Below, piece after piece: positions 1 through 64,000 of a stretch of DNA of 64,000 nucleotides; within the stretch, counting starts at the first letter, position 1, and each line of letters begins with the position of its first letter. Source of the DNA: Eledone cirrhosa (lineage: Eukaryota); contig OZ024742.1 of NCBI GenBank assembly GCA_964016885.1, positions 284,146,001-284,210,000 of the forward strand, written 5' to 3'. Made by a program: the position numbers and the translations under genes. The notes beneath the pieces were generated by a model. It was not told the DNA's origin. It worked only from the letters and a program-made list of their open reading frames with translations, and made no database searches.

Positions 1-34
1 TATATAAATATATATATATATATATAAATATATA

Positions 35-713
35 TAACAATATATTTAGAAACACACAGATACATGCGGACCCACACATATATACATGAATGCATCCGCA
101 CCCAACTGTGAGTTAAGGATGCCAACTTCACCGATGTTGCTCAATGAATGACTGGGACAGACCAATTCAGTTGAACTAGACTGAACCAGTATCAGAGTTA
201 AAAATACATTATGAAGAGAGAAGAAACATTTAGATATAATTAGTAATAAAATGTATCATACCTAAACTGCTCCTAAATTCCTCGACTACGTAGCTTCGTG
301 GCATAAACAAAAACAATATATCAAAGATATAGAGTCCCTGCGAGGTCTGCCGACTTATCAAGAGAATACCTCATTTTACTAGTCTCAAGAACGCGTCTAC
401 ACGACGTGAGAAAGAATCCCAAAAGGCGGAGGGGGAGATAGTCACGCGATATAACGGTCGAGAAACAGAGCTAAGCCTCTTATAACCACAAAGAAAATAC
501 CACGGAGGCGGAGGGGGTATTCATATCGAGGCCGCAGAAGAGGTGGTGAAGAAGGCGAAAAGTATGAGTAATGGAAGCTTTCCAGTTGTCCCCACACTTC
601 AAAGATTGCTCGACCAGAGGGAGTTATTAACAATATATTTAGAAACACACAGATACATGCGGACCCACACATATATACATGAATGCGTCCGCACCCAACT
701 GTGAGTTAAGGAT
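35..713. mobile_element. 679-bp island with 86-bp terminal direct repeats embedded in (TA)n; unclassified (partial-tandem/pLTR-like)
   Basis: 35-120 and 628-713 are identical except one base (gcatcc/gcgtcc); TA microsatellite on both sides; no TG..CA termini. Confidence 0.55.
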
Positions 714-973
714 ATATATATATAAATATATATATAAATATATGTATATATATATATAAATATATGTATATATATATATAAATATATGTATATATATATA
801 TAAATATATGTATATATATATATAAATATATGTATATATATATAAATATATGTATATATATATATAAATATATGTATATATATATAAATATATGTATATA
901 TATATAAATATATGTATATATATATAAATATATGTATATATATATAAATATATATATATATATAAATATATAA

Positions 974-1024
<51 letters not shown>

Positions 1025-1043
1025 AATATATATATATATAAAT

Positions 1044-1104
<61 letters not shown>

Positions 1105-1135
1105 AATATATATATAAATATATATATATATAAAT

Positions 1136-1196
<61 letters not shown>

Positions 1197-1223
1197 AATA
1201 TATATATAAATATATATATATAA

Positions 1224-1266
<43 letters not shown>

Positions 1267-1359
1267 TATATATATAAATATATATATATAAATATATATA
1301 TATAAATATATATATATAAATATATATATATATAAATATATATATATAAATATAAATAT
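714..1359. repeat. Compound (TA)n microsatellite with periodic AA/GT interruptions
   Basis: Directly visible; source of the spurious IYIY ORFs. Confidence 0.95.
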
Positions 1360-2227
1360 ATCATCATCATCAACGTTTAACGTCCGTGTTCCACGCTTGC
1401 ATGGGTTTGGACGGGGGTATTCCCACTTGAGGCAAGAGTGATTGTCTTGCTCGCATAGGACTGTCTGGCAGGATTTCTACAGTTGGATGCCCTTCCTAAC
1501 ACCAACCACATTTACAGTGTGGGTCTGGGAGGTTTTTACCGTGTTGCCTACACGGCCACATTACAGCGTGGACTGTGTGTTTTTTTGTCGTGACACCTAC
1601 ACGATCTCATTTGTTTCGGCCTGGATGGTGTGGCACCAACATAACTTTACATAGAAGGGGGCGGTGTGGATGGGGTGGGGGGACGGGGGTGTATTTTGTT
1701 AGAGATGCCTACTGACTGTAGTAGGTTTTACTTTGTATTTAGGTAAGGCAGGTCTTCTCTATTACTGAGTACCGCCAAAGGTCTCGGTCCAGTGACATTG
1801 TCTTGGTGAGGTGTAAGTGTGTGAGGTCGGAGTTTATCAGCTCGTCCCAGGTTTTTCTGGGTCTGCCTATTCCGTGGCTACCGTCTATCTTTATTGCCCT
1901 GCACTTTGTTATACAGCTATCATCCTTCATGCGCATCACGTGACCATACCAACGTAGCCTTCTCTCTAGTAAACAACATCTGATCCCTCTTATTTCTAAT
2001 TTTTTCCTTAGTTCGTTTATGCTTTGTCGTTCACGTATATTACTATTACACATCCAGCGGAGCATGCAAGCTTCGTTTCTCTCTAGTCTGCGTATATCCT
2101 CTGCACACAATGCCCAGGTCTCACTGCCATGCAACATTGCTGTTCGTATGCAGGCATCGTACAGCCTGCCTTTCATTTTTAGGGAGAACCCTTTAGCGGC
2201 TAATAGTGGTATAAGCTCTCTGAACTT
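1360..2227 (-). mobile_element. RTE-clade LINE (family A), 5'-truncated 3' fragment
   Basis: KFRELIPLL...[11 protein letters not shown]...GRPRKTW C-terminus, 3'UTR and (GAT)n tail, near-identical to 6085-6963. Confidence 0.93.
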
Positions 2228-2264
<37 letters not shown>

Positions 2265-2729
2265 CATATAAATATATACATATAAATATATACATATATA
2301 TAAATATATACATATAAATATATACATATATATAAATATATACATATAAATAAATATATACATATATATAAATATATATATATAAATATATATATATAAA
2401 TATATATATATAAATATATATATATAAATATATATATATAAATATATATATATAAATATATATATATAAATATATATATATAAATATAAATATATATATA
2501 TAAATATATATATATAAATATATATATATAAATATATATATATAAATATATATATATAAATATATATATATAAATATATATATATAAATATATATATATA
2601 AATATATATATATATAAATATATATATATATAAATATATATATATATAAATATATATATATAAATATATATATATATAAATATATATATATATAAATATA
2701 TATATATATAAATATATATATATATAAAT

Positions 2730-2762
<33 letters not shown>

Positions 2763-2797
2763 AATATATATATATATAAATATATATATATATAAAT

Positions 2798-2830
<33 letters not shown>

Positions 2831-2861
2831 AATATATATATATAAATATATATAAATATAT

Positions 2862-2892
<31 letters not shown>

Positions 2893-2929
2893 ATATATAA
2901 TATATATATATAAATATAATATATATAAA
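2228..2929. repeat. Compound (TA)n/(TATATATATAAA)n microsatellite
   Basis: Directly visible. Confidence 0.95.
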
Positions 2930-5900
2930 TCGCCAACTCACTATTTCTGGGATGGCTGTTCCCTTCGGTTCCTTCGGTATAAAGTAACGTTCAAATTTTT
3001 CTCGATTCTTCTCTCCATTCGAACCCATTCATTCAATCACTTCCATGTCCTAATTTCACACTATATCATATTTTCACCATTCTATATCATATCTTTTCTC
3101 TAAAAATCATATTTTCCCTATCACCGCATTTTCTCTATCGTATTTTCTTAAACAAAACAAATCTTGTATTTTCGTTTATTGTTAAATTATGCCCAAAATA
3201 CGGCGATCTTATCTTAAACCTTACATTCTCGCTAACAACCCATCATCCCTCCCTCCCGCCCCCACGCACCACCATTATTACGTGGACCAATCATAAGACA
3301 GAGGCCCATACTATCGCTTAACTGGTTGCTTTTCGATATGATAGATGGACTACGGAATTCTGGAGAGTTGAAGAGAGAAAAATGTGGACGCTCAGCGACA
3401 ATGCCAAAGATAAAGCCAAATTCACCTCGTGGACGAGAATGCAAGCACTCCTCCTTGTTTCGGCCCAGGATGGCTAACATAACCCCATCCCCCCCCCGCG
3501 CCCCACCGCTCCCACCCTCCAAACGCAATCCAAAACTTCAGAGTTGGTACCATGAATGTAGGCACCTTAAAGGGTCGCTCTAACGAGGTTGTAGAAATGC
3601 TTGAACGAAAGGAGGTCGATGTTTGTTGTATTCAAGAGACCAGGTGGAGGGGAGGGGAGGCTAGATTCATCGTGGGTAAAGAACGATGCTATAAGCTTTT
3701 CTGGGTGGGAAATGACAATGGGTTGGGTGGGGTAGGAATCATGGTAGCAGAAAAGTGGGCAGATAAGATAATAGACGTAAATAGAGTGAACGACAGAATA
3801 ATTAAAATAAGACTTGTCCTCAATAAAACTACGGTGACAGTAATATCTGCGTACGCACCCCAATCCGGACTGCCCGGCGCTATAAAAGACAGATTCTACG
3901 AGACACTGATGCTCGCTACCTCCCAAATAACCGACAGTGACTATATAGTTATTGCAGGCGACCTAAGTGGTCACGTTGGACAACATTGTGACGGCTATGA
4001 CGGAATCCATGGAGGCTATGGGTTCGGTACTAGAAATGAGGAAGGCTCCAGAATCCTGGAATTCTGCGACGCAAATAACTTAACTATCTGTAACACTAAC
4101 TTCAAAAAACGAGACAATCACTTGATCACCTATAGATCGGGGGAACACACAAGCCAGGTAGATTATATCCTTACCAGAAGACGTGACAGAGTGTCTGTTG
4201 TTAACACTAAATCCCACCCCCCTGAAGAATTCACCTCCCAACATAGACTGATAATTAGCGACCTCATAGTCAGGACGAGACGTACTAGACAGCGGAAGAG
4301 GACTATCCTCAGGAGAAAAATATGGAAGCTAAAGGACCCCATAGCCAGAAATAAATTTCAAAGCATATTACTTGACGCTTTCGACAGTAAGGAAGAGCAA
4401 TTAGAGTCGTATAATATAGAGGAACAGTGGGAATTCCTGAGAGCAAACCTGCTGACGGCGGCAGACGAAGTCTGTGGCTGGAGCAGGCCTGTAGGTAGGA
4501 GGAGAGAAACATGGTGGTGGAACAGTAAGGTGGAGGAGTCAATTAAGGCCAAAAAGCAGGCTTGGAAAGTATGGCGGGATGGGGGAAGTAGAGAAGACTA
4601 TCAAGTGGCCAGGAGGGAAGCTAGGAGACAAGTGTACTTCGCAAGAAGGGAAGCAGAGGAAAGAAAGTTCAAGCATGTTCTACAACGTGAGGACCAAAAA
4701 CGTGAGGTGTTCAGGATTGCCAGGCAATGTGTCAAGGAAAACCGTGATATTGTCGGGGAGAAGTGTGTACTTAACGATGATGGCATACTTGCCATCACCG
4801 ACGCTGATAAGAAGGTAGCTTGGAAGTGTCACTACGAAAGGCTTCTAAATGAGGAGAACAAATGGGAGAAAGACAGTCTCCCCCAGATCGATCCAATAGA
4901 GGGACCAGCAGTGTTAGTTGAAGGTAGTATAATAAGTAAGGCAATCAAAGATATGAAGACGGGTAAGGCGGCTGGGCCTTCGGAAATAGTTGCTGAGATG
5001 CTGAAGGCATCTGGTTCGGTGGGACACACCATGGTCACCCGGATAGTTAACCAAGTCGTACAGAATGGGGTTGTTCCGAAGGAATGGCGTAGCAGCATCA
5101 TCGTTAACTGCTATAAGGGAAAAGGAGATGCCCTAGATAGGAGTAACTATAGAGGCATTAAATTAATCGACCAGGTCATGAAGGTCACGGAAAAAGTAAT
5201 AGCGCAACTAATCAGAGAGAGAATTGATCTAGATGAAATGCAGTTCGGGTTTGTGTCAGGCAAAAGTACCACAGACGCTCTTTTCATTGTACGACAACTA
5301 CAGGAGAAGTACCTAGCTAAAAGTAAACCCCTATACTTAGCTTTCGTCGACTTGGAGAAAGCCTTCGACAGAGTCCCCCGTTCCATTATCTGGTGGTCTC
5401 TTAGAAAACTAGGTGTTGACGAATGGCTTGTGAGAGCTATACAAGCCATGTATAAAGAAACAGTCAGTAAGGTTCGAATTAACAACGAATATAGTGAAGA
5501 GTTTAGCGTAAAAGTTGGTGTCCATCAGGACTCTGTTCTTAGCCCCCTACTATTTATTATTGCCCTTCAGGCTATAACAGAGGAGTTCAAGACCGGCTGC
5601 CCATGGGAACTCCTATACTCAGATGATCTAACGCTCATAGCTGAATCAATGGCCGAGCTAGAGAAGAAATTCCAAACATGGAAGCACGGCCTAGAATCAA
5701 AAAGCCTTAAAATTAACCTGGCTCAGACTAAAGTTCTAGTTTGTAAGAAAGAAAATAAGGGGGCAGTCCCTTCCGGGAAGTGGCCATGCTCAGTGTGTAG
5801 GAAAGGCGTAGGTAGAAACTCCATTTTATGTCCCAAATGCAAAGTATGGATGCATAAAAGATGTAGTGGGATCACAGGTAAGCTAACTAAGAACATAGAT

Positions 5901-6963
5901 TTTTACATGTGGCCGGTGCTCTGGTGCAATAAGTAGCAGCAAGTGCCCACAAAATACTAGCTCCTTCAACTGCGCAGAGGGTTCTATAGAAATAGTGGAC
6001 AGCTTCCGTTACCTGGGTGACAAAATCAGAAGTGGGGGAGGGTGCTCTGAAAGTACAGTAGCTAGAGTCAGAACTGGATGGAAAAAGTTCAGAGAGCTTA
6101 TACCACTATTAGCCGCTAAAGGGTTCTCCCTAAAAATGAAAGGCAGGTTGTATGATGCCTGCATACGAACAGCAATGTTGCATGGCAGTGAGACCTGGGC
6201 ATTGTGTACAGAGGATATACGCAGACTAGAGAGGAACGAAGCTTGCATGCTCCGCTGGATGTGTAACAGTAATATACGTGAACGGCAAAGCATAAACGAA
6301 CTAAGGAAAAAATTAGAGATAAGAGGGATCAGATGTTGTTTACTCGAGAGAAGGCTACGTTGGTATGGACACGTGATGCGTATGAAAGTCGATAGCTGTA
6401 TAACAAAGTGCAGGGCAATAAAGATAGACGGTAGTCACGGAATAGGCAGACCTAGAAAAACCTGGGACGAGCTGATAAACTCCAACATCACACACTTACA
6501 CCTCTCCAAGACAATGTCACTGGACCGAGACCTTTGGCGGTACTCAGTAACAGAGAAGACCCGCCTTACCTAAATATATAGTAAAACCTACTCCAGCCAG
6601 TAGGCATCTCTAACAAAATACACCCCGTCCCACCACCCCCACCCCCACACCACCCCGTTCTATGTAAAGTTATGTTGGTGCCGCGCCATCCAGGCCGAAA
6701 CAAATGAGATCGTGTAGGTGTCACGACAAAAAAACACACAGTCCACACTGTAATGTGGCCGTGTAGGCAACACGGTAAAAACCTCCCAGACCCACACTGT
6801 AAATGTGGTTGGTGTTAGGAAGGGCATCCAACTGTAGAAAACCTGCCAGACAGTCCTATGCGAGCAAGACAATCACTCTTGCCTCAAGTGGGACTACCCC
6901 CGTCCAAACCCATGCAAGCGTGGAACACGGACGTTAAACGTTGATGATGATGATGATGATGAT
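2930..6963 (+). mobile_element. RTE-clade LINE (family A), near full-length copy
   Basis: 5'UTR (start approximate), single APE+RT ORF, about 370-bp 3'UTR and (GAT)n tail at 6942-6963; TA microsatellite on both sides. Confidence 0.95.
3552..6573 (+). pseudogene. RTE ORF: APE endonuclease + reverse transcriptase + internal PHD-type finger, disabled
   Basis: Motifs [17 protein letters not shown](S)[22 protein letters not shown](D)SVLSP, Y(S)DD, FRYLG. One extra T at 5900-5904 relative to sibling copies splits ORFs 3552-5936 and 5995-6573; siblings have GDLN, HQGS and YADD. Confidence 0.92.
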
Positions 6964-6999
6964 ATAATATATATATTTATATATATATATATATATATA

Positions 7000-9900
7000 C
7001 AATGCTATTCTATAATTCTGTCTGGCTGTTCTAAATAATCTTGTGTATTTTAATCGCTTGTTACTGTTTATTGCTTTATTTAAAACCCTCCCCTCACTAA
7101 CTACCCCATACCCCAGCCGCCCACCCCCACTCTCCACCATTATTATTTGGACAAATCATAAGTCAGCGGCCTATGCTATCACTTCTCCTGGTTGCTTTTC
7201 GATATGATGGATGGACTACAGGTTCCCTCAACCCCCCCCCCATCTCTCTCCAAATGTAAAATAAACTTGTGAGCTACGAATCTCAGAGTTTGTCGGTCCC
7301 TCATCTTTGTCGCTCGTTTTTGAAATATGTAATGTATTCATCCTATTCTTGTCTATCCATGTTTCCTAGTCCTTCAAAACAATCTTCTTGTATTTTAAAC
7401 TCCCATAATTCAGTCAGATCCTCGAAAGCAATCTTCTACTTGTATTTAAACTCTTAATACTGTTATATGCTTGTTTAATTATGGCCGAATTTCTAGGATT
7501 ATATTATAAAATAACCTTCTCGCTAACTCCCCCAGATCCCCCCCCCCCCTCCGCCCCCACTCGCCACCATTATTATTTGGTCCAATCATAATTCAGTGGC
7601 TTATAATATGTTTCTCCTACAAATCTCTTTCACAAAACCCCCGCCTCAGCCATCACTCCTTAAGTTTAGACCTGGTTGCTTTTCGATATGCTAGATGGAC
7701 TATGGAATTCTGGAGAGTCTGAAAAATCTGGACACCCAAAGACAATGCCAAAGATAAAGATAAATTCACCTCATGTTGGCGGACGAGAATGCAAGGACTC
7801 CTCTTTATTTCGGCCGCGGATGGCTAACATAACGCCATCTCCCTCTCCGCGTCTCATCCTTCCCACCCACCAAACGCAATCCAAAACTTCAGAGTTGGTG
7901 CCATGAATGTAGGCACTTTAAAACGTCGCTCTAACGAGGTTGTAGAGATGCTTGAACGTAAGGAGGTTGATGTTTGTTGTATTCAAGAGACCAGGTGGAG
8001 GGGTGGGTCTGCTAGATTCATTGTGGGTAAAAAACGATGCTATAAACTTTTCTGGGTGGGAAACGACAATGGGCCTGGTGGGGTGGGAAACGACAATGGG
8101 CTGGGTGGGGTAGGAATCATGCTAGCAGAAAAATGGGTAGATAAGATAATAGACGTAAATAGAGTGAACGACAGAATAATTAAAATAAGACTTGTCCTAA
8201 ATAGAACTACTGTGACAATAATATCCGCCCATGCACCCCAATCCAGACTGCCTGGAGTTATAAAAGACAGATTCTATGGATCGCTAATGCTCACTACCTC
8301 CCAAATAACCGACAGTGACTACATAATTATTGTTGGCGACCTAAATGGTCACGTTGGACAACATTGTGATGGCTATGACGGAATCCATGGAGGCTATGGG
8401 TTTGGTACTAGAAATGAGGAAGGCTCCAGAATCCTGGAATTCTGTGACGCAAATAACCTAACTATCTGCAACACAAACTTCAAAAAACGAGACAATCACT
8501 TGATCACCTATAGATCAGGGGAACACACCAGTCAGATAGATTATATCCTTACCAGAAGACGTGACAGAGTGTCTGTTGTAAACACTAAATCCCTCCCCCA
8601 TGAAGAATGCACCTCCCAACATAGCCTCATAGTTAGCGACCTCATAGTCAGGATGTGACGTACTCGACTACAGAGGAGGTCTACCCTAAGGACAAGAATA
8701 TGGAAGTTAAAGGACCCCACAGCCAGTAACAAATTTAAAAGCATATTACTTGATGCTTTTGACAGTAAGGAAGTACCTAGCTAAAAGTAAACCCCTATAC
8801 TTAGCTTTTGTTGACTTGGAGAAAGCATACAGTCAGTAAGGTTAGAATTAACAACGGATAGTGTGAAGAATCAGAGCTTTGTCCTTAGCCCTCCTCCAAT
8901 TTATTATTGCCCTTCAGGCTATAACAGAAGTTCAAGACCGGCTGCCCATGGGAACTTCTCTATGCAGATGATCTATCACTCATAGCTGAATTGATGGATG
9001 AACTAGAAAAGAAATTCCAAACATGGAAGCATGGCCTAGAATCAAAAGGCTTTAAAGTTAACTTGTCTAAGACTAAAGTTCTAGTATGTAGGAAGGAAAA
9101 TAGAGCACAGGTCCCCCGCTGGGATATGGCCATGCTCAATGTGTAGGAAAGGAGTAGGCAGAAATTCCACTTTATGTCCCAAATGCAAAGTATGGGTGCA
9201 TAAAAGATGTAGTGGGAGCACAGGTAAGCTATCTAAGAACGTAGATTTTATATGTGGCCGGTGCTCAGGTGCAATAAGTAGCAAGCGCCCACAGGATACT
9301 AGCTACTAGCTCCTTCTATTGCCCAGATGGCTCTATAGAAATAGTGGACACCTTCCGTTACCTGGGTGACAAAATCAGCAGTAGTGGAGGGTGATCAGAA
9401 AGTCCAGTATCCAGAGTCAGAATGGGATGGAAAAAGTTCAGAGAGCTAATACCACTATTGGCCGTTAAAGGTTTCTCTCTAAAAATGTAAGGCAGACTGT
9501 ATGATGCTTGCATATGAACAGCAATGTTACATGACAGTGAAACATGGGCATTGTGTGTGCAGAGGTCGAAGCATGCATGCTCCGCTGGATGTGTAATAGT
9601 AATATACGTGAACAGCAAAGCATAAATGAACTAAGTGAGAAATTAGGTATAAGAGGGATCAGATGCTGTTTACTCGAGAGAAGACTATGTTGGTATGGTC
9701 ATGTGATGCGCATGAAAGATGACAACTATATAAAAAAATGCAGGGCGATCAAAATTGACGGAAGTTACGGAGTAGACAGACCCAGAAAAACCTGGGACGA
9801 TTTGATAACTTCCGACCTTACTCACTTACACCTCTCTAAGACAATGTTGCTAGACCGAGATCTTTGGCGCTACGCAGTAATACAGAAAACCCGCCTTGCC

Positions 9901-10285
9901 TATGTACAAAGCGAAACCTACAGTTAGTAGGCACCTCTTAATCAAATATACACCCCCCTCCCACTACCTCACCCCATCAACACCACCCCTTTCTCTGTAA
10001 AGTTATGTTGGTACCACAACATCTAGTCCTAAATAAATGAGGTCATGTAGGTGTCACGACAAAAAAAAACACACAGTCCACACTGTAATGTGCCAGTGTA
10101 GGTAACACGGTAAAAACCTCCCAGTACACACTGTAAACGTGGTTGGTGTTAGGAAGGGCATCCAGCCGTAGAAAACCTGCCAGACAGTCCTATATGAGCA
10201 AGACAACCAATCTTACCTCAAGTGGGACAATTCCCGTCTAAACCCATGCTAGTGTGGAAAATAGATGATGATGATGATGATGATG
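7000..10285 (+). mobile_element. RTE family A, older copy with internal deletion and duplicated 5'UTR segment
   Basis: APE ORF 7903-8658; jump at about 8772 from the linker into RT; degenerate RT/PHD/C-terminus; 3'UTR and (GAT)n tail. 7124-7220 repeats 7555-7700. Confidence 0.9.
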
Positions 10286-10512
10286 AGGGCAGGGTATTTA
10301 TTAAGGAGGATGTGTGTATTATCTGATTATGTGTTGTATGTGGTCCTAGATGTGTGTTCTACTCGCTTCTGTTTTTTTCTTTTCTTTTTTTTTATTTGTA
10401 ATATTATTTATACAATAGGGAATAAAATAGATCTACATAGTGTTAACTCATTATGGTTGAGTCAATAATTTCAGACAAGATTCTAACTGTCTGCGCTCAA
10501 AGTGTCTTTGAG

Positions 10513-10672
10513 TTTTTCCATTTTTAGGATCTCAATTACCGGACATGCCTGCACACCTGCTCACAGCTGCAGACAGCATAACTATAGTCTGACCGCAGCT
10601 GTGAGCAGGTGTGCGGGCGTGTCCTGTGATTGAGACGTTGACCGGTAATTGAGATCCTAAAAAATGGAAAAA
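10513..10672. repeat. Nested inverted repeat / long hairpin
   Basis: 10530-10570 pairs with 10595-10635 (41 bp, 1 mismatch, 3 G-U); 10513-10542 also pairs with 10642-10672. Confidence 0.85.
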
Positions 10673-11604
10673 CCCAGCGCCCCCCCCCCCCCCTCTCCCA
10701 GCTCCAAACGCCCTCCTAACGTGACCTTGCTCCCCCGTTGAGAACCTTTGTACTAGAGCATCCAACAAGAAACATTTTGATACCACATTTGTGAAATTTG
10801 GATGAATAGTTAAGGAAATATGACGAATTGGTCAAAATCTTGCCTAATTAGGCCTAAATGAAGTAGTCATATTTGTGATGTCATATCTTTGAAACTGTGA
10901 AGTGATAATCATCTTCAAATTACACAAATTAATAGTGGCCATGGGATAGCAATTACCCTTTTTTTTTTCAGGTTCTTGAAAATGAAACTTTTTTGGCAAT
11001 TTTTGAAATATTTATGTAAAGATTATTTTGTTGTATGTAACAAACAGTCTATTTCGCATTACAAGTGTCAGCTTTTCATGTATTTTCAGACCTAGCTAAA
11101 TCCAAAAGTACTGGATCCACAAGAACTTCAGTTTTGGCACATTTGTAGTAGGTGTAGAACTAAATAAATTGTGTGATTTGGGAACATGATACCATTTTAA
11201 TAAAATTTTAATGAACTATCAAAACTGGCTATAAACAATTAAATGACAGTGATTAAAGGCTGTTGCAAACTTTCCATGCATTTTCAGACATAAGACATAG
11301 GTATATTGCAATCCATTATCTGTAGGGAGCTCAGTTTTGATATGCTAGTACATGGTATAAAACTGAATCCTCTCTGTAAGTTTGGTGCTTTACAATACAT
11401 TTGACACGAAAATCATGAAGCAAAATGTGGATTTTTGAGTGGTCAAACTGTGATTGTTGCCCCTTTTCAGAGCTCTACTGTGATACCTTATTAAATACTC
11501 TTTTTAACCCTATGTTGTCTCCACTGTAGGATAAATGTAAATATTGAAAAAGCTTTCATCTATATGATGAGGTTTATAGTTTGATAAATTATAACAGTTA
11601 ATAA

Positions 11605-12077
11605 ACTGTAAACGTGGTTGGTGTTGGGAAGGGCACTCACCCGTAGAAAACCCGCCAAACATGTAGGTGTCACGACAATAAAACACACAGTCCACGCTGT
11701 AATGTGGCCGTGTAGGTAACACGGTAAAAACCTCCCAGTCCACACTGTAAATGTGGTTGGTGTTAGGAAGGGCATAGACAATATGCCCCCACACCTCCCA
11801 CCGCAAGGTGGTCGTGGAGGTGCCACGGCAAAAAAGCACCCAGCCCACACTGTAAAGTGGACGTGTAGGCGCCACGAAAAAACACCCAGCACTCACTGTA
11901 AATGAGGTTGGTGTTAGGAAGGGCATCCAGCTGTAGAAATCAAGCCAAATCAGTTCCTGTATGAGCAAGGCATGGTCAGCCGACCAGACACTGCCCACAA
12001 CAGGACAACCCGTCTAACCCATGCTAGCGTGGAAGAACGGACGTAAAACGATGATGATGATGATGATGATGATGATG
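11605..12077 (+). mobile_element. Non-autonomous element made of RTE 3'UTR ~40-bp modules with (GAT)n tail
   Basis: Repeated cacactgtaaa(t)gtgg...ggtgttaggaagggcat modules ending in cccgtctaacccatgctagcgtggaagaacggacg-(gat)n. Confidence 0.8.
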
Positions 12078-12640
12078 AGTAGAGTAGCATAGAAAGGAAA
12101 AGAGAAAGAAAAGATATAACAGAAGAATATAAATCAAATTAAGGTGGTTAAAATGAGTCAAATTTGCTGAGTATTTCCACTTAGCAAGCAGTAGGGGGTT
12201 TGGAGATGGAGTCATCCCCTAAAATTTTGCTCTTTGAGTTCAAGTAAATAGTGTTTGGAGATGACAAACCTGGTAATACCCTAAATCTTTCACTTAGAGA
12301 TGACATTTCTTGATACCGTTGGTTTACGGATTGGATATTTCAAGTATCTTCCAAGAGATCTTATGTGGGACACCTTTCTCCTTTAATTGCCAGGCTTTTT
12401 TCAACAGGGCTGTATACTGGTTCTCATATCAGGATTCCCGAATGAGTGGAGATGCATGTAAAAAGAGCCAAAATTTTAGGAGATGCCTCCATCTCAAAAC
12501 CCTTCTGCTTGCAAAGTGGAAATATTCTACAGATTTGACTAATTTTCAACAACCTTAATTTGATGTATATACTCCTGTTATATCTTTTCCTTCTCTTTCT
12601 ACATTCACATAATACAATACACTTTCTATACTACACTACT
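12076..12640. mobile_element. Fold-back/MITE-like element with long imperfect terminal inverted repeats
   Basis: About 12080-12235 is the reverse complement of about 12462-12640 (aagatataaca...ctaaaattttg(g)ctcttt). Confidence 0.75.
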
Positions 12641-13810
12641 CCATAGCTTAATAAATATTAACATCTCTAAATTACATTCCACCACATACATCTGCTTTAG
12701 TATACAAACACGTGGTCAATCTCAAAATTCAAATTTACATCTTGGAGCTATTTCCTTTTGTTATATTACGTTTTATTCGTAAACCCACGTTCTTAGCAAA
12801 ATTTACTTTCAACGGTATCTTATAAACTTTTATAAGTGCCTGAAGAAAGGTCACTAATTTGATGCCGCTAATATTTTGGAGGTATGGTCAAATTTGGGCT
12901 TTGAAATCTTGGGTAGAGCCTTTGTTCCATGTATGAACATAAATTATTAATATATATATTATTTTCTTTTTTTAGTAGTTTCAGTCTTTAGACTGAAGCC
13001 TTGTTGAGGCACTGGCTTTATTTAGTTGAACATAAACACCTATTTTATTGATTTCTTCGATGTTGTACAGTTTTATTGTGGAACCTTTATGAAAACCTTT
13101 AGAGTTGACAGAATAAAGTAACAGTCAAGTACTTAGATCAATTCCATTGACTTCTCCGTCCCAAACTGATCTTGTGCTTAAATGAGAAACCATTTATAAG
13201 TTGGTGTCTGGAACATAACATAAAGGTTCTTACATAAAATTATGAATGACAAGCTTTAGATAAATATATACACTTTAGATAAACAGTTTAGTATTGTAGA
13301 ACCAAGGGTGGTTTCAGGCAGTTTACTATCAAAAGGGGTTAAAGTTTAATTAGGGATAAAGATTAAAAATCTGTGGTGGATAATCACAAAAGCTAAATAA
13401 AACTTTGTTATTGCTTAGAGTGATGGTGATGATAGGGGGGGGGGGGGGTAGAAGAACTGGATCAAAATAAAAATGGCCGAATACTATGGTATAAGTTTGA
13501 GAAATTTTTTTTTTTTGTGTTTCTCTAAAGAAGGGCTTTCCTTGAAACCGTCTTCTCACCTCTAGGACAGCATCTGAATTTGTGACTTTATATAATAAAT
13601 ATTCAAACTAAATAGGGTCAGATCATGCCATTCTGACAAAGTTAATGGGTAAACTATTATTATTCTATGTTACAGCATTTACAAAAATAAAAATAAAAGG
13701 TGTGTGAGGGTTAGAATGTCTTCACGGTATAGGAACCAAGACATTGTAAGAAACCAGAGTAATGGTTATACTGACTAAAAAAAAAAAAAAAAAAAAATCA
13801 AGCCAGAGTA

Positions 13811-13846
<36 letters not shown>

Positions 13847-13903
13847 GGCCCCTGTGCAAGGATAACACGCAAATTCGTGAAATGTTCCATTTTTTTTTTT
13901 TTT
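13811..13903 (+). pseudogene. U6: U6 snRNA retrocopy lacking the 5' stem-loop
   Basis: ATACTAAAATTGGAACGATACAGAGAAGATTAGCATGGCCCCTG(T)GCAAGGAT(A)ACACGCAAATTCGTGAA..GTTCCAT(T)n matches U6 including the ACAGAGA box; about the first 21 nt are missing. Confidence 0.93.
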
Positions 13904-14559
13904 CCAAGAGTGGTGCCTCAGCCAGATGGCTGGAACAAGTAAAAGAGCAAAAGAGTATTACTTCAGCTCAAATCCTTAAATTAAGATCAGCCAATGAGAG
14001 CCTCCATGTGGTCACTTTACCTGCTAGAAAAAGCACCCAAAATTTTACAACTGGATGCCTGTCCTGACATTAACCCTTTTAGTTGCTCTTGCAACACAGA
14101 TACAGTGTACCTATTCTAAACCAGACACAGAGTTTATAATTAAGTTAAAACCTTCCTTCATCATTTTATGCAAGAATCCCTGGTATGTTCCAAACACCAG
14201 TTCATGTATATTTTCAAAATTATTTGAAACATGATCACTATCTCTTTAGAATTAAGGTAAAGAAAGGGTCAAAACAGAAAGAAAGCTTTTCACCAGAAGC
14301 ATAAAACATTATGAGAGAAGAAACAGGTTATTTATTCCTGAGAGTAAAGTATGAGTAAAAATGACTGTAAAGCAGGAAATCCCACTTCCATTATAGCATG
14401 TTGCCAAGGAAGTGGTGGTGGGAGGGGGTAAGGAAACTAAGTGTGTTACTTCAAAGGAGAGTTAGTTAAATTTGATTTTGATACAGGACACCATAACTGA
14501 CAACCTCAGCTCATTATATATATATATTATACACGTACACACTGAAATCACATTTCTAT

Positions 14560-15475
14560 ACAAAAGGCAGCAAAAGCTTTTGGGGTCACAACATCCCATT
14601 AAATTGGAGACTAAGATTGCTGTATACGTCTCATTTGTACTCTCCATACTATTGTATTCATCCGAGACATGGACATTGTACACATGCCAGTTAAAATGTT
14701 GGAACAGCTTCACCAAAATTGCCTCCAGTATATACTCAAAATAAGCTGGAATACATTCATTCCAGACACCGAGATTCTTGCTAGGGCAAAAGTTACATCT
14801 ACTCAAGTTATGCTTATTAGAAATCAGTTACAATGGACAGGTCACGATATGTATGGGTGACGGATGCTTCCCCAAGAAAATGTTTTATGGCAAACTCAAG
14901 CTGGGCAAAAGGTTAGCCAAGGAGGAGATACAGAGACTCTCTAAAAGTGAACTTAAAATGCCTTAACATATCCTACAAAAATCTTGATTCATATGCAGCA
15001 GATAGAGTGGCCTGGATAAATGCCATTTGGAATGGAGTTAAAGCATTTGAAATGGAGAGGGTGAAACATGCAGAACTCAAAAGAAATGTGTGGAAAAATG
15101 AGACCAACAGTAATAATGATGAATCTTATCCAGCGTTGGTTTTCAAATGCCCTGTGTACCCTAAGGTGTGCCTTTCGAACACTGGCTTGAAGTCGCACCA
15201 ACGATTACATGATAGTAAAGTCCAAGTTCACTATTCAAAATCTGTTGCAGAAAATCAGTTCCAGTACAGTGCCTTGTCAGGAAATTTACATCACTTCTGA
15301 ACATACACAATAAGCAAACCCAAAGTGGAAATAAGAACAAAATGAGACATCATTGTATTATTTGTGGATGGGTCTTTCACAGGCTTTCAGAACTCAAAAG
15401 CCATTTGAGATCTCATGCCAGGAAGGAACAGACAAAGTGCAAGAAGTGGTCAAGCTTTGTATGGAGCAGACAACC

Positions 15476-15480
<5 letters not shown>
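14560..15480 (+). mobile_element. Degenerate RTE/BovB-type LINE 3' end with C-terminal C2H2 zinc fingers
   Basis: LLYSSETWTLY, ILKISW, QLQWTGH, PKKMFYG; fingers CPVYPKVCLSNTGLKSHQRLH (degenerate) and CIICGWVFHRLSELKSHLRSH; frameshifted; ends in (TA)n. Confidence 0.82.
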
Positions 15481-15517
<37 letters not shown>

Positions 15518-15849
15518 TATAGGGCAGTTTCAGCTTGTAACTTCTCCAAGGTACAGTGCCTTGAAGAATCTTACGGTCAGACTTCATTAATATACCCACT
15601 CTGTATTTCACTATACGTCAAGTACTACTCTGATTTGTGGTCTTCTAGGTCTTCACACTGCAGACACTCCATATATATATATATATATATAATTGAATGA
15701 TGTGTATAGTGTATAATGTAGAAAATAATTTGTTTTAAGAAGGCTAAGACAGTCTTGGCTCACAATTTATATTGACTCAGCAACTGGACGACAGGATGAG
15801 ACTAAACCTTGAAGCCAGCTTTTGTCGAGCTACTTACCTGCTCTAATGG

Positions 15850-17610
15850 CTATCAGTCATAAACAGCACCACTGACAACACCACCGCTATTGCAATGAAC
15901 ACTACTATATTTCCACAGTATCACCTCAACCACCCACCCTATCCACCACCTGCCAATTGAGAGCTTGACCTCCAACAATCCAGACTCAAGCAGTCTATTT
16001 TTAACATATCACAGAAACAAAAGAAGATGTGCCCAAATCTCTACAGGACACAAGACCTCATTCTAAAAAACCTGCAAGAGAAGGACCTCAGATACTTCTC
16101 TTCCGATAAAGGGAAAGAGTTCTGCATCATCTCTCGAGACACTTACAACAGCTTGGCATATGAGCAACTTAGTAATGGTGAACTATATACAGAAGTGCAT
16201 CCTAGATTGAAGACCAAATCAACACCACCTGGACGGATACCTGCAGACTGAGATAACTTCCCAACAAGTATAAAAGCAACTTCACCAACATTCTACCACC
16301 TTGTTAAAACCCACAAAACTAGTATTAATCTACAGATTAGACCCATTGTCTCTAGCATAGAAAGACCCCTCTATGAAATTGCCTGGCTCAAGCCTATACT
16401 TTCTACCTTTCTTCGACATGTCAGCAACTCTGATGAAGTCATACAAAGACTACATCAACTACAACCTAGCCAACTTAAAATCAATTGATACTCCTTCAGC
16501 CTCAACGTTGTCTCCCTGTACAAGACAATACCCGCTCACCCAGCGGTCAACCTAGTGACTGACTGCATCATTTCATCCAACATATACTGCTTCAGCTTCA
16601 CCCCACCAGACATACATCAACTCCTATCCATCATCATAGAAAATACATACTTCACCTTCTAACACCACACATACAAACAAACAACAGCTCTACCCATGGG
16701 ATCCAGTTTTTCAGGCCTACTAGTTATCACCTACATGAATCAGCTGGAACGTCTAGTGCTCAACACCTACTGCTCCTGTGTCTTCTTCACCCAATACATA
16801 GATGATATACACATCTTTACATCATCCCATGAAGAGCTCGATATAATAGCCATGACATTCTCAAACATATATAACATACAACTCACCGTAGAACATCCCG
16901 ATAACAATAGTTCCCTGTCCCTGTTGGACTTCCAACTTAGAATAACAGAAGGCGATATATAGACCAACTTCTATAGGAAAGCTACCAGGAAAGACTTGTT
17001 TATGCATTATATGTTGGCCTTCTCCCTTATTGTGAAAACCAGGTGCATAAGAAACGAACTTACATGTATCCGGAGAAAATGCAGCAAGACGGAGGACCAG
17101 ATCACTGACACTGCACACTTCATGGAGGTACTGAAGAGGAACAGATAACCAACATCCGCTGTAAATCATTTTAGGAACCAAAAGCACTGTAGACATAAGA
17201 CCTTGTCCAACACCCGCTTCGTGAAATTACCACACTTCAGCGAAAACATAACCACAGCAATCCACAAGGAAGGACTGGACATACAATTAGCTCACGGTGG
17301 CCCTTCACTGAGAAAATGGCTATCTAAAAAGCAATCCAGTGACAACCACCGATGCAGCTGACGAACTGCCCTATCCGTGACACAGGTATATGCCAGTGGA
17401 CACATGGTACACTGCATTGAATGCAACAAGTTCTACAATCATAGTATAACTTGACCACTCCATACCTGTACTAAAGAACACCTCAAAAAACAAAAACACC
17501 AAGAAAAATATAACATAAGCTCAACCCACATAAGAGGTTGGAACTCAGCACACAATACTTAACATAAAAAGTCACACCCACAGCCTGAACACAACAATTA
17601 ACACAAGCAA
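15850..17610 (+). mobile_element. Decayed Penelope-like element (RT + GIY-YIG remnant)
   Basis: Motifs across frames: SDKGKEFCII, FYHLVKTHK..IRPIVSS, NVVSLYKTIP, YKQTTALPMGSSFS, QYIDDI, LLDF, FYRKAT..LFMHY, CIECNKFY..PLHTCTKEH. Boundaries approximate. Confidence 0.85.
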
Positions 17611-17899
17611 TTTGCTTCTATATATGGCAATTGAGGCCATCTTCCTGCTTCTTGTAGCTACTACAGCAAACATCAAAACAATGCCCGATAGTAATTTTTT
17701 AGTTTTAGATTTGGAACAAATATCAAAGTGACAAAACCAGAACGTTTTGATCTGAGGAAGAGATTTTAAAGTCCCCCCCAAAAAATAATAATAATAATAA
17801 TAATAAATACCAGATAACACACAAACTTCTTCATTGCCTTCATTTAAACTAAATTTTACAATCCATTTCACATTGTCTTAAAACAAATCATTTTCTACA

Positions 17900-18400
17900 T
17901 TCATCATCATCATCGTTTAACGTCCATCTTCCACGCTAGCATGGGTCGGGACGGGAATTGTCCCACTTGAGGCAAGATTGGTTGTCTTGCTCGCATAGGA
18001 CTGTCTGGCGGGTTTTCTACGGCTGGATGCCCTTCCTAACACCAACCACGTTTACAGTGTGGACTGGGAGGTTTTTACCGTGTTACCTACACGGCCACAT
18101 TACAGCGTGGACTGTGTTTTTTTGTCGTGACACCTATACGACCTCATTTATTAGGACTGGATGTTGTGGTACCAACATAGCTTTACATCGAAAGGGGTGG
18201 TGTAGATGGCGGTGGGGCTAGGGCTAGTGGGACGGGGGTGTATTTTGGTTAAGAGGTGCCTACTGACTGTAGGTTTCGCTTTGTATCTAGGCAAGGCGGG
18301 TCTTCTGTATTACTGCGTAGCACCAAAGATCTCGGTCCAATGACATTGTCTTGGAGAGGTGTAAGTGTGTGAGGTCGGAATTTATCAAGTCGTCCCAGGT
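17900..18400 (-). mobile_element. RTE family A 3' fragment
   Basis: (CAT)n tail, 3'UTR and last codons ([15 protein letters not shown]). Confidence 0.9.
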
Positions 18401-20569
18401 TTACACACACATGCGTGCATGTGCGTGTGTGCATATACCTTTATTATTTTAGACTGGCCATGTTGGGGCACCATCATTATCATTGTCGCTTTAACGTCTG
18501 CTTTCCCTGCTAGCAAGGGTTGGAAGGGTCTCCAAGTCAGTACTGTAGCGGAGCCACAGATCTCCCAGGCAGGCCAGGTCTTGCTTTATGTACAGTCGAT
18601 GCTCCACCGAGTGAACAGGAAAGGTTGTCATGTCTGACACAACTGAGGGTTCTCCCAACTCTTTTGTTTGGCAAGAACTCTACGGCTGGATTCCCTTCCT
18701 ATCATTAACCACTTTACAGTGTACTTGGTGTGTTTATCATGTAGATCACTAAACACAAGGATGGATGTCATGTCCTTGACATGACTGAAGGGTCCTCCCA
18801 ATCCTTTGTTTGTTTAGTCCCCATGGCAGGGGGTGGGGGACATGTGCGTTGGGTTTTAAACCTCATTTTGACAGATATATCTATACTAAGATGTGTAATT
18901 AAACTTTTTATGCAATATATTTGTTAAACAATAAAAAGTCTTATTTGATTTGTGTTAGTTTCTTATTGCATTTAATGGGGAAACTGACATTTTTCTTTAG
19001 TAAAAACTGAATTCCTGTTAAATAAAAACAACTTGACGTGATAGTACATTTCTGGGGGCATTTCCGAATTCAACAATATCTAATTAAGTAGAAACAATTG
19101 TAAAAAGCTAAACATTTTTTTTAAAACCCAAAAATGTCCCCCAGTATAATACATACACACATAGAGACACAGAGAATGGTTTTCCATTGAAGAACGGAAG
19201 GAAATTACAGTTAAAGTGAGGTATTCAATACATCAAGTGGAGAGAGTAGTTTATTTAAATTAGAAGTGACTTTTATAGTAGTTTCGTTCTGTGGTGAGAT
19301 CAGGAAAGCCCTGATGATTTCACTACAGAATAAAACTGGTAGCTGATCAGAGTTTTAAGTCTCGCATATATACATACAGAGAGAGAGGGGGGGGGGGGTC
19401 AGGTTTGACAGTAGAAATGTGGGTAATAACATTTTTTAATATAGCTGTGGGGAAGAGGCAGGAGTTTCATGCTTCAGTTTAATAAATACCCTTAAGCACA
19501 AAACTTCTGGCATCCGTGTCACTGGTATATAAAACGATCAATTGCTATCGAAAAGGTATAAGCTTAGCCCCTCGGGTAAAGAATCCTCAACAACAAGAAC
19601 AAATATTAGAAGATTGTTGGTGCTGCTGTTTAAACACAGGTCAACTTTGAGTGAATAAACCTATCATTGAAAGGCTTCCAGCCGTAACCATCCCTTCACT
19701 TTCCTCTCAGATAAAAAAGTACTGAGGACTTTATCAAATGCATGCTGCTTTTTCAAAAGCGGTAGGGAGATTAGACTGCTATTTCTAGACGATCAAGCTA
19801 CCCCATAAATGCTTTCTCGTTGGCTTATGGATTAAGAGGAAATCAATGGTGGCCAACGTCGGCAATGAAGCAAAAGCAACAAAAATATTCAGAAGCAATA
19901 AGTAAATTTGCCACAAAGAAAAATAGCAGCATTCGTTTACGTTATGTCGTTAAATTGTGTAAGCTAAACACACTGTGCATTGAGAAACAAACAAAATTGA
20001 GCAGCAGCAACGAATTTCCATTATATGCATATGTTTTTGTATGTATGAGTGTGTATATATACGTGTATACATATATATATATATATAACCCTAAGAGCTA
20101 TATGGCAGCTCAACCTGCTAGAAATAAGAGCTAAATAACCCTCTTAAATGACGGGAGATGAAACATTGGACACTGGGATACATGGTCAAAAACGATAAAA
20201 ATATACATTAAAAGAAAACGTTCAACAATAAAAGAATGCCAGGTTTGATAATATAGTCATAGATATATTTAAAAACACACACACACACAGGATGGTCGTT
20301 AATGAAACGCCTTTAATTATACAGATCTACTCAGTGAAGGCTGACCAAGAGCTTGAACACAATACCATATGTATTTATGATGCATGAACGTAATGACTGT
20401 TGGTAAATATTAAACGTTTTGACAAACTGAAAAGTGGCGATGTGAAATGTTAGATTTTTTTTCGCAAAACAAATAGAATAAATAGCTCACACATTGAGCT
20501 TCTATGTAGTCTCTCCACCTGCTAAAAATAGCAGCCAGTCTTTCTTCAGATCACACTCGACAATCTTTT

Positions 20570-20792
20570 AATAATGGTTTCTTATGTAGGCACAAGGCCA
20601 GCAATTTTTGGGGGAGGGAAAAGTCGATGAAATCGACAACAGTGCGTGACTGGTACTTTATTTTATCGACCCCGTAAGGATGAAAGGCAAAGTTAGTCTC
20701 GGCGGGATTTGAACTCAGATCATAAAGGGCCGTAACTCTATGCGACAAAGCATGGCGTCCGACCCTCTACCGATACTGCCAATCCACCGCCC
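20570..20792 (-). mobile_element. tRNA-headed SINE with central gcctttcatcc..ggggtcgataaaat..gtaccag domain
   Basis: Minus strand begins ggcggtggattggcagtatcggtag and contains gagttcaaatccc (B box). Relatives at about 23635-23815, 32455-32780, 36035-36225, 52255-52880, 57650-57836, 59340-59510 and 61410-61560. Confidence 0.78.
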
Positions 20793-22363
20793 TTCTTTTA
20801 TAATGTTTTTCTTTATCGCGTAATCAAAGCGGAAAGCAGTGGCCATTCGCCTTTTTCAATGTCTCCGAGACAGGTGACAGAGAGGGAGAGAAAGGTATCC
20901 ACAAACAGAAGACCGGCATCGAATGCTTGGTTCAAAATTTCAAGTTAAAAACATAATATACAGACACTATTGAGTATTCATTCTTCTCGACGCGTATTAT
21001 TATTATCGCCATATAACAACCCAGGGGATGGGGTTATTTATAGTGTGAAAATTCATTTAAATAAAAGTTTAAGAACAATAGCGCTGAAGGCAATCTAATC
21101 GCTAGGTGATGTTAATCTGGGCAACGGATTAAGCCTACCCTTCAAAGTAACCACCGTGAAATTTCAATTCAGAAGCAAAAAGCAGAAATTAATACCGCAA
21201 GGCATCTTGCCCGACGCTCTGACGATTCCGCCAGTCAACCGTCCTAGGCAAATATTTTACATATCGACCCTGTAAGGGTGAATTAAAGGTAAAGTTGACC
21301 TAGGCAGTTATGACGGGAAGGGGTTTAAAGGTAAGTCTGCCCAGTCAAGTCTTGATTTTAACTCACATATAAACCGACCACAAAGCCGAGCACGACCGCT
21401 CGTACTGCAGAGGAGTGGAAGATGTTTAAATACCAGAATTTAACCGACCGCTTCCCTTTGATTGTCGTCATTGAGACCTACCTCCGTTGTCCTATGTCAC
21501 CGGACTGCCGTTTTCCTTCGCAAAAAATCATAAGGAGTGCACCCTATCTAAAAAAAACAGCTCCCGTGAGGTGGAGTGGCTGATGTAGTGGGTGTTGCTT
21601 GTTCTCGCCACCTTATTCACGGTACGCAACTGTTTGCCTCCTCCTCCTTTTTTTCATTATTTAATTTGTCTCTGTTCCTGTTTATTCTGTAAACTGTTTA
21701 TGCAAATAAAAGCCATATATTCTGCAGACTGCAGTAATTAAAACATGAACAAGATAAGTTGAGATGTGTGTTAAGACATCAAGGAAACTGATTGTGACAG
21801 CTACATGATCAAATGTATTCCAGCCGTTCTTTCCGGGAATTGTGTGCCCAAGACTGCACCATACACAGTGTCCTTCCATTTTAAAGATAGTAGAGTGTGG
21901 TGTGGAAGAGATTTGGCCGAATGACCAGATAGAAGTTCTCACACTGAAAATTATCCAATATTATGTAAACATACCGTATCAGCAGTGAGTTACATGCGTG
22001 TGAAACATCGTTTACACACAGTCACACACACACACATGCTTTTAAACCATCACGCCTACTGCCCAAATTGGGGACATTGACCTTAGTGATGGTTGCTCTG
22101 TGTTGTTGGGCCGTCCATCCGTCTCTGCCGTACATGTACGGCTCAACACGGTCGCCTGACATGCTACGAACAGCAGTCAAATACCTTCAAATCATACTGT
22201 AATGTTTAAAATAATGAAAGGACACATTAGACAATGTTGTTATAGATACCTGTCTAAAAAGACGGAACGGTCAAAGTTGGAATGGAATGTTTTTCCTCAT
22301 AGGCCAGCTCAATCAAGGCTGTCCTTTGGTTAAATAACAACTATGTATTTATGTTCTATTGTG

Positions 22364-22525
22364 AAGGCGCGTGGTTTAGTGGTTAGGGTATTCGGCTCGC
22401 GATTGTAAGATCTTGAGTTCGATTCTTGACGGAACAATATGCTCTATTTCACATTGCTCAAGTCTACTTAATTAGTTTGCACCCGTAAATCTCCTTGGGA
22501 ACTGCGTTAAAGTACGCGTGTCTGT
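22364..22525 (+). mobile_element. Degenerate tRNA-headed SINE
   Basis: A box gtggtttagtgg, B box gagttcgattc, then tatttcacattgctc as in the 29004 family. Confidence 0.65.
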
Positions 22526-23954
22526 AAACAGAAACAGACTGTTTCATTGATCGAACAACTGGAATACTCGTCGCCAGAATCGACGGAGGCCCAACACAGC
22601 CATGTTGTATTGTGTCCAGAATGACTAGTAGTTAGTGATGGATCAACGAATTCGTGAGGACTATTAAGACTGGCTTGCATCCAACCATCCCTGACAGATA
22701 GATAGGTTGAGACTATTAACACATATAAACATATGTGACTTTTAAGACACATTCACTGATATTCGAGATTGGATTAGGATTTCACAAAGACATCATTTTT
22801 CCTCTGTCGATCTTTTTTCACCCACTCATTAGTGAAGTCATATGTTTGTTGTTTAGCCCTAGGTCAGCCTCGATCGAGTCGACAAAAAAAAAAGGCCTTT
22901 TATTTTTCAGACATAAATACATCTAGAGCTATATTATCCAACGTGCCCTTCCTTCTTTTTAAAGATAAAGACACCAGTGTGCAGTTCAAGAAAGATTCTG
23001 ATTATTATACCTAACAAATCAAGTCACAGTGCAAAGGGTAACCCGTTTGTATGCGCAGAAATATGTTGCTGAGTGAACAAACCTGAAGCCAAAGTTATTC
23101 CAGCTGTAACATCCCACTCTTTTTGGAGTATCTAAAATCACATTAACCAAAGTGTTCTTTCGTTTTCAAGACGGTAGAATGTAATTTGGAAAGGATTTGA
23201 CTGCTAATTCTAGTAAGTCGAGAACGGTTTTGCCAGTCCATCATTCTGTAGAAGTACCAGTCAAGAACGAAGGCATGGCAATACAAATCCCTTTGTGGCC
23301 TATATAAATTGAACTCTTAATCCGTCATCTGGCTTAACACAGCCACCCACACTTGCAAATATTCGGACAAACTAGAGGCCTGGGTATGGTCAAAGACACT
23401 CACTGATCTTACACCTGACTAAGCGTTAAAAAAATAAAAAAATAAAAAAATGTAACTCGCGCACATTTAAACTGTGAGCACATTAATTTGATTATATTAG
23501 CACAATGTGGAGTAACCCAAGTCATCTACAATAACAAAAGCAAAATTATTGTATCATACATACATTTCCTGGAGTTCTACCATATCTACACACGCAAATT
23601 ACACATATTGTGTGTGTGTGTATATATACATAATTGTTTCTACTTTTTGGCACAAGGCCAGCAATTACCCAGTGCATTACTGGTACTTTATTTTATCGAC
23701 TCCGTAAGGATTAAAGGCAAAGTTAACCTCAGCGGGTTTTGAACTCAGATCATAAAGGGCCGTAACTCTTTGCTGCAAAGCATGGCGTCCGACCCTCTAC
23801 CGATACTGCCAATCCATAATATATACACAAAATAGATTTACGAAATAACAATACTACAAGATGCTTTGCAGTGCACCTATGACATTGTAACACCAGGTCA
23901 CACTATCTTACTCAATTATAGCTGCAATGAATTCTATAAACAGTGTGTGTGTAT

Positions 23955-24440
23955 TATCATCATCGTTTAACGTCCGTTTTCCACGCTAGCATGGGTTAAA
24001 CGGGTTGTCCCATTTGAGGCAAGTTGGGTCAGGTGACCGTGTCTTACTCATATAGACTGTTTCTAGCTAGGTTTCTACAGCTGGATGCGCTTCCTAATGC
24101 CAACCACATTTACAGTGTATGCTGAGCGGTTTTTGTTGTGACTCCTACACGACCACTTTACAGTGTGGGCTGGATATATTTTGTTCACAGTGTAAGGGTG
24201 GTGTGGACAGGAGTGGATGGGTGGGGGTATAGTGGTTAAGAGGTGCCTACTAGATGTATGTTTGAGTCTGTGTGCATGGGAAGGCATGTCTTCTGTATTA
24301 CTGCATAATGCCAAAGATCTCGATCCTGTGTCATTGTCTTTGAGAGGTGCAATTGTGCAAAGTTAGCTTTTATCACCGCATCCTAGATCTTTCTGGGTCT
24401 TTCTACTCCATGGCTTCCATCAATTTTGATCGCCCTGTAC
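23955..24440 (-). mobile_element. Diverged RTE family A-related 3' fragment
   Basis: (CAT)n tail, modular UTR, RPRKI.DA...LHLSKTM.DRDLW remnant. Confidence 0.8.
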
Positions 24441-26130
24441 CTTTTCATGGGAGAGTTTGAGTTCATTTTCAGTTTGAAACAGTGCCTGCTTCAAATGAGA
24501 TTCTGTCTTGTTCCTTACTTGTGTATGTAGTTGGTTTAAGATCTTCGTTCTTTTTCTGATAAGGATTCTCCTGTCTAGGAATAATATTCTTGTCTGTTGG
24601 TCTTTTTTCCGGGGAAAAACTTGGAGCATATAGCTTGTTTTATTTCCATGAATTGCTCAAGTTGTATGTTGACATATTCCATAGAAACTGTCAGCCCAGT
24701 TTTGCTTCAGGAGCTCCTCCTGCATCTCTTTCTAGACCGAGTGCTTCCTGTCAGATGCATATCTAGTCTTCCTCAGACTATACATTCCTAGTTCTACTAT
24801 GTCATGATCTGAGAAAATTGTTGGTGTCACTTTCACATTGTGGATGAGCTCTGTGTTATTCGTGAAGCAGGGATCCTGGGTATTGTCACTTTTTGTTGGG
24901 TGGAGTAGCATTTATTCCAGGAAGAGTTTGCTTGTAAGGATTCTGTCTGCCTTTGTTCAAGTACCATCATTCCTGAGAGAGGCTGGCCTTCAGGCCATTT
25001 GACCTTGGGGAGGTTGAAATCTCCCAGCAGTAGAATGTTGAGACTCTTATCCAAATTGATCAGCACATCTTCAATTCTTCTGAGGCTATCTTCAAACTTG
25101 TCCTCATGTCTAGGGGCATCTGGTGGTCGATATGCGAGACATATTTTTGAGTTGCTTCACGCGTACTATTAGCATGCCACAGACCAAGTTGGAATGTGAC
25201 AACAGTACTAATGATGTGACATCTTCACTGATGTACAAAGCAACTCCACCATGAGTTATCCCTCTCCTGTCAGCTTGAAATACAACATACTTTGGTATGC
25301 ATATTTCCATATCTGCTATCCTAGCTGTCAGGCGAGTTTCAGTTAGTGCCATGCATATTGTTGGATTGCTTGTGGCTAGGTAGGGGATCTTACACATGTT
25401 GGTCAGTTTTACCAGGCATCTGACATTTGTGGTGTCAGTAGTGGCTGCTGATATGGCATTTGCTTGAGTATCAGTGGTAGCCACCCCGAGTCCTTTATTT
25501 GTGGTAGTCATGAGTGTTGATTTGACTGACTTTGGTTTTGTATCTGACAAAACCAAGTCAGCGGTCTCACAATCTTTTCTGCTATTTTTAAAAAAGACTG
25601 TTGTTCTGCAGCTAGAGTCTGTATTGCTTCCGCATACTGTCTCCTCTTCATCGGGGCAGTATGTGCAACCTCAGCATATTTCCTGGTCTTCTCCTGTCTG
25701 TTTATTTGCTTTTTTCTTCTTATTGGGATCCGTTTGGTGGTTCTTTGGTTTACCTTGGCTGCCTTCCAGTGTTTTGTTTTCTTTTTTGTCTTTACTGATG
25801 TCTGCAGCACAGGCCATCTCCCACTCAGCAGCTTTCAGATCCTTCCGGGAATCCATGGGTTCTTTGTGGCTTGAATTTTTTTCTTTTTTGTCTTCTTTCG
25901 TCTCAGCTGATCCATGTGTGGCCTAACAAGCAAGTAGACATGAAAAAATTCATTCTTTTTTCACTGTAGCTGTGCCAAAGTTTTGAGAAAGCCACAGCTC
26001 TGCAGGGTCTCCTTAATTAGTTTGTTTGAAAGAGAGCTATTTTGAGTATAAGCTGTAGTTCCTTAGTTTCCAGTTTTGGTGAGTTTGGTTCTTATCTACC
26101 CGAGCATTTGTATCTGCATTGTCTTCCATA
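24441..26130 (-). mobile_element. CR1-group LINE 5' part (ORF1 remnant + APE endonuclease)
   Basis: ICMALTETRL, FQADRRGITHGGVALYI, ILLLGDFNLPKVKW and SDHD-like motifs; Lys-rich upstream ORF fragments. Confidence 0.72.
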
Positions 26131-26559
26131 TTTCAATTATAATAATCAATTAATTAAACGAAATACAATTACTATCCCAGAAAATAAAATAAGTTAAAAA
26201 TATAGTACTCTAAAAATGTTATACTTTACCTTAACAAAATATAGCAATATAAAGCACCAACTACAATACTTCAGTAATCAATCAATTAAAAATACAACAA
26301 AATACAATTACTATTTCAGAGAATAGAATAAATCAGGGAAAGATGTCAGAAAGAACCAAAGTCTTTAGTGTACAAGAAATAAGATAAACAAAACTGATTG
26401 TACATTCTGCTGGTAGCAAAAAATAAAAAATTTTACGTTGTAACATTTACTGAAAATTGGAAAAGAGGAAAGAATACAAATATTATTTACCCAGTATTTA
26501 AAGTGAAAACATAACGATGTATTAGATATAAAATAAATGAACAAGGCTTACAGGTTTAA

Positions 26560-26776
26560 CCCTTTAGCATTTAAAACGGCCATATCCAGCCAGAACTCTC
26601 ACCTCTCTCTGTTCAAACTGGCTGTAACTGGCTGCTCATACCTACATTAAGGTATTGTTCTCAAAATAAGTAACATCAAAATCTCGTACATTCGATACTA
26701 TGTGAAATAATTATGTAAGAAAGCCTTTACTGTGAAAATACAATAGTAAATATAGAATAATATAAATGCTAAAGGG
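26560..26776. mobile_element. piggyBac-type MITE
   Basis: TTAA-CCCTTTAGCATTTA ... TAAATGCTAAAGGG-TTAA: perfect 14-bp TIRs with TTAA target duplication. Confidence 0.85.
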
Positions 26777-27009
26777 TTAAAATAGATAAAGTAATTGACT
26801 TACTGCAACACATGTTCAAGTATATGTTTCATAAATATCGATGAAAAATCAAAAATTTTTAGAGAATACAAACCATTTTTTCAGAAATTCAGATATGAGT
26901 AATATTATTATTATGTGTATATTTTTACTTTACAATGTTTTCAAACTGGTTTTTATAGAAGGAAATTACAAAGAAAACGACGTCAAGAGACCAGCTTATA
27001 AGAAATATC

Positions 27010-27311
27010 TACATACATGAAAGTTCCCCCTCCAAGGCACAAGTCCGGGCAAGGTTGTTTGTGGAAGACCAGTAGTCGCCCATGCATACCAGTCTATCCT
27101 TTCCATGCCACCCCTGTTGTTCAAGGGAAAGGCAAGGCCGATACAGTTTGGCACCAGTGATGTCACAACTCATTTCTACAGCTGAGTGAACTGGATCAAT
27201 GTGAAATAAAGTGTCTTGCTCAAGAATACAACGCAAAGCCTGGTCCAAGAATTGAATTCACAACCACACAATTGTAAACCTGACGCTTTAACTACTAAGC
27301 CATGTGCCTTC
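27010..27311 (-). mobile_element. tRNA/CORE-type SINE with a different 3' body
   Basis: Head and cttgagcaagacactttatttcacattg core are shared with the 29004 family; the tail differs. Confidence 0.78.
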
Positions 27312-27381
27312 ACACACATAATCATATATATACACATATATTCATATACATACACACATATATATATGTATATATATATAT

Positions 27382-28971
27382 ATGTGCAGGTAAGTAAAAA
27401 ATTTATCTGCACTTTTGCCATAACCTATCTTTAGTTTTGTTACACTGCCTTCTGCTCATGCATGCTTGTTGTTGGCACTACTGTCGGCACGTGAACGAAG
27501 TTTGAGCTTGATCATGCCAGTTTTCTTGCCGCTGTTACATCATCATCGTTTAACGTCCATGTTCCACGCTTGCATGGGTTTGGACGGGAGTTTTCCCACT
27601 TGAGGCAAGAGTGGTTGTCTTGCTCGCATAGGACTGTCTGGCGGGTTTTCTACAGCTGGATGCCCTTCCTAACACGAATCACATTTACAGTGTGGGGCTG
27701 CGAGGTTTTTACCATGTTGCCTACACGGCCACATTACAGCGTGGACTGTGTTTTTTTGTCGTGACACCTACACGATCTCATTTGTTTCGGCCTGGATGTT
27801 GTGGCACCAACATAACTTTACATTGAAATGGGCGGTGTGGATGGGTGGGCGGTGTGGATGGGGGGGGGGGGGGGTATTTTGTTAGAGATGCCTACAGTGT
27901 AAACATGGTCACTCCGCTAGCAATGTGCACCAAGGAAGAAGAAAGAGCAGTGATCTGATTTCTTTGGTCTAAATGTGTGTCGAGGCCTGAAATTCAGCGG
28001 AGGTTTTTAACAGAATACGACAGTGCACTACCATGTAGAAGTGTATATGAGTGGATCGATAAATTTAAAAGTGGTCAGACAAGCATGAAGCACAAAAGAG
28101 CAGGACGTCTGTAAGCCTCCACTATAAATGAGAAGATTCAACAAGCTCGAGAGATGGTAATAGTGAACTGGCGAGTTATCATTGATGAAGTAGCATGTTC
28201 TCTGTAGATTAGTCATGGTTCTGCCAATCAACTCCTCCATGATGAGCTCAGCTTTCATAACGTCTATGCGAGATGGATGCCAAGAGAACTTGCCACAGAG
28301 CGCAAACCCAAACATGTTGAGGTCTGCCACATTTACTTGATCACAACAACAATGAAGGTGAAGAATTTTTTAGCAGAATAGTCACAGGAGATGAAATGCG
28401 AGTCCATCACTATGAGCCAGAATCCAAAGACAGAATATGGAGTGGAAACATCCTGGCTCGCCAACGATGAAGAAAATCAAGACTCAATCTTTGGCAGGAA
28501 AGGTGATGCTAACCATTTTTTTGGACTGGAAAAGGTATATACAATCAACAGTGCTTTGCTGGCTAACAATCTAAAGCCAGCAATTCGCACCAAACACTGA
28601 AGCTTATTGTCGAAGAAAGTTTTGTTGTTGCATGACAATGCACACCCACATAAAGCCAGCCAGACCATGGAAACCATTACCCAATTGGGCTTTGAGCTGT
28701 TGGAACACCCTGCCTAGAGCCCAGATCTCGCAACTTCCAGCTATCATCTCTTTGGACTGCTCAAGGATACTTTACGAGGTCGTCAATTTCCTACAGATAA
28801 AGAAGAGCAAGAAGCGGTGCAGAAATGGTGGCACAACAAACTGAAAACCTTTTTTCTTGGAAGGAATACGCAAGGTTGTGGAAAAATGACGTACTTGTTT
28901 CATCGCTGCTTTTACGTAAATATATTGAAAAAAGAAACAAAAGTGAGGATAATTTTTTACTTTCCCCTCAT
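27382..28971 (+). mobile_element. mariner transposon fossil interrupted by an RTE 3'UTR insertion
   Basis: Degenerate TIRs (gtaagtaaaaaatttatctgcacttt / aaagtgaggataattttttactttcc). Transposase remnant from 27905: WMPREL, IVTGDE..HHYEPESK..MEWKHPGSP, LLHDNAHPH, HPA*SPDLA..YHLF..LK. Confidence 0.88.
27537..27895 (-). mobile_element. RTE family A 3'UTR-only insertion nested in the mariner
   Basis: Matches 6600-6960; a short taca duplication or microhomology at the junctions. Confidence 0.88.
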
Positions 28972-29003
28972 ACTTATACATACATACATATATATATACA
29001 CAT

Positions 29004-29338
29004 GGAGGCACATGGCTTAGTGGTTAGAGCATTGGCCTTGCAATCGAAAGGTTGTGAGTTCAATTCTCAGACCGGGTGATGTGTTGTTTCCTTGAGCAAG
29101 ACACTTTATTTCACATTGCTCCAGTTTACTCAGCTGTAGAAATGAGATGATAGGGACTGGGTTCCCTATCATTCCACTGCAAAATGGTCGTGGAGGTGCC
29201 ACGGCAAAAAAGCACCCAGCACTCACTGTAAATGAGGTTGGTGTTAGGAAGGGCATCCAGCCGTAGAAATCAAGCCAGCATCAGTTCCCGTCCCACCCTT
29301 GCAAGCAGGGAAAAAGCGGACGTAAAATGAAATGATGA
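29004..29338 (+). mobile_element. tRNA-headed CORE-type SINE with RTE-derived tail
   Basis: A box tggcttagtgg, B box gagttcaattc, core ccttgagcaagacacttt...ctgtagaaatgag; tail matches LINE end 31666-31720. Confidence 0.9.
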
Positions 29339-29410
29339 AACACACATATACATAGATATATACGCACAAATACATCTAAAATACACACACACACACACAT
29401 ATCTACAAAT

Positions 29411-29443
<33 letters not shown>

Positions 29444-29499
29444 CACACACACAATCTACATTTGTATAAATACATAGAATTTCTACCCACCTCTTTCCT

Positions 29500-30725
29500 A
29501 TGCTCTGAGTAGGGCCATTTCCTTTCTACTTGCTAGAACTTTAGTCTTTGTCAAGTTGACTTTAAGACCTTTTGATTCCAGGTTATGTTTCCAGGTCAGG
29601 AACTTTTTCTTTAATTCTGCCATAGATTCAACTAAGAGAGTTAGATCATCAGCATACAGGAGTTCCTAAAAGCATCCTGCTTTAAACTCTTCTGTTATAG
29701 CCTGGTTGACGATAATAAGCAGGAGAGGGCTAAGGACAGAGCACTGGTGGAGGCCAGCTTTCATGCTAAACTTCTCACTATAGTCATTAATTTTAACCTT
29801 GCTGACTGTACATAGTTTGTATTGCCCTCACAAGCCACTCATCTACTCCTAGTTTCCTAAGAGCCCACTTGATTATGAAACAGAGGACCTTGCCAAAAGC
29901 TTTCTCCAGGTGAATAAATGCTAAGTAGAGAGGTTTACTTTTAGTTAGGTACTTATCTTGCAGTTGCCTCATCGATCACTAATCAGTTGTACAATGTTTT
30001 TGTAATTTTCTTGAACTGGTCTATCAGTTTGATGCCCCAGTAGTTCCCTCTGTCTAGTGCATCATTTTTGCCCTTGTAGCAGTTGACGATGTTGCTACGC
30101 CACTCGTTGGGTATAGTTCCATTTTCTATTTCTTGGTTTACAATATGGGTGATTAGGGTGTGTCCTACCATCCCAGATGGTTTCAGCATCTCACCAGCTA
30201 TTCTCAATGGCTCAGCTGCTTTAGTCACCTTAATTGCCTTACTTACTACACTGTTGCTGACTTGTATCACTGGTCTCTCTGTTGGAACCACTTGGAGCAA
30301 GCTATCTTCTTCCCATGCATTCTCCTCATCCACCAGTCTCTTTTAATGACAGTTCTATGCTGCTTTCTTTTCAGTTTCAGTGAGGGCAAGTGCACCTGTC
30401 ATCTCAGACACACTTCTCCCCCACAATGTCACTATTTTCCTTGACGCACTCCCTTGCGATCCTGTACTCCTCATGTCGCATAACATGTATAAACTTATTT
30501 CTGCTTCCCTCCTTGAAAAGTATACTTGTCACCTCATCTCTCTCCTAGCCTCTTGGTAAAGTTCTCTTCTTCCCTCATTTTGCCATTCTTTCCATGCCTG
30601 TTTCACCCACCCTACTATTCTACAACCAAGTTACTCTATATCACTCCCGAGATCTCTGCTCCACCTACATACCTCTTTTGTGGCCAGTAGATTATTTCTC
30701 AGGAAATCCCATTGTTCCTCTATTG
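29500..30725 (-). mobile_element. Old degenerate RTE internal fragment
   Basis: EEQWDFLRNNLL, NCYKGKNDALDRGNYWGIKL, LYADDL remnants with many disablements. Confidence 0.82.
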
Positions 30726-30744
30726 TATATATATTTACACACAT

Positions 30745-31720
30745 ATATCTGGTTCTTATAGCAGAATCAGTAGAGGAGCTCGATAATAAATTCTGGCTAT
30801 GGAAACAGCAGTTGGAAGCAAGAGGACTGAGAGTGAACCTAGCTAAGACAAAAGTGTTGAGTAGAAAAGAGGACAAAACCCTGATTCCGTCAGGGAAATG
30901 GCCATGTTCGATATGCAGAAAAGGAACTGGCATAAATTCTATAAAATGCACACAATGCCGATCCTGGGTACACAAGAGATGTAGTGGGATAGCAGGAAAA
31001 CTAACAAGTAGGGAGAAATATGTATGCAGTAGATGTACAGGGAAATTAGACAGTAGAAGTCGCATTGATAGACACATTTTTCAAATGCAGGAGGGCGCTA
31101 TAGAAGTGGTGGATAGCTTCCGGTACCTAAGAGATCAGATTAGCATGGGAGGAGGGTGTTCCGAGGCCATAGTATCTAGAATAAGGACGGGTTGGAAGAA
31201 GTTTAGGGAGCTGCTTCCTCTGTTGACGAAGAAGGGTTTCTCCCTGCGTACGAAAGGCTGGTTGTATGATGCCTGTGTGAGGAGCGTAATGCTGCATGGT
31301 AGTGAGACATGGGCAGCAACTGCAGAGGATATGCGACGGCTGGAGAGAAATGAGGCAAGCATGCTCCGTTGGATGTGCAGTATAAATGTGCGTGAACGAC
31401 CCAGCATAAATGTGTTGAGAGGGAAACTGTGTCAGAGGGATAGAATGTAGTGTACGGGAGAGGAGACTGAGGTGGTATGTGATGCGCATGGAAGATCACC
31501 GATGGGTGAAGAAGTGCCAGGAAATGCCAGTTGAAGGAAGACGTGGTAGAGGTAGACCACGAAAAACATGGGCGGAGGTGGAGAGAACAGACCTCAGATC
31601 ATTGAAGCTCACGGTGGAGATGACGAAGGACCGTGACGAGTGGAGAGATGCTGTGCTGAATAAGACCCGTCCCACCCTTGCAAGCAGGGAAAAGCGGACG
31701 TAAAATGATGATGATGATGA
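30745..31720 (+). mobile_element. RTE family B 3' fragment (also PHD-bearing, no long 3'UTR)
   Basis: [45 protein letters not shown]; the ORF runs directly into the stem-loop/(GAT)n tail. Confidence 0.9.
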
Positions 31721-32080
31721 GAAAGATACATATACACATAATCAGCGTTTACACATACATATATACACACACACGCACATACATCCATACACACATGTAC
31801 ACAGATACACATACATCTATACATATACATATGTACATGCACATGTATACATACACATACATGTATACATATACAAATGTACATGCACATGTATACATAT
31901 GTATACATACATACACAATCATACATATAGGCACATTCACATACACACACGCATATATTCATATACACACACACATATATATATACACAATATATACACA
32001 CATGCACATACAATATATACACACATATGTATATACAAACATACACATACATAAGCATACATATATAGCACACATACACA
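31721..32080. repeat. Degenerate (CA/TA)n microsatellite
   Basis: Directly visible. Confidence 0.9.
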
Positions 32081-34537
32081 GCACTTGAATTGAAACCCTT
32101 ATGTTGACAGATATTTTGAATTGTTTATTATTCTTATCTATATCATCATTACCATCCTTACTATTAGTGTTAATACTAGAACCACTGTTGTAAGAAGCTT
32201 ACATTTCTAGCGAGAGGAAGAAGCAGAAGAGCGTCAGACAAAATGGATTGCGCCATTTAATTATGTCCTTTTTCTGAGTTAAAATCTCCTTGTTAGGTCG
32301 TAACTAATTTTGTCTCTTGCGTGTCCGGATCGTCTACAAAATATAATTGTTTCTACTTTTGGCACAAAAATATAATACCAGTCAGTCAGTTATTACCGGG
32401 GTGGATACATAATCCTCTATACCTTTCCCTAAAATGTGTGGGTAATTATAATAATTCGTTCTAACATAGGCACAAGGCCAGCAATTTACGGCAAGGATGA
32501 TATTGATTATATCGACCCCCAGCACTAGACTAGTACTTTTTTTTATCGACCCCGGCAAGATCTGAACTCAGAACGTAACAAATACAGCAAAACATTTTCT
32601 CCGACGCTCTAACGATTCTGCCAATCTACCACAACAGTAATAACAACAATAATGATAATTTCTAATCTAGTTACAACGCCTGCATTTTGTGGGGAGATGG
32701 AAGTAGATTATTTCAACCCAGTATTTCACTGGTACTTTATTTTATTGGCCTCGGAAGGATGAAAGGCAAAAGTTGATATCCTTTTGAAATGTACGACCGT
32801 TTCAGCTTCCTATTTATTCTTGAGAAAAAAAAAATCATTCAACAGCCTACGTAAGAAATAATAACAATATTGATAATAATCATCGATCCGCAGCCACTTT
32901 CATCGAAGAACGAGTAAATGAATATTGGTGATGACGGTTGTGGTGGGACAGCAACGAGGGAAGTCTGGTGATGTTTACAATCGAGACATACAGACAGACA
33001 ACAACTGAACTGACATACATTAAACACGACAGACATCAGAGAGAGACAGAGACTGACATACAGACAGAGAGAGAGACTAACATACAGACAGAGAGAGAGA
33101 CTAACATACAGACAGAGGTTAGACATCCGTATCTGTATTTTTAAGCTGTGAATGAATAAAAGTACCTAATTGAATAAGGAAATTAATCTATCTTTTATTA
33201 ATGAAAAAAAAATCATTTTAAAAGGTATTTCTAAATAAAGAAATTAACGCTTGATAAGTAATTAGATGAATGAAGGATGCCTACATAATCCATTCGTATG
33301 ACAATCTTCCATTCTAGCAGTTCAAATATAAATATTTTCGATATTAGCAGTATGTAACTAAATGCATTTCTTTCCGTAGTGGTGAGGGCGAAGGGGTCAA
33401 TTTAACTCTGACCCTCCAACACAGATCGGGGGGGGGGGGGTAAATTATACACAGAAGTCTAGAGTATTCTTATTAAAGCATTCTATATGCGAATGGAATA
33501 AAAACAGAAGAATGTTATACATAAAGACATCAGCTAAAAACACACGCCAATAGAAACCATACACGTATCAGTGATATATATTTATATACATACATATCAC
33601 GAAGATGTAACACATATACAGAAACGTATCAGTAAGATGTACAATATACATCAATACGGAACTTACTCCACACACCATTCCAGCAATTTCCCACCTCTCT
33701 AAAAAAACAAAAAGGCAACTAGTATTGCCCCCTGTTCATATATAGATTAATAAATACAAACTTTATATTATATATGTGTGTGTGTAATATATGATATACA
33801 TATATACATACACACACACACATTACATATATACATACATTACCAATACGTGTATGTCAATAAGACATGTACAATGTAGAGCAATAAGGCATATATAATA
33901 TATACATACACGCGTATGTGTGTATGTATGCATGTGTATGCTTGCAGTATTCCTTAAGGAATTATGTTAAATTAGTTTAATATTTTAGATACATACATTC
34001 ATATTCCCAATCACAAACACGTACACTTGTGGTATTCAGAAAGTATGCACATTATAGCTATTTACAACACATATATCCTTCACCAGTTTATATATATATA
34101 TATATAATGATTTAAATATCATCCGTCTTATAAATAAGCATGAACCACCAAGGTATTAAGAAAGCAATTGAGAATTAATAAATAACGAAGTATAACAAAC
34201 AGTTTAAAGTGAAATCTGATAATACATACATATGTATGTCTATAATAATACGCATACCAATCTTTTAACTCCCTGTTTATATATAAATGTACACACATCG
34301 CCATCACCCGTTGCGATCTCTCTCACTCTCTGAATAGCTAAGGGATCAGCCTGGCATGACGTGCAAAGCAATGAAAAATACTTAATGCCATAGTAGAATA
34401 GAATATTTATTTGAAGTAGAGTCTTCATGAATAGCTACTCAGAGTTTCTCGTTACCGTTATTAATCCGAGTAGCCATTCAAAAGAAGACTTGGCTTTGAA
34501 TAACATACACACACAATTATATATATATATATATATA

Positions 34538-34585
34538 GTTATTTTCTGATGACCCCGTGAAGAGCAGGTGAAAATCCAGAATAAC
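34538..34585 (+). ncRNA. Degenerate minimal type I hammerhead ribozyme candidate
   Basis: gttatttt-CTGATGA-ccccgtgaagagcaggt-GAAA-atcc-agaataac: 8-bp stem I, weak stem II, almost no stem III; abuts (TA)n; AATAAA about 20 nt downstream. Confidence 0.4.
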
Positions 34586-35493
34586 AAGACTCATTATTTA
34601 GCCTTAATAAAATGTATATATATCATTGTCATCGTCGTCAATCTTTATCTTAATTTTCATTAATTATTCTGTTCTGACTATTTGAGTCCACCCAGTTTTG
34701 CAGCCTCGATCTGTCTTTCTTTAAGTCGCACTTGCAATTACGTTGGTGGCGGTGGTTAAACAGTGTCGTATTGGGGGAAGGTGGACAAACAAAACCGAAG
34801 GTCCACACAGTTCAAAAGTAACGTTACCAGGAACGTCGGACGGCTGGGAGTAATAAGTATATGGGTTAGGTAGGGGAGAGAAAATGTCGGCAACGAACAC
34901 AGAAACGAAGCAAACAAACAGATAATAAAAGGGTATAAAAGAAAAACAAAATGCTTTTTGAGCTTACCTGGCACATAATAATAATAACAACGACAAGTCA
35001 AAGACAAGAAGACTGTAGCATCATTGACAAGCTCTCCAGCAATGAAGACTTATTTCCTACTTTCTACGGTAGACCGTAAATGCCACAATACACTTTTTTT
35101 GAAGAAAATGGAGTGGGGGAAATTGATGTTACGTTAGTTTTTTTTTGTGTTAGCGGGTAACTATCTGTTTATCCCGTAGGCATATCTGTCTGTGAGTCTC
35201 ATCTTCGTCTCGATTCAACAAAAATAAAATTCGCCCCGCTATTACTATTGCACTACTACTGAAAATAATGGTGTCGCCCACCACTACTACTAATACTATT
35301 ACCACTACTACTTTCACTTACTGCTACTACTGAAAACAATTGCTCCCTCTCACACCGCTATCAAAACTATTATTACGTCTACCATACCAACTCCACTGCC
35401 ATTGTTATCACTACTACAACAATAACAACTACTACCAACTGTTTTGATTAACTGTACAAAAGTGGAATACATTGGATTCTTGAAGACGAGACA

Positions 35494-35751
35494 AATATCT
35501 AAAGTTTCGGGTGTTTTCTGATGGTACAAAATAAATAGATTGGGATAAGTGATCAAACTTTGTTTTTATTTACAATTTCTTAGCTCCATAGCTTTATTTA
35601 ATTTATCAAAACCTTGGAAATAGTACATTGGGAGGGGGAAGACAGTTATCTCCCTTTAACATGTACTGGGTCACTTTGATCACTTATCCCAATCTATTTA
35701 TTTTGTACCATCAGAAAACACCCGAAACTTTAGATATTATGTACTGGGTCA
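35494..35751. repeat. Perfect 64-bp inverted duplication flanked by a 13-bp direct repeat
   Basis: 35675-35738 is the exact reverse complement of 35494-35557; atgtactgggtca at 35661-35673 and 35739-35751. Confidence 0.92.
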
Positions 35752-36559
35752 ATTCAATTGGATAATTTACCTTGGGAGTTAACGGGAATTTCGGTGATCC
35801 CAAGAAGAATGACACCAACCTGACCAAAACCGGTTTTCGTTCTATGAAACTAAACCACCCATTTTAAAGGGTTCCTATTTAAATGAAAATATTCCAACAT
35901 TTTATGTAAGAAACATAAGCATAACAATAAATGTTAAGTTATTATCTTAGTAATAAAATATTAATAATTTTATGAAATCCCTCAAAATTCTTCATTAATT
36001 AATTGAAATAGAGTGTGAAAAACAATCATTTTAAAGGCAATAGATTGGCAGAATTATTTGAGCATTGGATAAATTTATATTCTGAGTTCAAATCCCAACA
36101 TGGTCAACTTTGCCTTTCATCCTTTTAGATTTGATAAAATAAAGTACCAATCAAATACTAGGGTTGTTATGATCAGCTGTTCCCCTCCCTTCAATTTTCT
36201 GGTCTTGTATCTCAGATTCACTATTATTAGGAAAGAAGGTACTATAGGAGTTGATAGTTTCTGTTACTTAGATGACCTAATTAGTAGTGGGGGAGGTTGC
36301 TCTAAAAGCATTGTAACTAGAATAAGAACAGACTTGAAAAAAGTTCAGAGAGCTACTACCTTTGTTGACATCAAAGGGTTTTCTTCTACGTGTGAATGGT
36401 AGATGGTATAATGTCTGCATGAGAAGTGCAATGAGAAATGGGCAATAAAGGCTGGAGATCCTGACCTTTAATTTTATCATATAACCTAATCATCATCATC
36501 CTCACCATCACCATCACCATCTTGATTCTCCACGCTGGCATGAGTTGGATGGTTTGTTT

Positions 36560-37135
36560 CAGACCAAGTCAGTATTACAATAGAGCCAATATCCTCCTGG
36601 AAACTGTTCAGAGATGTGCAACCAAGCGCATACCCTCCATCAGACATCTACCATACTCTGGAACGCCTTGCTTCCCTGGGCATGGATTCATTGAAGCTCT
36701 GATGTCTGGCAATGGAGTTGGTAAACACCCACAAAGTTATTAACCATCTCGCCAACAACAACCCTGAGCACCTTTTTGATCTCCATGTGTCTAACACACA
36801 TGGACATGCCTACAAAATCAGAAAACAGCACAGCTCCCATGACTTTCGGAAACATTTTTTCACGCTTAGAGTTGCTGAAGCATGGAACAAACTGCCTGCG
36901 TCAGTTGTTAGCTGCCGAGACACTGCATCCTTTAAAACCCTCATGCTTCCCGAAATTCCTCAAAACTACACCTGATGTACCCCTTCCATACACATGAACA
37001 CATGTGTATATCAAGACTCATGCACTGTTCATTTTCCTGACGTTTGTACATTACCCTATGTACTATACATACACTTGTTGATGAGTTGTAGTGCACCTGA
37101 GCACTGTACACAATATTTTCATTATCATCATTATC
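36560..37135 (+). mobile_element. CR1-group LINE 3' end
   Basis: LETVQRCATKRIP, THGHAYKI, FFTLRVAEAWNKLP..FK; the 3'UTR end recurs at about 52494-52585. Confidence 0.82.
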
Positions 37136-37769
37136 AAGACAGGTCAAGGAAATATGTCTTGCTTGAATACATTCCTATTTAACATCTTTAACTCTCTGAT
37201 GCAAAACTGTCTATTTTAAAATATGTTATGTAAATTTAAATTTTCTCTCAAAATTTGATCTAACAATGTTTTAAATTATGTTCCAAGCAGCTATATAATG
37301 GAGAAATTAGATATTTTACAAACTCCTTCCAAATTTTTTATTATTTCAAAAATTTATTGAAACATATCGACAGTGTTTTTGTGCTAAAAATATAATAATG
37401 AAAAGGTTAAAAAATTTCCTTAGTCATGGAAATCAGTTGCCTAAATGAACTTATTTAATGAAAACATTTGAATAAATAAAAAGTTGACAACTTTATTGTA
37501 CATAAATTATTTATTGACATAATAATATATGAATGTGTTTGAGGGGTTTGGTGTAAAATTCCAAGGTTTCAGTATTCTAAACAGCTGTTTCATTAGTGAA
37601 AATAGAAATGGCTGGAATTGTAGAATTGTTATCTTACTAACTCATTATATACAACTCATCACCAAAATAGGTTTTGAGTGCACATGGCAAAGAACGTAAT
37701 AATATGAGGATACAGACAGGCCAACAGGAATAGATATAAATATATATACACACATATATACATACATAT

Positions 37770-37800
<31 letters not shown>

Positions 37801-37957
37801 CTTTAGTATCAGTGCTCTGAAATAGTGATGTATGTATGAATGTATGTATAGTATATTTGATAATATACGGTATGTTTATTTTTAAAAATGTTAAAGACCA
37901 TTCGCTATGAGTTTCAAAGTAGTGACCATGTCACTTACTATGTCTCGGCAAAAACAA

Positions 37958-38017
37958 AGGGAAGCAACTGACAGCTGTTTCTCATTTGTTAACGGTTATC
38001 AAGATTGCTTATCCCCT
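37958..38017 (-). ncRNA. Type I hammerhead motif, U3-A8 core variant (degenerate copy)
   Basis: Minus strand: aagcaatc-TTGATAA-ccgttaacaaatga-GAAAC-agct-GTC-agttgctt. Confidence 0.55.
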
Positions 38018-38250
38018 TTCTTCTGCCAAGACTTAACGAAGCTGGATTCTTATAGAATTCCAGTGGTGTTTAAGAGCTGATTAAACAGAGCAGTTGCCGG
38101 TCTAGCAAAAATTAGAAATTAGTATCAGTGCTCTGAAATAGCGATGTATGTATAGTAAATTTGATAATATACTGTATGTTTATTTAAAAACATTTTGAAG
38201 ACCATTCACTATGAGTTTTAAAGTAGTGACTATAAGTCTCGGCAGAAGCG

Positions 38251-38310
38251 AGGGGATAAGCAATCTTGATAAATGTTAACAAACGAGAAACAGCTGTCGG
38301 TTGCTTCCCT
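38251..38310 (+). ncRNA. Type I hammerhead motif, U3-A8 core variant
   Basis: aagcaatc-TTGATAA-atgttaacaaacga-GAAAC-agct-GTC-ggttgctt: 8-bp stem I, palindromic stem III ACAGCTGT, GUC site. Confidence 0.62.
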
Positions 38311-38945
38311 TTGTTTTTGCTGAGACAGTAAGTGATATAGTCACAACCTCTAACTGGATTACCGATAACAATATTTTGTTATCCCTTATATATGTATATA
38401 TATATATGTATGTATATATATATATGTATATATATATATGTATGTATATATATATATATGTATGTATATATATATATTTGTATGTATACATATATATATG
38501 TATGTATATATATATATGTATATATATATATATACATACATATATATGTATACATACAAATATATATATATACATATATACATACACATATATAATATAT
38601 ATATATATATACATACATATATATATACATATATATATACATACATATATATATACATATATATATACATACATATATATATATATATATACATATATAA
38701 GGGATAACAAAATATCGTTATAGGTAATCCAGTTAGAGGTTGTGAATACTTCGTACTATGGATAGTTTTAGCGTACGGCGTTGTTTGACTCAACAAGAGG
38801 TTTACGTAAGAAGTGAGTTTATGATTTCACTTGTATTCCTATGTAAGTTTATCTTGGAGTAATAAAATTGAAAAAGTGAAGAATAACATGGTCAACAGTA
38901 CAAAAAAGGGGATTTATTTACAGTCTGACAATCAAGATCATCGGA

Positions 38946-39064
38946 GTTATCTCCGATGATCTTATTAAGCTAACATCAGATTAAAAATTGAGTGGCACTG
39001 CTTCTAGTGTTCAGCAATTTTTAGAAAACTTAATCAGTGAAACAATTGTCAGACTGTAAATAAA
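38946..39064 (+). ncRNA. Hammerhead-like motif with long stem II and downstream AATAAA (core CCGATGA)
   Basis: tct-CCGATGA-[attaag..aaaaattg..gcactg/tagtgt..caattttt..cttaat]-GAAAC-aatt-GTC-aga..aaataaa; stem I is short. Confidence 0.45.
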
Positions 39065-39111
39065 TCCCCTTTTTTTGTACTGTTGACCATGTTATTCTTC
39101 ACTTTTTCAAT

Positions 39112-39181
<70 letters not shown>

Positions 39182-39511
39182 CATATATATACATATATAT
39201 ATACAAGCTTATATTGGCTTTTGCCAATATAAGCTTGTCTTTATTGACTTATATCGAGACAGACAAATTGTATTCACTTTAATTAGTTTATTTCATTGCT
39301 AGCTACTTTGTCTGTTACAATATAAACACGTTTTGTGTTTATCATATATATTAATGTATAACTTGTATATATATACATATATACATATATATACATATAT
39401 GTATTTTTTTTTTTTAACGATCGACTTTCATCAAATTGGACCGAGGAAACAATGTTTCCATTGGTCTTTCCAGTTGCTAATACTATCTATCGGTCACAAC
39501 TCCAGGTAGAG

Positions 39512-39557
<46 letters not shown>

Positions 39558-39582
39558 AACATATATATATACATACATATAT

Positions 39583-42500
39583 ATCATCATCATCATCATC
39601 ATCATCGTTTAACGTCCATGTTCCACGCTTGCATGGGTTTGGACGGGAGTTTTCCCACTTGAGGCAAGAGTGGTTGTCTTGCTCGCATAGGACTGTCTGG
39701 CGGGTTTTCTACAGCTGGATGCCCTTCCTAACACCAACCACATTTACAGTGTGGGGCTGGGAGGTTTTTACCGTGTTGCCTACACGGCCACATTACAGTG
39801 TGGACTGTGTGTTTTTTTGTCGTGACACCTACACGATCTCATTTGCTTCGGCCTGGATGTTGTGGCACCAACATAACTTTACATTGAAAGGGGCGGTGCG
39901 GTTGGGTGGGGGTGGTGGGACGGAGGTGTATTTTGTTAGAGATGCCTACTGACTGTAGTAGGTTTTACTTTGTATTTAGGTAAGGCGGGTCTTCTCTATT
40001 ACTGAGTACCGCCAAAGATCTCGGTCCAGTGACATTGTCTTGGAGAGGTGTAAGTGTGTGAGGTCAGAATTTATCAGGTCGTCCCAGGTTTTTCTGGGTC
40101 TGCCTACTCCGTGGCTACCGTCTATCTTTATTGCCCTGCACTTTTTTATACAGCTGTCGTCTTTCATGCGCATCACGTGACCATACCAATGTAGCCTTCT
40201 CTCGAGTAAACAACATCTGATCCCTCTTATTTCTAATTTTTCCCTTAGTTCGTTTATGCTTTGTCGTTCACGTATATTACTGTTACACATCCAGCGGAGC
40301 ATGCAAGCTTCGTTCCTCTCTAGTCTGCGTATATCCTCTGCACACAATGCCCAGGTCTCACTGCCATGCAACATTGCTGTTCGTATGCAGGCATCATACA
40401 ACCTGCCTTTCATTTTTAGGGAGAACCCTTTAGCGGCTAATAGTGGTATAAGCTCTCTGAACTTTTTCCATCCAGTTCTGACTCTAGCTACTGTACTTTC
40501 AGAGCACCCTCCCCCACTTCTGATTTTGTCACCCAGGTAACGGAAGCTGTCCACTATTTCTATAGAACCCTCTGCGCAATTGAAAGAGCTAGTATTTTGT
40601 GGGCACTTGCTGCTACTTATTGCACCAGAGCACCGGCCACATGTAAAATCTATGTTCTTAGTTAGCTTACCTGTGATCCCACTACATCTTTTATGCACCC
40701 ATAGTTTGCATTTGGGACATAAAATGGAGTTTCTACCTACGCCTTTCCTACACACTGAGCATGGCCATTTCCCAGAAGGGACCGCCGCCTTATTTTCTTT
40801 CCTACAAACTAGAACTTTAGTCTTAGCCAGGTTAATTTTAAGGCCTTTTGATTCTAGGCCGTGCTTCCATGTTTGGAATTTCTTCTCTAGCTCGTCCATT
40901 GATTCAGCTATGAGCGTTAGATCATCTGCGTATAGGACTTCCCATGGGCAGCCGGTCTTGAACTCCACTGTTATAGCCTGAAGGGCAATAATAAATAGTA
41001 GGGGGCTAAGAACAGAGCCCTGATGAACACCAACTTTTACGCTAAACTCTTCACTATATTCGTTGTTAATTCTAACCTTGCTGACTGTTTCTTTATACAT
41101 GGCTTGTATAGCTCTCACAAGCCATTCGTCAACACCTAGTTTTCTAAGAGCCCACCAGATAATGGAACGGGGGACTCTGTCGAAGGCTTTCTCCAAGTCA
41201 ACAAAAGCTAAGTATAGGGGTTTACTTTTAGCTAGGTACTTCTCCTGTAGTTGTCGTACAATGAAAAGAGCGTCTGTGGTACTTTTGCCTGACACAAACC
41301 CGAACTGCATTTCATCTAGATGAATTCTCTCTCTGATTAGTTGCGCTATTACTTTTTCCGTGACCTTCATGACCTGGTCGATTAATTCAATGCCTCTATA
41401 GTTACTCCTATCTAGGGCATCTCCTTTACCCTTGTAACAGTTAATGATGATGCTGCTACGCCAGTCCTTCGGAACAACCCCATTCTGTATGACTTGGTTT
41501 ACTATCCGGGTGACCATGGTGTGTCCCACCGTTCCAGAGGCTTTCAGCATCTCAGCAACTATTTCCGAAGGCCCAGCCGCCTTACCCGTCTTTATATCTT
41601 TGATTGCCTTACTTATTATACTACCTTCGACTAACACTGCTGGTCCCTCGATTGGGTCGATGTGGGGGAGTCTATCTTTCTCCCATTTATTCTCCTCATT
41701 TAGTAGCCTTTCGTAGTGACACTTCCAAGCTACCTTCTTATCAGCGTCAGTGATGGCAAGTACGCCATCATCATTAAGTACACACTTCTCCCCGACAATA
41801 TCACGGTTTTCCTTGACACATTGCCTAGCAATCCTGAACACCTCACGTTTTTGGTCCTCGCGTTGTAGAACATGCTTGAACTTTCTTTCCTCTGCTTCCC
41901 TTCTTGCGAAGTACACTTGTCTTCTAGCTTTCCTGCTGGCCACTTGATAGTCTTCTCTACTTCCACCATCCCGCCATACTTTCCAAGCCTGCTTTTTGGC
42001 CTTAATTGACTCCTCCACCTTACTGTTCCACCACCATGTTACTCTCCTCCTGCCTACAGGCCTGCTCCAGCCACAGACTTCGTCTGCCGACATCAGCAGG
42101 TTTGCTTTCAGGAATTCCCACTGTTCCTCTATATTGTACGACTCTAATTGTTCTTCCTTACTGTCGAAAGCATCAAGTAATATGCTTTGAAATTTATTTC
42201 TGGCTGTGGGGTCCTTTAGCTTCCATATTTTTCTCCTGAGGATAGCCCTCTTCTGCTGTCTAGTACGTCTCGTCCTGACTATTAGGTCGCTAATTATCAG
42301 TCTATGTTGGGAGGTGCATTCTTCATGGGGGTGGGATTTAGTGTTTACAACAGACACTCTGTCACGTCTTCTGGTAAGGATATAATCTACCTGGCTTGTG
42401 TGTTCCCCCGATCTATAGGTGATCAGGTGATTGTCTCGTTTTTTTAAGTTAGTGTTACAGATAGTTAGGTTATTTGCGTCACAGAATTCCAGGATTCTGG

Positions 42501-42938
42501 AGCCTTCCTCATTTCTAGTACCAAACCCATAGCCTCCATGGATTCCGTCATAGCCGTCACAATGTTGTCCAACGTGACCATTTAGGTCGCCTGCAATAAC
42601 TATATAGTCACTGTTGGTTATTTGGGAGGTAGCGAGCATCAGTGTCTCGTAGAATCTGTCTTTTATAGCGCCGGGCAGTCCGGATTGGGGTGCGTACGCA
42701 GATATTACTGTCACCGTAGTTTTATTGAGGACATGTCTTATTTTAATTATTCTGTCGTTCACTCTATTTACGTCTATTATCTTATCTGCCCACTTTTCTG
42801 CTACCATGATTCCTACTCCACCCAGCCCATTGTCATTTCCCACCCAGAAAAGCTTATAGCATCGTTCTTTACCCACGATGAATCTAGCAGACCCACCCCT
42901 CCACCTGGTCTCTTGAATACAACAAACATTGACCTCCT
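39583..42938 (-). mobile_element. RTE family A copy, slightly 5'-truncated, ORF uninterrupted
   Basis: Open frame from [10 protein letters not shown] (about 42938) to the stop at 39976, with GDLN, HQGS, YADD and the PHD finger intact; lacks only about the first 20 codons; (TA)n at both ends. Confidence 0.96.
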
Positions 42939-42986
42939 TATATATATATATATGTATATATATATGTATATATATAAATATATATG

Positions 42987-43021
<35 letters not shown>

Positions 43022-43024
43022 GTG

Positions 43025-43057
<33 letters not shown>

Positions 43058-43060
43058 GTA

Positions 43061-43108
<48 letters not shown>

Positions 43109-43261
43109 TATATATATGTGTATATATATACTTGTGTATAATGGTAGCTATGGTGCTTCCATAGGCGGTATGCCAAAATTAGCACTCAATATTCAGCAGA
43201 GTAGAGTGTAGATAGTATAAAGAAACGAAAAATCAGAGATGCATCTGGACTCAATTTATTG

Positions 43262-43352
43262 CGTGTTACAATTGTTTCGCTGGCAGGTAGCTCGAGACAT
43301 GGTCCCTGTATGGATCTGTCTGATTCTATGGCTGCAGGTTCCTTCAGACATG
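43262..43352 (-). ncRNA. Mirror copy of the 43411 hammerhead-like motif
   Basis: catgt-CTGAAGGA-...-GAAACAATTGTA-acacg on the minus strand; one stem I mismatch. Confidence 0.5.
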
Positions 43353-43410
43353 GGTAGTTCGCTCGGAGCCAATTTTATCACTGGATAAAATTTGCTCCAA
43401 ACGAACTACC

Positions 43411-43508
43411 CGTGTCTGAAGGAACCTGCAGCCATAGAATCAGACAGATCCATACAGGGACCATGTCTCGAGCTACCTGCCAGCGAAACAATTGTAACAC
43501 GCAATAAA
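43411..43508 (+). ncRNA. Type I hammerhead-like motif with long stem II followed by AATAAA
   Basis: cgtgt-CTGAAGGA-[ctgcag..agaca..tgtct..ctgccag]-GAAAC-aatt-GTA-acacg-c-AATAAA; the core has one extra or variant base. Confidence 0.58.
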
Positions 43509-43558
43509 TTGAGTCCAGATGCATCTCTGATTTTTCGTTTCTTTATACTATATATATA

Positions 43559-43603
<45 letters not shown>

Positions 43604-43762
43604 AAATGAAAATAGAGAAATTAATGTAAGCAAAATGCCAACAATAATTCAGACATATAAGTGACTATACCATCAAGATGAAACATTTTTTAATGTAAGA
43701 TGAGGGAAAAGTAATACAGTCTTAACTTAAAACAAATCAAGAAGAGAAAACTTTATCCTCAG

Positions 43763-43800
<38 letters not shown>

Positions 43801-43862
43801 CATATATATATTTATATATATATATATACATATATATATTTATATACATACACACATATATA

Positions 43863-44197
43863 TTCATTTCATTTCATTCATTTCATTTTACGTCCGCTTT
43901 TTCCCTGCTTGCAAGGGTAGGACGGGAACTGATTCTGGCTTGATTTCTACAGCTGGATGCCCTTCCTCATTTACAGTGAGTGCTGAGTGCTTTTTTGCCG
44001 TGGCACCTACATGACCACTTTGCAGTGGAATGATATGGACCCCAGTCCTATCATCTCCTTTCTACAGCTGAGTAAACTGGAGCAATGTGAAATAAAGTGT
44101 CTTGCTCAAGGAAACAACACATCACCCGGTCTGAGAATTGAACTCACAACCTTTCGATTGCAAGGCCAAAGCTCTAACCACTAAGCCATGTGCCTCC
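43863..44197 (-). mobile_element. tRNA/CORE SINE (29004 family)
   Basis: Reverse complement of 29004-29338 with a small deletion. Confidence 0.9.
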
Positions 44198-44219
44198 TAT
44201 TTATATATATATATAAATA

Positions 44220-46175
44220 AAATACTGCCAACAGCAACACACACATTCGATGGCTATCGCCGTGCTTGAGCACTGCATGATGACCATCATCAATAACCAG
44301 AGGTGGGCCATTGAGAAAATCAAACTCAACCCCAAAGTGTTCTTTTCATTTGCTAAAAAACACAAGGTCACCATCTCCACTGTTGGCCCTCTAGTTGATG
44401 AACATGGCACACTCCAAGATAATGCCAAAACCATGGGCGAGATACTGCAGAAGCAATATTGCTCTGTTTTCAGCAATCCTGATATGGCCGATCTGGGCCG
44501 TATCAGTGATGTTAATCCCCAACACACTATATCAGGCATAACGTTTGGCGCCCCTGATGTGTTAGCGACAATAAACGAAATTAAACACAATTCAGCAGTA
44601 GGCCCCGACAGGTTCCCTGCTTGTGTCCTGAAGGTGCATCTCCTCTTGCTAATCTGTGGAGGAACTCACTGGACATTGGCTATATTCCTGAAAACTTTCT
44701 GTCCCAGTCTTCACAAAGGGAAATAAGTCCCTTGCAGTGAACTACCATCCGATCTCACTCACCTCTCAAATTATCAAGGTATTTGAGAGGGTGGTGAGAT
44801 CACGTTGAAAGCAATGGCCTGCTGAACTCCAACCAACATGGGTTCCGTAATGGAAGGGACTGCCTAACGCAGCTCCTGCATCACTATGACGATATTTTGA
44901 GAGCCTTGGGAGAGGGCTCCAGCACCTATGTCATCTACCTTGATTTCAGCAAGGCCTTTGACAGGGTTGATCATAAGATTCTACTGAAAAAAACGATCTA
45001 ATGTTGGTGTATCTGGAAGGTTACTACAGTGGATCAAATGTTTCCTGACAGACAGAACCCAGCATGTTGTAGTCGAAGGAGTAGAATCAAGCCCTGCCAA
45101 AGTCAGCAGTGGCGTCCCACAAGGTACTGTGTAGAGCCCACTTCTTTTCATCTACATTAATGACATTACTGACATCATCAAGCACAGCAACATAAGAATC
45201 TTTGCAGATGATTCCAAGCTCCAAAGGGTCATCAATGAGGTGGGTGACTGGACTTGCCTTCAGTCAGACCTACTGGCTGTTATCCAATGGGCAGAAAAGA
45301 ATAATATGCTGTTGAATGAGGATAAGTTTGAATTAATCCACTTTGGAAAAAAGGATGCCCTGAAACTACCATACTCTCTTCCTTCGGGTGAAACTCTAGT
45401 GGCATTCAATAACATCAGAGATATGTGAGTAATTGTGGACAACAACATAAGCTGGGCCACTCATATAAACAGCAAAGTTGATATCGCCCGCAGAATGTGT
45501 TCCTGGATTATCAGAACTTTCCACTCGAGAGATATCCACACTGTTATCCTTCTCTTCTCCACTTTTGCCTGACCCCCACCTTGAATACTGTTGTCCACTG
45601 TGATCTCCCCACACAAAACAAAGTATCATGAAAGTTGAAGCACCCCAAAGGTCAATTACAAAAAAGATAGATGGCATGACAGGCCTTGACTATTGGAGTC
45701 GATTAGAAAAGCTCAACCTTTATTCTCTCCAACGTCGCCGTGAGCGCTACATTATCTGCATGATGTGGAAAATATTCCATCAGCTTTTCCCAAATGATGT
45801 TAGCATCACCTTTAATATACACCCAAGGCTTGGGACCCATGCTATCCGCCCACGACAAAAATCTCACTCGCATCTCATAACAACAATACGGCACAATTAT
45901 TTCACCTAAATTGGCCCTGCACTCTTTAACATTACACCAAAACACATCAAAGCAGAAACAGACCCCATCAAGTTCAAGAAGTCTTTGGATAAATTCCTTC
46001 TAGAAATCCCGGACAAGCCTCCTACACCCGGATATGCCTCCGTAAACAATAACTCTCTGCTCGAGTGGGCCATGGTGCCCAAACACTGATTTGTAAGACT
46101 TCGCCAGGTGGTGTTATTAAGTTAAACATAGACTGGGCCAATACTGGCCGAAACCTATCAAAGTTATCAAAGTTA
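44220..46175 (+). mobile_element. CR1-group LINE, 5'-truncated, degenerate RT
   Basis: NPKVFFSFAK, YLDFSKAFDRVDH, SGVPQGTV, IFADDSKL, LEYCCPL*SPH, LYSLQRRRER; ends in a ggcca/tggcc stem-loop plus (tatcaaagt)2. Confidence 0.88.
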
Positions 46176-46389
46176 TATATACATATATATAAATATATAT
46201 ACATATATATATATATGTATATATATGCATATATATACATATATATATAAAATAAAGTAAAATAAATAAGTCATATGATTCCAGTTCCTCAGTGAAATAA
46301 CAACCCAACCAGGAACTGGGCATATCAGAGTATTGACAAAATTATACACCTCAACAGCACGTGTACTTGTCTATACCACACTAATTCGG

Positions 46390-46450
46390 ACTGCCTGAAG
46401 ACGTCACAGCCAAAGATGGCTGACACCGAAATATATATAGCAGTAATAAA
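46390..46450 (+). ncRNA. Type I hammerhead ribozyme motif followed by AATAAA
   Basis: actgc-CTGAAGA-cgtcacagcc aaagat ggctgacacc-GAAA-tatata-TA-gcagt-AATAAA: perfect stem I, palindromic stem III, base of stem II imperfect. Confidence 0.7.
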
Positions 46451-46721
46451 CGAAGCTAAATTTTAAACATTTGACTTATTTATTTTACTTTATTTTACAT
46501 TACTGCGGAGTAACCAAACCAACCTGCGCACTTCGTCGAGTGCTCCAGCCTGCATACAGAGGTGTTGGTATACAACCAACATATACTCAAAATCTACATA
46601 TATATATATGTATATATATATACATATATATATACATACATATATATATGTATATATATATACATATATATACATACATATATATGTATATATATATACA
46701 TATATATACATAAATATATAC

Positions 46722-46756
<35 letters not shown>

Positions 46757-47486
46757 CATATATATACATACATATATATGTATATATATATATAGTGGCT
46801 GCCAACTCGTTTTCGAGTACGGCCACTACTTTATATCCATGTAGGAGAACCCCTACCGATGCGCTGAATGAGTGTGACTTTTTAGTCCAGCCAGCGACTT
46901 GAAAACTCTGGTACACACACTACACTTGTGACAATTATTGACACATAGTGCTGGGCCCATGGTACCATGTGACGACAAGTGCAGAGAGATCTCCAGATAT
47001 AAAGCAATGCCTGTGCCGTGAAGCTTTTATAGTGAGCAAAGGCACTGTACAAAGCCAGTCCCACTCTCTTAACCAAGATGATATTTACCAAAAAGAAGAA
47101 CAAGTCAACATCATTGGATACCATCAGGGTTGCAGGTGTTAGATCAGAGTTTTCCTTCTCCTAGAATTTTGCCTTGACAAAGGCTAAGGGGTCATCTCTC
47201 CCGGTGATTTTGGATGGCCATTGACTCTTAAGAGCTCCTTTGCCCTTTGACAGGTTTTGTTTTTAGTCCTGCAGGATGTCCAAAGTCACCCTCCTCACCA
47301 AGAAACCTTGGTGGGGTTGCCAGTTTAGTCACCAACGACCCGACCATGAGACAGGTTGTACTGGGATACATGTTATATATATATATATATACATATATAT
47401 ATGTTATATATATATATATGTTATATATATATGTTATATATATATATATATATACATATATATATACATACATATATATGTATATA

Positions 47487-47576
<90 letters not shown>

Positions 47577-47629
47577 CATATATATACACATATATATACA
47601 TATATATACATATATATATATATATACAT

Positions 47630-48259
47630 ATCATCATCATCATCATCGTTTAACGTCCATGTTCCACGCTTGCATGGGTTTGGACGGGAGTTTTCCTACT
47701 AGAGGCAAGAGTGGTTGTCATTGCTCGCATAGGACTGTCTGGCGGGTTTTCTACAGTTGGATGCCCTTCCTAACACCAACCACATTTACAGTGTGGGGCT
47801 GGGAGGTTTTTACCGTGTTGCCTAAACGTGGACTGTGTGTTTTTTTGTCGTGACACCTACACGATCTCATTTGTTTCGGCCTGGATGTTGTGGCACCAAC
47901 ATAACTTTACATTGAAAGGGGCGGTGTGGATGGGGTGGTGGTGGTGGGACGGGGGTGTGTTTTGATAGAGATGCCTACTGACTGTAGTAGGTTTTTACTT
48001 TGTATTTAGGTAAGGCGGGTCTTCTCTATTACTGAGTACCGCCAAAGGTCTCGGTCCAGTGACATTGTCTTGGAGAGGTGTAAGTGTGTGAGGTCGGAAT
48101 TTATCAGCTCGTCCCAGGTTTTTCTGGGTCTGCCTACTCCGTGGCTACCGTCTATCTTTATTGCCCTGCACTTTGTTATACAGCTGTCGTCTTTCATGCG
48201 CATCACGTGACCATACCAACTTAGCCTTTTCTCGAGTAAACAACATCTGATCCCTCTTA

Positions 48260-48266
<7 letters not shown>
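47630..48266 (-). mobile_element. RTE family A 3' fragment in (TA)n
   Basis: Tail, UTR and C-terminal codons; truncation abuts (TA)n. Confidence 0.92.
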
Positions 48267-48306
<40 letters not shown>

Positions 48307-48422
48307 CGAATAATGAAACGAAATTAAATTTCGTTTCGCTTCTAACTCACTTTTGTATAACTGACGCTTAAACAATTAAGTTAAAGTGTACATCTATATA
48401 TGTATACGGAAGTATCAGTATG

Positions 48423-48466
<44 letters not shown>

Positions 48467-48623
48467 CACATATGTATACATATGCACATGTACCGAGCTT
48501 TTCACTAGACACTTTACAGTGAGTGTCCAGCTAGTCTGTATGTAAACAGACGAACCGGGTTTTAGAGTCATACGAGTTTTCAAGGAAACACGTTTCCTCT
48601 ATTCTCCAGAGAGCCAGACAGGA

Positions 48624-48666
48624 ATATTGGACTAGTTTCGATGTTATTACATCTCATCAGCAATAT
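48624..48666 (-). ncRNA. Canonical minimal type I hammerhead ribozyme
   Basis: Minus strand: atattg-CTGATGA-gatgt aata acatc-GAAAC-ta-GTC-caatat. All core nucleotides present, G-C closing stem II, palindromic ACTAGT stem III; outer arms 48601-48615 and about 48680-48697 extend stem I. Confidence 0.88.
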
Positions 48667-48952
48667 ATACCTATCTTTCCGGCTTCTCTGGAGAATTGTA
48701 AAAGCACATATCGTTATATGCTTTTTCTATGAAAATCAGTAGTGGGCAGACTAGTCTGCCCACTACTGATTATACATATATAGATATACGGAATATACAT
48801 ATATAGATATATATATATATACATATATATACATATATATATATGTATATATATATACATATATATATACCTATATATACATACATATACATATACATAC
48901 ATAAATACATACATATATATGTATATATATATACATATATATATATATACAC

Positions 48953-49210
48953 ATTGAGCAAGACACTTTATTTCACATTGCTCCAGTTTACTCAGCTGTA
49001 GAAATGAGATGATAGGGACTGGGGTCCATATCATTCCACTGCAAAGTGGTCGTGGAGGTGGCACGGCAAAAATATACCCAGCACTCACTGTAAATGAGGT
49101 TGGTGTTAGGAAGGGCATCCAGCTGTAGAAATCAAGCCAGAATCAGTTCCCGTCCTACCCTTGCAAGGAAGGAAAAGCGGACGTAAAATGAAATGATGAT
49201 GATGAAATGA
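48953..49210 (+). mobile_element. 5'-truncated SINE (29004 family)
   Basis: Core and tail match; head absent. Confidence 0.88.
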
Positions 49211-49332
49211 TACATATATATACATAAATATATATGTATATATATATACATATATATACATATATATACATACATATATGTGTATATATATATATATTCA
49301 TATATATGTATATATATATATATACATATATA

Positions 49333-49364
<32 letters not shown>

Positions 49365-49390
49365 CATACATATATATGTATATATATATA

Positions 49391-51906
<2,516 letters not shown>

Positions 51907-53199
51907 ATGTATGTACATATGTATATATATATATGTATATATACACACACACACACACACACAATTATAATAATGAAGCACAAATCAACAGGTTAGAATT
52001 TACTTTATTTATTCATTATACAATCGCTGAAATATACGTATATGTTTGTAAACGCGCAAATGGAAGTCTGAATGTGTGCGTGGTCGTAGGGGACAGAAAC
52101 AGCTGAAGAAGTGGGTACAAGAGACTGTACTAGGTGTGACCTCACACTAAACTCAAACAGAGTAGGGAAGGACACACACAGTGTGTGTGTACTTTATTTT
52201 AAAATGTTACTGATAAGATGTTTGAAATGGTTATTATTATTATTATTATTATATGACTGCTTTTCATTCTTCCAGAGTTGATAAAATAAAGTACCAGTCA
52301 AATAATGGGGGTTGATATAATCAGCTGTTCCTCTCCCTCAATATGTTTGGCATTGTGCCTAGGTTAAAAACAATTATTAATAATGCTACACAACTTTGCC
52401 TCTCATCATTTGTCAATAAAATAAACAACCAGTCATGTACTATGATCAATGTAATTGACAACCCCACCCTTCCTTTAACATTTCCTGGCAGCTTGACGTT
52501 TGTACATTACCCTATGTACTATACATACACTTTTTAATGAGTTGTAGTGCACCTGAGCACTGTACACAATATTTTTATTATTATTTCAAATTAAAAACCA
52601 TTATTATTATTATTAATATAATTATACAACTTTGCCATTCAGCCTTCTATGGTTGATAAAATAAAGTACCAATCAAACACTAGGGTCGATATAATAAACT
52701 GTACCTTTCCTCAAAAATGTAAGGCCTTGTGCTTATGTAAGAAATTATTGTTATTTAACTTTGTCTTTCATATTTCTGAGGTTGATAAAATAAAGTACTA
52801 GTCAAGTACTGGGGTTGATTTGATTGACTTTTCCCTCCCCATAAATTGATGGCCTTGTGCCTAAATTAGAAAACATTATTATCATTATTTTGTTACCTGA
52901 AGTGGTGCATGGAAAACTGAATGGTATCTACTTCACCCTTCTTTACATTTTTGTTGGTTTCAGTCATTGAACTCTGATGAGGCACCACCTTCAAAGGGTT
53001 TTAGTTAATCATATCGATCCCAGTACATATTTCAGTCTGGCACTTAATTTTTCGATCTTTATATATTGAGCCACTAAGTTATGGGGTGTAAAGAGACCCA
53101 AGCACTGGTTTTAAGTGGTATAAACATAAATGTGTACACATATCATAAGCTGGACGTCTGATGCTAGTGTACATAAATGACAAAACACTGGTGAGCAAA

Positions 53200-53465
53200 G
53201 AGAAGAAAAAAATGGGTATAAGAGGAATCAGATGCTATGTGCAAAAGATGAGATTCACTGGCAAGGACATGAAATGCATATAGACAACTGTAAAGAAATG
53301 CCAAGAGTTCCAAGAGGAAATGACCTGTGGAAGAGGAAGACCAAGGATGATATAGTCGGATGTGGTGAAAGCTGACCTCGGGATACTGGACCTCACAAAA
53401 GGAGTGTTTTGGCGAACTCATGCAAACATGGAAAAACAGGCATAAGAATATGATGATGATGATGA
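53200..53465 (+). mobile_element. Old RTE 3' remnant
   Basis: GIRGIRCYVQK.RF.W, GRGRPRM remnants and a (GAT)n tail. Confidence 0.65.
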
Positions 53466-53917
53466 CTATATATATACGGCTTTAGTGCCTTACATACAAT
53501 TAATCTTTGATAGCCAAATAGTTAAAAGATATCAGCAGTAGGGAATGTGGGATCATAACCAGGATGCATCCCATACCCCTTAAAATGTAAGGAGTTAAGG
53601 GCCAAAACACTTGCATGAGAGGCAGGGGAAATCTTTTTCTTTGAAAATCCTTTGCTCTCCAGCTCTTCCTAAAGTTTTTTACTACCTAAAAGTACATGTA
53701 CCTGTGGAATATCCAGCTACTTACACATTAATTTAACAAGTTGAACACACACGGTTGATTAAACTGAATGCTCATTGTCAGGAAGTCAGACCATTTTGGA
53801 CCTGTCCAAAACATGCAAGTAGGGCAAAAATAAGAAAGCAACAGTCATCTAAGCCATGGAAACATGAAAAATAGATGTTAAATCATGACGATGATATATA
53901 TGTGTGTGTGTGTAGAT

Positions 53918-54175
53918 AAAGGCATGTGGCCTAGTGGTTAGGATGTTGGGTCCATGATCATAAGGTCATGTGTTGATTCCTAGACTAAATGTTCTTGAGT
54001 AAAGCTCATTTCACATTGCTCCAACCCATTCAGTTGAAACTTAAGTTCCAGTAGCAGCTGGAAGTTTATTTTGTAAAGGAGTGGCATTCCTTTCAGAAGT
54101 GAATCATATATTCTCAGTCACTTAACACCATATTGAAACCAGAAACTCTAGCCTGATGACCTTCTAGGCTAAAAA
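53918..54175 (+). mobile_element. Degenerate tRNA-headed SINE
   Basis: ggcatgtggcctagtggttagg head and tttcacattgctcca core. Confidence 0.6.
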
Positions 54176-55515
54176 AAAGACTCATTTTAAAGAGTAGGTG
54201 GTGACATGTTGTGTATACAATTGAGAAGGTAAGAACCCAATACAGGGTTATAGAGTTTAAACTTTATCCACAACTGATTTGCTAGTTAAAATTCCTAATT
54301 TCTGAAAGTCGGTGTATCTATCTTCCATTGAACCAACATCAGCACCACTGGGTCCACATTTCACAGAAACCAACAGAAACAACCTAGACATTTAATTTGC
54401 ACCTTACCTGTTAGCTACATCATTGTCCATGCTCACTGCTTGGCTACAGGACAGAAGAACGGGTTTAATTACCAATTCAAGGTCACCTTGAAAACCAGCA
54501 GCCTGTGTCATAACAAGTATTCATAGCGCACGGAGGCAAGGATTCTCAGCGCTTGAGGGTAAAAATATATTTAGCATCCCCATTTTAATTTCCAGATTTG
54601 ATAGGGCAGAGAAAATTTTGCTTCCCTCCATACATGTACCCAGAACTGAATACCCCTCCCTGCTCTTGCTATGTGTCTTGGCAGAAATATCTACCCTTTT
54701 AAAAAAAAATAGAGATCTTTCTGCTTGCTAGTAATACTCAACACTATATACAATACACAAAACCACACCAAATATTTACACTCTGTCTACAACCAAAGCT
54801 ACATATTAAGGACTGGAATGTATAGTGACCAAAATAGCAACACACAAAAATGAAGATGATCATTATCAGCCGGCATGTGTTTATGTATGCAATCCCACAT
54901 GTGTTTTGTGTGCAACCCACATGTGTTTTGTGTGCAAGCATGCATGTGTTTATGTATGTGTACAAACATGCATGTGTTTACATATGTGTGCAAGCCCACG
55001 TGTTTGTGTATGTGTGCAAGCCTGTCTGTGTTTTTATGTGTGCAAACCTGCATTTGTTTGTGTTTATGTGTGTAAGCCAGCATTTGTTTGTGTTTATGTG
55101 TGCAAGCACTCTGTATATATAAGCCATCTGGAAAAGAAATGAAGACTGCCATTGACAGCCCTGGTGTAGGTGTGTCTAAGTATGTGTGTGTGTACGTATG
55201 TGTGTATGTATATGTGTGTGTGTGTATAGCAAGGTAGAAAGACACAAAGAGGCATAGAAAGAATGACAGACAGATAGAGAGAAATTGAGACAGAAGAAGA
55301 GAGAGAGAAAGAGGGAGATGTAGAGAGAGAGACAGAGGGAGGTAGAGAGAGACAGGGAAGTGTGGAGTTTGTGGGGTTTCACATTATAAAAATATTGTTA
55401 CTGGAGGTTTTGTTATGTTACAGTCCAGGTCGGCATTGATCTGTCACTGGAGAAGATGTGAATGGAAGATATAATACATAAAATGTCGTCTGCCATATTG
55501 CATTAATGAATTGCT

Positions 55516-55559
55516 TCAGATTCGTTTGGTAAACTTCTTGAAGAATTTGAATGGATTCT
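55516..55559 (-). CDS. Host gene, terminal coding exon (K)NPFKFFKKFTKRI*
   Basis: Long polypyrimidine tract and ttttacag acceptor; phase matches the upstream exon; TGA at 55518-55516. Confidence 0.62.
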
Positions 55560-56286
55560 CTGTAAAATAAAACAAAGAGAGACAGAAAGGAAATATGAAT
55601 TACAGTAAAATTATATATCAACATGTGTATTGTTGATGATGATGATGATTAAGGTGATGACAATGATGAGGAGGATGATGTTGACAATGATGAGGAGGAT
55701 AGTGGTGATGATGATGATAATAATGACAACAATGATGATACTGATGATGATGATGTGATTGTGGGTGTACAATTTGGATAGTTATAGTTGTCTCCACTTT
55801 GGGGAGATAACTGCAAGGATAACAGGAAGGAAAAAGCATGCTATGATAAGGACAAAGAGAACTCAGGAATAGCATAAATGTTTTCTCTCTCTCTACATTG
55901 TAGTGCTGATGCCCCAACAAAATGTACCCATGACACTATGTAAAGTAGTAGTGATGGTGCCACAATAAAATACACCTAGTATACTTTCTAAAAGCGGTAG
56001 CACTGGGGCCACAATAATATGTATTCAGCCCACATTTGTAGAGTGGTAGTGCAGGTGCCATGATAAAAAGCACCAAGTCCACCAGGTACATGTGAAGTGA
56101 TGGGCATTCAACTTAGGAACCATGCCAGAATGGAATGTATGAACAAGATGCAATAATCTGACCAGTCTATAGCTTCTGAATGCAACAGCTCATCTAACGC
56201 ATGGAAAATAGACATAAAATGGTGATGATAAATGTTAAAGAGAGTATATGTGTGTGTGCATGAGAGAGAGAAAAAGTCAAACTTAC

Positions 56287-56367
56287 TGAATTTCGATGGA
56301 GTTTTTTGTTTGATGATGACTGGTTTTTCCGCTCCTTTTAACACAACATCTTCATAAAGATTTGTAT
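56287..56367 (-). CDS. Host gene, 81-bp symmetric exon (D)TNLYEDVVLKGAEKPVIIKQKTPSKF
   Basis: tattccag acceptor, a|gtaagt donor, open frame, phase 1-1. Confidence 0.68.
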
Positions 56368-56599
56368 CTGGAATAGATATTTGAAACAGAGTGCGGGATT
56401 AGATTTGGTTGGATATAGTTGGTGGGTGGTGCTCCTACTGTAGTATAGTGCAGTGTTTCCATCCCAACTATAGGTTGAAATAAAGTGATTCCATGTTGAA
56501 AAGGGGAATTGGGATGATGTACTTAGTTTCAATGCTAGAATATTTTACCCTACAATAAAAGAACACAGGACTGATATACGAGGAAAACCGGCTGTGCAT

Positions 56600-57046
56600 A
56601 TAACAACTTCACTAGTTTTGGTGTCACAATAAAATGTATCCAGTACACTCAGTAAACTGGTAGTGCTGGCACCATAATAGAATGCACACAGTACACTCTA
56701 TAAAGTGGTAGTGCTGGTGCCACAATAAAATGCATCCAGTTCACCCTTTAAAATGGTGGTACTGGTGCTGCTATATAATGCACCCATACACTCTTTAAAA
56801 TGGCAGTGCTGATACCATGATAAAATGGAACCAGTACACTCTGTAAAATGGTAGTGATGTGTTATGATAAGTACCCAGTAAGGTGGTTGGCATCAGAGAG
56901 GGCATCCAGCTGTTGAAACCGTGCCAAGTATGAAGTGTTTGAGCAAAGTGAAGTCACTCCAACCTGTCTAGTCATAGACTGTGACAACTCGTCCAACTTA
57001 TGCCAGCATGGAAAACGGAAGTACAATGATGATCATGATGATGACG
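56600..57046 (+). mobile_element. Degenerate array of ~42-bp modules ending in an RTE-type tail
   Basis: (ggtgccacaataaaatgcacccagtacactctgtaaagtggtagtgct)-like units, then gggcatccagctgt...ggaaaacgga..(gat)n. Confidence 0.75.
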
Positions 57047-58552
57047 ATTATTGGTACATTATTTATCTTGGATGTCGTTTGGAACATAACTTATCAAAGG
57101 TTCTTAATCAAAATTATGATGGAAGATTTATAGATAAATAACATTTTAAATCCTTTTGATATCAACCTGGCCAAAACTGGATTTGTTTCTTTGAAACAAG
57201 AACACCTACTTTAAAGAGATCTTATTTAAATTAAAACCTTCCAACATAAATTTATATAAGAACCATATGTTAAGTTACTATCTTGGTAATGAAATAATTA
57301 ATAATTTAAGGGTTCATCTACAACGAAATAAGTTTAGGAACCATGTCATTATGTAAACAGTAAATTATAAAGCCACTATAACTTAAAAGAGTTACCGCCC
57401 TCTATTCCTTAAAAAAAAAAGTTATCTTCAAGGAAGATAACTCTTAATTCGGAATTGTACTTATTTGACAAACGATTTCAGATGAGTTCATATGTTCGAA
57501 AGGCCATTTTAGTCATTTCAGACACAATAACTGTTATGTTCATCTTCATTTATTTCTTGATGTGGCTAACTAGTACCACTATTTAATTAACCAGTGTTAT
57601 GTAACTAACCTGTGTTATATAATTAACTAGTACTATGCAAATAACAAATAATTGTTTCTACTTTTTGGCACAAGGCCAGCAATTACCCAGTGCATTACTG
57701 GTACTTTATTTTATCGACCCCATAAGGATGAAAGGCAAAGTCAACCTCAGCGAGATTTGAACTCAGATCGTAAAGGGACGTAACTACGCTGGAAAGCATG
57801 TCCGACCCTTTACCGATACTGCCAATTCACCGCCCTTGCAAATAACAAATAATACTACTATACAAGTACCAGTCCAGGGTGGTGGATTAGAGGAATTGTT
57901 AATGTATCTGAAGAGATAACTTGTGATAATTGTTCCAAAATTTTACGTTTGTTTTAAATTCAAATCCTGCTGTGGTTTATTTGGGTGGTTGTCTTTATAT
58001 ACATTGCCTAGTTTAACACCGCCACCTGCCCCTTAGGTGTTTTAAGCAGAATCCTCTCAGTTGCAAGCATTTTAACTGAGTTCTCCAGTTTGAGAATTCC
58101 ATTCTAGTTTTCACCAATATCAGGGGGCTTGAAAAATATTATGGGTACTATTCTTCTCTCCCTAACTAAACAGTAAATAAACAACATACACACATCCTAC
58201 CATTCACTTACACATACACACACTCTCTTTCTAAAGGTGAACACCTTAAACCCTTTCATTATCATATTGTTAATGAAAGACACCGCCTACAAATTTTCAA
58301 ATAATTTTTTAAATAGTCAAGAATTTACAAATAAAACTTGTATTAAGCTTGTATTTGGAACAGAACTTAATATAGGTTCTTAAATAAAATGTTGATGATA
58401 GGTTTTTAGATAAATATAAATATTTTAAAGTAAACAGTTTTGTATCATTGAAACGGGTATTTTCAGGTGGTTTGGAGCCAAAAATGGTTAAATGACATAA
58501 AACAAAAGAACAGAAGAATATTGTAGGTTATAGCAGCAATTTGAGTACATAC

Positions 58553-59026
58553 CTGTGTCAGAAGATTGGCTAGGCAGGGTATGCCTTGTGTAAACATTTG
58601 GCAGTGGCGTAGCTCTATTGGTTAGGGAAGGATAGAACACTTTCTTTGCAGCAGGAGTTATAGTTGAAGCTGCAGCTTGAGTTGAGATTGGATCTGCAGC
58701 TGGAGTTGAGATTGGATCTGCAGCTGGAGTTGAGATTGGATCTGCAGCTGGAGTTGAGATTGGATCTGCAGCTGGAGTTGAGATTGGATCTGCAGCTGGA
58801 GTTGAGATTGAATCTACAGCTGGAGTTGAGATTGAATCTACAGCTGGAGTTGAGATTGAATCTACAGCTGGAGTTGAGATTGAATCTACAGCTGGAGTTG
58901 AGATTGAATCTACAGCTGGAGTTGAAGTTGGATCTGCAGCTGAGGTTGAGGTTGAATCTGCAGCTGAGGTTGAGGTTGGATCTGCAGTTATCCAGTGAGG
59001 CTTGACGTTTTCATATATGTTATATT
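58553..59026 (-). CDS. Host gene, 474-bp symmetric exon encoding YNIYENVK, an S/T/P/A-rich 8-aa repeat and ...TLPSQSSDT
   Basis: tttttcttatttag acceptor, cag|gtatgt donor, no stop in frame, length divisible by 3, phase 1-1. Confidence 0.75.
58670..58987. repeat. 24-bp coding minisatellite, about 13 units
   Basis: (ctgcagctggagttgagattggat)n with block-wise variants; reads ADPISTPA/VDSISTPA on the minus strand. Confidence 0.95.
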
Positions 59027-60617
59027 CTAAATAAGAAAAAATAAACCAGACATACAGTATGAAGTAAACGGATCAAAAGTTTTGGAAGCAACACCATAGA
59101 GCAGTGTTTCTCAAAGTGGGTTCCAAGGAAAGGCAAGTTTCCACGAAAAAATTCTAGAGTTCTGTGAGATAAAGTATCCCTTAACAAAATTCAATTAAAA
59201 TTTGTATTTTAAATGAATACCTTCGCTAAATTCTTTTAATTATGGTGTATCCAGTTTAGAATATGTACATTATTTCCCTGCATATTGTAAGAGGCAACTA
59301 AAAGGGTTGGCATTATTTCTGGACAACATGCTTTGCAGCATATAGTTATAGCCTTTTACATTCTGAGATCAAATTCCACTGAGGTTAGCATTGGCTTTCA
59401 TCCTTATGGTGTCAATAAAATAAAGCACCAGTAATGTACTGCAGTCAATTTAATTGACTTTCCCCTCCTACAAAATCGTTGGCCTTGTGCCTAAATCAGA
59501 AACTACTAATTCCGTACATCCAGTTTAGAATAGGTACGCCATTTCTCTGTGTCAAAAGGGGCTGATGCAAAGAAGAGCATCTGACTGTAAAACAAACCCT
59601 GCTTCAAAAAGAACTCCAAGACTGTTTTTATGGAGAAAATGGCCTCTAAAAACTTGTTGTGTATGGATAAATTCTCCCTCTAAAATAATTGTTTCAGTTA
59701 TTGTTTTAATAAAATTCAAATGGTGGGGATTATCTATAAAATATAGGCATAAATTCTTTGCGCGTTTAACAGCTTATTGACTGTTTGTTAGAAGACAACT
59801 GCCTTGATTTTATGTCCATGAAGAGAACAATAGCAAATATAGCGAACACAAATGGTTCTCAATAAAGAGTAGCCAGTGAACGCTATAAAGTGGTTGGCAC
59901 TAGGAAGGGCATCCAACCAAAGAAACTATGCCACTGTGGTTCTTCCATGTCTCATAGGACAGTAACTCTGATCAAGTGCTAACCTGTCCAGCCCATGACA
60001 GCATAGAAATTAGGCATACAATGATGATGATGGAACCAATACTCAATTTTTGTTCTGGCTTTTTATATTCTGAGTCTGTTTGTAATAACAATGGTGCCAA
60101 GTTGCATCTGTCCTTGCCTTTCCTTTGGACAACCAGGCCTGTGCCATAGAACTATTCATATGTAGATATATGGTGAACTCTGACAGGCAGAGACCTTAAA
60201 ATGAAGAAGAGTGTTACTACCTTTAGTTTAAAAAAGAAACAAAGGTTGAATTCAGTACAATACTATGTGTAGATCCAGGAATAAAACATCTTATGGTAAT
60301 CAGAGATCAAGCCAGAGATCAACAGTATCAATATGACGTTTGAGACAACTGATCTACATACACAAATACACACATACACATGATGGGCTTCATACAGCTT
60401 GCATCTACCAAATTCACTCATTAGTCAGCCAGTTTGCTTCATAAACAGTGAGATAGAATACAAAACTATGTGGTTGTAAAACAAACTTTTTAATCATACA
60501 GCCATGCTGGTGACTACTAATGTAAATTTATATATATATATATATATTGCTCAAATAAGTTTATTCCATTGAGGCAATTATTTATAATTAGTGTATAAAA
60601 ACAATTTATAGCACGCA

Positions 60618-61085
60618 ACCCACACTGTAAAGTGGTCATGTAGGTGTCACAACAAAAAGCACCCAGTATTCACTGTAAGGTGGTCGTGTAGGAGTCATGA
60701 CAAAAAGCACCCAGTATTCACTGTAAGGTGGTCGTGTAGGAGTCATGACAGAAAAAGCACCTGGCCCACACTTTAAAGTGATCGTGTAGGAGTCATGATA
60801 AAAAAAACACCCAGTACACACTGTAATATGGTCATGTAGGTGTCACGACAAAAGCACCAAGCCCTCACTGTAAAGTGGTCATGTAGGAGTCAAGACAAAA
60901 AGCAACCAGCACACACTGTAAATGTGGTTGGTGTTAGGAAGGGCTTCCAACTGTAGTAACCAAGCCATAAACAGTTCTATATGAGCAAGACATGGTCACC
61001 TGACACAACTCGCCTCAAATGGGACAACCTGTCTAACCCATGCTAGCGTGAAAAGTGGACGTTAAACAATAATGACAATGATGAT
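60618..61085 (+). mobile_element. Non-autonomous element of ~47-bp tandem modules plus RTE-type tail
   Basis: About 6 units of cactgtaaagtggtcgtgtaggagtcatgacaaaaagcacccag, then the family A 3' terminus. Confidence 0.82.
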
Positions 61086-62196
61086 ATAAACAAAAAAAAA
61101 AGGAAAAAAGTTAGAGAAAACTCACACATTCAATCACTCATCACAAAAACTTCAAATAACTTTTGAGGCAAGCCAACATGATTGTAACATTAAGACATTG
61201 GAATAACCAGATACCCTCACATCTCAAAAGATGAGGTCAATAGTTGGCAAAATTATAAACTTATTAACAACAATACATCTGAAACAGATATTTATAAAGT
61301 GTATATTTCCACCAATGATTGATAAAGACCATATGATTTTGACCATATGATTGATTGAGTCTTATGTATCCATAAGTCACCGATGAGAAAGTTATTAGAG
61401 CATATGACTAAATGACTTTAAATCCCGCTAAGGTCAACTGTGTATTTCATCCTTTCAAGGTTGATAAAATGAAGTACCAATCCAGAGCAGTGGATTAGTG
61501 GAATTGTCAGAGCATCAGATCAGCTCTTTGAATTCTGAGTCCAAATCACGTTGTGGACTACTTGGATGGTAGACTTCATTTGTTGCCTGGTTTAACAACA
61601 TCATCTGACCTCTGGTTCACTTTATTGTAAGCAATCAAATGAGGTTTCCTGTTTTAGTATACTGTTCTTGCTCCTTTTCTCCCACCAGTTTTGGTAGAAA
61701 TCCTGAAAAGGATGGTGCCCTTCTGACCCTAACTGAAACATTTTTTTTTTACACAAAACAGAAATAATGGCCACATGTAGAGCATACATGAAATAGTTAT
61801 ATATTATGGACAATTTTGTATCATGGACGGTTTCAGGCAGTTTGGTATCAATAGGGTTAACATAATTCTCAGGCCAAAGGTTTCATCAGCTATATGGAAT
61901 CTTTGTTAATCCTTATTTCACAATGAATAATCAGGAGGGGGCAGCTAATTACAACAATGAATAATATAATAGTATTTAACATGGTAATCTTAATGTGGTT
62001 ATAATCCAGTTGTATAATGAGGCAGGTAGTTGGGCATAAATCTATTGCATGTATGTGTGAGAGTGTATGTTGATGTAAATCTATGTGAATGTGCTGTGTT
62101 TTAATAGTATCTGTGTGTGCATGTGTGTGTGTATATATATATATGTGTGTGTGTGTGTGTATGTATATATATATCATCTAGAAATTGATTGACATA

Positions 62197-64000
62197 TATC
62201 ATCATCATCATCGTTTCACGTCCATGTTCCACGCTTGCATGGGTTTGGACGGGGGTTTTCCCACTTGAGGCAAGAGTGGTTGTCTTGCTCGCATAGAACT
62301 GTCTGGCGGGTTTTCTACAGTTGGATGCCCTTCCTAACACCAACCACATTTACAGTGTGGGGCTGGGAGGTTTTTACCGTGTTGCCTACACGGCCACATT
62401 ACAGCGTGGACTGTGTGTTTTTTGTCGTGACCCCTACACGATCTCATTTGTTTCGGCCTGGATGTTGTGGCACCAACATAACTTTACATTGAAGGGGGCA
62501 GTCCAGTGACATTGTCTTGGAGAGGTGTAAGTGTGTGAGGTCGGAATTTATCAGCTCATCCCAGGTTTTTCTGGGTCTGCCTACTCCGTGGCTACCATCT
62601 ATCTTTATTGCCCTGCACTTTGTTATACAGCTGTCGTCTTTCATGCGCATCACGTGACCATACCAACGTAGCCTTCTCTCGAGTAAACAACATCTGATCC
62701 CTCTTATTTCTAATTTTTTCCTTAGTTCGTTTATGCTTTGCTGTTCACGTATATTACTATTACACATCCAGTGGAGCATGCAAGCTTCGTTCCTCTCTAG
62801 TCTGCGTATATCCTCTGCACACAATGCCCAGGTCTCACTGCCATGCAACATTGCTGTTCATATGCAGGCATCATACAACCTGCCTTTCATTTTTAGGGAG
62901 AACCCTTTAGCGGCTAATAGTGGTATAAGCTCTCTGAACTTTTTCCATCCAGTTCTGACTCTAGCTACTGTACTTTCAGAGCACCCTCCCCCACTGCTGA
63001 TTTTGTCACCCAGGTAACGGAAGCTGTCGACTATTTCTATAGAACCCTCTGCGCAATTGAAAGAGCTAGTATTTTGTGGGCACTTGCTGCTACTTATTGC
63101 ACCAGAGCACCGGCCACATGTAAAATCTATGTTCTTAGTTAGCTTACCTGTGATCCCACTACATCTTTTATGCACCCATACTTTGCATTTGGGACATAAA
63201 ATGGAGTTTCTACCTACGCCTTTCCTACACACTGAGCATGGCCATTTCCCGGAAGGGACCGCCGCCTTATTTTCTTTCCTACAAACTAGAACTTTAGTCT
63301 TAGCCAGGTTAATTTTAAGGCCTTTTGATTCTAGGCCGTGCTTCCATGTTTGGAATTTCTTCTCTAGCTCGGTCATTGATTCAGCTATGAGCGTTAGATC
63401 ATCTGCGTATAGGAGTTCCCATGGGCAGCCGGTCTTGAACTCCTCTGTTATAGCCTGAAGGGCAATAATAAATAGTAGGGGGCTAAGAACAGAGCCCTGA
63501 TGGACACCAACTTTTACGCTAAACTCTTCACTATATTCGTTGTTAATTCTAACCTTGCTGACTGTTTCTTTATACATGGCTTGTATAGCTCTCACAAGCC
63601 ATTCGTCAACACCTAGTTTTCTAAGAGCCCACCAGATAATGGAACGGGGGACTCTGTCGAAGGCTTTCTCCAAGTTAACAAAAGCTAAGTATAGGGGTTT
63701 ACTTTTAGCTAGGTACTTCTCCTGTAGTTGTCGTACAATGAAAAGAGCGTCTGTGGTACTTTTGCCTGACACAAACCCGAACTGCATTTCATCTAGATGA
63801 ATTCTCTCTCTGATTAGTTGCGCTATTACTTTTTCCGTGACCTTCATGACCTGGTCGATTAATTTAATGCCTCTATAGTTACTCCTATCTAGGGCATCTC
63901 CTTTACCCTTGTAACAGTTAATGATGATGCTGCTACGCCAGTCCTTCGGAACAACCCCATTCTGTATGACTTGGTTTACTATCCGGGTGACCATGGTGTG
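62197..64000 (-). mobile_element. RTE family A copy running off the window, with a deletion spanning the ORF end
   Basis: RT, PHD and C-terminal motifs; junction at about 62500 joins MSLD directly to mid-3'UTR; tail abuts (TA)n. Confidence 0.94.

What the first reader, a model, noticed from the sequence alone, without database searches (positions are those of the whole stretch)
37803..38345. Two-copy element with a U3-A8 variant hammerhead on a segment that is flipped between copies
Seen: a ~115-125-bp block occurs as a direct repeat (37803-37927, 38119-38230), but the ~110-bp segment following it is in opposite orientation in the two copies (37927-38035 vs 38233-38343). That segment is bounded by short inverted repeats (gtctcggca.. 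/ ..tgc(c/t)(a/g)agac). In both diverged copies it holds a hammerhead with core UUGAUAA. Established: positions 3 and 8 form a Watson-Crick tertiary pair, so C3U plus G8A is compensatory rather than random decay. Inference: a family fixed for the rare U3-A8 core, with ribozyme polarity switched by hairpin-mediated inversion or template switching.
Basis: partly seen in the sequence, partly recalled or inferred. Interest (0 to 1): 0.72.

Follow-up and report, generated by a model that had tools for sequence, protein, structure and literature searches.

The report
Retrozyme copy with U3-A8 hammerhead
This is one mirror-image insertion of a 316-base jumping repeat whose predicted self-cutting hammerhead RNA carries a rare but already published base-pair swap; the "flipped segment" is likely just the ordinary back-to-back way Penelope-type elements insert, not a switch.

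Summary
The direct repeat, the inverted segment and the UUGAUAA core are real. The locus is one insertion of a dispersed 316-bp non-coding unit beside (TA)n. With the core left free, 43 of 45 genomic matches have U3, 45 of 45 A8 and none C3 or G8. Homologous subfamilies have C3-G8 and covarying stems, so a U3-A8 type I hammerhead is well supported; cleavage is untested. U3-A8 is in print, including about 1,300 Schistosoma hits (PMC4209133). The flip is not a cassette: 44 of 85 loci have two back-to-back arms, the breakpoints scatter over the unit, and here they lie outside the claimed inverted repeats, which are the base of stem I. That is the known Penelope-like insertion shape (PMC8557442). 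Less ordinary: the conserved G10.1-C11.1 pair is C·A here, and A·A, U·U, A-U or G-C in relatives, a natural series worth assaying. The scan noted similar U3-A8 retrozymes before in other genomes.

The parts
37730..37802 (.). (TA)n/(TACA)n microsatellite, insertion target at the long 3' end
   Evidence: sequence; copies of the family end in (TA)n at this end
37803..38118 (-). complete 316-bp unit, arm 1 (unit position p = window 38119-p); long 3' end at 37803, alternative short 3' end at 37828
37942..38032 (-). hammerhead copy 1 with extended stem I (91-nt hairpin); core 38002-37996, GAAA 37981-37978, predicted cut after 37970; first stem I pair is C·A in this copy
38119..38233 (-).
38232..38233 (.). 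inner junction of the two arms, 2-nt (AT) microhomology, in the loop of a small hairpin
38233..38344 (+). arm 2, inverted (unit 84-200), cut short on its 3' side
38236..38326 (+). hammerhead copy 2; core 38266-38272, GAAA 38287-38290, predicted cut after 38298; CC>AU change at 10.1/10.2
38338..38386 (+). 49-nt 3' stub of an unrelated abundant repeat ('M'), joined to arm 2 at a TA(G/T)TCAC microhomology, then (TA)n
   Evidence: junction present in contigs of X1 and X3

Best explanation
The locus is a single back-to-back insertion of a 316-bp non-coding repeat next to a TA microsatellite, likely a non-autonomous Penelope-type retrozyme whose type I hammerhead is fixed for U3-A8 and is predicted to cut as a dimer. 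Shown: unit length, two fixed 3' ends 25 nt apart, (TA)n targets, partial tandems, inverted arms with scattered inner breakpoints, the fixed core, covarying stems. Inferred: a tandem transcript is cut at GUC and probably circularised; a Penelope-like RT/GIY-YIG protein nicks both strands of (TA)n and starts cDNA at the two internal sites, one on each strand; the two 5'-truncated cDNAs are joined by microhomology, which gives the 'flip'. Arm 2 later lost its last ~90 nt when a stub of another repeat was joined on. The two hammerheads at this locus are probably inert passengers: they face opposite ways, so neither has a same-strand partner, and each has a change next to the core.
For: Core left free: 37 of 45 UUGAUAA, U3 43 of 45, A8 45 of 45, C3 or G8 0 of 45. 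Genome-wide with the same stem III: C3-G8 65, U3-A8 172, C3-A8 2, U3-G8 19, of which 8 sit in one ~9.6-kb array. In a sister with 3, 8, 10.1, 11.1 left free (first 100 of 341 listed, counted by eye): 77 C-G, 7 U-A (all on a separate A11.1 haplotype), 6 U-G, 4 C-A, 6 other. 24-row alignment: 16 of 27 pairs change on both sides, 6 of 6 in stem I and 4 of 5 in stem II; covariation 0.396 against 0.243 shuffled (0 of 500) and at most 0.185 slid. A sister subfamily matches Rfam Hammerhead_1 (E 0.00038, 23.9 bits, under the 34-bit cut-off). A young homolog (312 bp, 68% over the whole unit, C3-G8, 1,920 pattern matches) forms true tandem multimers with the same inverted arms and the same two ends. 44 of 85 mapped loci are tail-out inverted; of the 30 with both ends scorable 27 have one long and one short end. 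Matches Penelope anatomy (PMC8557442) and two RT start sites with extension of both strands in vitro (PMC11167929). Intact RT + GIY-YIG elements exist in this genome.
Against: No cleavage or RNA data. The window copies do not match any Rfam hammerhead model even at E 10, and minimum-energy folding gives a rod, not the hammerhead. G10.1-C11.1, called highly conserved in PMC4209133, is C·A (C 100, A 104 of 106). Only 1 of 85 loci (L099) has two complete same-strand hammerheads (read). No autonomous partner found: the one intact Penelope-like family examined shares no DNA with the unit beyond microsatellite-like sequence. Sister rows in the alignment were picked by a fixed core pattern, so core invariance across them is built in, and related rows inflate covariation counts. 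The inner junction is not bridged by any listed contig. In vitro the hammerhead was not needed for insertion by the anole element (PMC11167929).
Confidence: 0.85

Rival explanations
1. One reading: a cassette between short inverted repeats is flipped, switching the strand on which the ribozyme lies.
For: The segment is inverted and its ends are near a 9-bp inverted repeat; the arm-1 break lies in the loop of a small hairpin; two loci share one breakpoint pair (93/26).
Against: Breaks lie outside the repeats and the flanks that a flip would leave are absent; this breakpoint pair occurs in 1 of 44 inverted loci; no excess at the hairpin foot (6 of 88) or at the small hairpin (12 of 88 in 170-200, about 9.8 expected); the repeats covary as the basal helix of stem I.
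Confidence: 0.03
2. Same element, but the hammerhead of this subfamily is a dead relic: U3-A8 plus C10.1·A11.1 killed it in the founder, and the unit spread because Penelope-type insertion does not need cleavage.
For: Two departures from the consensus core; few complete tandems in this subfamily (1 of 85) against long arrays in the C3-G8 homolog; hammerhead mutants did not affect insertion in vitro (PMC11167929); low activity of Penelope hammerheads (PMC4209133).
Against: Stems I and II changed compensatorily between the C·A and A·A subfamilies, both U3-A8, while the core stayed; copies not picked by core also keep it; U3-A8 is reported active in vitro and U10.1·U11.1 natural (PMC3088659).
Confidence: 0.25
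3. The unit is the pLTR remnant of an autonomous Penelope-like element and not a free retrozyme.
For: PLE hammerheads lie in pLTRs and mostly occur as truncated solo copies (PMC4209133); anatomy is the same.
Against: The unit's 5' end joins directly to its own long 3' end in tandems; no shared upstream sequence or ORF in 29 loci picked by the 3' part; the homolog forms 312-bp arrays.
Confidence: 0.08
4. The inner inversion is an assembly chimera.
For: No listed contig bridges 38233.
Against: The two arms differ by about 8-11%, so they are not a folded-back read; the arm-2/M junction is in independent contigs; 44 loci share the shape.
Confidence: 0.03

Closest known systems
Metazoan non-LTR retrozymes (Cervera and de la Pena 2020, PMC7229834, passages read; Li, Clavereau, Pollet 2026, 10.64898/2026.07.22.740005, part 1 of 5 read)
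   Same: Non-coding ~300-bp low-GC unit, type I hammerhead with short palindromic stem III, head-to-tail repeats, proposed origin from Penelope-like elements.
   Different: This subfamily is mostly monomer plus partial unit, not full arrays; core U3-A8 and C10.1·A11.1; stem I extended to about 30 bp; no RNA evidence here.
Penelope-like element insertions (Craig et al. 2021, PMC8557442, passages; anole Poseidon in vitro study, PMC11167929, passages)
   Same: Partial tandems, adjacent inverted 5'-truncated copy, optional 3' tail at one end only, (TA)n or AT-rich targets, two RT start sites.
   Different: No ORF; tail is 25 nt, not 30-40; partner element not identified.
U3-A8 hammerheads (Perreault et al. 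2011, PMC3088659, section 8 read; Cervera and De la Pena 2014, PMC4209133, parts 1-2 of 4 read)
   Same: Same covariation at 3-8; about 1,300 hits in Schistosoma mansoni linked to Cercyon PLEs.
   Different: Those are described as minimal motifs with long helix II and conserved G10.1-C11.1; here stem II is 4 positions with a 6-nt loop and opens with C·A. The mismatch reported in nature there is U·U.

Membership tests
Type I hammerhead ribozyme | Order stem I - YUGANRA - stem II - GAAA - stem III - NUH - stem I | tested here: met
   alignment columns pair as drawn
Type I hammerhead ribozyme | Watson-Crick pair between positions 3 and 8 | tested here: met
   U3-A8 fixed; C3-G8 in homologs, mixed states rare
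Type I hammerhead ribozyme | Stems I and II supported by compensatory change | tested here: met
   6 of 6 and 4 of 5 pairs change on both sides; rows are related
Type I hammerhead ribozyme (canonical consensus) | G10.1-C11.1 pair | tested here: not met
   C·A in this subfamily; G-C only in one sister. Not filed as canonical; filed as variant
Rfam Hammerhead_1 (RF00163) | Score at gathering threshold | tested here: not met
   no hit in window; sister L146 23.9 bits against 34
Type I hammerhead ribozyme | Self-cleavage at NUH | not testable with these tools
   needs an in vitro assay
Non-LTR retrozyme | Short (~300 bp) non-coding unit repeated head to tail with a type I hammerhead | tested here: met
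   316-bp unit, partial tandems; full arrays in the 312-bp homolog
Non-LTR retrozyme ('active' by Li et al. 2026) | [quoted passage not shown] | tested here: inconclusive
   not met at this locus; met at 1 of 85 loci (L099); met widely in the homolog
Non-LTR retrozyme | Monomeric linear and circular RNA in vivo | not testable with these tools
   no RNA run listed
Penelope-like mobilisation | Partial tandem plus inverted 5'-truncated arm, optional tail at one end, microsatellite target | tested here: met
   44 of 85 inverted; 27 of 30 scorable long/short; (TA)n flanks
Autonomous Penelope-like element | RT + GIY-YIG ORF between the repeats | tested here: not met
   none in window region or flanks examined
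Invertible DNA switch | Fixed segment between inverted repeats found in both orientations with unchanged flanks | tested here: not met

The most novel reading that the evidence does not exclude
One retrozyme lineage has walked its hammerhead core through a natural series: the 3-8 pair switched between C-G and U-A more than once, and the 10.1-11.1 pair through G-C, A-U, U·U, A·A and C·A, while the stems kept covarying. The U3-A8 plus C10.1·A11.1 ribozyme is active as a dimer, so G10.1-C11.1 is dispensable in vivo and standard descriptors miss whole retrozyme families.
Probability: 0.4. Interest if true: 0.5.

Novelty: new variant of a known kind. Interest (0 to 1): 0.32.

Why it matters
The main features are known, so the finding as proposed is modest. 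Its use is as a natural test set. Homologous 312-316-nt units differ at 3-8 and at 10.1-11.1 in one genome, so a few transcriptions can show which core changes are tolerated together and whether cleavage matters for spread. The 27-of-30 long/short rule of the inverted arms is genomic support for one Penelope-type complex priming both target strands at two RNA sites, and it shows non-coding retrozymes use that route.

Tried and rejected
Invertible cassette: rejected. Breakpoint hot spots at the hairpin foot (80-100: 6 of 88) and at the cut site (145-160: 7 of 88, about 5 expected if even): no clear excess. L1-style twin priming at this locus was considered because of the overlap at unit 190-200, but family copies have true 3' ends on both sides and the right flank is a stub of another repeat. 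'M' as a MITE around the microsatellite: rejected, it is the 3' end of a longer abundant repeat. Rfam: only U6 in the window; microRNA-model hits are far under threshold. Partner search: window ORFs are RT + AP-endonuclease LINEs; a young 784-aa RT + GIY-YIG family shares no DNA with the unit; other Penelope-like families were not surveyed. Tree of 32 rows: the two C3-G8 rows are not sisters (2 changes in all 200 bootstrap trees) but only 3 branches are starred, one origin is not ruled out, and 5 hits without a readable core were left out. No RNA holder listed. Rows dropped: 100 loci reduced to 86 distinct, 85 mapped; 14 of 44 inverted loci had an unscorable end. Literature: searches found nothing; searches listed no paper on C10.1·A11.1 by title or abstract start, and I did not open most of them. 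Lunse et al. 2017 on Penelope hammerhead variants was not held, and supplements of PMC4209133, PMC3088659 and PMC7229834 were not read; they may already show this variant.

Full report
What is in the sequence. The two blocks at 37803-37929 and 38119-38233 are direct repeats, and 37941-38035 is the reverse complement of 38233-38327 at 92%. Each inverted copy holds stem I, UUGAUAA, stem II, GAAA, a palindromic CAGCUG and GUC, in type I order. The whole segment is a 91-nt hairpin (z -7.2 and -5.0). Rfam finds no hammerhead here, at gathering level or at E 10. The window lies in a 3.0-Gb animal genome.

It is a dispersed family. Searches of the genome gave many copies at 89-94% identity. Mapping them on window 37803-38118 (minus strand = hammerhead sense) shows a 316-bp unit whose start joins directly to its own end, with two fixed 3' ends, at unit 316 and unit 291, each followed by (TA)n. 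The finding is [1-316] plus [190-316] on the minus strand, then [84-200] on the plus strand.

The core is fixed. A pattern with the seven core letters left free gave 45 matches: 37 UUGAUAA, 8 scattered variants, U3 in 43, A8 in 45, none with C3 or G8. A larger set, partly picked by the core and so biased, gave U3-A8 in 102 of 106. Genome-wide, with the same stem III, C3-G8 has 65 matches, U3-A8 172, C3-A8 2 and U3-G8 19, eight of these in one array. Homologs found by accident in flanks have C3-G8 (L078, L017). Following them: a sister with 341 matches, of the first 100 of which 77 are C-G, 7 U-A on their own haplotype, 10 single mixed states and 6 other (counted by eye); and a young 312-bp homolog, 68% identical over the unit, C3-G8, 1,920 matches, in multi-unit arrays with inverted arms. 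So positions 3 and 8 covary inside one lineage. Whether they switched once or more is open.

The fold is under constraint. On 24 rows from this and sister subfamilies, all 6 proximal stem I pairs, 4 of 5 stem II pairs and 6 of 14 basal pairs change on both sides; the covariation score is 0.396 against 0.243 for shuffles (0 of 500) and at most 0.185 for slid partners. Rows are related and sisters were picked by a fixed core, so this supports the stems and not core invariance. One sister matches Rfam Hammerhead_1 at E 0.00038, below threshold.

The flip is not a switch. A flip between the repeats would keep both flanks; here the left break drops 15 nt before the repeat, the piece runs 18 nt past the other repeat, and the expected right flank is missing. 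Of 85 mapped loci 44 have the same tail-out shape. Their 88 inner breakpoints spread over positions 1-277 with no excess at the hairpin foot (6 of 88); the window's pair occurs once. Of 30 loci with both outer ends scorable, 27 have one long and one short end, 2 short/short, 1 long/long (about 4e-6 for a fair coin, my arithmetic). Arm 1 here has the long end, so arm 2 probably ended at 291; it is cut at about 200 by a 49-nt 3' stub of another abundant repeat, joined at a short microhomology. That junction is in independent contigs with 0 differences; the inner junction is not bridged by any listed piece.

Mechanism. Shown: the anatomy and counts above. Inferred from PMC8557442 and PMC11167929 (passages read): a Penelope-type RT/GIY-YIG protein binds the RNA, nicks AT-rich DNA on both strands and starts cDNA at two internal sites; two truncated cDNAs meet and are joined, giving back-to-back arms with a tail on one side. 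Inferred from PMC7229834 and PMC4209133: tandem transcripts are cut by paired hammerheads, whose palindromic stem III can form an 8-bp duplex (-12.5 kcal/mol), and are circularised, which explains copies longer than one unit. Intact RT + GIY-YIG elements are present, but the one family examined shares no DNA with the unit. The two hammerheads at this locus are on opposite strands, copy 1 has C·A at the first stem I pair and copy 2 has changed 10.1/10.2, so they are probably inert.

Comparison with the known. It works like a non-LTR retrozyme mobilised by a Penelope-like element. U3-A8 was reported in nature in 2011 (PMC3088659, section 8) and in about 1,300 Schistosoma motifs in 2014 (PMC4209133). 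Inverted truncated arms and one-sided tails are standard for Penelope-like elements. I found no report of U3-A8 with C10.1·A11.1, but the most relevant paper, Lunse et al. 2017, was not held and supplements were not read. Two earlier notes of this scan describe U3-A8 retrozymes with inverted arms in other genomes; none matched this sequence.

Verdict. Observation mostly right, first half of the interpretation right but known, second half wrong. A variant of a known kind; interest 0.32. The natural series of core states is the part worth a bench test.

Noticed in passing
window 38690-39110: Tail-out inverted insertion of a second abundant (TA)n-targeting repeat ('M'; 3,679 first-look candidates) with two 3' ends about 170 nt apart and a GAAA-CAAUUG-UC motif near 39041-39052.
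   Followed up: partly
G000:C1:5760020-5763706 (L219-L221) and 1,920 pattern matches: Young 312-bp homolog with C3-G8, U10.1·U11.1 and a GUA site, in arrays of 2-5 units with inverted arms; the best candidate for a currently active retrozyme.
   Followed up: partly
L210:1108-3462 and many near-identical copies: Young Penelope-like family with an intact 784-aa RT + GIY-YIG frame and a Cys-rich linker.
   Followed up: partly
L061-L080: Unrelated C3-G8 hammerhead families with the same CAGCUG stem III and C·A or G·U at 10.1-11.1.
   Followed up: partly
L185, L097, L147, L148, L195: U3-A8 (one U3·G8) sisters with G10.1-C11.1 and longer palindromes in stem III.
   Followed up: no
G000:C1:348839237-348913949: Eight U3-G8 motifs at about 9.6-kb spacing, an array that also holds a 694-aa RT frame.
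   Followed up: partly
window 13797-13896: U6 snRNA copy, 91 bits.
   Followed up: no
window 3483-5936, 39976-43185, 49815-51053, 30560-31450, 7828-8658: LINE frames with AP endonuclease, RT and a PHD finger.
   Followed up: no
window 37575-37600: A lone GAAACAGCTGT on the minus strand without a readable core; perhaps an old remnant.
   Followed up: no

What the first reader, a model, noticed from the sequence alone, without database searches (positions are those of the whole stretch)
48600..48700. Textbook-perfect minimal hammerhead with an extended outer stem
The minus strand reads atattg CUGAUGA gaugu-aaua-acauc GAAAC ua GUC/caauau with every catalytic base intact. An outer inverted repeat (attctccagagagcc / ggcttctctggagaat) extends stem I across an internal loop that could supply the stem I-loop II tertiary contact. 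This is the best candidate for a currently active ribozyme in the window.
Basis: partly seen in the sequence, partly recalled or inferred. Interest (0 to 1): 0.75.

Follow-up and report, generated by a model that had tools for sequence, protein, structure and literature searches.

The report
Truncated copy of Penelope-spread retrozyme
This hammerhead-ribozyme motif is one truncated, likely silent copy of a young 470-base non-coding repeat found at thousands of places in this animal genome, and the family's back-to-back insertions suggest that a Penelope-type jumping-gene enzyme likely copied it from a small RNA circle.

Summary
The hammerhead is real (core 48630-48660, minus strand; cut site 48630/48629), but it is not unique. 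The exact 31-nt core occurs 1,463 times in this genome; patterns for sister families hit 5,668 and 24,691 times. It lies in a ~470-nt tandem monomer, a non-LTR retrozyme. Stems I and II and the outer stem covary between families. It is a canonical, not minimal, type I motif whose stem III is one pair plus palindromic CUAG, so it likely cuts as a dimer. This copy has one hammerhead and starts just after the family's U6-like box, so it is a poor candidate for activity. Family insertions carry the Penelope footprint: 94 of 107 two-armed insertions end at one distal and one proximal fixed site, and 236 of 247 such ends abut (TA)n. Both arms share rare variants, some A>G-clustered, and 4 of 148 loci join a retrozyme arm directly to a Penelope-like element. 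Rolling-circle reverse transcription is inferred; no RNA data were available. The scan reported this family and mechanism before on other DNA of this genome.

The parts
48300..48753 (-). 5'-truncated single arm of the family A retrozyme (monomer positions 348-470, then 1-300, counted from the cut site), with an internal TA expansion; one hammerhead only
48630..48660 (-). Hammerhead catalytic core, stem II (48653-48649 with 48644-48640, loop AAUA) and stem III (A15.1-U16.1 plus palindromic CUAG); predicted cut between 48630 and 48629
48624..48666 (-). Stem I, proximal 6 bp (48666-48661 with 48629-48624)
48616..48676 (-). Loop 1 (48669-48667 with 48623), the likely partner of loop 2, and the distal stem I (48676-48670 with 48622-48616)
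   Evidence: the contact itself is inferred
48601..48696 (-). Outer inverted repeat (48696-48681 with 48615-48601), kept in register by compensatory changes in family B
48300..48373 (-). 'Tail' of about 70-75 nt between the proximal fixed end (about 48374-48369) and the distal fixed end (48300), holding a hairpin at about 48338-48315; this copy ends at the distal site
48753..48771 (+). 19-nt fold-back copy of the arm's 5' end; the family's ATGCAAAT box, which would follow here, is missing
   Evidence: table 7: family contigs go on into the box at 48753
48772..48810 (+). Patchwork of short pieces matching monomer positions 186-205 in both orientations at the 5' joint (read by eye)
   Evidence: sequence; templated-insertion origin inferred
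48266..48302 (.). (TA)n target microsatellite at the distal end; AT-rich repeats continue on the other side to 48949

Best explanation
The motif is the hammerhead of a young non-LTR retrozyme family, and this locus is a one-armed, 5'-truncated and likely silent copy that was likely pasted into a (TA)n repeat by the reverse transcriptase-endonuclease of a Penelope-like element (PLE). Proposed cycle. (1) Tandem arrays are likely transcribed through, possibly from an internal U6-like box (inferred). (2) Neighbouring hammerheads likely pair through ACUAGU and cut out ~470-nt monomers, which are likely ligated into circles (inferred from newt, axolotl, coral and mussel work). (3) A PLE protein likely nicks both strands of (TA)n and primes cDNA at two fixed sites on the RNA about 70 nt apart (fixed ends shown; enzyme inferred). 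(4) Both enzymes likely run round one template and stop at variable points, giving head-to-head multimeric arms (geometry and shared variants shown; circle inferred). Odds: retrozyme copy about 0.95, PLE-mobilised about 0.9, circular template about 0.65, PLE family P4 a helper about 0.5, this copy silent about 0.7.
For: Tandem monomers of 466-470 nt with the hammerhead in each unit. 1,463 exact cores. Covariation in 15 of 34 pairs across 11 sequences. Of 152 insertions in 148 loci, 107 are two-armed: 94 distal+proximal, 0 distal+distal, 1 proximal+proximal, 8 with one atypical end and 4 cut by the fetch; 236 of 247 fixed ends abut (TA)n. The same footprint appears in 3 of 3 two-armed P4 PLE copies (L107, L113, L117) and is described for PLEs (PMC8557442, PMC11167929). 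Arms of one insertion differ by 1.18%, loci by 3.41%; L201 has 22 unit pieces over both arms with no difference. 24 rare variants are carried by all covering units on both arms. 5' ends are spread over the monomer and not piled at the cut site: 5 of 403 sites have 4 or fewer matching bases upstream, none has 0-1. In L179, 9 of 9 private changes are A>G in both full units; A>G makes up 19 of 39 all-unit variants but 26 of 329 one-unit variants. Direct retrozyme-PLE joints occur in 4 of 148 loci, 3 with P4. The genome has 10,597 GIY-YIG candidates, and RT plus GIY-YIG frames were confirmed.
Against: Cleavage, transcription and circles are untested here. Some arrays grew as DNA after insertion: L199/L200 show a 7-unit higher-order pattern and L186 a 2-unit alternation, so multimers alone do not prove rolling. 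The A>G excess is weak per locus (10 loci against 5 for T>C) and was absent in a first test on 53 loci whose 94% filter had removed L179 (3 against 1). 'Rare' means seen in at most 2 of 147 sampled loci out of thousands. No PLE terminal repeat resembles the monomer among 40 PLE loci. P4 is abundant (P4-like hits in 32 of 203 loci), so joints could be deletions between neighbours, and 2 of the 3 P4 chimeras are distal+distal. The covarying sequences are only three lineages. Most loci come from the first 314 Mb of contig C1, and many were picked by having one fixed end.
Confidence: 0.72

Rival explanations
1. Same element and same PLE helper, but the template is a linear, uncleaved multimeric transcript of an existing array, and long arrays grow afterwards by unequal crossing-over; circles and cleavage are not needed for mobility.
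For: Higher-order patterns in L199/L200, L186 and L166. In vitro, PLE insertion did not need hammerhead cleavage (PMC11167929). The monomer fold is predicted to be self-inhibited, 8.1 kcal/mol below the active fold. Eight of 9 Xenopus dimers did not cut in vitro (10.64898/2026.07.22.740005).
Against: Identical A>G clusters in consecutive units (L179) and variants fixed in 19 of 19, 21 of 21 and 11 of 11 units over both arms are simplest from one monomer copied repeatedly. The core, stems and palindrome are kept across families about 65% alike.
Confidence: 0.2
2. The repeat is the terminal repeat (pLTR) of an autonomous PLE that was not sampled, so these are truncated PLE copies rather than an independent retrozyme.
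For: PLE footprint and a type I hammerhead; 24 of 57 Xenopus retrozyme families match known elements, 21 of the 22 being PLEs (10.64898/2026.07.22.740005).
Against: Units run head to tail up to about 40 copies with no reading frame (longest ATG frame 64 aa). None of 148 loci continues into a PLE frame at a constant point. No similarity to the termini of 7 PLE families.
Confidence: 0.05
3. This particular copy is a transcribed, active ribozyme with a host role.
For: Intact core and all stems; only 3 private changes, none in the ribozyme. It could cut in trans with family transcripts if read from a flanking promoter.
Against: One hammerhead only; the active monomer fold is disfavoured (A15.1-U16.1 pairing probability about 0, stem I 0.22-0.33); the U6-like box is lost; the same core lies at 1,462 other sites.
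Confidence: 0.03

Closest known systems
Metazoan non-LTR retrozymes (Cervera and de la Pena 2020, PMC7229834: passages and parts 2-4 of 6 read, supplement not readable; Li, Clavereau and Pollet 2026, 10.64898/2026.07.22.740005: parts 1-3 of 5 read)
   Same: Non-coding tandem monomers with one type I hammerhead each, low GC, highly self-paired predicted circle, no LTR, living beside PLEs. Stem III is like axolotl HHR_Amex1, and family B has the U-U base of stem II described for HHR_Amex2.
   Different: The monomer (about 470 nt) is slightly above the 150-450 bp given in the 2020 paper. Insertions are head-to-head arms with two fixed ends in (TA)n, which the parts read do not describe ('inverted' occurs 0 times in PMC7229834). 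No homology to a resident PLE terminal repeat was found. Expression is not shown.
Endonuclease-bearing Penelope-like elements (PMC8557442: passages; PMC11167929: parts 1-2 of 4; PMC4209133: parts 1-2 of 4)
   Same: Tandem plus inverted 5'-truncated copies, a tail on one end only, two internal start sites, AT or (TA)n targets, and a type I hammerhead with palindromic stem III.
   Different: No reading frame; the tail is about 70-75 nt against 30-40 nt; the hammerhead is canonical rather than minimal; arms hold up to dozens of short units.
Newt satellite 2 (recalled; Coats, Zhang and Epstein 1994 was not read; dimer cleavage is cited in PMC7229834)
   Same: Dimer-dependent hammerhead in a tandem repeat; an internal snRNA-type promoter with an octamer (recalled).
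   Different: Here the box matches U6 upstream DNA, not U1 (0 of 15 U1 loci), and the box-to-TATA spacing is 4-8 nt shorter than in U6.

Membership tests
Type I hammerhead ribozyme | Conserved core C3-A9, G12-A14, A15.1-U16.1, H17 | tested here: met
Type I hammerhead ribozyme | Stems I and II supported by covariation | tested here: met
   4 of 14 and 3 of 5 pairs change on both sides; three lineages only
Type I hammerhead ribozyme | Rfam family gathering score | tested here: not met
   HH9 34.9 bits against 52; the model expects a longer stem III
Type I hammerhead ribozyme | Mg2+-dependent self-cleavage | not testable with these tools
   needs in vitro transcription
Minimal PLE hammerhead (min-HHR) | Helix II 7-8 bp, helix I 4-5 bp, poorly defined loop 1, extra base before 10.1 | tested here: not met
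   helix I 6 bp, helix II 4-5 bp, conserved loop 1, no extra base (definitions)
Metazoan non-LTR retrozyme | Tandem monomers of a few hundred bases with one type I hammerhead each | tested here: met
   (family); the window copy itself is under one full unit
Metazoan non-LTR retrozyme | Non-coding, no LTR, low GC | tested here: met
   longest ATG frame 64 aa; no antisense hammerhead
Metazoan non-LTR retrozyme | Highly self-paired predicted circle | tested here: met
   70% paired, z -10.4 against 60 shuffles
Metazoan non-LTR retrozyme | Expressed as linear and circular monomer RNA | not testable with these tools
   no RNA holder listed
Non-autonomous partner of an EN+ PLE | Inverted 5'-truncated arm and one-sided tail between two fixed ends | tested here: met
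   94 of 107 two-armed insertions
Non-autonomous partner of an EN+ PLE | AT or (TA)n target | tested here: met
   236 of 247 ends
Non-autonomous partner of an EN+ PLE | Sequence homology to a resident PLE terminal repeat | tested here: inconclusive
   none among 40 PLE loci of 7 families, taken from 150 listed of 10,597 candidates
Autonomous PLE | RT plus GIY-YIG reading frame | tested here: not met
U6-type (external Pol III) promoter | Upstream box and TATA at U6 spacing | tested here: inconclusive
   15-nt exact match to a U6 upstream (5 of 1000 shuffles reach it); TATA offset 42-43 against 46-50, and weak in family A

The most novel reading that the evidence does not exclude
This family records the complete mobilisation route of an animal retrozyme. 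An RNA circle that carries its own U6-like promoter, and is sometimes A-to-I edited, is bound by a Penelope protein pair that primes at two sites on one molecule and rolls round it from both ends of a (TA)n break. The strict one-distal-one-proximal rule, broken in chimeras made from two different RNAs, would explain the PLE inverted-arm-plus-tail structure, with PLE family P4 acting as helper in trans without sharing sequence.
Probability: 0.4. Interest if true: 0.75.

Novelty: new member of a known kind. Interest (0 to 1): 0.5.

Why it matters
How animal retrozymes move, and how PLEs build their tandem and inverted insertions with a tail, are open questions in the papers read (PMC7229834, PMC8557442, PMC11167929). 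Thousands of short, 98-99% identical copies give countable tests of template, start sites and helper, and name a candidate enzyme-RNA pair for reconstitution. Six paper searches on these questions listed no paper on retrozymes of cephalopods or on this two-armed footprint in retrozymes; subscription papers and unread supplements may hold it. The single locus flagged is ordinary: a truncated copy.

Tried and rejected
Expression: no RNA holder was listed; laying three runs of unrecorded kind from one sample only showed the family as contigs. Neither bears on expression. Relatives elsewhere: 0 matches in viral contigs and 0 in metagenome contigs; no related genomes are held. Rfam at gathering score found only a U6 copy in the window. 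A parent PLE with a homologous terminal repeat was not found; the hits in L111 and L112 were separate retrozyme insertions in shared TA tracts. A U1-type promoter was rejected: no octamer in 15 of 15 U1 upstream regions; an 11-nt match to the U1 proximal motif lies on the opposite strand and is not kept in family B. The window's U6 is a truncated retrocopy and gave no promoter. Enrichment of 5' ends at the cut site (12 of 259) proved mostly a BLAST splitting artefact. The first editing test was negative. A motif count of family B ends was too strict to use; family B geometry was seen by eye in L111 and L112 only. The idea that ACUGGU is the family norm was rejected (8 copies against 1,463). 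The supplement of PMC7229834 could not be read, and bioRxiv supplements are closed; both may list related species. The Hydra-type start-signal lead (e1-8805697) was not tested.

Full report
Observation. The sequence is as described: on the minus strand a complete type I hammerhead core lies at 48660-48630, with the predicted cut between 48630 and 48629. The 111-nt region folds far better than shuffles (z -5.6, 0 of 200) and matches Rfam Hammerhead_HH9 (E 8.8e-08, 34.9 bits, under the gathering score of 52). A loose hammerhead pattern is not by itself significant in the window (4 matches, 3.5 expected); the exact core occurs once there. The host is a 3.0-Gb animal genome; that it is a cephalopod is my guess from composition and the wording of earlier notes, not a test.

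Anatomy of the ribozyme. Stem I has 6 bp, then a small internal loop (UAU against U), 7 more pairs and the outer repeat. Stem II has 5 bp with AAUA (or 4 bp with a hexaloop). Stem III is only A15.1-U16.1 capped by palindromic CUAG. PMC4209133 calls this build canonical (helix I 6 bp, helix II 4 bp, short palindromic helix III) and says it cuts efficiently only as a dimer; minimal PLE motifs differ. Folding predicts a self-inhibited monomer: the forced active fold is -34.8 against -42.9 kcal/mol, stem I pairs at 0.22-0.33 and A15.1-U16.1 at about 0, while ACUAGU forms a 6-bp duplex with itself (the model ignores tertiary contacts).

It is a mobile repeat. A DNA search of the genome gave 1,110 candidates; 40 were scored, mostly 97-99% identical over 240 nt. 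The exact core occurs 1,463 times, its ACUGGU variant 8 times. Copies form tandem arrays of 466-470-nt units. A pattern excluding this family hit 5,668 times, mostly a sister subfamily A' in the 100 places listed; family B, about 65% alike, hit 24,691 times. Across 11 hand-picked sequences of A, A' and B, 15 of 34 pairs change on both sides, among them 8 of 14 in the outer helix, and no shuffle of 500 reached this; these are three lineages, not eleven. The monomer has no reading frame over 64 aa, no antisense hammerhead, and as a circle is 70% paired (z -10.4, 60 shuffles). This is a non-LTR retrozyme in the sense of PMC7229834.

This copy. It runs 48753 to 48300, monomer positions 348-470 then 1-300, with one hammerhead, ends in (TA)n, and has a 19-nt fold-back plus a short patchwork at its 5' joint. 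It has 3 private changes, none in the ribozyme. It begins one base after the ATGCAAAT box that families A and B share; contigs of the family go on into that box at 48753. With no second hammerhead it cannot release a monomer, and it has lost the likely promoter box. It is therefore less likely to be active than the arrays.

Insertion footprint. I mapped 148 loci, chosen by the hammerhead core, a distal end or a proximal end, mostly from the first 314 Mb of contig C1. I dropped overlapping fetches and L177 as a duplicate of L176, and L200 as the continuation of L199; L307 and L308 look like duplicates and were both kept. The loci hold 152 insertions: 45 one-armed and 107 with two head-to-head arms. 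Of the 107, 94 end at one distal (about 300) and one proximal (226-231) site, none at two distal, one at two proximal, 8 have one atypical end and 4 were cut by the fetch. 236 of 247 fixed ends abut (TA)n, and 5' ends are spread over the monomer. The distal joint pattern alone occurs 2,151 times. This is the PLE layout of tandem and inverted 5'-truncated copies with a one-sided tail (PMC8557442), explained in vitro by two internal start sites at nicked AT-rich DNA (PMC11167929). Three of three two-armed copies of resident PLE family P4 show the same distal+proximal ends in (TA)n.

Template. Arms of one insertion share their haplotype (1.18% apart against 3.41% between loci); L201 has 22 unit pieces over both arms with no difference. 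In 147 loci, 24 rare variants are fixed in all covering units on both arms and 15 in all units of one arm. Nineteen of these 39 are A>G and 5 T>C, against 26 and 45 of 329 one-unit variants; L179 has 9 of 9 private changes A>G in both full units. That looks like A-to-I editing of the hammerhead strand before copying (lead from e1-8803865). Against: per locus it is 10 against 5, a first test that had filtered out L179 was negative, and L199/L200 and L186 show periodic patterns of later DNA amplification. 5' ends do not pile up at the cut site, so cut linear monomers are not the usual template. A circle is the simplest reading; an uncleaved multimer is the main rival.

Helper. The genome has 10,597 GIY-YIG candidates; 20 long frames fall into 7 PLE families, and 4 of 5 tested carry RT and GIY-YIG domains in Pfam. 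None of 40 PLE loci shares terminal sequence with the monomer. But 4 of 148 loci join a retrozyme arm directly to a PLE piece with no TA between: L023, L173 and L325 to P4, L140 to a P3-like element. In L173 and L325 the PLE 3' part and retrozyme sequence lie in one arm, and L325 has a fold-back at the PLE side of the joint like that of the window copy. L173 is distal+proximal; L023 and L325 are distal+distal, a class never seen in pure insertions, which would fit two start sites being used on one RNA molecule. Deletion between neighbours is not excluded, since P4 is common.

Promoter. U1 genes lack the box (0 of 15). After a lead from e1-9968726 I found it, or a one-base variant, at about -76 to -78 in 22 of 30 U6 loci; the monomer shares 15 exact bases with one U6 upstream, reached by 5 of 1000 shuffles. 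The TATA-like element follows at +42 or +43 against +46 to +50 in U6 and is weak in family A, so the promoter is a lead only. A similar internal snRNA-type promoter in newt satellite 2 is recalled, not read (search).

Literature and novelty. Retrozymes and their link to PLEs are published: proposed in PMC7229834 and PMC4209133, and supported by co-occurrence and pLTR homology in 10.64898/2026.07.22.740005. Searches listed no paper on this family or on the two-armed footprint in retrozymes; unread supplements may bear on this. The scan's earlier notes report the same family and mechanism on other DNA of this genome; I reached the family, footprint and chimeras before reading them. Verdict: a new member of a known kind. 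The flagged locus is an ordinary truncated copy; the family makes an open mechanistic question testable. Interest 0.5.

Noticed in passing
window 13797-13896 (+): U6 copy (Rfam 91.3 bits) with a damaged 5' end, a run of A before and a run of T after, and no upstream box: likely a retrocopy.
   Followed up: partly
window 3483-5936, 7828-8658, 30560-31450, 39976-43185, 49211-51053: Pieces of a LINE family with APE endonuclease, RT and a C-terminal PHD finger; the frame at 39976-43185 is 1,069 aa.
   Followed up: no
window 16288-17484 (+): Fragment of a PLE, 57% identical to the L111 protein.
   Followed up: no
window 34546-34583 (+) and 46395-46439 (+): Two further hammerhead-like strings of other families; the second resembles one in L104.
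   Followed up: no
L107, L112, L118 terminal repeats: Resident PLE families carry hammerhead-like motifs with the U3-A8 core variant and an ACCGGU palindrome; P4 has a change at A13. Family P2 has an AGUACU palindrome (read by eye).
   Followed up: partly
L121-L135, L256, L257 upstream regions: U1 and dispersed U6 genes share a TTAYYTCCCTTG-like element about 255 nt upstream; U1 has an AATCAGT-like motif near -55 (read by eye).
   Followed up: no
L199/L200 (G000:C1:95.62-95.64 Mb): Array of about 40 units or more with a 7-unit higher-order repeat: a retrozyme turning into satellite DNA.
   Followed up: partly
L032 (G000:C9:26734635-26739807): Complex array with several inversions and a TA expansion in each unit.
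   Followed up: no
L028 3040-3100: The inversion joint lies between the two arms of the ribozyme's outer stem, suggesting a template switch across the hairpin.
   Followed up: no
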